Source: Felis catus (taxonomy: Eukaryota). From it: DNA of 64,000 nt. The notes under the pieces were generated by a model. It did no database searches and had not been told where the DNA came from. It was given only the letters and a program-made list of their open reading frames with translations. Shown here in pieces: positions 1 through 64,000 of the stretch. Location of the stretch: the NCBI RefSeq assembly GCF_018350175.1, contig NC_058368.1, positions 3,720,001 to 3,784,000 of the forward strand. Direction: 5' to 3'. How positions within the stretch are numbered: the stretch's first letter is position 1; the number at the start of each line of letters is the position of its first letter. The position numbers were made by a program, and so were the translations under genes.

Positions 1-255
1 TATATTTCAATAAAGCTGTTGCCAAAAAAAATCGGGTAATCAGGTGGATGTCTAAAAATCTTGTTAATGGAAAATGTGTGTTTTCTTGAGTTTGACATTT
101 TCTTTTTGTCTTTGTTTTTCTGGAGTTTTGTTATGACGTACCAAGACGTGACTCATTTTGTACTTAACACACTGTTTGTAGACCTTTTTTAGTCCATGGC
201 TGGTTGGCCTTCAGTTTTATACAATTCTCAGACATAATAGCTTCAAATATCATTT

Positions 256-477
256 CTTTTTTTTAAATTTTTTTAATGTTTATTTATTTTTGACAGAGAG
301 AGAGACAGAGCATGAGCAGGAGAGGGGCAGAGAGAGAGGGCGACACAAAACCCGAAGCAGGCTCCAGGCTCTGAGCTGTGAGCACAGAGCTCAATGCAGG
401 GCTCGAACTCACAGGCCGTGAGATCATGACCTGAGCCGAAGTCGGTTGCTCAACTGACCGAGCCACCCAGGCACCCC
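256..477 (-). mobile_element. CAN-SINE
   Basis: tRNA-derived head, (CT)n, AATAAA tail on minus strand. Confidence 0.95.
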
Positions 478-571
478 TATTGTCTCTATTCAAGTATTTC
501 TTTCACTTCTGGACATATTTTGAACTTCCTCACTGTATTCTACAGGTCATTTACTCTGCCCTAGGTATTTC

Positions 572-636
572 CCTATCTATCTATCTATCTATCATCTATA
601 TCACTTATCAACCTATCTACATTTCTCATCTATCTA
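572..636 (+). repeat. (CTAT)n degenerate microsatellite
   Basis: Direct observation. Confidence 0.85.
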
Positions 637-1723
637 AACTACTCTTAACTGTCAAATGAGTTCTTAATTTATTTTATCCTTCAAAGTTTACACTCTAATT
701 CATATTTTACTTTTTAGAATTTACAGTTCTCTGAGAGAATTGACCTGGGCCTCTTCCAGGGACTGGAGTTGTGGCGACGTAGGATCCCTTGTCAGGCGTG
801 GTGACCCACGTGAAGCAGGGGTGCAGCTCCCATGAGGACTGCTTTACCCTGTTACTTTTATTTGTAAGGTGCAATTCTCAGCATCTCCATCCAAAAGCCT
901 GGAGGTTTCGGCAGGGTCCCCGGTCATCATATTGGCGGACTCGGGCTTCCAGTTTCAGCCTCCCGCCCCAGCCCCAAGAATTGTCTAAAGCACTGGTGGT
1001 CTTTCATCTGTATATTTCCGTAATTGGCAATCAGCAAATAACCCCTGAGAGACAGGGACCCCTTTTCTGAACGTCTTTCTTCTCTCAAACTTTGGCAGGT
1101 AGTTTTTCGATATAGGTTAAGCTATCTCGTGCCTTCAAATAAGCTGCCCTCCACCCCTTCCACACACACACAGCTTGTCTGCTTCTCTCAACAGACTCAG
1201 GTATTCTGAATCTCATTGTGTACCGTTATGGATTCCCTTTCTACTTACTAAAGAACAAGTTGTGCCCACAACTTCCAGATAAATTTTTGATATCTTTCTG
1301 GTATTTCCTTAATGTCGCTCTATCAGCGTGATAGGATTTCCTCTTTCTGTGGCCTGACAATTGCCTCATCAAAGATTAAGCTCTTTCTAGGTGATTGGAG
1401 AGACCCTGAGTTGATTTTTAGCTAGAACTGGCGAATGAAAGTGTAGCCCACGTGGTTTTCCGCAACCAGTGCTCCCCGCTATGGTCGTCCCCACCTAGTG
1501 TCCATTGTCCATCTCAGGACTCGTGATGCCGCTCTTTGCCTCGTCGGCCACTTAAATGTGCTGCTTTCCTGGGAGTTGTCCTGCACAGATCCAGAGGACC
1601 GCTTGATGTTCCCAGTGCTATTGGACCCTCGCATCCCTTACCTGGTTCCATGGGTGTTTCTATGGGAAAAATAAACGCATCGAAGCCACCAAGCTAAAAG
1701 TACAATCTAAAAGCCCGGTCTTC

Positions 1724-1951
1724 GGGACGCCTGGGTGGCTCAGTCTGTTAAGCTGCCGACTTCGGCTCAGGTCATGATCTCACGGTCCATGAGTTCGAGC
1801 CCCGCGTCGGGCTCTGTGCTGACAGCTCAGAGCCGGGAGCCTGTTTCAGATTCTGTGTCTCCCTCTCTCTCTCTGACCCTCCCCCGTTCATCCTCTGTCT
1901 CTCTCTCTCTGTCTCAAAAGTAAATAAACGTTAAAAAAAAATTACAAAAAA
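1724..1951 (+). mobile_element. CAN-SINE
   Basis: TSD taaaagcccggtcttcg. Confidence 0.97.
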
Positions 1952-2559
1952 TAAAAGCCCGGTCTTCGTTATTATAAATTTACTCTTCAATCTAACAAAA
2001 ATGAATGTGGAAAAGCAAAGTTTGTTGTGGTATAATTAGAAGATGTAATCGTACACGGGGGCAGCTGAAATAATTCGTTAGCCATCTGTTATTATGCATG
2101 TCTCACACTTACTGTCATGCAATAATTAAATATAAATATTGGTGGCCATGTAGACTCATTCGATCCAAACTCGGTGATTTAATAGGTTTGGATGGTGGTA
2201 GATACACATGCATCTATCCACCTGGCTACTATTTTATTTATTTTTTTTATTTTCAGTCCTCCCGTATGTAGCAAATATACCAGATGTCGTAATAATAGTT
2301 CAATGAATGCTTGCTGAATGACTAAGAGAATAATTAAATCATTTAATTTATTAATCAATAAAATCAACCCATTTATGGCGCTTTCTGATTATTGGTTCCT
2401 TTTCAGAAGTCAATTCAAATTAGGCCATGTGATTACCGCTTATCTACGCAGACACGAGGTACAGAGGAAGGATATGCAGCAAGATGTTTCAAAATTTTTA
2501 GAAGTTCTAGTGACACCGAACTTCTGGGGGAACCGATCTCAGTTTAAAGATCGTAACGG

Positions 2560-2770
2560 GGGGATCACCTGGGTGGCTCAGTCAGTTAAGCACCTGACTC
2601 TTGATTTTGGCCCAGGTCATCATCCCATGGTTTGTGGGTTCGAGGCCCAAGTCGGACTCAGAGCTGAGAGTGCAGAACCTGCTTGGGACTCTCTCTCTCT
2701 CTCCCTCTTTCCCTGCCCCTTCCCCACTCACGCTCTTTCTTTCAGAATAAATAAATAAGCTTAAAAACAT
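2560..2770 (+). mobile_element. CAN-SINE
   Basis: Head, (CT)n, tail. Confidence 0.93.
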
Positions 2771-4561
2771 CAAAAAGGACACTCTAATGAAAATCATGCT
2801 GTAAACCTTAATGAAATTGAATAAACCACACTACTCATTAATTTTTGTTAGGCTTTCCCAATGCACGGCAAAACAGTGACTTGTTACCTCCAAATTCCTT
2901 CATTTTCTTCATCTGTTGATTGTCAACGGTGGGAATTACCGGACAGTAAAACAGACATCGATAAACATCGCTGAGCTTTATATTTGCAAAACCACAAAAG
3001 CTTTCATTCACGTATTAGCTATTACAAATAGACCAAAACAATAAAATTAAACTCAGTTACTTCCTAGCTTTTTTCTTGCAAAATGCTGTGTTATGTAGGC
3101 ATATCCCCTCTGACCAAGAATTCAGCGTGGATGAGGCTAAATGCATGAAGGATTATTCCTCAAAATACACGTCCTAGGATAATTAAAACAGGAAAGAATG
3201 ACTTGTTTTTAATTTAGCATCCTTTGGGGGATATTTGGTCTATTTTAAGAACAAAGTTATTTAATGTAGCCAGGAGAAAGAAGTGAGGCAAGTTCCGGGA
3301 TTCTGCAGCAGCCAGAGTTAACTATAATACTGTTTAATTAAGTTTTATTTCCTTTCAGTTACATGGACAGAAATGATGTGCATGAAATCCTCAGTCATTT
3401 AGAGATTATCTGTGTTGTCCAATTACATATTGTCTATGCAACTGACCCCTTTCCGTCAGCTCCCCCTGCCCTCAAGTTGTGCAAAGACTTAAGATTAGGC
3501 CCAAATTCGAGGTGATGCTGAAACTCATTTGCTCCCAAGAAAAGTTCAGGAGAAATAAAGGATCAGTAAGAAGACAGAAGTCAGAGTCTGGAAACCAGAT
3601 TGAGACCCAGAAGAACATCTCAGCCAAAACCGGAGTAAAGAGGGTGCTCTATTCAGCCCAGTCACCAGATGGCAGCACTGGGCTTTCATCCCCACCCAGT
3701 CAGCCATAGCAAAGCTTCTGCTTGGAAGGACTTGGAGGCACTGAGCCGCTTCTTACAGGGACAGGCTTCTAGTCCCCACGGACAAATCAAGAGTAGGTCA
3801 GTATTGAAAGAAGTCCAAATAAGTGAGAAGATACTTACCCCGTAAGACATCAAGACTCATAAACTATGGTGGAGACCAGAAAAGATGAACCACAGACTGG
3901 AAAAAGACATTTGCCAAACACAGAGCCAACACAGAAATATCACACAGAATACATGTATTTTATTAACCTCCTACAAATGAGGGCAAGAAAAGATAGCCCA
4001 AATTATATATATATTTTAGAAGGACACAACTGGTAATCCACAGAATATGAAAACCAAATTGTCAATAAATAGATGAAAAGATGTTCAACCCTGTTCTAAT
4101 CAAAGACCAAAGAGAGACTACTGTATAATCGTCTGATTGATAAAGCCAGTCTGAGAGTACCAAATGTTGACAAGAATGGAACTGGGAACTGTCATACAAT
4201 TCTGGTGAGACTATAACTTGGGACATCTGGTTCGGAAAGCAAGTTAGTAATACCCATAAAGTTAAAGATGTGACTACCTAATACTTCAGCAACTGCAGGT
4301 CTAGAAACAACCACACTTATGGAAATGCAGAAAGTATTAGGATGTTTGCTACAGAATCGACAGGAAGAGCAGGAAGAAAAGGAACAATCCAGTCGTCCCT
4401 CAATAGGGAACCGATAGGTCAATGTGGTTTTCCTGTAGGGGAGACCAGTGAAGCTCTTGAAATAAAAGGTCCTAATTAACTTGCGATAAAAAAATCTGAG
4501 AAGTATACATATGGAACTATCCGTATACATTTAAAAATCAATTTCTATTTTAAAAAATGTA

Positions 4562-4778
4562 GGGGCGCCTGGGTGGCGCAGTCGGTTAAGCGTCCGACTT
4601 CAGCCAGGTCACGATCTCGCGGTCCGTGGGTTCGAGGCCCGCGTCGGGCTCTGGGCTGATGGCTCAGAGCCTGGAGCCTGTTTCCGATTCTGTGTCTCCC
4701 TCTCTCTCTGCCCCTCCCCCGTTCATGCTCTATCTCTCTGTCCCAAAAATAAATAAACGTTGAAAAAAAAATTTTTTT
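4562..4778 (+). mobile_element. CAN-SINE, youngest feline subfamily
   Basis: Diagnostic cttcagccaggtcacgatctcgcgg head. TSD about taaaaaatgta. Confidence 0.97.
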
Positions 4779-4956
4779 AAAAATGTACACATAGGTTACA
4801 TAAATTTTATATATTATTACATTGTGGTCTATGGTTAATATCACCCCTGGAGTACCATGACTTGGTGACCTACATAATAAGCACCCTCTTCATATTCATA
4901 TTAAGAAATGGAAGGAAAGGGATCTGATGGGAGCGCGGTGTTAAATGGCACACGTA

Positions 4957-5152
4957 GGGACACGTAGGTGGCTTAGGCGGCCAAGCATGCGACTCTTGAT
5001 TTCTGCTCAGGTCATGATCTCACAGTTCTTGGGATCAAGCCCCAAGTCGGGCTCTGCACTGACCACGCAGAGCCTGCTTGATATTCTCCCTCTCCCTCCC
5101 TCTCTGCCCCTCCCCCACTCGCACCCTCTCTGTCTCTCTCAAAATAAATAAA
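4957..5152 (+). mobile_element. CAN-SINE
   Basis: Head, (CT)n, tail. Confidence 0.92.
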
Positions 5153-5164
5153 ATCGATTTAAAA

Positions 5165-5450
5165 GAGAGAGAAGATGCAGAGGACACAAACACACAGGAA
5201 AGAATGCCAGGGGAAGACAGAGGCAGAGATCAGCATGATGCAGCTACAAGCCAAGGACAAGTCAAAGATAGCCTGGAGCCCCAGGAAGCTGGGAAGAGGC
5301 AAGGAAGGACCCATTCCTAGAGCCATCGGAGGGAGCACAGCCTGCCGATGCTTTGTTTAGTCCCCATAACTGAGAGAAAGTGAAATTCCTGTTGTTTGAG
5401 CACCTCATCTTGTGGTACTTTGTTATAGCATCTTTAGGAAACTAACTGAT
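5165..5450 (+). mobile_element. MaLR LTR (MLT1-like) remnant
   Basis: gaagacagaggcagagat...caagccaagga...gaagctgggaagaggcaaggaagga...tgtggtactttgttatagca. Confidence 0.85.
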
Positions 5451-7926
5451 GCAGGTGTAAATCTAAGACACTGAATATGTGGAAATCATATTTAATTTTT
5501 ATGCCATTTCCTTCTGGGAGTTCCATCTTTCTTCTGTTCAATTGAGAGATGAGCATAGTTACCTACCTTTTTTCATGGACGATGGGAGGATGTGAATTAC
5601 ATCTCCGGGAATCAAAAGTCTCTGCGCTTTCTACTACGAAGTGGTCGCCCATGTTATGAGATAGGTGGAAACATAATTAGGAATTAGATAAGGATTCATT
5701 CATTCAAACGTAAGACACTCATTCATTTTAATGATTCTTAATGGGTAAGAAAGATGGCAGCTCTTAGCGAAATCTGTAAAGGAAACGTTTTATCTAAGCA
5801 GCTTATGCCTGTGCCCTGTAACAATTTTGTTTTGCAAAACTTGAGTGCCATAAATTTACTAAATTCGTATTTAGTGCTACCAGTATAAAACAGAATCAAT
5901 CTCATGCGACTACGGTTTTGGCACATAACATATAAAAAAGTTTCTCTTTCTAAGATGCTCCTGTTTTACTTGTGGAAAATTTGGTGGATCATTCCAAATG
6001 GAACGGATGTTTTGCTTTCAAAACAAAGACTATAGATTGTTATGTGGCAAATAGCTTGCTTTCTCTTATAATATTGACAGCCGCTGTGTGTTAAGGCTTT
6101 TGCTCAGATTTCAAAATTGACTTCTTCTTGTGGGGAACCAGCTATGCCCTGCTTTTCTGTCATGTCTGAGCAAGAAACATACATAGTTCATTATGAATTC
6201 GGGAAGGCTTGAGCTCCTCTGCTACAATTTAGATTGAATTGGTGCTAACTGATCAATAGCCCTTGACAATAATGAGTTGAAACTAGCCTTCCTAGGGAAT
6301 TATACAGATGCACCATCATTGACTGTGAAAATCCATTAGAGGTGTGATCAAATTGCAGGACTTTTCACTGGTAATGTCCCAATGGCACTTCATTAAGGGA
6401 TAGAGAAAAGCCAAGGCTTGCTTTCGCTAAGCGACCCAGGATTGTCATCCAAAAGCACACGCAATAGCATATCTGTTAAGAACTTTGAAGTAAGCTATAT
6501 CTGGTACAAATACCGATACTTTCCCTTACAATCTGTAAGACCTGGAAGTCAATATCCTGCGTAAGTTGCAGTTACCCCATCTGTGCAACTGGGTGAGTAA
6601 AAGTACCTGCCAACGACTTGCCAACAACAGGGAAGGGGGAACGGTCAGCCCCAGCAGGGATATCTTATTTTTGTCAACGAGTTTGTTTGGAAGTGCCGGT
6701 GTAAGTGACAACAAAAAGCAGAATGACTTTCGTCATTGGTTTCAAAATCTCTACGGCCATGCACCCACCTCCTAGACTGCCCTACCAGTCAACCCTAAGT
6801 AGGCAACTGGTCCATGAGGATTTCTGGGAAAGGCAAGACCAGATAGGCATGATTGTTTTCTGAGGAACAAGCAGGTAACTGGACAAAGTTTCCCAGGGTC
6901 TGCATGTGGCTGTGAGGGTCATGTATGGGGAGTATCAACGTTGGAAGTCAGTGGGACGAGTGGGGTAGGGTCAGCAAACGGATGGAAAGCTGGTATGACA
7001 TTCCATAGCACCTATAAATCTCAGTTAAATGCCCCACAGTTTGGTTCTTGTGGAATTTTTTCATAGAAATCAATAAGGGGATGTCATCTTAGGACCAGGT
7101 CCTCATACAGAAGGACCAAGATGGCGGAGGAAAGGAACCACGAAGAATTAAGGGTAAATAATTGCTTCAAGTATGGCAAATACCAAGATACTTTCTGATA
7201 AACATATTATGTGAAAAGTGATAATAACAGTGCAAACTTAAAATCCGGCAAAAAATAAAAATAAAAAATGTAGGGGAGGAGAACGGATGCTGTCATGATA
7301 ATTTCCTTTTTTTATATGGGGAATTGCAAACCTAATAGTGATGTGAAATAATACATATGTAGGTGTAGATACAGAGATATGTGCATGCAAGTAAAGAGCT
7401 GAAAATCACAAACTGCTATAATAGAAACCAAGACGGTTAACTTTTAAATCAATGGGGAAAAATGAGAAAGGAAATGTATTTATGAAGAAATAGCAGGAAG
7501 CATGAAAAACAAAGTGTAAAACAAGAGAAGATTAACTCTTCGGTTGTAGTTTGTAAGACGCAACTCAAGAATCATGTTCCCAAGGGGGAAAAGCATGTAA
7601 ACACCATCGACCATCCTGTTTCTTGCTCATGGAACAGAGACTGGCCTCAACTGGTGCCCAGCGATTCCTGAATTGGATATAAATAAAAAGCCAAATCTGA
7701 ACGACATTTCACAGGATGTTTTATCGCATGCGTTACAAGATTTGATTTACTGGTATTTTGTGAAGTTCAGGGCATCTATCCAGAGCTAAGCGTGGGCTGG
7801 AAGGTTCCTTCCTTGTATTATCATTTTCAGCTTTTGGTATCAAGGTTATAGCAGTCATATAAAATGATAGAAAGAGCTTCCTCCTCTTCTGTTCTCTGGA
7901 AAAGTTTGTTTTAGAGTGCAGTTATT

Positions 7927-8230
7927 AACAGACCCATAAGCAGAGAGAGCAAACTAACCGTTGCCAGAGGGGAAAGGGGTCGGGGAATGGGCCAAACGGG
8001 TGAAGGGGAGTGGGAGGTACAGGCTTCTAGTTATGAAAGGAGTAAGTCACGCGACCAAAGCTGTAGCAGAGCAAACACAGTCCGTGCCATTGTTACGGCA
8101 TTACGTGGTGACAGCCGGGGTGCATTTCTGCTGAGCGCAGCTTAATGTATACACCTGTCAAATCACTATGTTGTACACCTGAAACTAATGTGACGTTCTG
8201 TGTCAACTATACTTCAGTTAAAAAATATAA
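7927..8230 (+). mobile_element. Carnivore-type L1 3' end
   Basis: ttgccagagggg...atcactatgttgtacacctgaaactaatg...tgtcaactatacttca plus A-tail. Confidence 0.85.
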
Positions 8231-8235
8231 TTATT

Positions 8236-8413
8236 GGGGCGCCTGGCTCGGCCGGTTAAGCCTCCGACTTTGGCTCACGTCATGATTTCACAGTTCGTGG
8301 GTTCGAGCCCCGCGTCAGGTTCTGTGCTGACCGGCTCAGAGCCTGGAGCCGGATTCTGTGTCTCCCTCTCTCTCTGCCCCTCCCTCCCCTCTCAAAAATA
8401 AACATTAAAAAAA
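8236..8413 (+). mobile_element. CAN-SINE
   Basis: Head, (CT)n, tail. Confidence 0.93.
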
Positions 8414-8529
8414 TGCAATTATTTGTTCCTTGAAAGTTTAGTAGAATTCTGTAGTAAAACAATGGGGCTTGGTGTTGCCGTAAGGGTAGATTTTTAACCA
8501 CTCAATTTATTTGATAGATATAGTTCATT

Positions 8530-8739
8530 CTTTTTTTTTCAATGTTTATTTATTTTTGAGTGGGAGACAGAGCACAAGCAGGGGAGGGGCAGAGAGAGAG
8601 GGAGACACAGAATCGGAAGCAGGCTCCAGGCCCTGAGCTGTCAGCACAGAGCCCGACACGGGGCTCGAACCCACAGACTGTGAGATCATGACCTGAGCCG
8701 AAGTTGGATGCTCAACCGACTGAGCCACCCAGGTGCCCC
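8530..8739 (-). mobile_element. CAN-SINE
   Basis: TSD tagatatagttc. Confidence 0.96.
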
Positions 8740-8780
8740 TAGATATAGTTCTTTCTACAGAAGTTTTCTATCGTTTTTTC

Positions 8781-8806
8781 TTTTTTAAAATAATTTATTT
8801 ATTTAT

Positions 8807-8843
<37 letters not shown>

Positions 8844-9010
8844 AAGCATAAGCCGGAGAAGGACAGAGAGAGCGCGACAGAATCCCAAGCAGGCTCCTCG
8901 CCGTCAGCACAGAGCGGGACCCAGGACTCCATCTCACAAACCGTGATGCCGTTACCTGAGCCCGAAGCAAGAGTTCGGCGCTTAAGGGCACTGAGCCACC
9001 CAGGCGCTCC
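8781..9010 (-). mobile_element. CAN-SINE
   Basis: Head, (GA)n and T-tail on plus strand. Confidence 0.92.
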
Positions 9011-9382
9011 TCTACTGTTTTTTACATCAATTTTTTCTAAAAAATTTGCCTATTTCATCTAACTTAGCCATGAATTTATTCACAGTGGTCTCTTACAGTT
9101 CTAATCTCTGCTGCAGCTGCAACTGTGTCTCTTCTTTCACACTTTCACTGATATTTATTTTGTGCTTTTTCCCTTCTTGCAAAATCACACCCTAGTGTGC
9201 ATATCTTTTTTGCCCCCGAAAGAACCGATTTCTGGCTTTGCTCTTTCTTTGTACTTAATGATTTGAGTTCTATTCCATTGATGCCTGCTTTTACCTTTTT
9301 ACGTTATCTCTTCTTCTTTATTTTTCTCCGGCTTCTTCAACTGTGTGCTTAGCTCCTTAATCGTCAGGTATTTCCTCTTTTC

Positions 9383-9599
9383 TTTTTTTTTAATGTTTTT
9401 ATTCATTTTCAGAGAGAGAGTGTGTGTGTGCACATGAGCAGGGGAGGGGCAGAGAGGGAGGGAGAGAGAGCATCCCAAACAGGCTCCACACTGTCAGCGC
9501 AGAGCCTGGCGTGGGGCTCAATCTCATGAACCATGAGATCATGACCTAAGTCGAAATCAAGAGTCAGCCACTCAACTGACCGAGCCATCCCGGTGCCCC
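9383..9599 (-). mobile_element. CAN-SINE
   Basis: TSD tttcctcttttct. Confidence 0.95.
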
Positions 9600-10317
9600 A
9601 GTTTTCCTCTTTTCTGATGTAAGTATTTAAAACTATAAATTTCCCTTGAACTGTTCTTCAGGAATATCCAAGATATGCTCTATGAGGTATTTTGTGAGGT
9701 ATGCGAAAAATATTTCAATATAGCAGATTCTCCTATTTCAATTTTTTTAAAGATTCCAAGATTCTGTTCTCTGGTTTGATGCACTAGCACTGTGGTCAGA
9801 GAACATGGTTGAAATGACACCACTTCTGAGAAACGTTTAGACTTGCTTTGTGGACAAAGTTGAAGTCCGTGGCCAATTTTCATAAATGTCTAAAGCATGT
9901 CGAAAAAAGAGTACATATTTCCTAATTATTAGATGAAGACTTCTGTATAATTTCATACATTTGGGCATTTTAGTTTGTCTGTTTAAATATTTTGCTCTAG
10001 TGCTAGATTAATTACTCAAAAAAACAAATTAGAGAGATATGTCAAAATCTCCCACTGTGACTGTGTATTTATAGATTTCTCCTTTCTACTCTGCCAATTT
10101 GCCATGTGCATTTGAAATAATATTATCAGACTACAAGTTTGGAATTGTTATCACTTCTCTTGAATTACATATTTCTTTTAAAAATGCTGCTATATTTTAT
10201 TTTATAAAATTGCTTTGCTTTTACTATTTTAAAAAGTATTTTTGTAACAAATAGATGTATTTTTAGTTAGAAGAAACTTTTGAGAGAAATAAAATAGAAT
10301 TATAGCCTAACATCTGG

Positions 10318-10672
10318 GGTCTTGGCTTAGGCTGCTATAACAAAATAGCATAAACTGTATGGCTTATCAACAACAGAAATTCATTTCCCGTGGTTCTGGG
10401 GGCTGGAAGTCCAATATCATGGTACCAACGTGGTCTGGTTCGGGTGAGGGCTGTCCTGAGGGTTATAGATGAAGGACTTCTCCTCATGTCTTCACATGGC
10501 AGAAAGGGGTGAGAGTACCCCCCTGGGGCCCCTTTTATAAGAGCACTAATCCTATTTGTGAAGGCTCTACCTTCGTGATCCAATTACCTCCTTAAGGCCC
10601 TAATGCATCACATTGGGGGTTAAGGTTTCAACATATGAATTTAGGGGACACACAGACATTCAGTCCACTGTA
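10318..10672 (-). mobile_element. MaLR LTR (MLT1A-like)
   Basis: ggctgctataacaaaata...ggctggaagtcca...tttcaacatatgaattt...gacacacagacattcagtcca. Confidence 0.85.
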
Positions 10673-10714
10673 CCCAGAAATTAAACTTTAATATATATCT
10701 TTCCAGGTACTTTT

Positions 10715-11010
10715 CTATTCATATAGATTTATATTAAAAATGTGTGCATACATATATATATATAGTACTATATATGAATATAGTGTATATATACTATATA
10801 TACACATATATACACATATATATGTATGAATATAGTGTATATATACTACATATACACATACACACACACATATATACACATACACACATATATGTACTAT
10901 ATTCATTTATAAAATGTATATATGTTGTATATAATTTTCATACATTGAATATATAATTTTCTTATAATGTACCATACAGTACTATATACAGGTATGTACA
11001 TATATATAAT
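10715..11010 (+). repeat. (TA/CA)n low-complexity tract with ~45-bp internal repeats
   Basis: tatgaatatagtgtatatatactac/t repeated, embedded in TA/CA runs. Confidence 0.9.
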
Positions 11011-11215
11011 TTTTTTTAAGAGAGAGAGAGCACACAAATAAGGGTGAAAGAGAAAAGGGAGCAGGGGAAAGGGGCAGAGGGAGAGAGAGAGAGTTCCAAG
11101 CAGGCTTCAAGCTCAGTGCAGAGCCTGATGTGGAGCTCAGTCCCACAACCTGGGAATCATGAACTGAACCAAAATCAAGAGTCAGACGCTTAACTGACTG
11201 AGCCACGCAGGAGTC
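11010..11215 (-). mobile_element. CAN-SINE
   Basis: Head and (GA)-rich body. Confidence 0.9.
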
Positions 11216-12379
11216 TGCCTACATATATACCTACATAATTATATCTCATATACAATGAGATCATAGTATCCAAAAAAATTTGCACCTGCCTTTTTTCACT
11301 TGACAATTTCCAGGTTTGCTTCCATGATTTTTCTGGTTGAAAATCAGCAACTAATCCAGGCTCACATGTTGTATTCTGTATGTACCTTAGAAGAGAGACT
11401 GAATGAAACGAATAGTATAATAAATTCTCATGCATCTTTCACTCTACTTCAGAAAAGTATATTTGAAGAACATTTTACAGGTGTCCAGGGTAAGAGGAAA
11501 AACAAATCACAGAACAATATTTGGATTCCCAAACTTACTGGATGTTTATGAAGGAAAGTTGTTTAAGTTCAGAAAAGTGAGTAAAGTTTCCCACATTGTC
11601 TGGTCACATCTAGTTTGGAGCTGCGGGGACGAATGGTTTGACAGGTTCCTGTTACTGACCTGGGTTTATTCACCATTCCCCGTGACATTTCTGAAATCCC
11701 CTCCCAGCACAGAGTGTATTGTCTAAGGTCACTTCAAGCTCATGTTCTTGTACAATACATTGTATTTGGGATAGAACACTCTTTGTGCTTACACTCCCCA
11801 ATATACTTAGATGTTGCAAAAAATTTATTATTCAGAATTTTTGATTTACTTTTTAAGGTGTTATGAGGTCAGAAGCTGTTGCTACAGTACTGAGATATGC
11901 CCAAGATCCCGGACCCCAACATCCCTGTTTGAGGGAGATGACAAGTAAAGAGAATCTCAGAAAGGATGGACAGAAGGAAAACTGCTTCTTAACAAAATTC
12001 CTCTCTGGAAACCACTTAACGATTTCCAGAAAATGATATTTTAATCTACTCTTAAATCCCAATGCCTTTCTTTTCAGCTTATGCCCACCTCTCTCTGACT
12101 CCGTCCCATCTGCTGGTACCCTTTTCTGAAACATTACTGACACCTTCTTCAGAGTCTGCATTTGGCAAGATTAGCCTCCCCTGGTCCTCTGTCTTTGCTT
12201 TACTGAAACCTGTTTTTAGAAAGGCCAAAAAAAAAAACACTTTTCCTTCACTCAGCCTGAATCTGGAGCAAACAGGCAAGGCCCACAAACTTGTATTCTT
12301 CATGGATACATTCAAATAGCTGGGTCACTGGCTTTCTGTAGGTATTTCTCTGAGAAGAATTCAAGAAATCTGAATAAAC

Positions 12380-13460
12380 TGAGAAGCAGAACATTTATAT
12401 TTATTGAAAATCTCAAGTTTATTAAGAGGACAGCCCTTCTCAAATTGACCTACAAGTTCAGTGTAATAGGTATCAAAATCCTAGCAAATTCTTTGTAGAG
12501 ATTGATAAGCTGGCCTTACAGTGTATATGGCGACGTGGAAGACCAAAAATATCCAAAACACTATTTTAAAAAATAACAATAAGGAGGGCACCTGTTGGGA
12601 TGAGCACTGGGTGTTATATGGAAACCAATTTGACCATAAATTTCATATTAAAAAAAAAAGTAACCATATTGGGGCACCTGAGTGGCTCACTCGGTTAAGC
12701 GTCAGACTTCAGCTCAGGTCATGATCTCACAATTCCTGAGTTCAAGCCCTGCATCAGGCTCTCTGTTGTCAACGCAGAACATCCTTCGAATCTTCTATCC
12801 CCCCTCTTTGTGTCCCTCCTCCACTCATCTTCTCTCTCCCTCTCTCTCTCTGTCTCAAAAATAAATAAACATAAAAAGTAACAATATTGAAGAATTTTTG
12901 TTACCTGATTTCGAAATTTACTACAAAACCGTAATAGCCAAAAGAAATGTAGCATGCATCTACAATGGAATATTACTCAGCCATGAAAAAAGAATGAAAT
13001 ATTGCCATTTGCAGTGACATGGATGGAGCTAGAGAGTATAGTATTATGCTAAGCGAAACAAATCAGTCAGAGAAAGACAAATACCATATGATTTCACTCA
13101 TAGGTAGAATTTAAGAAACAAAACAAGCAAAACAAAGGGGGGGGAGACAAGTCAAAAACCAGACTCACCTATAGTTAAGATGATGGTTTCCAGAGAGAAA
13201 GTGTGTTGGGGGATGGGCAAAATAGATGATGGGGACTAAGGAGGGAACTTGTGATAAGCACAAGGTAATGTATGGAATTGTTGAATCACTATATTGTACA
13301 CCTGAAACTCATATTACATAGTATATTAACGATACTGGAATTAATTTTTTTAATTTAAATAAAAGTTCTTTAAAAAAGAGTGTGGAATTAGTATAAGGAT
13401 AAACTTGTACATTAAGTGAAAAGAGAACTGTTAGGCCATGAATAGACCCTCACATAGTCA
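12380..13460 (+). mobile_element. Old L1 ORF2 fragment with nested feline L1 tail (12582-12660), SINE and carnivore L1 3' end (about 12955-13375)
   Basis: L1 phrases (caaattgacctacaagttca, tacaatggaatattactcagccat, gaaagacaaataccatatgatttcactcat). Confidence 0.85.
12671..12872 (+). mobile_element. CAN-SINE
   Basis: TSD aaaaagtaac(c/a)atattg. Confidence 0.95.
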
Positions 13461-14054
13461 AAAGAGGAAGACAGAATCTAATAGCATGATTTGATTCTAT
13501 AGAACCAGCCATACATGGAATCAGTCTTGGACTTCCAGGTTTGTGAACCAGTTAATTCCCTTTTCATGTAAACCACCTCAAATCTAAGTTCTGTCACTAG
13601 CAAACAAAAGAAACATATATTCCTGGACATTAGAAAGACTCCATACTGGGATACCAAATCTAGATGATTTTCTAGACCTTACTACTGATAGATACACTAT
13701 GTCCCCAACGTGTGCTGTTCCTTGCTGTCTTTGTGCTTTTCACAGACATGCTGCCCACCCCGCCCCCCAACCTGGACTTTTCTATCCTTGAGTATCACTC
13801 TTATATAAATGTTACAACTTTTTGGACATCAATGAGATTCCCTGTGCATCATGGAATCTTGATTGCATGGAATCATGGATTTCTCTAACTGGATGTTTTT
13901 ATTTCCTTTTATGTTTTTTGTGTTGTGAAGGGATCATAGAAACTAGAAAGAAAATTCAGGGATATTCTCCATGATCTTTTTCAGAATGATGTTTTGAATG
14001 AAAAAGGGCATTGAAACCCCTCCTCAGCTGTCCAAGCCTTCTCACTCGCGTAGT

Positions 14055-14093
14055 GAAGGAGGTAAAGACTCCCAGAAGGAGGTAAAGACTCCC
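14055..14093 (+). repeat. 20-bp tandem duplication
   Basis: gaaggaggtaaagactccca gaaggaggtaaagactccc. Confidence 0.95.
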
Positions 14094-14361
14094 GGTAAAA
14101 GAAAATAGAGCTAGGATTCAAACTCACTCATACCTGACTCCAAATCCCATTTTTTTCTCCATGACACTTTCTCTTCTCTGGAAGAATTATGTTACCTTTT
14201 TCCTTATTCTTTTAGAGAACAATTATTTCACTCCATAGTTTATAACCTCCCCACTAGCCCTCATTTAGTGTTAAAATGCAGTAGCAATGAAAAGCTACTG
14301 GTGCTCTGTGGACTTTGGATAGGATATCACTGTCAACACCACCACAAGTCAATTGTAGGTG

Positions 14362-14579
14362 TTTTGTTTTGTTTTATTTTGTTTTGGAGAGAGAGAGAGA
14401 AAGAGCACAAGTGGAGGAAGGGCAGAGGGAGAGAGAGAGAGAGAGAGGGGGAGAATCCCAAGCAGACTCCACACCCAGCACAGAACCCAACACAGGGCTC
14501 AGTCTCGTGACCCTGGGATCATGCCCTGAGCTGAGATCGAGAGTCAGACGCTTAACTGAGTGAGTCACCCAGGCACCCC
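14362..14579 (-). mobile_element. CAN-SINE
   Basis: Head, (GA)n, T-tail. Confidence 0.93.
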
Positions 14580-16229
14580 ATTTGCAGCTTAATCTCAGCC
14601 ATTACTCCCTCATATATGGAGGCCTGACAGAATCTGGGTTAATTTTGCATCCCTGCATCCCCCCGCCCCACATGTTCTTTATTCTGATGTTCTTACCCTA
14701 ATATTCTTGGAAGAGGCTTTCTCACAGGGCACCTTCCCACAAGCGGGGAGGCGACTATTATGAGGTTAATGGCATTGCTGTTGAAGCCATCGTTCTGCCA
14801 AGAAAGACTTCGTGAAGGCAGCTGACAATCATTGCAGCAGATTTAGATGTTCCTCTGGCAAAGCTTCTGTTTATCTTGATCTGAAGCATGACGGTGTGTG
14901 AGCGTCCGATGGTAATTTTAATTAAATTTATTCACCTCCAAGGTCTTCCGTCAAATGAAATACAACCCAGATCTACTGGTTAGTACCAGAATCGTGGGCT
15001 AAAGAGGAGGCACAGAATGAAGATAAAGGATTGAAGATGAAATCTGAACTGGGGAGACCTAAGAGGTGAATGACCCCAGTGTTGCTACTGTGTTTCGTTT
15101 TTCTCAGATTTTTCTCAAAACTCACATATCCTATTCTGAGTTGTAACTGGGAGACTGAGCAGTATAGCTTCAAGAGGGCCTGCTTATCAGCAACTGAGAA
15201 GTTGACAAGATGCTTCCTGTGTTCCTTCTGTGTTCAACAATGCACTAAAACCCATGAGCCAGACAGACATCGTACATTCACAGTCATCCAAACCCGGCAT
15301 GAGATGACTTTCTAGAAGGCAGGAGAGTGTCAGCACAGAAGTACTGAGGACCTAAACAGGAGGCAGGGACTTTAATGGAGAGAGAGCTCAGATAGACTTG
15401 GCCTACTAGGGTTAGTTAGCCAAGGACCAGCCTTGCAGCGACCTGCCCATTCCTCTCCCCTAAGCCTTCCAACAGCTGCTTATCTCTCCTCCCTCTGCCT
15501 TTGCTCTTCCTCTCATTGCGTACGTTCGTTTCTTAGTTGCATATGTATCATTTGACAATATGTGGCTATTGTCATTGAGCATGCACATAAGGAAAAAAAT
15601 TACATATATATATTGCATGTATATACATAGGTACATACACGTATGTATATATACGGCACTAGGCCCACCAAGAATGTTTTTATTGATAAAGAATGGAGAG
15701 AAGCGATTGGTAATAAATCAGACCATAGGGTTTATTTCTGCTCCCACAAACTACCCACAAGCCCCCACGGTTCCAAGGATATGAGATGACATTTGACCAT
15801 TAGGTAGTGTGCTTACGGTCTTCTTCACGGAAGTGAGCAGTGTGTATCTGGAGATGTGTCCCAAAAAGAAAACTTACTACTACTCTCTTCAAAAAGGTCA
15901 CAGAAGTGCTTTGACCATTGATTTAAAGTTGTCGCTTCATTTGGACACATATTCCTATCCTTGATGTTCTCTTATTCTTACAGTTTTCTGTGGTTATAGT
16001 TAATACGATGATAATTCATTCCCTACTACCCTAAGAGTTCAATAATCTTATGAAATTTAGAAGGAATATTTTCAACAGCTCTGGGCCATTGATTGATTCT
16101 TGTCTACACATGGGAACTATGCATAAACTGAGACGATTCATCTGAGCCTATTTAATCTGATCGGCCCCGTGTCTCTTCCTATTTTATTTTTATTTTTTAA
16201 TAATCTGGTCTTGCCCTGAAAGGATCTAC

Positions 16230-16437
16230 TTTTTTTTGTCAGCTTGTGTATTTATTTTGAGAGGGAAAGAATGCATAAGCAGGGGAGGGACAGAGAGAGA
16301 GGGGGAGAGAGGGAGTCCCAAGCAGGCTCTGCACCGTCAAAGCTAGAGCTCTCTGCAGGGCTCCGACCCACAAACCGTGAGATCATGACCTGAGAGGAAG
16401 TTGGACCCTTGACAGACTGAGCCATCGGGCACCTGTC
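16230..16437 (-). mobile_element. CAN-SINE
   Basis: TSD ccctgaaa(g/a)gatc(t/c)actttt. Confidence 0.95.
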
Positions 16438-16660
16438 CCTGAAAAGATCCACTTTTAAAACTTTGACTCTTTTGCCTGGATTGTGTAACCTATTGTCTTG
16501 TCATTATGATAAAAGTGACTTCAACTGTTAACATTGTTAAAAACTCAGGGCTACCCTATCATTCTTGTTATAAGTATTAAAGACACCTAAGATATTTCAT
16601 TTTGTAGGTAATGAGAACAATTCTGTGTAATTAGCTGTCCTTCTTTAAGATATTTGGCTC

Positions 16661-16818
16661 AGGGGTGGCTGGGTGGCTCACTTAAGTGCCCGACTCTTGA
16701 TTTTGGCTTGGATCATGATCTCAAGATTCATGGGTCGGGCTCTGAGCTTACTGGGCTGAGCCTGCTTGGGATTCTCTCTCTCCCTTTCTCTCTGCCTCTT
16801 CCCCCACGTGTGCATGCA

Positions 16819-16864
<46 letters not shown>

Positions 16865-16878
16865 AAATAAAGAAAGAA
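16661..16878 (+). mobile_element. CAN-SINE
   Basis: TSD tatttggctca. Confidence 0.93.
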
Positions 16879-17074
16879 AAGGTATTTGGCTCATTTCATT
16901 ATTTTAGAATATACTATTGAAATCTCTTTCTATTTGGTTACTTTGTATTGACATCTAATGTTGTTTACTATGGAGCTTTGTTTCAATCTCATTGTAGGTA
17001 TGATCACTAGCACTGTGTCGAGTATGTTCTCTAGAATTATTTACATGACTCAGGGTCACGTGTGAGGGATGCTA

Positions 17075-17225
17075 TCCGAGCATGACCCCAGATCAGCAGC
17101 TCCAGCATCACTTAAGATGCGGTTCTGGGGCCCCACCCCAATCCTAAGAAATCAAATTCTGGGGTGGTGCTCAGCGATCTGTGTTGCAGCAAGCCTTTCT
17201 AAATCTAAAACTTGAGAGGCATTCT
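17075..17225 (+). mobile_element. MER5A-like hAT relic
   Basis: cagcatcact...tctggggccccacccca...gaaatcaaattctggggtgg...atctgtgttgcagcaagcc. Confidence 0.7.
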
Positions 17226-17244
17226 TTTAAAACACTTGTGTTTT

Positions 17245-17560
17245 ATCTGCACTGAGCATGAAGCCTGCTTAATATTCTCTCTCTCTCTCTCTCTGTCTCT
17301 AAAAAATAAATAAACATTAAAAAATTAAAATTAAAATGATGGGTGTTGTGACCACCTGGGTGACTCAGTCCGTTAAGTGTCTGACTCTTGATTTTGGCTC
17401 AGGTCATAATCTCATAGTTTGTGAGTTCGAGCCCCACAATGGGCTCTTTGGAGCATGGAGTCTGCTTGGGATTCTGTCTCCTCTCTCTGCCCCTCCCCTG
17501 CTGGCCCTCTGTATCTTTCTCAAGATAAATAAAAGTAAACTTTAAAATTAATTAATTAAT
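17245..17560 (+). mobile_element. Truncated CAN-SINE followed by a full CAN-SINE (17350-17560)
   Basis: Second copy has TSD aaaatgatg(g/a)gtgttgtg. Confidence 0.92.
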
Positions 17561-17964
17561 TAAAAATGATGAGTGTTGTGTCTTTGCCCCCCTGACTTGT
17601 TTTATAGTTTAAGTTTGGGAAAAATATCTATTGCAGAGATTACAATGGGAAAGTTCCGGGTGTGGAAAGCAGGTTTGGCTACACAGAAGGAAGGGTCCAT
17701 ACACATAAGGAATGATCACATGTAAGAAGAAACTCTAAATGAAGGGAGCAGAATGTACAAAGCTGTACCAGAAAGCAAATCTGGGCTTAGGCTATGAAAC
17801 CATAAACATGGCAGTCCAGTTAGATTACAAGGTTTATATGAGGGAAGACTTATAAAGTGCCACGTAATATCAGGACAACATTTGAAAAGAACCCTGAAGT
17901 CATGGCGGAAGAGTTTGCATACGATCCTTCAGGTATAAGGAAGCATCAGCAATTTGAAAAGTGA

Positions 17965-18182
17965 AGATAGCCAACCTCTTCACATATCTTCATGTGGCAG
18001 AAGAGGGGTGAGAGAGAGCTCTCTGGGGTTCCTTTTACAAGGGAATTAACCCCATCCATGAGGGGTCCAGCCTCATGACCTAATCGCCTCCAGGTCCCAC
18101 CTCCTCATACCATCAAATCAGGGGTTAGGATGTCAGTGTATGAATCTGGAGGGTGGGGCACAAACGTTCAGTCCACAACATT
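17965..18182 (-). mobile_element. MaLR LTR fragment (MLT1A-like)
   Basis: Homologous to 10480-10670. Confidence 0.8.
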
Positions 18183-18541
18183 CTGAGACAATGGACAAAG
18201 CTCAAATTGTTTTGCAATATTCGGAAAGATCTGTCGAAGTAACTGATGACAGCAGCGGTGAATAAGGTAACAGCTGCTGAACTACAGAGCCTGCATTCTG
18301 CTGACGTCAATGCGGGTTCATACTCTAGAAGTGCTCACCTAGAATTGATTTTTAAGAGCTACTGTGTATATATTACATACATGACATACATTATATATAT
18401 GTATTTATTTAAAGATTTATTACTTATTTAAATTATACATGTTAATATAATATAACATCATAATATCTGTTATATAATAATATAGTATATATATATATTA
18501 GGCACTTTCTCTATGCCTGGCTCTACATTAAATAATTTGCA

Positions 18542-18745
18542 GGGGTGCCTGGGTGGCTCAGTCAGTTAGGCATCCGACTTCAGGTCATGATCTCACGGTT
18601 TGTGGGTTTGAGCCCTGCATCGGGCTCTGTGCTGATGGCTCAGAGCCTGGAGCCTGCTTCAGATTCTGTGTCTCCCTCTTGCTCTGACCCTCAGGAGCTC
18701 TCTCGCTCTCTCTGTCCAAAATAAACATTTAAAAAATGAAAATAA
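18542..18745 (+). mobile_element. CAN-SINE
   Basis: Head, (CT)n, tail. Confidence 0.95.
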
Positions 18746-18747
18746 AA

Positions 18748-18905
18748 AGAATTTTCAAATATGCCCTCTCTTAATCCTATGAGCTATGATTACTGAAGCT
18801 GAAGTCTTGAAGAGTAGGTGACATCAAGGTGACACAGAAAATGGCAGGCCTAGAACTTGGACCCGTTCTGTTGGTCACCAAAGTGTATGACTTCAACCAC
18901 TCTCC
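18748..18905 (-). mobile_element. MIR relic
   Basis: tcttaatcct...gaagctgaagtc...caaggtgacacag..aatggcagg. Confidence 0.55.
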
Positions 18906-20177
18906 TGGCATAAAACAAACTCCTTTACTTCCTGATAAATTATATACATTCATTTATTTGAATTCCTCTATTGCACCTCAAAAAACAAGCGTATTATTCC
19001 GCTAAAGATAGTCTTTATATTTCAAACAATTTGTTCATGATATTAACTAAAGAAAATTGTTGTACAAGAAACACGCTTTCAATTCTAACACTTTCATATC
19101 GTCCCAGAACAGGCAGCGAAGTGTTGGGGAACACTGTCTTCATTCCAACCAAACATAAGCCTTACTTCTGGTCACAATCCAAATTGAAGACACTCCAGTC
19201 TAGAAATATCTGTTCCAACTGCTAACTAAGCTACTTACTAGGGATTCATAAATTAAAAGTGAAATGGATAAAAATATAAACACTGTGACAAAATTAGGTA
19301 GGGCATTAGATTTATTTCCTATTTACTTGAAAAGGTTATCATAAATATCCCCGATCAAAAGAGTGGCAAACTGTAAATCAAGCTTATTTTCTTCTCGAAT
19401 TATCTTTACATTTAATTTATTTCAAAGTTCTTTACTTCATACACTTGTTATTCCTGCATGACATACATGTCTAAAATCGAGAGGCATGTTTTAACCTTTT
19501 AAAAGCTCGTCTATAACTCAATCATCTACATTCCCTGAATCAAAAGTTAATTATGTTTATTTCTTGACCCTTAGATACTGAGAAACTGTCATTTGCTTGG
19601 GGATAGATGTCTACTGACAGATATCACTTAATGACCCTAAAATAAATGTGTTAAATGTCATCACGATTAATAGTAATTTTCAATTGAATATAAATAAAAG
19701 TATTGTTTAAAGTGACAAAAGCTCCTCATAAACAAAGGAAATTCTGGGAGGGGCCTATCTTCCTGGGATATTTTTGGAAGAAAAATTAAAATTTTGGAAG
19801 CATTTCTTCAAAAACTTCAATGCTAAAAATTACTTTTTGCATAGTCAAATAAACATACGAAATATAAAATCTTTGCTTTTTCTCATCACTGAGTGTAGAA
19901 TTCAAATTTCTGTCCTGTGTCAGACTTCACTATACCTTTTTGAGAAAACTGTCAGATAAACTCAGCCTATGATTTGGGTAAAAAATATTTAAATCCTTTT
20001 TATGTTGAGTGTTTCAGTTCTCTTGCTGAACTGACCTAATACAAAGATATTCAAAGATAATACAATACAAATACAAATAATTCAAAGATAATTCTTTGAA
20101 ACAATGGTTCATATAAGTAATCATATTTAATGTTTCCAACCTCATATAAGTTAGCCATTTAAAATTTACGTACTTCT

Positions 20178-20412
20178 GGGGCGCCTGGGTGGCTTGGTCG
20201 GTTAAGCGTCAGACTTTGGCTCAGGTCATGATCTCACAGTCCGTGAGTTCGAGCCCCACGTCGGGCTCTGTGCTGACAGCTCAGAGCCTGGAGCCTGTTT
20301 TGGATTCTGTGTCTCCCTCTCTCTCTGCCCCTCCCCTGTTCATGCTCTGTCTCTCTCTGTCTCAAAAATAAATAAACGTTAGAAAAAATAAATAAATAAA
20401 TAAAAATAAAAT
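20178..20412 (+). mobile_element. CAN-SINE
   Basis: TSD aaaatttacgtacttct. Confidence 0.97.
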
Positions 20413-20649
20413 AAAATTTACGTACTTCTAAGGGAGAATAAATTTAACATGCTTGAAATAAAATAATAGAAGTAAAACTTACTTTGTCAAATACTATTAG
20501 GTACTTGCTATTGGGCAGATAACATGTCAGAATTGTATTTGCAAGTCGAAAACTGTAGCCATTATTAGAGAAGTCACTGGATCTATTTTTACAAAATATT
20601 TTTTTTCCAATTACGAAAGGAATCCATGTTACTCTTGGGTAATTTGAAA

Positions 20650-20980
20650 AATATGGATAAAATGTGAAAATGATGCTCCGTATCGTTAGCCATTAGAGAA
20701 ATACAAATGAAACCCACAATAAGATACAAAATACATGGAGAAAAAGCTGACAGACTGACGAGAGAAATGGACAATTCAGCAATAATATGGGAGACTTTAA
20801 CATAGCACTTACAATAATGAATAGAGCAACTAGACTAAATACCAAATAGGAAGTAGAATACTTCAATCGACACTGTAAAGCAACTAGTCTCAAGGTAGAG
20901 CACGCCCCCAACAACAAGCACCGGAACACGAATTCTTCTCAAGGGCACATGGAACATTCTCCAGGATACACCATATGTTA
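20650..20980 (+). mobile_element. L1 ORF2 remnants (host of the provirus; continues at 25040-25090)
   Basis: ggagactttaaca...cacatggaacattctccaggata endonuclease-region phrases. Confidence 0.8.
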
Positions 20981-21684
20981 TGAAGCCTCCTCAGGCCCTC
21001 TGGCCAACCCAGTAGTGTACAAACTTTTCTTGGACCGCCTGATCAATGAACTAAACCTTTCTTTGCATAACTACAGACCATGCATTCTGTCCTAGAGAGA
21101 CCAGAGCACTTTTGCACATCATCGGGCTTTCTTGCACAACCTCCCTTGGGCACCAAGAAACCAGAACCTCTTGCACAACCTCCAAGCACTGAGATAACTC
21201 TGTCACTGGCATCCTTGAGTCTTCACGAAATCAAGAAAGGTTGCAGACCACAGCACTTCCATAACTGATTAAGTGGCTTTAAGAGTCTCTGGGCCAGGGG
21301 CACCTGGGTGGCTCAGTCAATGAAGCACCCGACTCTTGGTTTCGGCTCAGGTCATGATCTCACCATCATGAGTTCAAGCCCTGCACTGGGCTCTGTGTTA
21401 ACAGTGCAGAGCCTGCTTAGGATTCTCTCCCTCTCCCTCTCTCTCTCTGCCTTCTCCCGCTCATGTACCCGAGTGCTCTCTCTCTCACTCTCTCTCAAAT
21501 AAATAAACATTAAAAAAAAAAAAAAAGTCCCTGGGCCAGACAGGAATGGTGGAGTTGACCTGGGAATAAGAGTCTGCCTTCTCAGATGGCTGGTCTCCTG
21601 AATCAAGCTCATGTTCCTTTCTCGTCAAAACTTGGCTCTTGAGAATTGGCCTTCAGAGTGAGCTGAACTTGGGTTTTGGTAACA
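20981..21684 (+). mobile_element. 5' LTR of provirus (interrupted by SINE at 21297-21525)
   Basis: Starts TGAAGCC and ends GGTAACA. Collinear with 24485-25039 (shared aaacctttcttt, catgcattct..cctagagaga, gcactgagataact). Confidence 0.9.
21297..21525 (+). mobile_element. CAN-SINE in 5' LTR
   Basis: TSD agtc(t/c)ctgggccag. Confidence 0.96.
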
Positions 21685-21688
21685 AATT

Positions 21689-21706
21689 TGGCAAATGAGC
21701 CAGGAG
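21689..21706 (+). promoter_or_regulatory. Primer binding site, tRNA-Arg-like
   Basis: TGGCAAATGAGCCAGGAG begins 4 nt after the LTR end. It matches 14/18 to TGGCGAGCCAGCCAGGAG, the recalled complement of the tRNA-Arg(ACG) 3' end. Confidence 0.7.
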
Positions 21707-22212
21707 AGCTACCACGCCACGCTTGGATGGGCAAAACCGCGGGACCTGCAGCGTGCCAGGGCTGACTCTTTGCTTCGGGACGAGTCATTCTGATGGTCAA
21801 GGGAGACCCGCTGCTCCATGCCGGTTGGCCCTGGAAGGGAGCCTGGGAGGACTGACCAGTCCCGCAGCTGCCAACACTGTTTTCATCTCAGAGAATCTCC
21901 CTGATGATTCCTAAGCTACCTACACCAACTGCCAGTCTGGCATCTTGGTTTCGGTGACAAGGAAAGGAGGACTTGGGAAAGCCCATGAGCTTCCGGACGG
22001 GGTAAGTCCCTCAGAGTGCCCAACGCGCCCCTGCATGTTTCTCATTTGTAAAGCACTGGGTGCTTCTGTTTTGTTGCTCTTACTTTTTCCCATTAGAAAG
22101 GCATGGCTTTGGGGAGAAACTAAAAGGGACCTGAATAATGGTCACTCTATTTGGCATCTGGAACAGATCTATTTTGGTGGGGGTGGGTGGCGTTGTGTTA
22201 AATTTTTGTACA

Positions 22213-22343
22213 ATGGGAGGTTCTACCTCTGTCTCACCAACAGCCCACTGGGTCGTATTTTGAATAAATGGAAAGAATATAACCAGAAGCTCACAATTAA
22301 GAAAAGGATGACGTTTTTACTGTAACACAGCCTGGCCTATGTA
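22213..22343 (+). pseudogene. gag: ERV gag matrix remnant, copy 1
   Basis: MGGSTSVSP /fs/ NSPLGRILNKWKEYNQKLTIKKRMTF /fs/ YCNTAWPM* matches the class I ERV MA motif SPLGxILxxW...KKxxxFxCNTAWPxY. Confidence 0.85.
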
Positions 22344-22445
22344 GATCAATGAGCCCCTCAATTTGGGGGAAGAACAAACGGTCACAGATTCGTCTTGTTA
22401 TGATTTTGTTTCTCCTGGGTTCTTCCCGAACTTTCGCCTAGGAAG

Positions 22446-23250
22446 ATGGGGACTACTCCTTCTGTTCCCAAAGAAAGCCCATTAGGACATATTTTAAATA
22501 GGGGCACCCGGGTGGCTCAGTCAGCTAAGCGACCAACCTTTGATTTCAGCCCAGATCATGGCCTCACAGTTCAGTTTGTAAGATTGAGCCCCATGTCGCG
22601 CTCTGTGCCGAAATCGAAGAGTCTGCCTGGGATTCTCCATCTCCATCTCTCTCTGCCCCTCCCCCCACTCTCTCAATAAATAAATAAATAAATAAACTTT
22701 TGAAAAAGGACACGTTTTGGGCGCCTGGGTGCCTCAGTCGGGTAAGCATCCACCTTCGGCTCAGGTCATGGTCTCGTGGTTCCTGAGTTCGAGCCCCACG
22801 TCGGGCTCCACTCTCGGTGCACAGCCCGCTACAGATCCTCTGTCTCCCTTTCTCTCTGCCCCTCCCCAGCCGGCACTCTCTCTTTCTCTGTCTCTGCCAA
22901 AATTACATGGTGCAAAGACCTAAAAAGAGTCCGAGAAAAAAACCTGTTCTGCAGGAGGGAGAGGCAGGAGACAGAGATAAGGGAAGGGTGTCCTTCGAAC
23001 TTTTTAAATCCACCTGCACTCTTGGTGGCAACACCCTGCCAGCTCTGCCTCCCCTCCCCCTCCGCTGGTTCCCACAAGGCCAAGGCCGAGGCTCCCATAA
23101 CCAGCTCCAGTGCCGACCTGGGTCCTCAGGCACCACAGGCTCCTCCTCTCCTCTATGTCAAGGAGCTCCAAGCACCTCAAGCCGTTAGGCCCCCTCCTGA
23201 GGAGGTTCAAACCGAAGGCCTCCCAAATCAGCATGAGGGGCCCGGGGCTC
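22446..23250 (+). pseudogene. gag: ERV gag remnant, copy 2 (MA start, two SINE insertions, proline-rich p12-like segment)
   Basis: MGTTPSVPKESPLGHILN is followed by SINEs, then a C-rich, proline-coding stretch at about 23000-23220. Confidence 0.75.
22501..22895 (+). mobile_element. Two tandem CAN-SINEs in gag (22501-22705; 22718-22895 lacking its A-tail)
   Basis: The second SINE follows the partial right TSD (aggaca..tttt) of the first. Confidence 0.93.
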
Positions 23251-23276
23251 CCCTGGATTGAAACTGCCCACTTGAG

Positions 23277-23362
23277 ATTTCCCCACAGGAGCCCTCCGGA
23301 AAACTGACTTCAGGGAACAAATTGATCGACTTTCGGGGGACGCAGGTGTAGCATATTTGGTA
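23277..23362 (+). pseudogene. pro: ERV protease remnant
   Basis: ISPQEPSGKLTSGNKLIDFR /fs/ DAGVAYLV resembles the gamma-type protease N-terminus EPxVxLxVGxxxIDFLVDTGAxYSV. Confidence 0.75.
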
Positions 23363-23583
23363 TCAAAGCTAATTTGAGTTGGTTGGGTTCATTAAATCAG
23401 ACGTGTTTCTAGAGTGATTCACTCTAAATATAAACATCTTTATTCTACCAAGGTTTGCGAAAGGTCAAATAAGCTCATGTTATTTCTGTTGTAATTTTGC
23501 TGGCAAAAGATGGCTTACAATGATTAATTTTGTCTCATAGTGTTCTCATGAGTAATCGCTGGGACCACTTTTAACATCTTTGA

Positions 23584-23850
23584 GGGGCGCCCGGGGTTGG
23601 TCAGTCGGTTGGTTAAGTGTCCAACTCGTAGTTTCAGCTCAGGTCATGATCTCACGGTCTGTGGGTTCAAGCCCTGCATCGGGCTCCATGCCAACAGTGT
23701 GGAGTGTGGAGCCTGGAACCTGCTTCAGATTCTGTGTCTCCCTTTCTCTCTGCCCCTCCACAGCTTGAGCTTTCTCTCTCTCTCTCTCACTTTCTCTCTC
23801 TCTCTCTCTCCCTCTCTCTCAAAAATAAATAAACATTATTTTTTTTTAAA
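23584..23850 (+). mobile_element. CAN-SINE in provirus
   Basis: Head, long (CT)n, tail. Confidence 0.94.
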
Positions 23851-23868
23851 TCTTTGGGAACTTGAAAC

Positions 23869-24059
23869 TTTTTTTAATATAATTTATTATCAAGCTGGCT
23901 TGTTCATTTTAGCCACTCTGACTGGTGTGAGGTGATATCTCAGTGTGGCTTTGATTTGTATTTCCCTGATGAGGAGTGATGTTGAGCATCTTTCATGTGT
24001 CTGTTGGCCATCTGGATTCTTCTTTGGAAAAGTGTCTATTCATGTCTTCTGCCCATTTC
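23869..24059 (-). mobile_element. Internally deleted feline L1 fragment inside the provirus
   Basis: 23869-23899 is the reverse complement of the L1 terminal signal plus A-tail. 23900-24059 closely matches L1 ORF2 at 49549-49710. Confidence 0.8.
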
Positions 24060-24311
24060 ACAGAACTTACATATCCCATAAAACAGTGCTGTGTATATGT
24101 CCCAAATTACTCAAAAAATATAACTGAAGTAATGAAAGATTTAGGTAAACACATCATAGCTATAGATGTAGATACCTTTAGCAATTGGCTAAATTCAATA
24201 CCATCCAAATGGAAGTATACAATACTAAGCATTGCTATGTTTCTTGTTCTCGTTGGTTGTTGTTTGATTTTTCGCATCTTGTCAAGCAGGAGCTGGCACT
24301 ATTCATACTAG
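24060..24311 (+). pseudogene. env: ERV env TM C-terminal remnant
   Basis: QCCVYVPNYSKNITEVMKDL...FSNWLNSIPSKWKYTILSIAMFLVLVGCCLIF: CC motif, N-glycosylation sequons, W-rich membrane-proximal segment and hydrophobic anchor, just upstream of the 3' LTR. Confidence 0.85.
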
Positions 24312-24484
24312 CTTGGAGATGCCCCCTTCAGTGGAAAAGCTGGAAACAAGAGTCTCCAACTGTGTAAGAGTCCTTCCATCCCAAACTCCCTACATTGTCC
24401 CTGATCAGCAGAAAGTGGACACAGAAGATGGACCTTTGCCCCTAATTCCACAGATATGGAATGATGAGATTGACAGTGGGGAAT

Positions 24485-25039
24485 TGAAGCCACTGCCTTG
24501 GCCCCTCTTGCCAACCTAGTAGTCTTTATACTTTAGCGAGCACTCTGAGCCTATGTGATCGACGAATTAAACCTTTCTTTGTATACCTATAGATCATGCA
24601 TTCTTTCCTAGAGAGAACAGAGCACTTCTGCTAGTCACCAGGCTCTCTCACACAACCTCTCCTGGGTCCCAAAGAACCAGACTATCTTTCACAACCTCCC
24701 CCAGTTACCGAGGAACCGAATCGTCTATGCGCTGCCCCACCCCCAGGCACCAAGGAACTAGGACTTCTTGCAAAACCCCAGAGCACTGAGATAACTTTGT
24801 AGCTGGCATCATTGAGTCTGCTGTAATCAAGAAATGTCACAGGCCACTGAACTCCCTTCACTGATTAAACCCCTTAATATCTCTGGGCTAGGCAGAAATG
24901 GCTTTTGGACAATAGTCTGCCTTCTCCCCAAGTGGCCAGCCTCCTGAATAAAGCTCCTATGCCTTTTCAATCAAAACTCACCTCTTGAGTATTGGCCTCA
25001 ATATTGAGGGATGGGTAGCCAAATTTGGGGTTAGTAACA
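24485..25039 (+). mobile_element. 3' LTR of provirus
   Basis: Follows gacagtggggaat. Starts TGAAGCC, has AATAAA at about 24947, ends AGTAACA. Confidence 0.9.
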
Positions 25040-25119
25040 GCTGGACTATAAAACGAGCCTCAATACATGTGAAGGGATTGAAATTATGGAAGTAAACCAT
25101 AATGGTATCCTTCCCTATA

Positions 25120-25390
25120 CAGTAAAACCTTGGATTGCTGGTAACTTCTTCTGGGAGTGTTCTGCAAGACAAGAAAATGTCTCTAATAAATTTTAACATA
25201 ATAAACAAGTGATGTATTGTAATATGAGCGGTATGTGATGCTGAATGTACTCAGACCGTACGTGATCGTACAGGAATGTACGTGATCATAACTGAGCCAG
25301 TGGTTCTTGAAATTCTCTTTGATATACAAGTACTTTGGAGTATAAGCATGTTTCTGGAACAAGTTATGCCCACAAATGAAGGTCTGACTG
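25120..25390. mobile_element. Non-autonomous Tc1/mariner (Tigger-type) DNA transposon
   Basis: TA|CAGTAAAACCTT...AAGGTCTGACTG|TA: imperfect TIRs of about 30 bp with a TA duplication, inserted in an L1 3' region. Confidence 0.8.
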
Positions 25391-25934
25391 TATATGAAAT
25401 GTCCAGAATGGGTAAATCCATATTATAGGAAGTAAATTAGTGGTGCCCAGCAGCTGGAAGCAGAGGGGAATAGGAATGCCTTTTCTTTTGGGGGAACCGA
25501 AAACATCAGGATTAGAAAGTGGTTATGGTTGCACAACTCCAACCACTAAGAACAGATTGGCCGACAGCTGAACGCCACCAGATGACTTCAACTTGTCCCT
25601 TGTAGAGGAGGATAATCACCTAAGCTCTCTGAATCTCTGACTCTCAAAATCATTAGATGTAGTAATGTGATTAATATCTTAATCCATTAAATTTTGGGGT
25701 AGTTTGTTACATAGTAGTAGATTCTGGGACAGAATTTGGTATCTAGAATTAGGGTGTTGCCATAAAACACCAAAGCTGTCTGGTAATGTCTTGGGACCAA
25801 GCAGTAGACAAAAGCCCAAAGGATCTTAAGGGAATTGTGGATGAGAAGGTGAAGGAAAGAGCTACAGAAAGCTTTACAACAGGGATCCAGGTTATATACT
25901 GGCAGAACACGAATATGCTGCATATCACTTTGGC

Positions 25935-26153
25935 TTTTTTTTTTAATTTTTTTTAACATTTATTTATTTTTGAGAGAGAGAGAGAGCATGAACAGGGGAG
26001 GGTCAGAGAAAGAGGGAGACACAGAATGTGAAACAGGCTCCAGGCTCTGAGCTGTCAGCACAGAGCCCTACACGGGGCTCGAACTCACAGACCACGAGAT
26101 CATGACCTGAGCCGAAGTCGGCCGTTTAACCCACTGAGCCACCTGGGCACCCC
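25935..26153 (-). mobile_element. CAN-SINE
   Basis: TSD tttggctttt. Confidence 0.96.
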
Positions 26154-26268
26154 TCAATTTGGCTTTTCAAGATGGCTTCTAAGAATCTTACATCTATTGT
26201 CCCAAATTAATATCACTTGTGGCTAAAGGTAAATAAGGTCTTCTTTCATAAGGAAATTTGGCTATGTC

Positions 26269-26485
26269 AGGGCACCTGGGTGGCTCAGTCGGTTAAGCGT
26301 CAACTTCGGTTCAGGTCATGATCTCGTGGTTCGTGAGTTCGAGCCCCGCGTCAGGCTCTGTGTTGACAGCTCAGAGCCTGGAGCCTGTTTCAGAGTCTGT
26401 GTCTCCCTCTCTCCCTGTCCCTCTCCCACTAGCACTCTGTCTCTCTCTCAAAAATAAATAATCCTTAAAAAATTTTTTTAAAAAG
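26269..26485 (+). mobile_element. CAN-SINE
   Basis: TSD aatttggctatgt. Confidence 0.96.
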
Positions 26486-26512
26486 CAATTTGGCTATGTA
26501 TTTTGTCTAATG

Positions 26513-26547
26513 CAGTGTATTACAGTGTATTACAGTGTATTACAGTG
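26513..26547 (+). repeat. 10-bp tandem repeat (CAGTGTATTA) x3.5
   Basis: Direct observation. Confidence 0.95.
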
Positions 26548-26599
26548 ACACAAAGTCTGAGGTCCCCAAAGTTTTTAAGGGAACTGTATCTTTAAAAAA

Positions 26600-26872
26600 T
26601 GCAGAGACCGTAGCAAACTATTTACAATCGCCAAAAGGTGTAAAGAACCTAAATGTGCATGAATGGAGAAATGGATAAACAAATTGCGATATACACTTAC
26701 AAAGAAATATTATTCGGCCACAAAAAGGAATGAAGTATTGATATACATAATAATGTGGATAACTCTCAAAAACATTATGCTAAGTGGGAAGAAGCCAGAC
26801 ACTAAGAGTAAAATATTCTATAATTCCTTTATTAAAATTTTGTAGATAAATCCCCAAAGACACAAAGCGAAT
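26600..26872 (+). mobile_element. Old L1 3' region
   Basis: aaatggataaacaaattg...aaaaggaatgaagtattgata...aacattatgctaagtg. Confidence 0.8.
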
Positions 26873-27520
26873 GGGTGGAGGCGTTGGGTCAAGATGGCGA
26901 CACAGGAAGATCCCAAACTCACCTCCTCCCGTGGACATATTAAGTCTACAGCTACATACGGAACAATTTCCTTTGAGGGAAAAAAACAAAACCAAACAAA
27001 ACTAGAGGCCAGCTGAGCAATGACTATAACTTCAACAAACTAGAAGAAAACCACATCACTGGGACATAATCTCTCCACGTAGACCCCACTCCTGACATGG
27101 CAACCTACAATTGGGAAGGCATTCAAAACCTAGAGCTTCCCCCTGATGAGTGAAGGGTTTGAACCCCACACTGGGCACCCAAACTTTTAAGATGTGCGCC
27201 TGAGAGATGAACCCCCTGAAACATCTAGCTTTGAAAACCAGTAGGGTATGTCTACTGAGATCGACACTGTAGTCATCTAAGACATGGCTCTTATAAAGCT
27301 GTGCGCCCTCCTACTCTTGTGCCCCAGGCCCAGCTCAGAGACAGCTGATTCTATGCAGATTTTAAGTGGAAGAGGCTCATTTGAGTACAATGAAGCAATG
27401 GCCTGAGGGGCAGGCTTCTGGTTTGGCACGCTCCTGGTAGTGGCCCAAGGAAGAGCCTTCAGGTAACAGAGGCCAGCTGACGAAATTTTTGTGCTCTACC
27501 TCACTCACGCTTGCTGGTAA
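26873..27520 (+). mobile_element. Carnivore L1 5' UTR-like fragment
   Basis: Begins gggtcaagatggcg...gaagatcccaaactcacctcctcc, resembling a carnivore L1 5' end with its YY1-type AAGATGGCG motif. Confidence 0.65.
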
Positions 27521-27937
27521 AGGGAGCTATTCTTGAAAGCCGGTGGAAGAGGGACCCGGTAGGTACTACAAGAATGATTTGCTGAACAGTCATCCACAGC
27601 ACAATGTGAAAGAAGGAAAGGGTACTGAATGGACCCATGGATCTGGGCTTCCAAAATCCCACTGCAATCAATGAAATATAAAAGTGAGACAAAACGTGGA
27701 GAAGCTCTGGGGGCAGAACAATTTCCTATATACTAGAGACGTGGAAATTAGCCCCTGCCTCTCTGTCTTCACACCCACCGCTGCAGCCGTGGAAAGTAGG
27801 TAGACGGATTTTTCTCGAACAAGCCCAGGACAATCCTGACATTTGAAACTCAGTAACTGGATCCACTGGGAACAAAATCCACCTGCAATAGGAGAAACTG
27901 GTCGTGCCATGTGTATCCAAGCTTCACTTTGTAGCCC

Positions 27938-28244
27938 TGTTGGAGGAATAAATAAAATACTGCGCCAAAGATGGCCGATGGGACTAAGACAAACTCTAGT
28001 CTCTGGCTTGGAGACCCCTCTTCTGGGTTCTTCTTGCCCTGTTTGCCGCCTGCGCAAAACCGCTCCCCCCCCCAAACATGGAGGCTGACAACTATAAATC
28101 ACCCTTCCCTCTTGCATTCTGTCCTCAGATCTTTGGAGAAACCATCTCCTCTGAGCCCACCGGTGTTAAATAAATCTCCGATCCACCAAAGTCTCCGAGG
28201 ACTGCTTAGTTTTTCCACCAGCGTTCCAGCCTGGTTCCCTAACA
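27938..28244 (+). mobile_element. Solo LTR (307 bp)
   Basis: TGTT...AACA inverted termini, TATAAA at about 28093, AATAAA at about 28169, flanks gccc/gcac (3/4 TSD match). Confidence 0.8.
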
Positions 28245-29479
28245 GCACCAGGTTATTTTTAAAAATAGTATCAAAAGAAAATATACAAGTATTTTAGTAT
28301 AAGGAAAAAAAATAGGAAACTATAGGGGCACAGCCATCTTTGATTAAGAAAAATCTTTCTCACCATGACACCAAGGTAAGACTCCACAAGGGAAGTGATT
28401 GATAGAACTAAGCACATAAAAATGTAAATTTCTGTTTGACAGACAATCCCATGAGAAAGCTGTAGGACAAATGTAACTCCAGAGAAATGTTTGCAAGACG
28501 TCTGACAGAGGGGCGGCACATTTGAGTCGCAAATACTTCTTACAAATCAATAAGAAAAGTATGAACGCCCTAAAGAAAAATAGGAAAGTAAGCATCAGTT
28601 GTCAGTCATCATTAGACAAAGACATTCAAGTTGAAACAATAAGGAGATGTCATTTATACATCTAGGATTGCCAAATGTTTCGAGATTAATAATACCTTTA
28701 GTTGAGGTGCTTGTGGGACAATGGACTTAATTCTTATATACTTACGGAAACGTAAATCCTTCTTAGGAGGAAAGAGGCAGTAAGAATCTGAATGTTGCAT
28801 GTATATCCTTTGCCCAGACTGGGGATTTTTCCTTAAGCAAAAATATACACAGAAGTGTATGTGGTGCCAAAGTGCTCATAATAGCATCAAACTGAAAAAT
28901 CTCCACGGCTCTCTAAGTATATAGCTATGTGTGAGACAAAGATCCTAAAATGGCACTGATCTTGTAACTTTGGGAACATGGAAGAGGCCATGGGGGACAA
29001 AGAGGCCGGTGGCAGGGGGCAGAGGCAGGTAGTCAACACGAGGATTAAGATTACCTGTCACCTTCTGCTCTCTACGTCAGCATCCCTACAACAAGACCCT
29101 TTCCTCCTGGTCATGAAGATACCTTACGGGATTCATTAAAAGAAGAACAAGTTGGGAACAGAGTTCTTCTTAGGCCGATTCTTCCTTTACGTAAAGTATC
29201 AATAAGGCTTGGTTTTATCACATTTCGAAGTCCTATAGAGTTGGTAAAGCAAAAGCCCAGATTGGAAAAACCAATATTTGCAATACACACTTGAAGAAAG
29301 GTACATCTCATCTCAACAGCGTGATTACAAAGGAAACTGTAAAGATCATTTGCTCCAAAGGAAACCACGTATGTCAAATATTTCTAAATGGCGATTATGG
29401 GCTATCTTTGCATCTCTGATAGAGAGCTTAAAAATATCCAGCCTACTTTTTACTTACCTTGTATATCTTATCATGCCAA

Positions 29480-30495
29480 AAAAAATACAGAACATAAAAT
29501 GTAGCACCTTAGCTGTAATGCCCGAAGTTCCGAAACCTCCCACAAAAGTCCACCAGAGTCATAAGTCAAAGCCAAGCGGCAAGGGTCGTTTATTGCAGGT
29601 TCGAACCTGGTCCTCTGCGCACTCGTCGCCGGTGACGCAAGAGGCCTCGATCAGGGTTGGTACAGCGTTTTTATAGACAGAGACAAATAGCACAGGGGAG
29701 GTTTCAAATTATGAGGGGCCTGATTAGTTGATTTTAAAGTAAGGACATTTGTTGTTCTCTGATTGGGCGTCCTTTGTCTGTCCTTTGGCGGGAAGGCTTT
29801 GTCCGTTACTTGTGGCGGGAGGAAAAAGGGGGAAGGGGGAAGGGGGTAGGGTAGGTGAGGAATGTGCTAAGCAAGCAGGTTTACAGAAGCGAGAAATGCC
29901 GGTTAGTTTATGTACAATCACTCATTCCATTACATATCAGACTACATTTAGGAAGGTTTACAACCCATTCTACTACACAGCGGGTTACATTCAGGAAAGG
30001 CCTCACAATGCTCGTAGCAAACAGCAAGCAAAACAGACTTCTCAGCAATTGTATTTCTTATCAAAGATCCATAATAAGCAGAAAAGAGAACCTAGCTTTA
30101 AACTAAGGCAGGGCTGTCATTTGGATCGTTCCTTTCATTAGCCATTTCTACAGTACACAGCGCAATACTGTCATAGGTATTCACATTGCTGTGCAACCCA
30201 TCTCGGAACGTTTTTATCTTAGGAAACCAAACCTCTAGAGCCAGTAAAAAATAAATAAATAAAACCTCCCCATTCCTCCTCCCCAGAAGCCCCTGACAAC
30301 TACCATTCTACTCTCTGATTCCGTGAATTTGACTCCTCCGGCTATCTTCCGTAACTGGAACCATAACGTATTTGTATTTTTGTGGCTGGTTTATTTCACC
30401 TCCATAACGTACTCAAGGTTCATCCTTGTGAGAGGTGCCTTCCTTTTTATTACCCTTCCACTGAAAGGGTAAATAATATTCCATTGTATGTAGGT
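29480..30495 (-). mobile_element. Old L1 3' end (minus) split by the solo LTR
   Basis: aacataaaat...ttagccattt...attcacattgctgtgcaac...caactaccattctactctctg...ggtttatttcac. Confidence 0.8.
29514..30137 (-). mobile_element. Young solo LTR (624 bp), gamma-like
   Basis: Minus strand reads TGAAAGG...CATTACA with CCAAT (about 29762-29766), TATAAAA (about 29668-29674) and AATAAA (about 29589-29594) in the expected order. Perfect TSD TTAGC at 29509-29513 and 30138-30142. Confidence 0.92.
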
Positions 30496-31776
30496 ACTAC
30501 ATTACCAGATAATAAAAGGAATCAAACATATGAACATGCAAAAGCTTTAATCAAAGATAGTATGATGTAGATATAAAAATATTGCACATACATTGAGCTA
30601 CGGTGGCTTCAACTCAATAGCAGAGTTCAGTTTTTTGTCTTCAATATTCTGCCTACCAGTTGCATTGTACAATGACTTCTGCTTCTTTCGGTGCTCTACC
30701 CAAGCTCTTCTCAGACAAGTTCAATCAATCCTCCCCTGATTTTAAGGAAAGCTAATATTCATAAAGATTATTTAATAATACCAGTATGTAGAAATTACTA
30801 GTGCCAGTCAAACTTTAAGTATAATCTGTAGCATCTCAAGTAAACACTCCCAGGAAAGACCATAAAATAAGAAGCTGAACCAGCAAGAATATAAACTTGA
30901 ATATGAAAAGAGATGAAATTTATTCTCTGCAGGTATTTTTGCGATAGCAATTGATATAGCAGATAAAACACAGGTTTATTGGGCAAATGTTATCTAATAT
31001 TTAATATGGCTCTCTGTATTTTCCCATAAACAATTATTATTTTACATCTTTCAAGCATTTTAATTATGCTTTTACATCTCTTCTCTCATTTTGTCTTTAG
31101 CTGCAAAGATTCTAGGATTCTAATGATCATTACCAGTTTGCCCAAGAAAATATTTATGCACACGTTGGCTGAGTTATGCTCGACCATTTACGTGTTCATA
31201 AATTCGTCCAAAAATATTTAATCTAGCATCCATTACTGTTCATTGTTATCGTGGTGGGCACTAAGAAGGCAGAATCGAATGGGATAATCTTACTTTAGCA
31301 CATTCATGTCGAGGTTCACATTTATTTGGTATATTTGATCCTTACCTGCATCTAAATATTCAACGCTAATTAACACTGATATCAGACTAATATCTGATTA
31401 AACCACTCAAGACATACTTATATAGTCTGGTGCTGTAGCAGGCATGCAGAAATCAGTGACCACAAGATAGACATTGACCCTGCCCGAAATGAATCTTCAG
31501 TATCATGAAGAATACAATCATTAAACAAGCCTAATCATTATAATATATACCGTTATAGATTATTATATTGTTATGTATTATATATTGAAGGGGGAGTTAT
31601 ATATATATATTATATATCATACGCATATATATGTATTATATATCATGAGAGGGGAGTATAAGTATTGTGTGAGACTTTCAAAACAAGTGTAGATTTCAAA
31701 AAGGCCCCAGGAGTGAATAAAGAGTTAGCTGAGACCGGTCACATAAATAGCAGTTGGTCGAGCAAAGAGTAAAAGG

Positions 31777-32000
31777 GGGGCGCCTGGGTGGCGCAGTCTG
31801 TTAAGCGTCCGACTTCAGCCAGGTCACGATCTCGCGGTCCGTGAGTTCGAGCCCCGCGTCAGGCTCTGGGCTGATGGCTCAGAGCCTGGAGCCTGTTTCC
31901 GATTCTGTGTCTCCCTCTCTCTCTGCCCCTCGCCCGTTCATGCTCTGTCTCTCTCTGTCCCAAAAATAAATAAACGTTGAAAAAAAAAATTTAAAAAAAA
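31777..32000 (+). mobile_element. CAN-SINE, youngest feline subfamily
   Basis: Perfect TSD aaagagtaaaaggg. Confidence 0.97.
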
Positions 32001-33197
32001 AAGAGTAAAAGGGATTGAAGAATGTGGAATATTCTAGGAAGAGGGAGGAAAGAGTGTGAAATAACTAAAAAATACAACATGGCTAGAGGGTAGGATGAGG
32101 GGAGGGGCGCCTTCGGGAGGCTGAAGGGGAAAACAGACATAGCTCAGTAAAAGGGCTGGGAATTTCAAGGGAAATGGGAAGCGTTTGAAGGGTAAGATAC
32201 CAGGGAAGTAATAGGGCCCTATTTTCATTGTTTTGCAAGATCACTCTGGACGATGAATGGAAGAGAGTCCAGACAAGCAATATTTAAGCACGAGTGTTTT
32301 TAGAATGAGATGACTTTGGGTTCCACCTCCTCAATTACGATTTTTCCCGAATCTTTTGCCCTCCTTTGAACCCCAGTTTTCTCATCTGGAAACTACAGCT
32401 AGCAATAGGGCTCCCATGAATGAATACATGGAAAGGACGCACTCGCCCAGAATGTGCCACTCAGTATCACCTCCTATCATTTCTGAATTACTGGGCATCA
32501 AAATAAATGGTTATTATTTCAAATGCCTAACTCCTCTAATGCAGTCACTTAGAAATCTTAGAAATTTGTCTTAGAAATCTGTCCCTGTGAGTTCTCACAA
32601 ATAATTTAACAAACTCTGTATGTTGGGGGGAACAAAACACATTGATTTTTTGAAATAGATTTTACCTTGAAACAATACAGCCTTTGTCTGAACCCTCCAA
32701 CTTTAAGTTAGTGACTGAATTAATGGTGCTTTAAAAACCCTGCCAAAGTAGTGTTGCCCCAGTCGTGGGATTGGGGGTTGACATCTGAACTGGGACAAGT
32801 TACTGAATCACCCCCAGTCACATTGTCCCATCGGCCTGAGGATAAAGCCTGAGGAGATGCAAGACAGGGTGTGTTTGGGATTAAAGAGTTATAATCCGGG
32901 GGGTGCGGGTGCAGGAAGCTACCCAGGTAGGGCTCCCGCTTGTAGGGTAAAAGTAAGCGGTTTTAATGAGGCAAAGGAAGCGGCAGTTCTAGGAGTCAAA
33001 GAAAAGAGGGGGGAAAAAGTTCTTTCTATGGGTGTTAACAAGCTAAACTATGTGGGGCTGTGCGTTGATTGCCTGCTTATTTCATCTTCAGAAATTCCAG
33101 AACTTTGAGTCTTGTCATCACGATGTCCATACCCTGATGACCTCTCAGGTAGCTGCTTAAAACAACTGCTGTTTTGCCCAATCTAAAGATTTGGTTC

Positions 33198-33410
33198 AGG
33201 GGCACCTGCATGGCTCAGTCGGTTAAGCGGCTGACTCTTGATTTCAGCTCAGGTGACGATCTCACAGTTCATGAGATTGAGCCGCGCATCAGGCTCTGCC
33301 CTGACAGCACGGAGCCTGGAGCCTGCTTCGGATTCTGTGTCTCCCTCTCTCTCTGACCCTCTCCCGCTCACGCTCTGTCTCTGTCTCTCAAAAATAAATA
33401 AACATTAAAA
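33198..33410 (+). mobile_element. CAN-SINE
   Basis: Head, (CT)n, tail carrying an L1 insertion. Confidence 0.95.
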
Positions 33411-33419
33411 AAGTAAATT

Positions 33420-33600
33420 CGAGAGGGAGGGAGCCAAACCATAAAAGACTCTCAAAAACTGAGAACAAACTGAGGGTTGATGGAGGGTGGGAGGGAGGGG
33501 AGGGTGGGTGATGGGCATGGAGGAGGGCACCTGTTGGGATGAGCCCCGGGTGCTGTATGGAAACCGATTTGGCAATAAATTTCATATTAAAAAAAAAAAA
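33420..33600 (+). mobile_element. 5'-truncated feline L1 3' end inserted in a SINE tail
   Basis: Near-identical to 51200-51378. aaaaagtaaa is repeated on both sides. Confidence 0.9.
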
Positions 33601-34247
33601 AGTAAAGTGGAAATAATTAAGTGGTTTTCCTGATTCTCTTCCTAAACTTTCATCATCTGTAGGTACAGTATCATTAGAGATTTGCATATGCAGAGTTTGT
33701 GAAAAGCCAGGAGTGTTGGTTGGAAAACACGCTGTCGCTCCACTATCATCCATGCACTAGACATAAGAGTTCTACCCGATCTCCGGGTACGGATGCCAAG
33801 TTTAGCTTCAAAAAGGAAGACTCCGAATGATGCATTTGAGCCTTGACTTTGATGCCAGATGTGATTCACACAATCAATCCTGTTTTCCTCATCTTTCGAG
33901 GAGAGCCTCCACAACCCCACGTCGTCTCTTCGCATTAGAGATGATGCAACAGTGGCCGAACCTTCACTTCTTCTGGATGAATCAGCGGCCAACACAAAGC
34001 CATTCACTAGTACAGGTAGCCACCAATCTCTCGCCACAGCGCTTAGCTGACTCACATTTTAACAATTTTTCCTGGAAACCGGGACCTCTCTGAACACTTG
34101 CACAAAAATGGTGGCGATCCCAGACACCGTGACAGGGTAAAAAGGGACCTACTGGTGCACAGATGACTTAAGTAGCCACAGCAGGACGGAGAGTGTCCAC
34201 AGCGCCCCTCGACTACACCTGCCACGGAGATAATTGCACCGTTTTTT

Positions 34248-34481
34248 TCTTTTTTTTTTTTTAAATTTTTTTTTCAACGTTTATTTATTTATTTTTGGGA
34301 CAGAGAGAGACAGAGCATGAACGGGGGAGGGGCAGAGAGAGAGGGAGACACAGAATCGGAAACAGGCTCCAGGCTCCAAGCCATCAGCCCAGAGCCCGAC
34401 GCGGGGCTCGAACTCCCGGACCGCGAGATCGTGACCTGGCTGAAGTCGGACGCTTAACCGACTGCGCCACCCAGGCGCCCC
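34248..34481 (-). mobile_element. CAN-SINE, youngest feline subfamily
   Basis: TSD tgcaccgtttttt. Confidence 0.97.
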
Positions 34482-35319
34482 TGCACCGTTTTTTCTACAC
34501 ATTTCCAAGCGCAGGCGAAGCTCTCTGTCCTTCGAAATGAAGTGTTTCGGTGCTTCGGGGATGAGCAGATACCGGCTTCTATATCCGGGAAGTCATTTTT
34601 CAGCTTTAACTGTCAAATTAGATCTTTGCTTGAGTTGTCAGCAGGGCAACTGAGTTGCAAACCAGGCTTTGTCAAAAGAGGAGTTTTTAAATTACTTGAC
34701 CATTTAAAGAAGGCGTGCCTAGAGCAACCTGGTGAGAGAGTGTCTCCCAGTATACAAAAAAGATACTTCTTTCTCCTCTGAGGTCTAGACCCTGGGGTTG
34801 CTGCCCTCGGGCCAAGGAAAGATAGGGTTTCCGGGAGGAAAAAAAAAATGTACAGCCTGATGACTTTCAATCCTAAGGGATGGTGAAGAGGAGGAGAAAA
34901 AGAGACAGAAATGGAGGGAGGGAGGGAGGGAGGCATCAAGAATACCACCCTCCCCACGCTGGATTCCCAGCTCTGTGGTAGGAAAGAAGCAATTAGAAAA
35001 GCATAAAAAGATGAAAATTAGTGGCCTGTTTCCCTTGTCCAACTGAGGGAGGGGCTAATCGCCCTTAGAAGGATCTCAGCACACGGCCACTCCCAGCCCC
35101 ATGTGCAAGCCTTAGCTCTCAGGTGAAGGCTCAGGGAAACAGAGCAACAGTACTCCTGAGTAAGTGTTCTTTGTCCCCTGTCCCCGGAGCCCACATGCCA
35201 CATGCCAGAGACCCTGCAGGGAACTTTGCAGGAACTTCACAGAGGCGATGTTATTAAGATTTCAGGGGGACCCTCAGAGGCAAGGGTTCAGAGGAATAAA
35301 GTCAACTTTCCACTTAGCT

Positions 35320-36560
35320 TGCAGGACAAAACCCAAGTGTATGCTGTAAACAAGGGAGGACCTAAGACAAAGAGATTCCAGATGGTAAATATAGACGCAC
35401 AAAGGTATCCCAGGCATATAGAAACAATAAGAAGATAGAAGCAGCAACCCAGATATCACACAAAGTAGAATGCAAGCCTAAAAGCACTACGTGTGATGAA
35501 GAAAGGCACTTTTTAATGCTAAAAGCTGTAATTCACAAGGGTGATTATGCACTGAGAAATATTCGTATCCTAAATAATATAGCAAGCACCCTACGATGCG
35601 AAAAGTACAAGAGATTCAAAGAGTCATAGACCCATGACACGTTGATAAGAGGAGACATTCAAAGACCACTCTGGGGCGCCTGGGTGGCACAGTCGGTTAA
35701 GCGTCCGACTTCAGCCAGGTCACGATCTCGTGGTCCGTGAGTTCGAGCCCCGCGTCAGGCTCTGGGCTGATGGCTCGGCGCCTGGAGCCTGTTTCCGACT
35801 CTGTGTCTCCCTCTCTCTCTGCCCCTCCCCCATTCATGCTCTGTCTCTCTCTGTCCCAAAAATAAATAAACGTTGAAAAAAAAAATTTAAAAAAAAAAAA
35901 AAACAAAGACCACTCTTGGCCAAGACAGATAAAATGAACAAAAAGATATAAGCAGACAGAATACTTAAACAATGTCATCAACAAGGAGACCTTATAGATA
36001 TATACTCAACTTTAAGAGAAAGTTCCATACTCTTGAAACATTCACAACAATGGATCGTCTGCTAGGCTACAAGGAAAACATTAGTTAAGTTGAATAATGT
36101 AGAAATATTACAGGAAACAGTTCTCACCACAATGCAATAAATTTGGAACGTATTAATAAAAGCTAAAATGAAAATGAGACTTTACCCTGGGTATTTAAAA
36201 TCTATTAAACAACTCTTGGGCGACAGAAGAAATACAAACTGAAATAACAAAATATCTGTTAAAAATAATCATAACACAGCATTGTATTTCCAAATCTACG
36301 GGACACATTTAAAGCAACAAGGAGAGATGCCATAGCACTGAACACTTACCAGGAAAAATGAAAGAATGAAAATAAACATATTAAATGCTCATCTCAAAAA
36401 AAATGGAAAAACAAAGCCAACAAAGGAATCCTCAAGAAAATACAAGGGAGGACATCATGAAAATAAATGAAGGGATAAATTAATGAGGTAGAATAGATAA
36501 AAATAGCATAATTAATAAACTAAATTCCTGGTTTGGGAGGAAAAAAAAAAAAGACCTCAC
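35320..36560 (+). mobile_element. Decayed old L1 ORF2 (endonuclease region)
   Basis: A-rich, with L1 phrases (gaaacattcacaaca, ttctcaccacaatgcaataaa, taaacaactcttggg). Confidence 0.7.
35673..35904 (+). mobile_element. CAN-SINE, youngest feline subfamily
   Basis: TSD caaagaccactct. Confidence 0.97.
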
Positions 36561-37422
36561 GAGAAAGAGCAAAACGCTTGCCTGTGGAAGCCTTGCTACG
36601 TCCACCTGTTTCCCACCTCTGCTTTCTTGATACAATTCTTCCCATCCCTGGATACAAGACACATGCGCCTAGACATCACGACCGAAGAAAGAGCTGTGGA
36701 AGAATGGGGCGGTGGGAGTAACTCGATTACCAAAATCAACAAATGCCGCAGGAAGGACTTAAGAAATATGATCTCCCTTTCCTCAAGGGACAGCCTCGGC
36801 CTCAAAGCGTGACACAGAGTGAGGATCTGAGGTCTGGAAAAGACGGAGAGAAAGACACACATTATAGGAGAGGGCCATGCTCTCTCGTGCACACTCGCGA
36901 AGCGTACAGATTCCCTGAAAGTAAAGATCAGGGATGAAAAACTGGCACAGCCACTGGCGTTTGGCTGGAGTGACTGCATCCAGCGCGTGGGGGGTCACGG
37001 GAGCAACCTTTTCACAAAATAGGATCCTACCGTGGAGCCGCCAAAAGAGAAGCCAGCTGACACCCTGTGGGTGTTAGGGTTATAGCACAGAATGTACCCA
37101 CTGTAAAGGTGTCATCAGTTGTACAAAAGTAATAAAAATAGGAATTCGGGAGAAAGAGAAACAGAAGGCTATACAAAAGGGGTGATTATTACCTTCACAG
37201 GATGGAGCCAATCGATATAGTAAATTGAAATCTATAACAAAAGAAAATACAGTTGACCCTTGAACAGTACAGGGGGCAGGGGTGCTGACCCCCAAGCAGT
37301 CAAAGATCTGCATAAGACTTTGGACCCCCCAGACCTGAACTACTAATAGCCTACCATTGATCGGAAGACTCAGTAATAACATACACAGTCGATTAACACA
37401 TTTTGTATGTCACGTGTTTTCA

Positions 37423-37635
37423 ATTTTTTTAAACGCTTTATTTATTTTTGAGAGTCAGAGAGACAGAGCGTGAGCAGGGGAGGGGCAGAGAGGGAGGGAG
37501 ACACAGAATCGGAAGCAGGCTCCAGGCTCTGAGCTGTCAGCACAGAGCCCGACGTGAGGCTCAAACCCACAAACCCTGAGATCACGACCTGAGCCGAAGT
37601 CGGACACTTAACCGATTGAGCCATCCGGGTGCCCC
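37423..37635 (-). mobile_element. CAN-SINE in Tigger2a
   Basis: Head, (GA)n, T-tail. Confidence 0.95.
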
Positions 37636-37721
37636 TGAATATTATATGTTTTATATACTGTATTCCTACAATAAAGTAAGCTAGGGAAAAGCGAATGTTA
37701 TTAAGAAAATCATAAGAAAGA

Positions 37722-37936
37722 GGGGCACCTGGTTGGCTCAGTCGGTTAAGCATCCAACTCTTAATTTCCTCTCAGCTCACGAGCTCACAGTTTGTGAGAT
37801 CAAGCCCTGGGTCCGACTCTGCCCTGACAGCACAGAGCCTGCTTTGGATTGTCTCTCTCCCTCCCTCTCTGCCCCTCTCCTGCTTGCACTCTCTCTTTCT
37901 CTCTCTCTCAAAAAGAAACAAACATTAAAAAAAAAA
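37722..37936 (+). mobile_element. CAN-SINE in Tigger2a
   Basis: TSD aagaaaatcataag(a/g)aaga. Confidence 0.95.
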
Positions 37937-39014
37937 GAAAATCATAAGGAAGAGAAAATACATTTACAGTGGTGCACTATGAAAAATGCATGTGTAAGTG
38001 GACCCACAGTCAAACCCATGTGGTTCAAGGGTCATGACCTTTTTCTTATTTGTAAAGGGGTCACTTAGTACCCTTTACACTCAAATTCCCTAATGCAAAT
38101 GAAAATTTATCTAAAGCTCAACCTATCTCATATTTTCACTTCGGTTGCCTGTCTTTTGAATTTGAATAAAAATGAACTTAATGTTTTTTTAAAGTTAAAA
38201 AAGTCATTTAAAGTTAAAAAAAGTTAAAAAAGTCATTCTTGTAAATTACTTCTCTGTTTCGCATGGATATGAATATATGCAGAGAGATTGAGTCTATTCC
38301 CAAAAATGCTAATGATGGCTAATTTGAATAGAATTTATAGGGTTTTAAAAATTGTGCTTTTTAAAATGCTTTATAATAAGGAAGAGTAACTTTTGGCAAA
38401 ATCAAAAGGGTACATTACATCAAGTGAAGTTTTTAAAAGTAATAATGTTGCAATTAAAATACAATTTGATTGGAAATCACGAAAATTTAAGACTTTTGCT
38501 CTGCCAAACGCTCTGTAAAGAGGATAAGAGGATGAGTCGTAAAACGGGTAGAAATAATATTTACAAACTATACATCTGACAAAACTTGCACCTAAAGTGT
38601 CAAGTCTATAAAGTACTCTCAAAACTCAATACTGAAAAAATCGAATCCAATTAGAAACTGAGCAACACATAGAGGTCACCAGAGAAGATGGCAATCGTGT
38701 ACAAGAAAAGATTTTCAGCATCATTAGCCATTAGGGAAACGGGAAACCAAAATAAGATATCGTGACACACTGAGCAGAACGGTTAAAATAAAATATAGAG
38801 GTAACAGCTAATGCTGCTGAGGGTGCAGAGAAGTTAGATCACTCACTGGTTGCTGGTGGAAATAACATGGTACAGCCACTCTGGAAAACAGTTTGGAAAC
38901 TTCTTAAAACCATAAACTACCCTACGAGCCCACAGTTACACTCTGGGCATTAATCACAGATAAATGAAGAGTTACGTTCACACAAAAACCTGTGTGGGAG
39001 TGTTTATATAAGCT

Positions 39015-39237
39015 TTCTTATTTGTTTTTTTTTAATTGTTTTAACGTTTATTTATTTTTGAGAGACAGAGAGACAGAGCACAAGCGGGGAGGGGCAGAGA
39101 GAGAGAGGGAGACACAGAACCAGAAGCAGGCTCCAGGTTCTGAGCTGTCAGCACAGAGCCAACTCTGGGCTCAAACCACTAGATCGTGACCTGAGCTGAA
39201 GTCGAACACTCCACAAACTGAGCCACCCAGGTGCCCC
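39015..39237 (-). mobile_element. CAN-SINE
   Basis: TSD tatataagcttt. Confidence 0.95.
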
Positions 39238-39272
39238 TATATAAGCTTTATTCTTGAAAGACCGAGCTAGAA

Positions 39273-39480
39273 GGGCGCCTGGGTGGCTCAGTTGGTTGAG
39301 CATCTGACTTCGGCTTAGGTCATGATCTTGAACCCTTTAGTGGGTTCAAGCCCCAGATCAAGCTCTCTGCTCGCACCCACCCCCCATCCCCCCAACCCCC
39401 ACCCCCCACCTCCCCACCGCTTGTGCACATGCACGCACTCTCTCTCAAAAATAAATAAACATTAAAAAATTAAAAACAAA
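39273..39480 (+). mobile_element. CAN-SINE with C-rich central tract
   Basis: Head, poly-C-rich middle, tail. Confidence 0.92.
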
Positions 39481-39864
39481 AGGCCAAACTAGAAATAATC
39501 CAAATGTCCTTCAAAAAATCATCAGATAAGCCATGGTCCATCCACACCATGGAATTCTACTCAACCGTAGAAATTAATGAGTGTTAATGTGTTGATACCC
39601 ATGTTGTGGATGGATTTCAGGGGGATTGTGCTGAGTGAAAAAAGCCAATCTCAGAAGGTTCCATACTGTATGGTTGCATTTATGTAAAATTCTCAAAATA
39701 TCCAATTATAGAAATGGACAACAGTAGTTGGCAGTGATTAGGATGAATATGGGGGGAGGGGGTGGACCTGGCTATGAGGGGTAGCAAAGAGCACTTTGTG
39801 AAGGTAGAACAGCTCTTTATCTTGATTGTGGTGAATCCACATAGGGATAACATTGCACACACTT

Positions 39865-39865
<1 letters not shown>

Positions 39866-39897
<32 letters not shown>
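39866..39897 (+). repeat. (CA)n microsatellite
   Basis: Direct observation. Confidence 0.97.
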
Positions 39898-39899
<2 letters not shown>

Positions 39900-40720
39900 T
39901 GAGAGTACTTAGAACCAGTAAAATTTGAACAAGCTCTGTGTATTATACTAATGCCGATTTTCTTATCTTGTTACTATATGGTAGGTGTGCAAGATGTTAA
40001 CACTGGGGAAACTGGGTGTAGACATCCTTGTAAGTTTTTTTTGTAACTTCCTGTGAACCCATAATTACTTCAAGGTGAGTTGTTTAAAAATATATAATTC
40101 AAGACACAAACAATCAAGTAAAGTAGTATATTTTCAATACATAAATGGTACAATATTTGATGAAGTCAAATAGTCTCTATTCTGCAGCAGATAGAATGAA
40201 TGATTTCAAATTAATGCAAAGCAAGGCTTGTTAGAAATACCAGAAGAAACAATCATTAATGAAAATTGCAGTATAAAAAAATTGTCAGAATTCAAAGCAT
40301 TTGTGTCATGTAATTACTAAGCTTGATTTCACAGACACACATTTTCCCAGTTGGTGTTCCTTTGAAGAGTGTCATGAGAAATGTAAATAGTTGCATGGTC
40401 AGGTAAGTGTGGAAAATTCTATATACTCCATCTTCCTCTTGTAGTTTCAGAATTCACTGTTTAAAATTCTTTAACAAGCATCTTCTAAAGCAGTGTACCT
40501 ATGTCTACTTTTTTTTTCCTATGTCTACTTTAAGCTAACCTAAGGGTTCCCAGGATATTCTCTTTTGATGTAGGACTTCCTAAAACCATTCTTTTCACAT
40601 GAAACACCAGAAGTTTGTCAGAATTGGAAGTGTTACCAACAGGTTTTTTTAGTGAATTTCAGAAAGGAAGAAAGGAAGACAGAAAGAAATACAAATACCA
40701 AAAGAAGGATAAGCTAGCAG

Positions 40721-40724
40721 GATG

Positions 40725-40762
<38 letters not shown>

Positions 40763-40878
40763 GATAGATAAATGATTGATAGATGATAGATGATAGATAG
40801 ATAGATAGATAATAGATAGATGATAGATAAATGATAGATGATAGATAGATAGATAATAGATAGGTAGATAGATAATAG

Positions 40879-40928
<50 letters not shown>

Positions 40929-40952
40929 CAATCATAGATAGATGATAGATTG
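40721..40952 (+). repeat. Compound (GATA)n microsatellite
   Basis: About 230 bp of GATA/GAT units. Confidence 0.98.
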
Positions 40953-41446
40953 ATTAACAGAAGGAAGAGGAAGAGAAGGAGGGGAAGAAATAGAAGTTAG
41001 TTTTTCTGCGACATCACTCTTCTTCATCAACTAGCAACCGCATTTGTTTTGTTCTAGCACAAAGCTCAAAGAAGGCCATGCTGAGTTCACCCAAAGTGAC
41101 AAATGCATTTATATACTTATCTCACTTTTGGAGAGGGAAACCTTGCTTGTGTTACCCTATGTAAATACCCTAAAATAGTCTACTAAACGTTTTGCTAATC
41201 AACCATTTTGAACATTGTTGATCTCGGTAAGAAATAAAATAATAGGAAAATGGAATTACATTTTGTTTTAAAAAGTATAAAGATGGTTTGAATAATTCAA
41301 AACGCTCGCATTGTTTTTACAAAGAAAAATGCACTTCAACATGTAATACATCTCTGTGAGACACCAGTTAGTTCATAGAGAGTACATAAGTAATACTAAC
41401 ATCGCCATCAAAACTTTATTCCTGGTGTTAATTATTGGGATGCCTT

Positions 41447-41670
41447 TGGGGTGCCTGGGTGACTCCGTCGGTTAAATGCTCAACTTCAGCTCAGATCATG
41501 ATCTCACAATTTGTGAGTTCGGGCCCCACATCAGGCTCTGCGCTGACAGCTCGGAGCCTGGAGCCTGCTTCGGATTCTGTGTCTCCCTCTCTCTCTGCCC
41601 TTCACCCACTCACGCTCTGTCTCTCTGTCTTAAAAATAAATAAACATAAAAAATGTTTTTAACTGAAAAA
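41447..41670 (+). mobile_element. CAN-SINE
   Basis: TSD tattggga(t/g)gcctttg. Confidence 0.96.
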
Positions 41671-42039
41671 AAATATTGGGAGGCCTTTGAGATGTATCAA
41701 GCAGAGAGGTCCTGGAACAAGCCACAGATCTCACATTAAAGTTCAGTGTCACTGGGTGTTATAAGAAGTGCTGTATCACTAAACTGTATCCCTGAAACAA
41801 ATACTACCCTCTATGTTAACTCACTGGAATTTAAATAACAACTAAAAAATAAAAAATACAGCTATCTCCCATCAGTGACATTTAAGACCACGGGAAGAAT
41901 TATTTCAAGATCTTCTGGTGTGTTTGAAAGCATGAGGTTAAGGGGTTTCAGTCCATATCCCGACTCATCATAAATTCATTGCCCAACCTTGAGCAAGGCA
42001 CTCAATCTGAGCAAACAATTCACCTTCCTCAGTCTTACT

Positions 42040-42310
42040 GTAAAGAATGAATCAGACCTATAAATGACAGACAACAGACCCACGGCTGCCAGAGGGGAGG
42101 GGGTGGGTGGGATAGGCAAAATGGGCAAAGGGGAGCTGAAGGTACAGTTACGAAATGAGTACGTCGCCGGGCTGAGAGGCACTGCACAGAGAACATGGTC
42201 AGCGGTGTTTTCACAGTGTTGTATGGTGACAAACGGTCACGATATTTGTGGTGAGCATGGCCTGATACATACACTGTGGACTCACCATACTGTGCTGTGT
42301 GCCTGAAACC
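42040..42310 (+). mobile_element. Carnivore-type L1 3' UTR fragment
   Basis: Homologous to 7927-8180. Confidence 0.8.
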
Positions 42311-42755
42311 CTCTTTTGCTGGTGCTAAGAACTGTATAAAGGGTGGTGAAGGGGTTTATTAGATACTGCCAACAGATAGATAATAACAGCAAGGTAATAA
42401 TAGATAATAACAGACAGTAATAGACAATAATAGTACATAGGTCATAGTTAACAACAAAGATATTGCCTATGAGTCTTTTATTTATTTATTTATTTATTTT
42501 GACAAACACACCTTGACCACCATCCTTTCTAACCTTGGTACTAAGTTCCGGGAAAACAATTCACAACTGAGATGGGGAGCCTACTGCATTCATAAACACA
42601 ATTACAATCAACAAGTAAGTGACAAGTGGGGCATCTGTAATGATGTCCCTGGGAGAAGCTACAAAAGGGAACAGTAGCCAAACGCACAAATAGTAACTAA
42701 GAAATGAGGCAAGTATCTTTTTGAAGTGTAAGATTTTTTAAGAGCTAGGACTCTT

Positions 42756-42940
42756 GGGGCGCCTGGGTGGCTCCGTCGGTTAAATGCTCAACTTCAGCTC
42801 AGGGCATGATCTCACGGTCCGTGAGTTCGGGCCCCACGTCGGGCTCTGTGTCGACAGCTCGGAGCCTGGAGCCTGCTTCGGATTCTGGGTCTCCCTCTCT
42901 CTCTGCTCCTCCCCCACTCACGCTCTGCCTCTCTCTCTCT
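42756..42940 (+). mobile_element. CAN-SINE lacking A-tail
   Basis: Head and (CT)n only. Confidence 0.94.
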
Positions 42941-43918
42941 GTGTTTGAACCAGCCTTGACCTTCCCGGGTGGCTCCGGCTACTTCCTGCAGCACCTGTGA
43001 GCAGTAAACCTCTCCATCTCAATTTCTCCTGTGGTTTGTGTCGAACCACATCTCACCCTTTCCCCAAGGGCCAGGCGGGACTCTGCTGCACCGGTATTAA
43101 TCTGATACATTCGTACCATGCATGCTGACTAATTAAAACTCTTTGCAACAGTCAACTCTGAAGATTAATTACAGACTTTTTGTAGAATATGTACAAGAAA
43201 AATACTTTGGTTTATACCGACTTCAGGAAAACAAGAAAGATGTGGCTTTATCATGGTTTCGTATATACGGTCGCCTCCCTTGAAGGATCAAATTATTACT
43301 CAGGGACGGACATCAATTCACGGTCATCCTTTCAAAGGCGCTCAGCGAGATTCGTGCCTTCCCTTCATTTTCCTCCCCATCTCTGGAATTCTTCCCAGTC
43401 GCCGTTAGCTCCAGACCCCGAGAACGTTTTCACAACCTGAATCCCTGTGTTCCTTTGCATTTTTTCTCAAGCCTGTTAAGCATGATGGCATTCAGCTCTT
43501 CTCGAGGCCGCCAGCTACCGATTGCGAGAGAGAAACCCCAGGGTAGAACAGATTCTGAGCTGCAGTTACTTACGATGCAATTCCAGCTCCTCCCCTGGCC
43601 AAACCGTTTTCTGACTCTCTGTCCTCAAGGTGAAATGGAGACAATATTACCATGTAACTTTCAGGGTTGCTGCCGTATTACCAACTCCACCGAGTTAATG
43701 AGAACACCCTTAGTCCCCTCGTTAACAATTAATCAAATCATTATTCATTAATACTCTTAATTAAGCGCACCCTTGCGGTACCCGGGTATCCTGTAAATTC
43801 TCAACAAATGTGAGATACAGGACGAGATTTAAGATCGACTTCCTCTCTATTACTTCACGGATCATTTAATTCCAGTGTTCTTATCGATTACTAGTCCATT
43901 AGAAAATTCAGCCTCTGT

Positions 43919-45308
43919 GTCAAAATACCATCCGACAGAGTCAAAATATCATAGATATTTAAAATATTAACAGATGCTCACGTTTGTAAGGGTAGAAGAC
44001 AAAACTACAGAATTTTTCAAACAGAATGAGACCATTTTTCTTGTCTTCCCCTGATTCCATGCTGGCTCTAAGCTTTAACCTAGTCCAATTAAGCATTTCT
44101 TGAGGATGCCCGATGCGTATCCTTTAATTCACTCCCTTAGTTATACTGGGAATCATCAGGGGCCATACTGGGGTTGCAAGCTGAGGGGGGGGAAAGATCG
44201 TCTGGGGACCCCTGCATGCACGTCACCAAAGTCCTGGCCTGTGAAATAGCAGACCTACATTTGAACGAAAGGCAAGTAAAACTTTTCACGTGCTTTACTG
44301 CCCACGGCAACGTGAATGCGAGAAGTGGACATGGGGCGGACACCATATTCGAGGTCGGTCTTGCTCCCCTAACACCTTTTTGCCACGAAACCCGAGACTG
44401 CACGCTTCGCAGCATCCTTCTCTCGGGTCTGTGTTTCAAGCCCACGGTCCTCGCTTGTCCACGGACGACCAAGCCCATGGCTCATGGGGAGTGCGGGTAG
44501 GGGCACGTGGCTGCCAGCCTGCCCTGCCATGGCCGCAAGCCCGACCTCTCCCCTGGGGTATTGACACCCGGCGACCAGTGTCCCAGCTCCTTCCTGACAT
44601 GGGTATGGCTACGATCGCAGTACGCGTGACTACGGCCAATATAGCAGTAGCCACCAAAACCAAGCAAATACTTGTATTGATTCATTCAAAAATTACATCT
44701 ACCATTCACTAAGCCCTTGGGATGCAGCAGTGAAAAACCAGATGGGTGTCTTTTTTGTCGTGCAGTTCACATTCCAGGAGGAGGAAATAAACAACCATGT
44801 ACCTACCGAGTCGGGGGGTGCCACAGAGTGTAAGGAAATCAACGCGGTCAGAGAGACACGGGCGCACTGTGTTGGGATAGGATTCTCAGGAAAGGTGACA
44901 TTCCAGCAGCGGTTAGGACCGGGCGAGAGAGCGAGCCATGTGGCTCTCGGGCCGGAAGAGTACGCGCCGGGCAGAGGGCGAGCAAATGCAGAATCGTGTT
45001 GGTTGCAGTCTGCTCGGGTTGCTTAAGGCAAATCAGGGAGGCCAGCATAGCCAGGGTGGGCTGTGGAAGGAGTGGAGGGAGATGAGAACACGTTGTGTTG
45101 GGCACCACGGGACAAGGTCAAAATACCATCCTACAGCGTCAAAATGTCAGAGGTATTTAAAGTATTAACAGACGCTCAAGTGTGTAAGTGTAGATGACAA
45201 AATTACAGAATCTGTGAAACGGAATCAGACCATTGTTACTGTCTTCCCATGATTCCACCCTGGTTCTAAGCTTTAATTTAGTTCAGTTAAGCATTCCTTA
45301 GGGATGCA
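43919..45308 (+). repeat. Diverged direct repeat of about 190 bp (43919-44110 and 45117-45308)
   Basis: gtcaaaataccatcc...tattaacaga...ctaagctttaa...ttaagcatt...ggatgc in both copies, collinear. Confidence 0.92.
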
Positions 45309-45450
45309 CTAGCTTTCGCCTGGAGTGAGATAGGGAGTCCCTGAAACCAGATGTTGAACAGAGAGGTGATAAGATCAGACTTAAGTTTTAGAAGAATCTT
45401 TCTGATCGTTATGTGAAGAACAGATTTGAGAGGCTGAGGGCAGGAGCAAG
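44670..45450 (-). mobile_element. L2 remnant interrupted by a 190-bp duplicated segment
   Basis: tgattcattca terminus, ggaaaggtgacattccagcag, gataagatcagacttaagttttagaagaatc. Confidence 0.7.
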
Positions 45451-47959
45451 GACGCCTGGTTCATTATATTTACATCTCCTGCGGCCTTCTATGTTGGGTG
45501 CTTAGGAACGCATTCGTCTATCTACACGTGCCTCACCTGTCCCATCTATTGAGTGCCTGTGTGCCGGGCATCATGCTACTCGTAAAGGACCAGAAAGGTG
45601 GTTCGGCCCGGTTCCCGCGACTAAGGACTTCAAATTTAATGGATGACCCTGTTAAAAAATAATGCACAGATTATGGGCGCTAGAATAGAGGGTTGTATGA
45701 AACATTAATGGAGGAATAATCATTTCTATTATTATCCCTTTCTAGTCAAATAATTCCCATTATTACTCCTTTGAGGTAAGAGAAAAAAACCGGGGCTGTG
45801 CACCAGGAGGTGCCAACAAGAAACAGAAGGAAAGAGAAGGTTCCAGCAAGCCGCCCAAGGGCCCATGGAATGTAGCCGTGCAGGCTTCGCCTGAACAGAC
45901 CTGTCCACATTTGGAAGTTAATACCTAGCAAAACATAATATAGGCAGGGTGGAAAAAACAAAGAGAAAAAAAGGGAAAGGAAACACAACGTTGGTGGCCT
46001 TGCGGGATTGCAGATCTATGCCCCTGCTTTCCCCGCAGGAGCCTGAGAAAGGTTTTAGAAAAGGATTTGTGTCCTAACGGGTTCTGGAAGACCTCTGGGA
46101 GATAAAGCCCCACTGAAAATCCAGGCTGAGAGGAGCAGTCAACAGGCAGGCTTTCCTAAAAATGAATATTTGACAAAACTGAAGAAAGGTCACATATTGA
46201 GCGTGAAGAGGACAAGTGTTTTATATTGATAAAAGGCACACTTCATCAAGACGTCAAAAAAACATGAAGGACTAAACATAGCATTGAAATATAGACAGCA
46301 AATATTTTTAAACATACAAAGAGAGGCTGGCAAACTAGATCCGAGGAGGGAGAAGGAAAAATCCCTCTCAGAAAATGGCAAATAACCTGGGGGGAAAAAT
46401 GACAGTGTTAAGAATTCGAATATCACGAATATTCAGCTTGCTGTGATAGATATGTAGAGAGAATCGTGCAACAAACAAATAGAAAATACATTCTTTTCAA
46501 ACACCACAGGACACTTGCAATAATTAGCCAGATGTTAGGTTACTAAAAAATTCTAAAGGAAAAAGTGCTCAAGGCAGAAATTACACAGCCAAGTTCTGAT
46601 TACAATGTTACAAAATCAGACGGTACACAACCAAAGGCTAGCCCCAAAGAGACTTTCCATGGAAAAAAAATGTCAAACCATTCTTCTAAATAACTCCAGA
46701 TAGAGGAAAACTCAAAATTAAAATTAACAACTATTCAGCCGTGAGTGGACCTAAAATACCATACATTGAAACACAGAATTTGGGCAAAGCATTAATCAAG
46801 GCAAATTTGACTGTGAAGGCATGTATTAGATACAGTATTTAGAAAAATGGGAAATAAGTGAGCGGAGGAGTCAATTCAATAGAGAAGAAAAAAAGCAACA
46901 GACTAAGCCAAAGCAAGGTGCATCAGCCAGCGATGAGGGGTGTAGGCTCCGATTCCAGGAAACCTGCCTCCACCGCTCCCCAGCTCTGCCCTGCGTGGAG
47001 TTTTCTGGCCTCTCTGTGCCTCGGCCTCCTCATCAGCAAACCACAGGCTCTTTTAGTTTTCTTAAGGGATTAAGTGAGACAGTAGAGGCAAAATTCTTAG
47101 AGGGCCTGACTTAAAGTAAGCATCCAATAAATTTACGCTTCTTTTAAGAGGAAGACAGCAATATAATTCAATTAGCCAAGGATCCGTTTTCTAGTGGCAC
47201 AGGTGCATCAAGAGTGGGTTCCATATCCTGTAAATAAGGCCCCTTTATTGAAATCTTAGATCTTCCAAGTATGCCGGGGTAGAGTGCCCATCGATGTCAG
47301 AGCAGTCCAGAACACTTCAGCAATGACGTACATTTAGGGAGACATTAGGGCCAATTCTGTACAGATCCTTTCAGAGGATATGCAGGGAGCATACACATTC
47401 TAGCTCGTTTTTTGAAGGCTGCAAAACCTTGGCTGCAAAAGTGGAACAGGACAGTATAATATTAAAAACTCGGCTGATCTCCTATATGAACATACATGCC
47501 AAACTCTTAAAGTATCTGCAAACCGAACCCATTTATACATAAAGGGTAATATGAGTGACCAAGCTGAACTTACCTTAGAAACACAAAGTTGGCTTCTCCT
47601 TGGGGGAAAAAAAAATCAAACAATGCAATTTATAAAGAAGAAAATTAAATGGAATAAAATAGAATAAGATAAAGGATAAAATTCATAGGATCTCAATCTA
47701 TGCAGAAAAACATTTGAAAAAAAATTCAACATTGATTGTTAAAAGCTCTTAGCAACTAGAAATAGAAGGAGGTTTCTTTCGTCTGAAAGAACAACTATGA
47801 AAACGTTATACGCAATGGTGGAATGCTTTATACTTCTATTTGAGGTTGGGAAACAAACTGGGATGCCCATTTTCTCCCCTTCCATTCACCATTGTATTGG
47901 AGATCTTAGCCAATGCAGTAAAGCAAGAAAAAGAAATCAGATACAGTGATTGGAAATGC

Positions 47960-48157
47960 AGGAGTGTGCCTGGGTGGCTCAGTCAGTTAAGCATCTGACT
48001 CCTGATTTCAGTTCAGGTCATGATCTTGCAGTTCATGGGATCCTGCCCCATGTCAGGCTCTACACTGATAGTTCAGAGCCTGCTTGGGATCCTCTCCCTC
48101 TCTCTCTGCACCATCCCCCTTTCTCTCTCAAAATAAATAATAAGACTTAAAAAAAAA
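47960..48157 (+). mobile_element. CAN-SINE
   Basis: TSD gaaatgca. Confidence 0.93.
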
Positions 48158-48356
48158 GAAATGCACGAATATAATCATCTTATGTAGGTAATATGATTAT
48201 GCACACAAAAATCCAAAACTATCCATGAATAGTTATTAAAAGGAATATTTGAGTTCTGTAAGTTTATTTTATGTAAGACCAATATTAAAAACTAATTTTT
48301 TTCTAAATATCCAAAACAAAAGAATTTTTTAAAACTTTTAAAAATCATTTGAAATA

Positions 48357-48575
48357 GGAGTGCCAAGGTGTCTCAGTGGGTTAAGCATCTGATTTCACCT
48401 CAGGTCATCATCTCACAGTTCGTGGGTTCGAGCCCCACGTCAGGCTCTGTGCTGACAGCTCAGAGCCTGGAGCCTGCTTCCGATTCTGTGTCTCCCTCTC
48501 TCTGTGCCCCTTCCCTGCTCATGCTCTGTCTCTCTCTGTCTCTCAAAAATAAATAAATGTTAAAAAATATTTTAA
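48357..48575 (+). mobile_element. CAN-SINE
   Basis: Head, (CT)n, tail. Confidence 0.94.
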
Positions 48576-49148
48576 ATAATGTGAAATAAATCTAATTAAA
48601 CGTGGAAAGTTTCTACACAGAAAATTATAAAACATCAAGAGAAAAAACTGATGTAGAAGAATAAAAGATATATCATGGTCATAAATTGGAAGAGACAATA
48701 TTGTAAAGATGTGAATTCTCTCCATATTGATTTATAGATTCAATGAACTATCGTTCGAAATCCCTTTAGGTTTTTTTATGAAATTGGCAGCTGGTTCGAA
48801 AACTTATATGGGAATGTGAAGGACCGAGAGTAGCCAAAAGAGAAGAAAACAGACATGCCCTAACGGACATCAAGATTTATTTTTAAACTATGGTAAATAA
48901 GGAGTCTGAGACTGGGGGCAGAGATAGGCAGACCAATGAGACAGAAGTGAGAGACCCCAGATAAACCTACACACAGACACTTGATTTATGACAAAGATGG
49001 TTCTGTAAAGTCCTGCATGTGGCCTTCTTGATAAACAGAACTGGGAAAGTGTATGTGTATCTATTGGGAGACAGGAAATAATCTCTAATCACATCTAATC
49101 ACTCAATCTAACAATGTAGAAGTTGCTCATCCCTTTATTAAAAGCAGT

Positions 49149-51378
49149 TTTCACTTAGCATAACACTCTCCAGTTCCATCCACATCGCTACAAAAGGCCA
49201 TATTTCATTCTTTCTCACTGCCAAATAGTATTCCATTGTATATATAAGCCACATCTTCTTTATCCATTTGTCAGTTGATGGACATTTAGGCTCTTTCCAT
49301 AATTTGGCTATTGTTGAAAGTGCTGCTATAAACATTGGGGTACAAGTGCCCCTATGCATCAGCACTCCAGTATCCCTTGGGTAAATTCCTAGCAGTGCTA
49401 TTGCTGGGTCATAGGGTAGATGTATTTTTAACTTTTTGAGGAACCTCCACAGTTTTCCAGAGTGGCTGCACCAGTTTGCATTCCCATCAACAGTGCAAGA
49501 GGGTTCCCGTTTCTCCACATCCTCGCCAACATCTATAGTCTCCTGAGTTGTTCATTTTAGCCACTCTGACCGGCGTGAGGTGGTATCTCAGTGTGGTTTT
49601 TATTTGTATTTCCCTGATGATGAGTGATGTTGAGCATCGTTTCATGTGCCTGTTGGCCACCTGGATGTCTTCTTTAGTGAAGTGTCTATTCATGTTTTCT
49701 GCCCATTTCTTCACTGGATTATTTGTCTTTCGGGTGTGGAGTTTGGTGAGTTCTTTATAGATTTTGGGTACTAGCCCTTTGCCCGATATGTCATTTGCAA
49801 ATATCTTTTCCCATTCGGTCAGTTGCCTTTTAGTTTTGTTGATTGTTTCCTTTGCAGTGCAAAAGCTTTTTATCTTCATGAGGTCCCAATAGTTCATTTT
49901 TGCTTTTAATTCCCTTGCTTTTGGAGATGTGTCAAGTAAGAAATTGTTGCAGCTGCGGTCAGAGAGGTTTTTTCCTGCTTTCTCCTCTAGGGTTTTGATG
50001 GTTTCCTATCTCACATCCAGGTCCTTTATCCATTTTGAGTTTGTTTTTGTGAATGGTGTGAGAAAGTGGTCTAGTTTCAATCTTCTGCATGTTGCTGTCC
50101 AGTTCTCTCAGCACCATTTGTTAAAGAGACTGTCTTTTTTCCATTGGGGATATTCTTTCCTGTTTTGTCAAAGATTAGTTGGCCATACTTTTGTGGGTCC
50201 AGTTCTGGAGTCTCTATTCTATTCCATTGGTCTATGTGTCTGTTTTTATGCCAATACCATGCTGTCTTGATGATTACAGCTTTGTAGTAGAAGCTAAAGT
50301 CTGGGATTGTGATGCTTCCTGCTTTGGTTTTCTTCTTCAATATTACTTTGGCTATTTGGGGTCTTTTGTGGTACCATTCACATTTTAGGATTGCTTGTTC
50401 TAGCTTTAAGAAAAATGCTGGTGCAATTTTGTTTGGGATCGCATTGAATGTGTAGACTGCTTTGGGTAGTATTGACATTTTAACAATATTTATTCTTCCA
50501 ATCCATGAGCACGGAATGTTTTTCCATTTCTTTGTGTCTTTTTCAGTTTCCTTCATAAGCTTTCTATAGTTTTCAGCATACAGATCTTTTACATCTTTGG
50601 TTAGGTTTATTCCTAGGTATTATATGCTTCTTGGTGCAATTGTGAATGGGATCAGTTTCTTTAGTTGTCTTTCTGTTGCTTCATTGTTAGTGTATAAGAA
50701 TGCAACCGATTTCTGTACATTGATTTTGTATCCTGCGACTTTGCTGAATTCATGTATCAGTTCTAGAAGACTCTTGGTGGGGTCTATCGGGTTTTCCATG
50801 TATAATATCATGTCATCTGCAAAAAGTGAAAGCTTGACTTCATCTTTGCCAATTTTGATGCCTTTGATTTCCTTTTGTTGTCTGATTGCTGATGCTAGAA
50901 CTTCCAGCACTGTGTTAAACAACAGCAGTGAGAGTGGGCATCCCTGTCGTGTTCCTGATCTCAGGGGGAAAGCTCTCAGTTTTTCCCCGTTGAGGATGAT
51001 GTTAGCTGTGGGCTTTTCGTAAATGGCTTTTATGATGTTTAAGTATGTTCCTTCTATCCTGACTTTCTCGAGGGTTTTCATTAAGAAAGGATGCTGAAAT
51101 ACGTCATATAGAGAAAGACAGATACCATATGTTTTCAGTCTTACGCGCATCCTGAGAAACTTAACAGAAGACCATGGGGGAGGGGAAGGAAAAAAAATTA
51201 GAGAGGGAGAGAGCCAAACCATAAGAGACTCTTAAAAACTAAGAACAAACTGAGGGTTGATGGGGGGTGGGAGGGAGGGGAAAGTGGGTGATGGGCATTG
51301 AGGAGGGCACCTGTTGGGATGAGCACTGGGTGTTGTATGGAAACCAATTTGACAATCAATTTCATATTTTAAAAAAAA
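49149..51378. mobile_element. Young feline L1, 5'-truncated and 5'-inverted (ORF2 on minus 49149-51097; 3' end and poly(A) on plus 51096-51378)
   Basis: Minus-strand ORFs match L1 ORF2 RT and C-terminus ([48 protein letters not shown]). The plus-strand part is the L1 3' UTR with AATAAA-like signal and A-tail. TSD aaaagcagttttcact (49140-49155) / aaaaggcagttttcact (51375-51391). Confidence 0.95.
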
Positions 51379-51391
51379 GGCAGTTTTCACT

Positions 51392-53263
51392 ACAGAGTGC
51401 CCAGGGAACAGTGATCAGCAGCAGTCCCAAAATGAGAGAGATGGTGGCACTAATGGCCAGCGACCACAGCTGCCGCCAGCAAGCCTTCCTTCCTTGGCAC
51501 TCACAGTGCCAAGTGTCCCCACAAGCATCACCATCATCAAAACCATGGCTCTGACACCTGGCACCTGGCCCTGCCACTCTCTGGGCTACTGAAGTGGCCT
51601 CTTCACCAGTCATGGTGAGCAACCCAGCCACTCAAACACCTGCAGCTGCCCAGGTGAGGATGTCCATCTCTTCTGATGTCCACACGTCCACCCATCCTAT
51701 CACTTAGGTGCACACATCAGGGACTATGATAATGGCCCGGCAAAGCCAGGTAGCGACCACGCTGGTAGGTGGGGTCATCAAGGCCACCGCCCTGGTGAAA
51801 AGCCCCATCTCTATCCTGGGAGGCGGCGCTCTGACTTGCAATCTGGGCAAAGTGACGTTGGTAGTCCGGATCAAAGGGTCCCTTTCAGCTGGGACCATCC
51901 TGAAGCTGGGGACCTCAGCAGATGGCAAGCCCATCACCATCATCAGTGCCATGCGAGCCAGTGGGGCTGGGACTAAGCCCATCATCCTGGCCATTCCGGC
52001 AGGCCAAGCCCAACACAACACCATAATCGAGACCATCCCCATACCAGCCGCAGGCGGGACCAGCAGTCTCGACACCACGTCCCTTTTCACCACCATCATC
52101 ACCAAGGTGATGACTTCAGGAATGGGAGCACCCACCGAAATCACTGCTGCTGTTCAAAATGCCACTGGCCATGAGAAGCACGGAGTGACCCAGGTGGTGC
52201 TAAAGAGGGTCCCTGGACAGCCAGGCAGGCACTATCCTCTGCTCCGTGCCCGTTGAGGGGTGTTCACCTGGTCACAACTGTCGCCGTCTCCACCATCAAG
52301 CCAGCCGTCACCGTGTTGATCATGAAAAGCGGCCCAGATGTCACAACCCTCGGCAGAGGGACAGGCAGCATTCCCACCAGCCTTGCAGAGCTGCGGGCCA
52401 CCGCACCAGAGCCTCCCTGGCCCATCACTACCGTGGGCACCATTGCCATCCCTTCAAGCCAGGTGATCAGCCCCCACTGCTGTCACCGTGCTGGTTGCAC
52501 AGACCACGGTGATGAGGGTTGGTGATGAGGGTGCACCATTGCCACCATCACCATGCAGCCTATCTCCCAGCCTACCCAGGTGCCTCCAATCACAGTGCCC
52601 ACGGAGGTCAAGTCCAGCCTGTGCATGACCTTCTTGTGTCCGTTCTAGCCTCGCCTACGACACAACAGCCCATGGCCGGTCACCACGGCTGACTTGGTGC
52701 AGGGTAACGTGTAGCCCGGGACGGTGTCACGTAGCCTGGCACTGAGATGCCGGTGGGCTACAACCCACCCTGTGAGACCCATGAGACAGGCACCACCTAC
52801 ACCCCCCCACCACCACTGGGGGTTGTGGGCAAGCCTGAGGGTAGGTAGCAGCTAGCTTCCTGCCCACCACCCCTGTGAGATGCACCAGACCACTTCCATC
52901 GGTACCAACATATCAGTCGGCCCTGGTGCCCTGCTCCCTGATACTCTCCTCTCCCACAGTACCCTCAAGTCCAGCTTGAAGGTGGCAGCACAACTTATTG
53001 TCACCCCCAGGCCAGTGCTTCACTGCCAGCTCCTTTCTGGACACAGAGGGTATGTCTCAACCATCCTGTGAGACACACAAGACACGCACCATGCCCATGG
53101 CCATGATTGTCACCTCCAACATAAGCTCAAACAAAGATCCCCCACCATCTGTGACCAGGGACGGGTGGACAGCATCCAGGGCAACGGTGTGAACATCACC
53201 GGCCCCAGTGTCATCACATCAACTGTGTCCTTTACACAGACGTGGGCTATGACCCTCGTGATA
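51392..53263 (+). pseudogene. HCFC1: Processed pseudogene fragment of host cell factor C1 (basic region through HCF-PRO repeats)
   Basis: Translations follow HCF-1 in order: QSAQGTVISSSPKM (HCF-1 QSAQGTVIGSSPQM), [122 protein letters not shown]. Contiguous over a region that is multi-exonic in the parent gene. Contains stops and frameshifts. Confidence 0.93.
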
Positions 53264-54324
53264 ATTTCCAGAAGGTACCCACTTCGGTTTATGTTCAATT
53301 AATACTAGCTGCCATAATGAACTCCAAAATCTGAGCGAGTTAAACCTATGACATGGCTTCTCGCTTAGGTAACAATACTGAGTTTTTCTGGTTGACGTGC
53401 ACTGCAGGGAAATCCATACATGCAGACTCCTTTCAGGGACGGGCTCTGGCATCTATAATTTGAGGGCTCATGAGGTCATGCTTAGGATAGTCGCCACCTC
53501 CTTCCATTCCAGCAAGGAACGCAATTTATCCAATTAGAACAAGAGTTCCAACAGAACATTCTTCGCTTGAGGAGAAAAATTCTAAAATGCCACTGTAGAA
53601 TTCTACAATTATATTTTTTGTCACTTTTAAAGATGCTTCATTTAATTTATTCATTTTCCTCCTTTCTTTTTTTATGTATAAAATGCAACGTGTGAGCTTT
53701 GGTTTTAGTAAGTACAACGGGCTTACACATGCACGGTGGTTCAGTATTATGAATAAATATTCGCAGTTGATTTTGAATAAAATGCAACTAGCGTCTTGAC
53801 ATCACACTTTCCCAGGTTGCTCTTAAGGCTTGCCCAGACAAGGAACAAACATTCTTCCCATAGGCGAATCTACTCCTCTTTGCACTCTGCCCAGGGGTCC
53901 CTTGACCATCCTTCCCACTCACGGCAGTGTGTGGAAAGCAGGGGTGTTACCAACCACAAAGAGGTCACATTCCAGAAATGGAGTGATAATTGCCTAAAGT
54001 GTTCAAAAGGAGACATAGTTGGAAGATGTGTTGTTCCATGTGCAGACTCTAAAACTCCCAATAGTAAATTTAAGTGGCAAGGATATGCATTATCAATTAC
54101 AGTTTCCTTGATACTCTGAGACAGTTTGTGTTAGCATGCTGAGGCACAGAACACCTTTGAGAGGCTGGCTGGAGTTCAAAGTTCATGGAGGCAGCACCAC
54201 GGATGGTGCAGATCATGATAAAGATGCGACCAAATTAATGGAGTTAGGGAATTGTAGTATCGTCTCACCAGAGACAGGTTCCAAAGGGTTTGGAAGGAAA
54301 GTCTTTTCCAGTTAGAGCCTTTAT

Positions 54325-54550
54325 TTATTTTTTTTTAATTTTTTTTTCAACGTTTATTTATTTTTGGGACAGAGAGAGACAGAGCATGAACGGGGGAGGG
54401 GCAGAGAGAGAGGGAGACACAGAATCGGAAACAGGCTCCAGGCTCTGAGCCATCAGCCCAGAGCCCGATGCAGGGCTCGAACTCACGGAGCACGAGATCG
54501 TGACCTGGCTGAAGTCGGACGCTTAACCGACTGCGCCACCCAGGCGCCCC
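54325..54550 (-). mobile_element. CAN-SINE, youngest feline subfamily
   Basis: TSD tccagttagagccttta. Confidence 0.97.
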
Positions 54551-54597
54551 TCCAGTTAGAGCCTTTAAATGAGACTGCAGTCACAGCTGCCATCTTT

Positions 54598-54795
54598 TGT
54601 TTGTTTGTTTGTTTGTTTGTTTAACTGTTGAGAGAGTGCAAGCAGGGGAGAGACAGAGAGGGGAGACAGAGGATCCCAAGCGGGCTCTGTGCTGACAACT
54701 GTAAGCTCGACATGGGGCTCCAACTCAAGAACTGCAAGATCATGACCCGAACAGAAGTCTGACGCTCAACCGACGGAGCCACCCAGGTGCCCCCA
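54598..54795 (-). mobile_element. CAN-SINE
   Basis: TSD about ctgcca(t/a)ctt. Confidence 0.93.
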
Positions 54796-54950
54796 ACTGC
54801 CAACTTGATCTCAGCCTTGGGAGACTCTGAGCAGAGGACCCAGCTAAGCTCTGACGACTCCTGATTCAGAAACTGTGAGATAATACATAGATGTTACTTC
54901 AAGTTGCCATTTACGTTAATTTCTCATGCAATCATAGGAAACTAGAAGAC
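54796..54950 (+). mobile_element. MaLR LTR 3' fragment (MLT1-like)
   Basis: cagccttgggagactctgagcagaggacccagctaagc...gaaactgtgagataata. Confidence 0.75.
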
Positions 54951-54959
54951 TGGGAGATA

Positions 54960-55830
54960 TCCCGCACTGCTCTCTCTCTTTACCCCTAAACTCCACCTAT
55001 ATTGCACTAACATCTAATATTTGAGATTTCATTAATCCACTTCTCTATCTCTGTTGTTATTACCTTGGCCCACACCATCACCACTTCTCAGCTGGATCGC
55101 TCTGAGGTTATTTTAATTGATCTCGCCATTTTTAATCTGTTCTCTAGAAATCCATTTCTATCCTGAAGAATGACTGATTTTGAAACTCTGATCATGTCAT
55201 TCTTCACTTAAAATCTTTCAATTTCTTCACATCAAAGCTACTCTTTAGTGAAACCGTACGTGCAAGGCCCTGGGATGAAAACCTTTCCGAATAGAATTCC
55301 AATTAATCCCGACAGTTTCAGGATATAGGCACTATTAGTACCTTAAATTTTCTTAAGGTGTCTTTTGTTTTTAAAAGTAGGCTCCATGCTCTTGGTGGGG
55401 CTCAAATTCACAAACTGAGCTCAGCGATCAGGAGTCACTTGCTTTAAGGACTGAGCCAGCCCGGCACTGCTATCATTATGCTAATTTGTACATGGAAGGC
55501 CCTGAGGCTTACTGAAGCTAACTAATTTCCCCAGGGCTACACAGTTGTGGAGGATTAGCCGACCCTGACGTCTTTCAGTTTCTCGAACAAACACGCCTTC
55601 TCTCGCACCTGCCAGGATATTCACCTTGCCCAGGAAACCTCAGCCATCTGCTCTCACCCCTGCTCCTCTCTTATCCTGCAGGACTCAGGTTACAGTTTAT
55701 TTCTCCAAAATGCCTTCCCTGAACTTCTGGAGGATATTAGGTCCCCCTGCTGTGTACTTGTAATTTCCTTTCTAAACTATCTCTGTGTAGGCTTATGATC
55801 AAGTGATCACAATGTCCCTGCAAACTCTAA
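54960..55830 (+). mobile_element. L2/MIR remnants
   Basis: atccacttctctatctct...ctgatcatgtcattct; tgccttccctga. Confidence 0.6.
55362..55468 (-). mobile_element. Short older CAN-SINE
   Basis: gtaggctccatgc...ggggctcaaattcaca...gactgagccagcccggcac. Confidence 0.8.
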
Positions 55831-56999
55831 AAATGGCTATGATTTCCCCAAGTTTAGAGCAGTTTCTCATAAGAAGTTGGAAATAGATTGCTTTGTATCT
55901 TTAAAAACTTTTTTCCCATAAACTCTGATAATTCACTGGAGCTTATCATTTTATTTATTCTTGAGGATGCTGCCTATGTAATTGTATTCTAAAATAGTCC
56001 ATCATTATGATGATATGATTAGACATCTGGAAATACAAATAAAAGCATCTTTTGGGGATTCTGCTCAGAGAAGAATAATAAACTGCCTGTCTGGCAACAA
56101 CAACATGTCACTTCCTCCAGCTGAAATGTTGTCTCATTTTTCCGGACCCAAATAGACTCGACTAATGTTCTCATAAGAAAGTGACACAGCCAAAGAGCCC
56201 TTGCCTCAGCACTATTAGGGCCACCATTATTCCACCATAATAGATGTGTTGTCTCACATATTCTAGAACCATTTGGGAACCATCAAAGAGACAAAATGAT
56301 AAAGATTAAAAGTTATTATGGTTACTTTCGGAGCCGTAGTTAGGCTAATGCATCTTCAGTAAGGACAGCTTACCCATCAAGAACAGTTTTAGAATGATCT
56401 GTTAACTTTTTCATAGAGAAAATTACTAAGGAGGAAAAGAAAGGATTGTAGGCACGATCCTTGTAAACATTGATATTTATCTGGCAAAAATACAGGTTGA
56501 GAGGAAGACAGAAGAACATGAAGGGTATGAAATTATAGACGCAACGCCATAGACCGTTTCTTTGCTGTGTATGTACAATCCTATCAAATAGCTATTTTAA
56601 CAACACAACCCCAGGCAACCTCTTGATGGCATATTATAGAATGGTTAGAATGGTTTAATGTTTACAGTGGATTAGAGTAGACACAAACAAACAAATAAAA
56701 GCATTAAATGTTTTATTCAACTGTACTTCTTTTAAGAAGAGAAGAAAATAAACAATGTAGATGAAGACCACATAGCAATGCAATATAATAGTTAAAAACA
56801 TGAGGTTCAAGTTGCTATTGGGGTATGGGATATTTTTTAAGTTCAGTGAAAATTGCATTAGTTAAGCCTCTTTGGGATGCAAGTAAAAGCCCGGATTTAA
56901 CTAATTTGACTATGAAACTTTTGAACACCAGGAGTAAAAATGCATATGGGGCACAAATAAATAGCTCAAGGGGCACCAAGCACCATTAAGACTGGGTTT

Positions 57000-57192
57000 G
57001 GAGGTACCTGGGTGACTCAGTCGGTTAAACACTGGACATCAGCTCAGGTCACGATATCACAGTTCATGAGTTCAAGCCCCACATCAGGCTCTCTGCTGTC
57101 AGTGCGGAGCCTACTTTGGATCCTCTGTCCCCTTCTCTCTCTGCACCTCCCCTACTCACACTCTCTCTCTCAAAAACAAACACACAAAAAAA
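57000..57192 (+). mobile_element. CAN-SINE
   Basis: TSD about actg(g/t)gtttg. Confidence 0.93.
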
Positions 57193-59543
57193 CTGTGTTT
57201 GTGTCCCTCATGTCTGCTTCCCTCAGTGGGTTGACTTCATTGTTTTCTTCCTTGAGGATGGTTTTTTACACATGACGAAAACACAAACTCTAATAACTAC
57301 AAAGTTTTGTCTTAGGACCTCAGTCACCTGAGAGACGTTTCCTTCACACTGTGTCTGGTCTCAAGTAGGAAAGTTGGCCAGGAAATTGGCTCAGTGATGC
57401 ATTTTGGAGTGAGAGCCACATCTGGCTCAACCAATTGTGATCGTATTAAAAAATGGAAGCTCCTGAGAACAAAAGATGGGTAGAGACAGGTCATATTCAT
57501 AGAAGCCTGATTTGGGTCAGTTTAAATCATGGATAGCTACTCTACTAACACAGGTTAGAGGTATAACAGTTTATGACACTAATAGAAGAATTTCTTAGCA
57601 ATGAAATAACTTAACAATAGACATTGGGGTCATCACGATGGAATAGGAAGTCCCAGCCCTAGTTTCCCCACAAAAACAATGATTTAACTAGACATGTGGA
57701 CCCAACTGTTGGCATTTAGATAATCCCCAAATCCAGGTAAGCGGTTGCAGTAAACCAAGGGAGCCCAAAGCTGAGAAGAGCTGCACTGAAATGCATCAGA
57801 AGATCAATTTCCCTTTTCCTGTTTCAGCTCCTCCCCCAAGCTAGCGGAGGACAGCACTGGGAGAGGACAACCCTACTAGCTACTTCTCCCTCGGGGAGCA
57901 GGAGAAGAGTAGGGCATTCATGCACCCAACATTCTGGTTCTCCTAAGGGCTACCCGAGGGTCTAATTTGTCTTATTTCATTCGGAGCCCCGATGGAACTA
58001 GCTCAGTTTGTATGCCTACGAGGGGCCGCCGTAAACAAAGAAGGATGCGAAGTGGCTGGCTGTAGCTGGCACAGCTTGGCGTGAGTGGGAAAAGAGGCAC
58101 GACTCAAATCTTCTCTCCCAGGAAGGGGGACGAGAAGTGGGGCGTGTGTTCAGTGTTCCAGTTTTTCTGATGGCTGCCTGAAGGACTGGCACCTGTTTGC
58201 CTGTCTTAGGGCACTGATGGGAAGTCAGCACACGTTCAATGCCTGGAAGCTGGTGAGAACAAGAGAGAATTAGGCCTTACTGCTGTAGAACCAAAAATTT
58301 CAGGGTCACCCAGAGACACCAGGTAGAGCTAGAGATCATAGGCTCCTGAGGAAGAAGCTGGCTGTGCCTCTCTACTTGATAAATTCCTCGTACAGGCCTA
58401 GAGAAGTCATATCTTCCCCCCAAAGTTTTTAGGTGCCCCTAAAATCTCTAGTGGGGCTGTTTAATGAGCATCTTCCCCTGTATGCAATCAATCCCTAAGG
58501 ACTGGGAGAGCTGGATGGCTTTACAAATGGGCATATTCCAACACCGAGTTATAAAACAATAAAGAAACAAAGAAAGGAGCCCCCATAAAAAGAACAAGAT
58601 AAAACTCCAGAAATTAATCCTAAAGAATGCGAGATATATAAATTACCTAAAGAACTCAAAAGAATTGTCTGAAAGGCACTCTGTGAGCTCAAGAAAATAA
58701 CACATGAATAAAACAAAAAGATCAACAAAGAGATAGAAAATATAAAAAAAGAAACAGAGATTCTGGAGCTGAGCAATACTATAATGTCAAAATGAAGGAT
58801 AATTAAAGGTTTTCCCAGATTGGGAAAAAAAAAAAAAAAGAAAGAAAGAAAGAAAGGCTAAGAAAGCTCATCACCAGTAGACCTGCCTTACAAGACATGA
58901 CAAAAGGAATTAAAGGTAAATATATAGAGAAATATGGAGCACCAAAATACTGTAACGGTGGTGCATGCATCTTTTTTTTTTATTCTGGTATATAAGTTAA
59001 AAGATAAAAGTATAAAAAATAACTTTAACTATAAAAATAGTCCAAAGGATATGCAAAACAAAAAGATGTAATTTGTGACATCAGTTACAAAGTGTGGAGA
59101 GAAGGAGAAGCGACGTGTGGACTATTTGTACGTGGTTGAAGTTAAGTTGTCATCAGCTTTGACTAGATTGTTATACGTGCAAGATACATAAGGCCCCAGG
59201 TAACCACAAAGAAAATATCTGTAGAAGATACAAATAAAGGAAATAATAAGTAATCAAAGCATGTCACTACGAAAAAAATCAAAGAATCACACGGGAAGAC
59301 AGGGGGAGGGGAAAGGTTGGACAAAAAAGCTATGAGATCGAAAAATAGCAATGAAGAAAATGGTAACAGTAAGTCCTTCCTATCAGTTATTACTCTAAAT
59401 GTAAATAGATTAAACTCCCAAATCAGAAGAGTAGATGAATGGATTAAAAAAATGATCCAACTATAAGCTAGCTGTAAAAGACAGATTTTAGATTCAAGGA
59501 CACACCCAGCTTAACAGTGAAAGGATAGAAAATTATATTCCAT

Positions 59544-59772
59544 GGGGTGCCCGGTGGCTCAGTCGGTTGAGCATCTGACTTTGGCTCAGGTCATGATCTC
59601 ACGGTTTGTGAGTTCAAGCCCTGCGTCGGGCTTGGACTCTGTACTCTGTGCTGACAGCTCGGGGCCTGGAGCCTGCTTTGGATTCTGTGTCTTCCTCTCT
59701 CTCTGCTCCTCCCCTGCTCACACTCTGTCTCTCTCTCAAAAATAAATAAAGATTAAAAAAAAATTTTTTTAA
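59544..59772 (+). mobile_element. CAN-SINE in L1
   Basis: TSD agaaaattatattccatg. Confidence 0.96.
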
Positions 59773-61650
59773 AGAAAATTATATTCCATGCAAATGTTAA
59801 TCAAAAGAAAATAGGGGTGTCCATACTTATCCCAGACAAAATAGAATTTAAATTAAAAACTGTCACAGGACACAAAGAAGGAGAATATAAAATGGCCAAA
59901 AGGTCAGTACATTAAGAAGATAAAACAATTATATGCTGACCTAACATCAGAGCACACATACATGAAGCAGACTTTGACAGAACTGAAGGAAGAGACAACA
60001 ACACCATAATAGTGGGAAATTTGAATACCCCATTTTCAATAATAGATACAAGATCCAGACAGAATATCAATAAGAAAACAGAAGACTAAACACTATAGAC
60101 CAAAGGAATCTACACCCGGTAGAAATACCAGGACATCCTACCCAACTATACTAAAATGTACACTCCTCTCAAATGCACACGGTGCATTCTCCAAACTCAA
60201 CCAAATAGGCCTCAAATCAAGTCTAACAAATTTAATAAAGTTAAAATCATACTGAATATCCTTTCTGACTACAATGAAACTAGAAATCACTGGCTGAAAG
60301 AAAGCTGGAAAATTCACAGACATGTGGAAATTAAATAATACCTTCTTGAACCATTAATGAATCAGTCAAAGAATAAACCAAAAGAGAAATTAGAAAACAT
60401 CTTGAGACACATGAAAATAAAAACAAAGTACACTAAAACTACAGGATGCATCAAAAATTATAGGAAGTTTACAACAATAAAGTACACATTCAAAAAATAA
60501 GATCTCAACTGAATAGCCCAACTATATATCCCAAAGAAGTAAGAACAGCAACAAAAGAAGGCCAAAGTTGGCAAAAAAGGACATAACTTAGAGCAGAAAT
60601 AAATGAAATAAAAAACAGAAAAACAATAGAAAAAAACAATAATAAATGAAGAGTTGGCTTTCTGCAAAGATCAACAAATTTGACAGACCTTAGAAAAAAA
60701 GAGGGTAGACTAAAAAAATCAGAAATTAAAGAGAAGACATTACAACTGATACCACAGAAATTCAAAGATTATAATAGACTAATAGACTACTTCAAGCAAT
60801 TACATGCCAATGAACTGGATAACCTAGAAGAAATGGACAAGTTTCTGGAAAGCTACAATCTACCAAGACTGAATCATTAGAAATAAAAATGTAGATAGAC
60901 CTGTAACTAATAAAGACATTTAATTAATGATAAAAAATCTCTCAATGAGGACAAAGCTAAGGACCAGATCGCTTCACTGGTGAATACAATCAAACATTTG
61001 AGGAAGAATTAACACTAGTCCTTGTCAAACTCTTGCAAAACAATTGAAGAGAAGGGAATACTTCCAAATTCATTTTATGAGACAAGCATTAATTTGATAG
61101 CAGAGATAGCAAAGGAAAACAAGAAAAGAAAACTACAGGCAAATATCCCTCAATGTAAATGCAAAAATTCCCGCAAAATATTGGCAAACCAAATTCAACA
61201 GCCCATTAAATGAATCATACACCATGACTGATGGGAATTATCTCTGGGATGCAAAGATGGTTCAAGTAAGTGAAAAAAAAAAAACAAATCTGTTTGCAGA
61301 TGACATGATCTTATATGCAGAAACCCCTAAAGATTTCAGCAAGAAAATAAAAGGTTAGAACTAAAACCAAAAACAAAAAAAATTGTAAAGTTACAGAATA
61401 CAAAATCAACCTGCAGAAATCAACTATAATCGTATACACAAAATAACTAATAATCTAACAAGGAAATGAAGAGAGCAGTCCCATTTACAAAAGAAAATGA
61501 ATAAAATGCTCAGGTCTGAGTTCAACAGTGGAGACGAAGGACTTGTGCACTGAAACTACAACATTACTGAAAGAAATTAAATACAATACAAATAAATGAA
61601 AGATATCCTATGTTCATGGATTGGAATACTTTATATTTTTTAAATGGCCC

Positions 61651-61822
61651 AGGGTTCCTGGGTGGCTCAGTCGGTTGAGCGTCTGACTTCGACTCAGGTC
61701 ATGATCTTGCAGTTCATGGGTTTGAGCCCCGCGTTGGGCTCTGTGCTGACAGCTCGGAGCCTGGAGCCTGCTTCGGATTCTGTGTCTCCCTCTCTCTCTG
61801 CCCCTCCCCTGTTCATGCTCTG

Positions 61823-61858
<36 letters not shown>

Positions 61859-61905
61859 AATAAAAATAAGCATTAAAAAAAACTAATCAAATAAAAATAA
61901 AATAA
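61651..61905 (+). mobile_element. CAN-SINE in L1
   Basis: TSD about aaatg(g/t)cc. Confidence 0.95.
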
Positions 61906-62739
61906 AATGTCCATACCATCTAAAGTAATCTACAGAGTCAATGCAATTTTTATCAAATTCACAATAGAAATTTTTACAGAAACAGAAAAATAATTCTACA
62001 ATTATATGGAAGTACAGAGGACTCTGAATATACCAAAACCAATATTGAATAAGAAAAAGCTGGGGGCTTCATACTTCCTGGCTTTAAAATATATTACAAA
62101 GCTACAGTACTCAAAACATTAGGATACTGACATAAAAACAGACATACAAAACAATTAAACAGAATAGAGAATGAAGAAAACTTATGCATGTATGGTCAAA
62201 TTATCTTTGACAAGGATGCCAAGGCTACACAATGACAAAAACAAATGATGTTGGGAAAACTGGATACCCACATGCAAAAGAATAAAATTAAACATCTTTC
62301 TTATACTGTACACGAAAATGAACTCAAAATGGATTAGAGACCTGAAAATATAAAACTCCCAGAAGAAACCGTAGGGGAAAATCTTCATAATATTGGTCTG
62401 GTAGTGATTTCTTGGCTGTGATACCAAAAGCAAGGGCAATAAAAGCAACAATAGACAAATGGGACGACATCAAACTAAAAAGCTTCCGCACGGCAAAGAA
62501 AACAATCAACAATGTGAAAGGGCAACCTATGAAATGAGGGGAAATATTCGTAAACCACATATCTGAAAAGGGAATTCATGTCCTAATATGTATTTTTAAA
62601 ACTCCTACAATTTAATAGCAAATTTTTGATTTGCATGTCCCTGATGATTGGTGATGTTGAGCATCTTTTCATATACTTGTGAGCCATTCATATGTCTTCT
62701 TTGGACAAATGTTTAATCAACTCCTTTACCTATTTTATT

Positions 62740-63000
62740 TTATTTTATTGTTAAATTTTTATTTATTTTACAGAGAGAGAGGCAGAGAGAGAGGGAGACA
62801 GAGGATCTCAAGCAAGCTCTGCACTGACAGCTTTCTGCCTGATGCGGGGCTCAGTTGGTTAAGTGCCAGCTCAGGTCGTGATCTCACAGTTTGTGAGTTC
62901 GAGCCCACCCCATGAGGGTCTCCAAATCACAAACCGTGAGATCATGACCTGAGCCAGAGCCAGAGCCAGATGCTTAACCGACTGAGCCACCCGGTCACCC
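62740..63000 (-). mobile_element. Rearranged CAN-SINE with an internal inverted head fragment
   Basis: Minus-strand SINE containing a plus-strand head piece at about 62848-62906. Confidence 0.9.
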
Positions 63001-64000
63001 ATCACCTCAAACCTTTTAAGATGCCTATTATCAAAAAGACAAGAGATAACAAGTTTTAGTGTGGATATGAAGAAATCGGAACACTTATATGCTATTAGCG
63101 GGAATATGAAATGGTATAGATAGTTTAGAAAACAGTATGGACGTGCCTCAAAAAAATTAAAACAGAACTACCATGTGATCCAGCTATTCCATTTCTGGGT
63201 ATACACTCCAAAGAATTAAAAGTTCGATCTTGAAGAGCAATTTATACTCTGGTGTTCACCTCTCTCCGCAGTCAAGAGGTGGAAAAAACCTAAATGTCCA
63301 TTGATGGATGAATGGATAAAGAAAATGCGATATATGCTTACGGTGGAATAGTATTGAGCCACAAAAGAAAAAATGAGGAAATCCTGTCATATGCCACAAC
63401 ATGGATGAACCTTGAGGACATTATGTTAAGTGAAATAAGGCAATCACCAAAAGAGAAATGCTGTATGATTTCACCCATGTTTGGCCTCTAAAGTGGTCAA
63501 ACTCATAGACACAGAAAATAGAATGGCTGTTGCCAGGAGCTGGGAGGAGAGGGAGAAATAGGGAATTCGTGTTCAATGGGTAAAGAGTTTCCATTGCACA
63601 AGATGAAAAAATTCTAGAGATCTGTACAACACGGTGCTTACAGTTAACAATGCTGTACATTTGAATTTTTGCTACGAGGGTAGATCTTGTGTGTGTTTTA
63701 CTACAATAAGAAAAACTTGAAAATATTAGGTATACTTTACTGCTAAAAATATAAAATAATTAAACTATGTATATCGAATTGCCCTTATCAATACCCTGTG
63801 CTGAGAAAGTAAAAATACAGCTGCTACAATTCCTTTCATTTTTATATATAGTTTTCTACCTTTTACTAAAGGACTTTCCATCTCTCTTAAAAAATACAAG
63901 AAACTCTATTGGACATTTAGAAAAGATTTCACTAAGTTATATTTTAATAATATGGAAACTGAGACTTATATGAGTGACACAAATTTCCCAAGAATGTGCC

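Follow-up and report, generated by a model that had tools for sequence, protein, structure and literature searches.

The stretch of DNA analysed here (hereinafter, the window) comprises 64,000 nucleotides of the Felis catus contig NC_058368.1, and the locus of interest is a small, old, heavily deleted, gamma-like provirus that spans positions 20981-25039 and retains two LTRs. The hallmarks of a class I provirus are present, i.e., paired LTRs, a primer-binding site (PBS), a purine tract, and a short target duplication; the interior contains a leader, two starts of the Gag matrix domain (MA), a pair of SINEs, a piece of gag rich in proline, and a TM-like end of env. The features, in the coordinates of the window, are the following:

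20927..20980, + strand: left flank, with a frame that we take to be L1 ORF2-like and that resumes at 25041
20981..21684, + strand: 5' LTR (TG...CA), interrupted by a SINE at about 21297-21526; identical to the 3' LTR at 346 of 448 aligned sites
21689..21706, + strand: PBS, so placed by its position directly after the 5' LTR
22001..22007, + strand: splice donor G/GTAAGT, at the ordinary place of a major donor; a paralog (X9 record 10) aligns from 22001
22075..22096, + strand: second acceptor-like site, with 17/20 pyrimidines followed by AG, upstream of MA1
22138..22212, + strand: upstream AUG, in frame with MA1, that opens 25 stop-free codons, the hydrophobic part of which runs up to the MA1 ATG; the same extension occurs in the proteins P0003 and P0004
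22213..22344, + strand: MA1, the first ~44 codons of a gamma-like matrix, with frameshifts near 22240 and near 22317 and a stop at 22342-22344
22345..22445, + strand: spacer, of which 22389-22445 is shared with paralogs, with a probable loss of ~141 nt near its left end
22420..22441, + strand: pyrimidine tract and AG, the candidate gag acceptor; an in-frame hydrophobic stretch, interrupted by one stop, also ends here
22446..22500, + strand: MA2, the first 18 codons of the true gag
22501..22898, + strand: two tandem SINEs; the remainder of MA2 is missing
22899..23330, + strand: gag remnant, proline-rich, p12-like, assigned by eye
24084..24284, + strand: env TM-like end, with a CC motif and a hydrophobic stretch, assigned by eye
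24485..25039, + strand: 3' LTR, with the purine tract directly 5' of it

The two LTRs are about 23% apart (p 0.228, K2P 0.276), and this divergence points to an age of the provirus of tens of millions of years, an estimate to be read with the proviso that LTR-based dates may overshoot, as described for CARenvV (PMC9604959). The target duplication is of 4 nt (20977-20980 vs. 25040-25043), with two of the four positions matching; the flanking frame is continuous across it, and thus the provirus most likely represents one insertion. The PBS appears to resemble an Arg-type one. About 2.8 kb separate the two LTRs, SINEs included; no pol remnant was seen in this copy, and no second copy of the provirus was found within the 64-kb window. 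A Pfam search with the gag remnant gave no match below E 0.1, and neither a word-based protein search among longer proteins nor further searches retrieved a database match for the env-like piece. Two additional observations concern the 3' part of the element: the 3' LTR carries an 81-nt stretch of repeat-like units (24664-24745) that is missing from the 5' LTR, and an L1-like piece in reverse orientation, recognized by eye, lies at 23860-24060, inside the provirus and just before the env-like end. The surrounding genome is rich in SINEs, which we take to be of the carnivore type. Elsewhere in the window, a 182-codon open frame (51708-52256, + strand) without a Pfam match presumably resembles the basic region of HCFC1 and is probably a piece of a processed pseudogene, and the open frames at 49487-51231 (- strand) appear to be L1 ORF2-like.

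The initial annotation had described two MA ATGs (22213 and 22446, 233 nt apart), each opening an M-G-x-x-x-S motif and paralogous yet diverged from one another. The analysis bore out this description: both ATGs have an A at -3 and a G at +4, and the two openings share 39 of 55 aligned nucleotides, with an alignment score of 47 against a maximum of 30.5 after shuffling (0/2000). The sequences upstream of the two ATGs, in turn, showed no significant likeness to each other (p 0.17-0.21).

Relatives of both starts were found among protein sequences. An exhaustive protein search returned two matches, one of which (P0002) was a repeat protein and was dropped; the other, P0003, is an MA1-type start preceded by the same leader, which it shares at 60%. 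A profile search retrieved P0005, a protein of 89 residues that reads as a whole MA and belongs to the cluster P0005-P0007, whose members are all of this length. The proteins P0003-P0007 are known as sequences alone, without names or DNA context. The likeness of MA1 is 77% with P0003 (26 residues) and 60% with P0005 (25 residues), and MA2 is identical to P0005-P0007 at 16-17 of 18 residues, against 11 for MA1 and 10 for P0003. MA1 and MA2 thus each have closer relatives elsewhere, and the two starts belong to two lineages existing elsewhere; both look inherited, on the basis of these comparisons, rather than made at this locus.

This bears on the possibility of a tandem duplication specific to this locus and later than the insertion. 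In its favour, MA1 and MA2 (71% identity over 55 nt) are not clearly less alike than the two LTRs (77%); on the other hand, each start is closer to its relatives elsewhere than to its neighbour, the sequences preceding the two ATGs are unalike, and the leader-MA1 and spacer-MA2 junctions are common to paralogs. We regard a local duplication as most improbable. The tandem MA starts are real, and they were probably borne by the lineage as a whole.

Further searches for the MA module gave little. A DNA pattern for the MA motif matched one locus among viral contigs and 117 loci among metagenomes, and all 118 read as chance, none of them having an upstream MA; P0003 and P0005 retrieved chance-like loci only from viral and GTDB contigs. 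A word-based protein search with MA1, among longer proteins, found no match, the ESM Atlas yielded no usable one, and no MA was among the matches of a profile search of the PDB. The single-sequence fold of P0005 (pLDDT 45) was too poor to be used, and Foldseek and VIA-align gave nothing clear.

Paralogs of the locus were gathered at 80% likeness from four of the 24 sequencing runs listed, and they are 83-87% alike on longer pieces. As far as MA1 is concerned, the peptide that the initial annotation had quoted (ending in WPM and a stop) requires two frameshifts, near 22240 and 22317, and the frame that actually begins at 22213 closes after 16 codons. Both frameshifts are present in X15 record 1, a contig that differs from the window by about 1% (eight substituted letters plus a single gap, at 22000, across 21554-22338), and thus they are not assembly errors. 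The idea of a "short" pre-Gag protein ending at WPM was not supported either. The likeness to a paralog ends at the MA1 stop (22342-22344), an X15 loose end at the MA1 motif continues with MA-type sense codons where the window has this stop, and in another paralog the corresponding interval between the starts exceeds that of the window by 141 nt; the short ORF would thus be a product of decay, and MA1 was probably, judging from these sequences, a whole MA of ~90 codons in origin. Another copy of the MA1 type, X15 record 4, is free of the first frameshift. When MA1 was read through its breaks (with X at each) and compared with the PDB, the single match was the MoMLV MA (1MN8), at a weak E of 0.054; a Pfam search of the MA1 region gave no match. 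With two frameshifts and a stop, the MA1 ORF is not intact, and there is no sign of a host role for this dead copy. The last residue of P0003 and P0004 coincides with that of the middle MA1 frame of the window (22315-22325, in a T-run); the break may thus be shared, whether through orthology, through an old defect of the entire lineage, or through slippage that happened more than once.

MA2, for its part, retains 18 codons before the two SINEs. At 22484-22718, the first of them shows an apparent target duplication, into which the second SINE is inserted, and ~210 nt of MA2 are missing afterwards; the stretch that follows the SINEs gave no alignment with P0005.

As to the layout, in X9 record 10 the leader (22001-22176) is joined to the MA2 start (22454-22500) with 418 letters, listed as a length, between them, vs. 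277 in the window; thus, the window copy has probably lost ~141 nt just after 22343. This contig implies a distance of ~374 nt between the two ATGs which, once the 101-nt spacer is subtracted, would leave room for 91 codons, close to the 89 amino acids of P0005 and thus enough for a whole MA. In X9 record 11 and in X15 record 2, which may represent a single locus, the leader (22179) is joined to the MA1 motif at 22315-22335; both contigs end before the MA2 position. Among the three long MA2-bearing contigs (X9 records 10, 12, and 13), one is listed as joined to this leader; the other two (12 and 13) extend 962 and 846 nt upstream of MA2 with no leader joint among the pieces listed (80% cut-off), and they may be single-MA relatives or may have a leader that falls below the cut-off. 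A further X9 joint (21847-22464) was set aside as probably spurious, one of its sides being of 24 nt. That the two MA starts are borne by the family was upheld in one part, as each start has relatives elsewhere, and not in the other, as no other copy holding both was seen among the paralog contigs. Considering the leader-MA2 spacing together with the separate relatives of each start, we judge it likely that the two-MA layout is family-wide.

The same spacing is relevant to a different arrangement, in which MA1, the spacer, and MA2 formed one frame and encoded a single Gag with two matrix domains, with no splicing involved. The MA1 frame is indeed free of stops across the spacer after 22344, yet it is out of phase with ATG2, and the distance between the starts is a multiple of three neither here (233 nt) nor in record 10 (374 nt); moreover, MA2 has a strong start and an M-G-x-x-x-S motif of its own. 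Such a double-matrix Gag appears very unlikely to us.

The initial annotation had proposed a donor and an acceptor bracketing MA1. The consensus donor GGTAAGT does lie at 22001-22007 (the 7-mer occurs six times in 128 kb, both strands considered), and an acceptor-like AG lies at 22440-22441, 4 nt before ATG2, with 16/20 pyrimidines upstream. A donor between the PBS and gag is standard in these viruses and serves the env RNA. The donor at 22001 is thus expected anyway. Furthermore, the bracket is not unique, in that a stronger AG (22095-22096), which the initial annotation had not noted, occurs upstream of MA1, for which no change appears among the rows listed for X9 records 10 and 11. Placed 95 nt after the donor, this AG would delimit a short intron within the leader, before MA1. 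Acceptor-like sites of such strength are frequent: on the + strand, YAG sites with at least 15/20 pyrimidines are 104 out of 1948 (~5%).

As for the conservation of the acceptor, proposed as a check, the AG at 22440-22441 is found, among the rows listed, in four out of the five paralogs showing the site, being unchanged in X9 records 12, 13, and 14 and in one X15 loose end, and absent from another X15 loose end. The AG looks ancestral from this comparison; its survival in four of five copies is about what neutral decay would leave, and it speaks of ancestry and not of selection. The T-rich tract before ATG2 may also be a hydrophobic stretch of the glyco-Gag type instead of an acceptor tract. 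None of the four joints listed in the paralog and RNA data corresponds to 22001-22442. The two raw RNA runs, each sampled at 1-2%, contributed 8 and 2 reads, a depth that gave this comparison no power; across the donor, the X15 contig of this locus, which may be DNA, is unspliced. Overall, we consider splicing from 22001 to 22441 in this lineage to be about evenly balanced.

A further feature of the leader is the extension upstream of MA1. Its best 15-residue hydropathy is 1.87 here and 2.3 in P0003/P0004, which is a modest signal, given that a score of 1.8 is attained by 4.8% of random 75-nt pieces and one of 2.2 by 1.5% of them; the other leader frames score 1.59 and 1.73. The AUG at 22138-22140 is present in P0003/P0004 and shows no change among the rows listed for X9 records 10 and 11 and X15 record 2. 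An in-frame hydrophobic stretch, with one stop within it, also precedes MA2. The three frames of the leader carry stops and show no LGDVP motif, which decay could hide.

These data can be read in terms of a stand-alone accessory protein, i.e., a membrane-anchored leader plus MA translated from the in-frame start at 22138 or further up, which would take the glyco-Gag role (counter-defence against SERINC/APOBEC3) and leave MA2 to Gag. The 25 open codons, their hydropathy in the window and in P0003/P0004, and the retention of the AUG are in line with this reading; gammaretroviral glyco-Gags are characterized by a hydrophobic stretch just ahead of the Gag AUG (PMC4528783), and the glycoMA of MLV alone is reported to downregulate SERINC5 (PMC12530543). 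However, just ~11 residues precede the hydrophobic stretch, whereas glycoGag is described as working via its leader domain (PMC12530543), and the LGDVP motif is not visible. T/G-rich leaders, moreover, readily give hydrophobic frames, as the scores of the other two illustrate, MA1 retains its M-G-x-x-x-S motif, and KoRV is described as having such a frame, unexpressed (PMC4528783). We regard this reading as rather improbable.

The interpretation that we prefer, to which we assign slightly less than an even chance, is that the provirus is the dead and deleted remnant of an old gamma-like (class I) ERV lineage, itself multi-copy, that had a diverged, probably full-length (~90-codon) extra MA ahead of gag, with gag reached by splicing. 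According to this model, the extra MA would have been gained before insertion through a template switch between two related gamma-like genomes, which joined the leader and MA of one of them to the leader end and gag of its relative, and the recombinant lineage would then have made several copies. The unspliced RNA would have given the MA1 product, with ribosomes meeting the MA1 start first; since this start is strong and first in the RNA, Gag from ATG 22446, provided that the lineage made its own, would have come mainly from an RNA in which the major donor (22001) was spliced to the AG of 22441, in line with the proposal for the pre-gag intron of ERV-W. Decay would later have brought the two frameshifts, the stop, the loss of ~141 nt, and the SINEs. 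Whether the MA1 product was useful to the virus is a separate matter, and we are doubtful that it was. The alternative offered by the initial annotation, a recombinant carrying two gag starts, fits equally well as its pre-Gag/spliced-Gag reading.

In a related scenario, the element was functionless cargo, i.e., a recombinant of two related gamma-like ERVs, with the leader and MA of one and the gag start of the other, defective from its origin and spread by a helper virus, in which the donor and acceptor are the leader signals of the parents, and MA1 and the splice have no role. The shortness of this copy (~2.8 kb between the LTRs, SINEs included, with no pol seen) would agree with it, as would the in-frame hydrophobic stretches just before both ATGs, which two complete gag contexts would give; X9 records 12 and 13 may be the single-MA parents, and the ends of P0003/P0004, which coincide with that of the middle frame of the window, may indicate that the break is old and shared. 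Conversely, the 374-nt spacing, known from one contig, suits a whole MA plus a short spacer over a random crossover, and the AG 4 nt before ATG2 is found in several copies. We hold this scenario, the main rival of the preferred model, to be possible but not probable. A bolder reading, namely that the matrix module was duplicated in an ancient carnivore gamma-like retrovirus and that the upstream copy became an accessory gene (a myristoylated MA alone or a membrane-anchored glyco-MA), with Gag from a spliced RNA, seems unlikely to us; if true, a simple-retrovirus lineage would have had an accessory gene derived from its matrix and a gag mRNA produced by splicing. More generally, a lineage in which a diverged second MA preceded gag would illustrate how retroviruses can acquire an accessory gene, in this case through the duplication of a structural domain.

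Gamma-like retroviruses are regarded as having a single MA and as producing Gag from unspliced RNA. Long pre-gag regions (423-2000 nt) are described as general in class I HERVs, and a pre-gag intron between the PBS and gag, with a donor and an acceptor, has been reported for ERV-W, HERV9, and HERV30, spliced pseudogene copies being known for HERV-W (PMC6995185). The locus analysed here shares with the pre-gag of these groups (Grandi et al. 2020, PMC6995185) a long PBS-to-gag region (~740 nt here), a donor and a candidate acceptor, a putative ORF, and the presumed recombinant origin of one part. The extra sequence differs, in that it is pol-derived (HERVIP10) or MC132-like in those groups (bioRxiv 10.1101/2022.11.04.515135), with no homology to MA reported in the portions of text covered, whereas here it is an MA; moreover, ERV-W pre-gag splicing is backed by processed pseudogenes (PMC6995185), whereas here it is predicted from the sequence.

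Pre-gag ORFs have also been reported for HERV-V (PMC11905727, PMC12679747, PMC9514029), HERV-T (PMC5388530), HERV-H (PMC6995185, PMC7615088), and HERV30 (bioRxiv 10.1101/2022.11.04.515135); such extra ORFs are known in several class I ERVs, and their origins are mostly unclear. The pre-gagV1 of HERV-V, an element primed by tRNA-Val or His, is described as intact, conserved, and expressed in the placenta (PMC11905727, PMC12679747, PMC9514029), whereas MA1 is broken here; if pre-gagV1 is derived from MA, the tandem MA of the cat would be a carnivore instance of a layout already described. The glyco-Gag of gammaretroviruses (MLV, FeLV, KoRV) has in common with this locus an in-frame hydrophobic stretch directly before the MA start codon, but it is a CUG-started extension of a single gag frame with an LGDVP leader, whereas here there is a second MA copy, out of phase with gag and with no LGDVP (PMC4528783, PMC12530543). 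PLAC4 is an MA-only, gag-derived ORF with a myristoylation motif, indicating that a stand-alone MA-sized product can be kept; it is, however, a host-co-opted, truncated gag and not a second MA before gag, and MA1 is broken here (PMC12679747). A precedent may exist, although in the literature covered no description was found of tandem MA starts or of a second MA before gag in an ERV.
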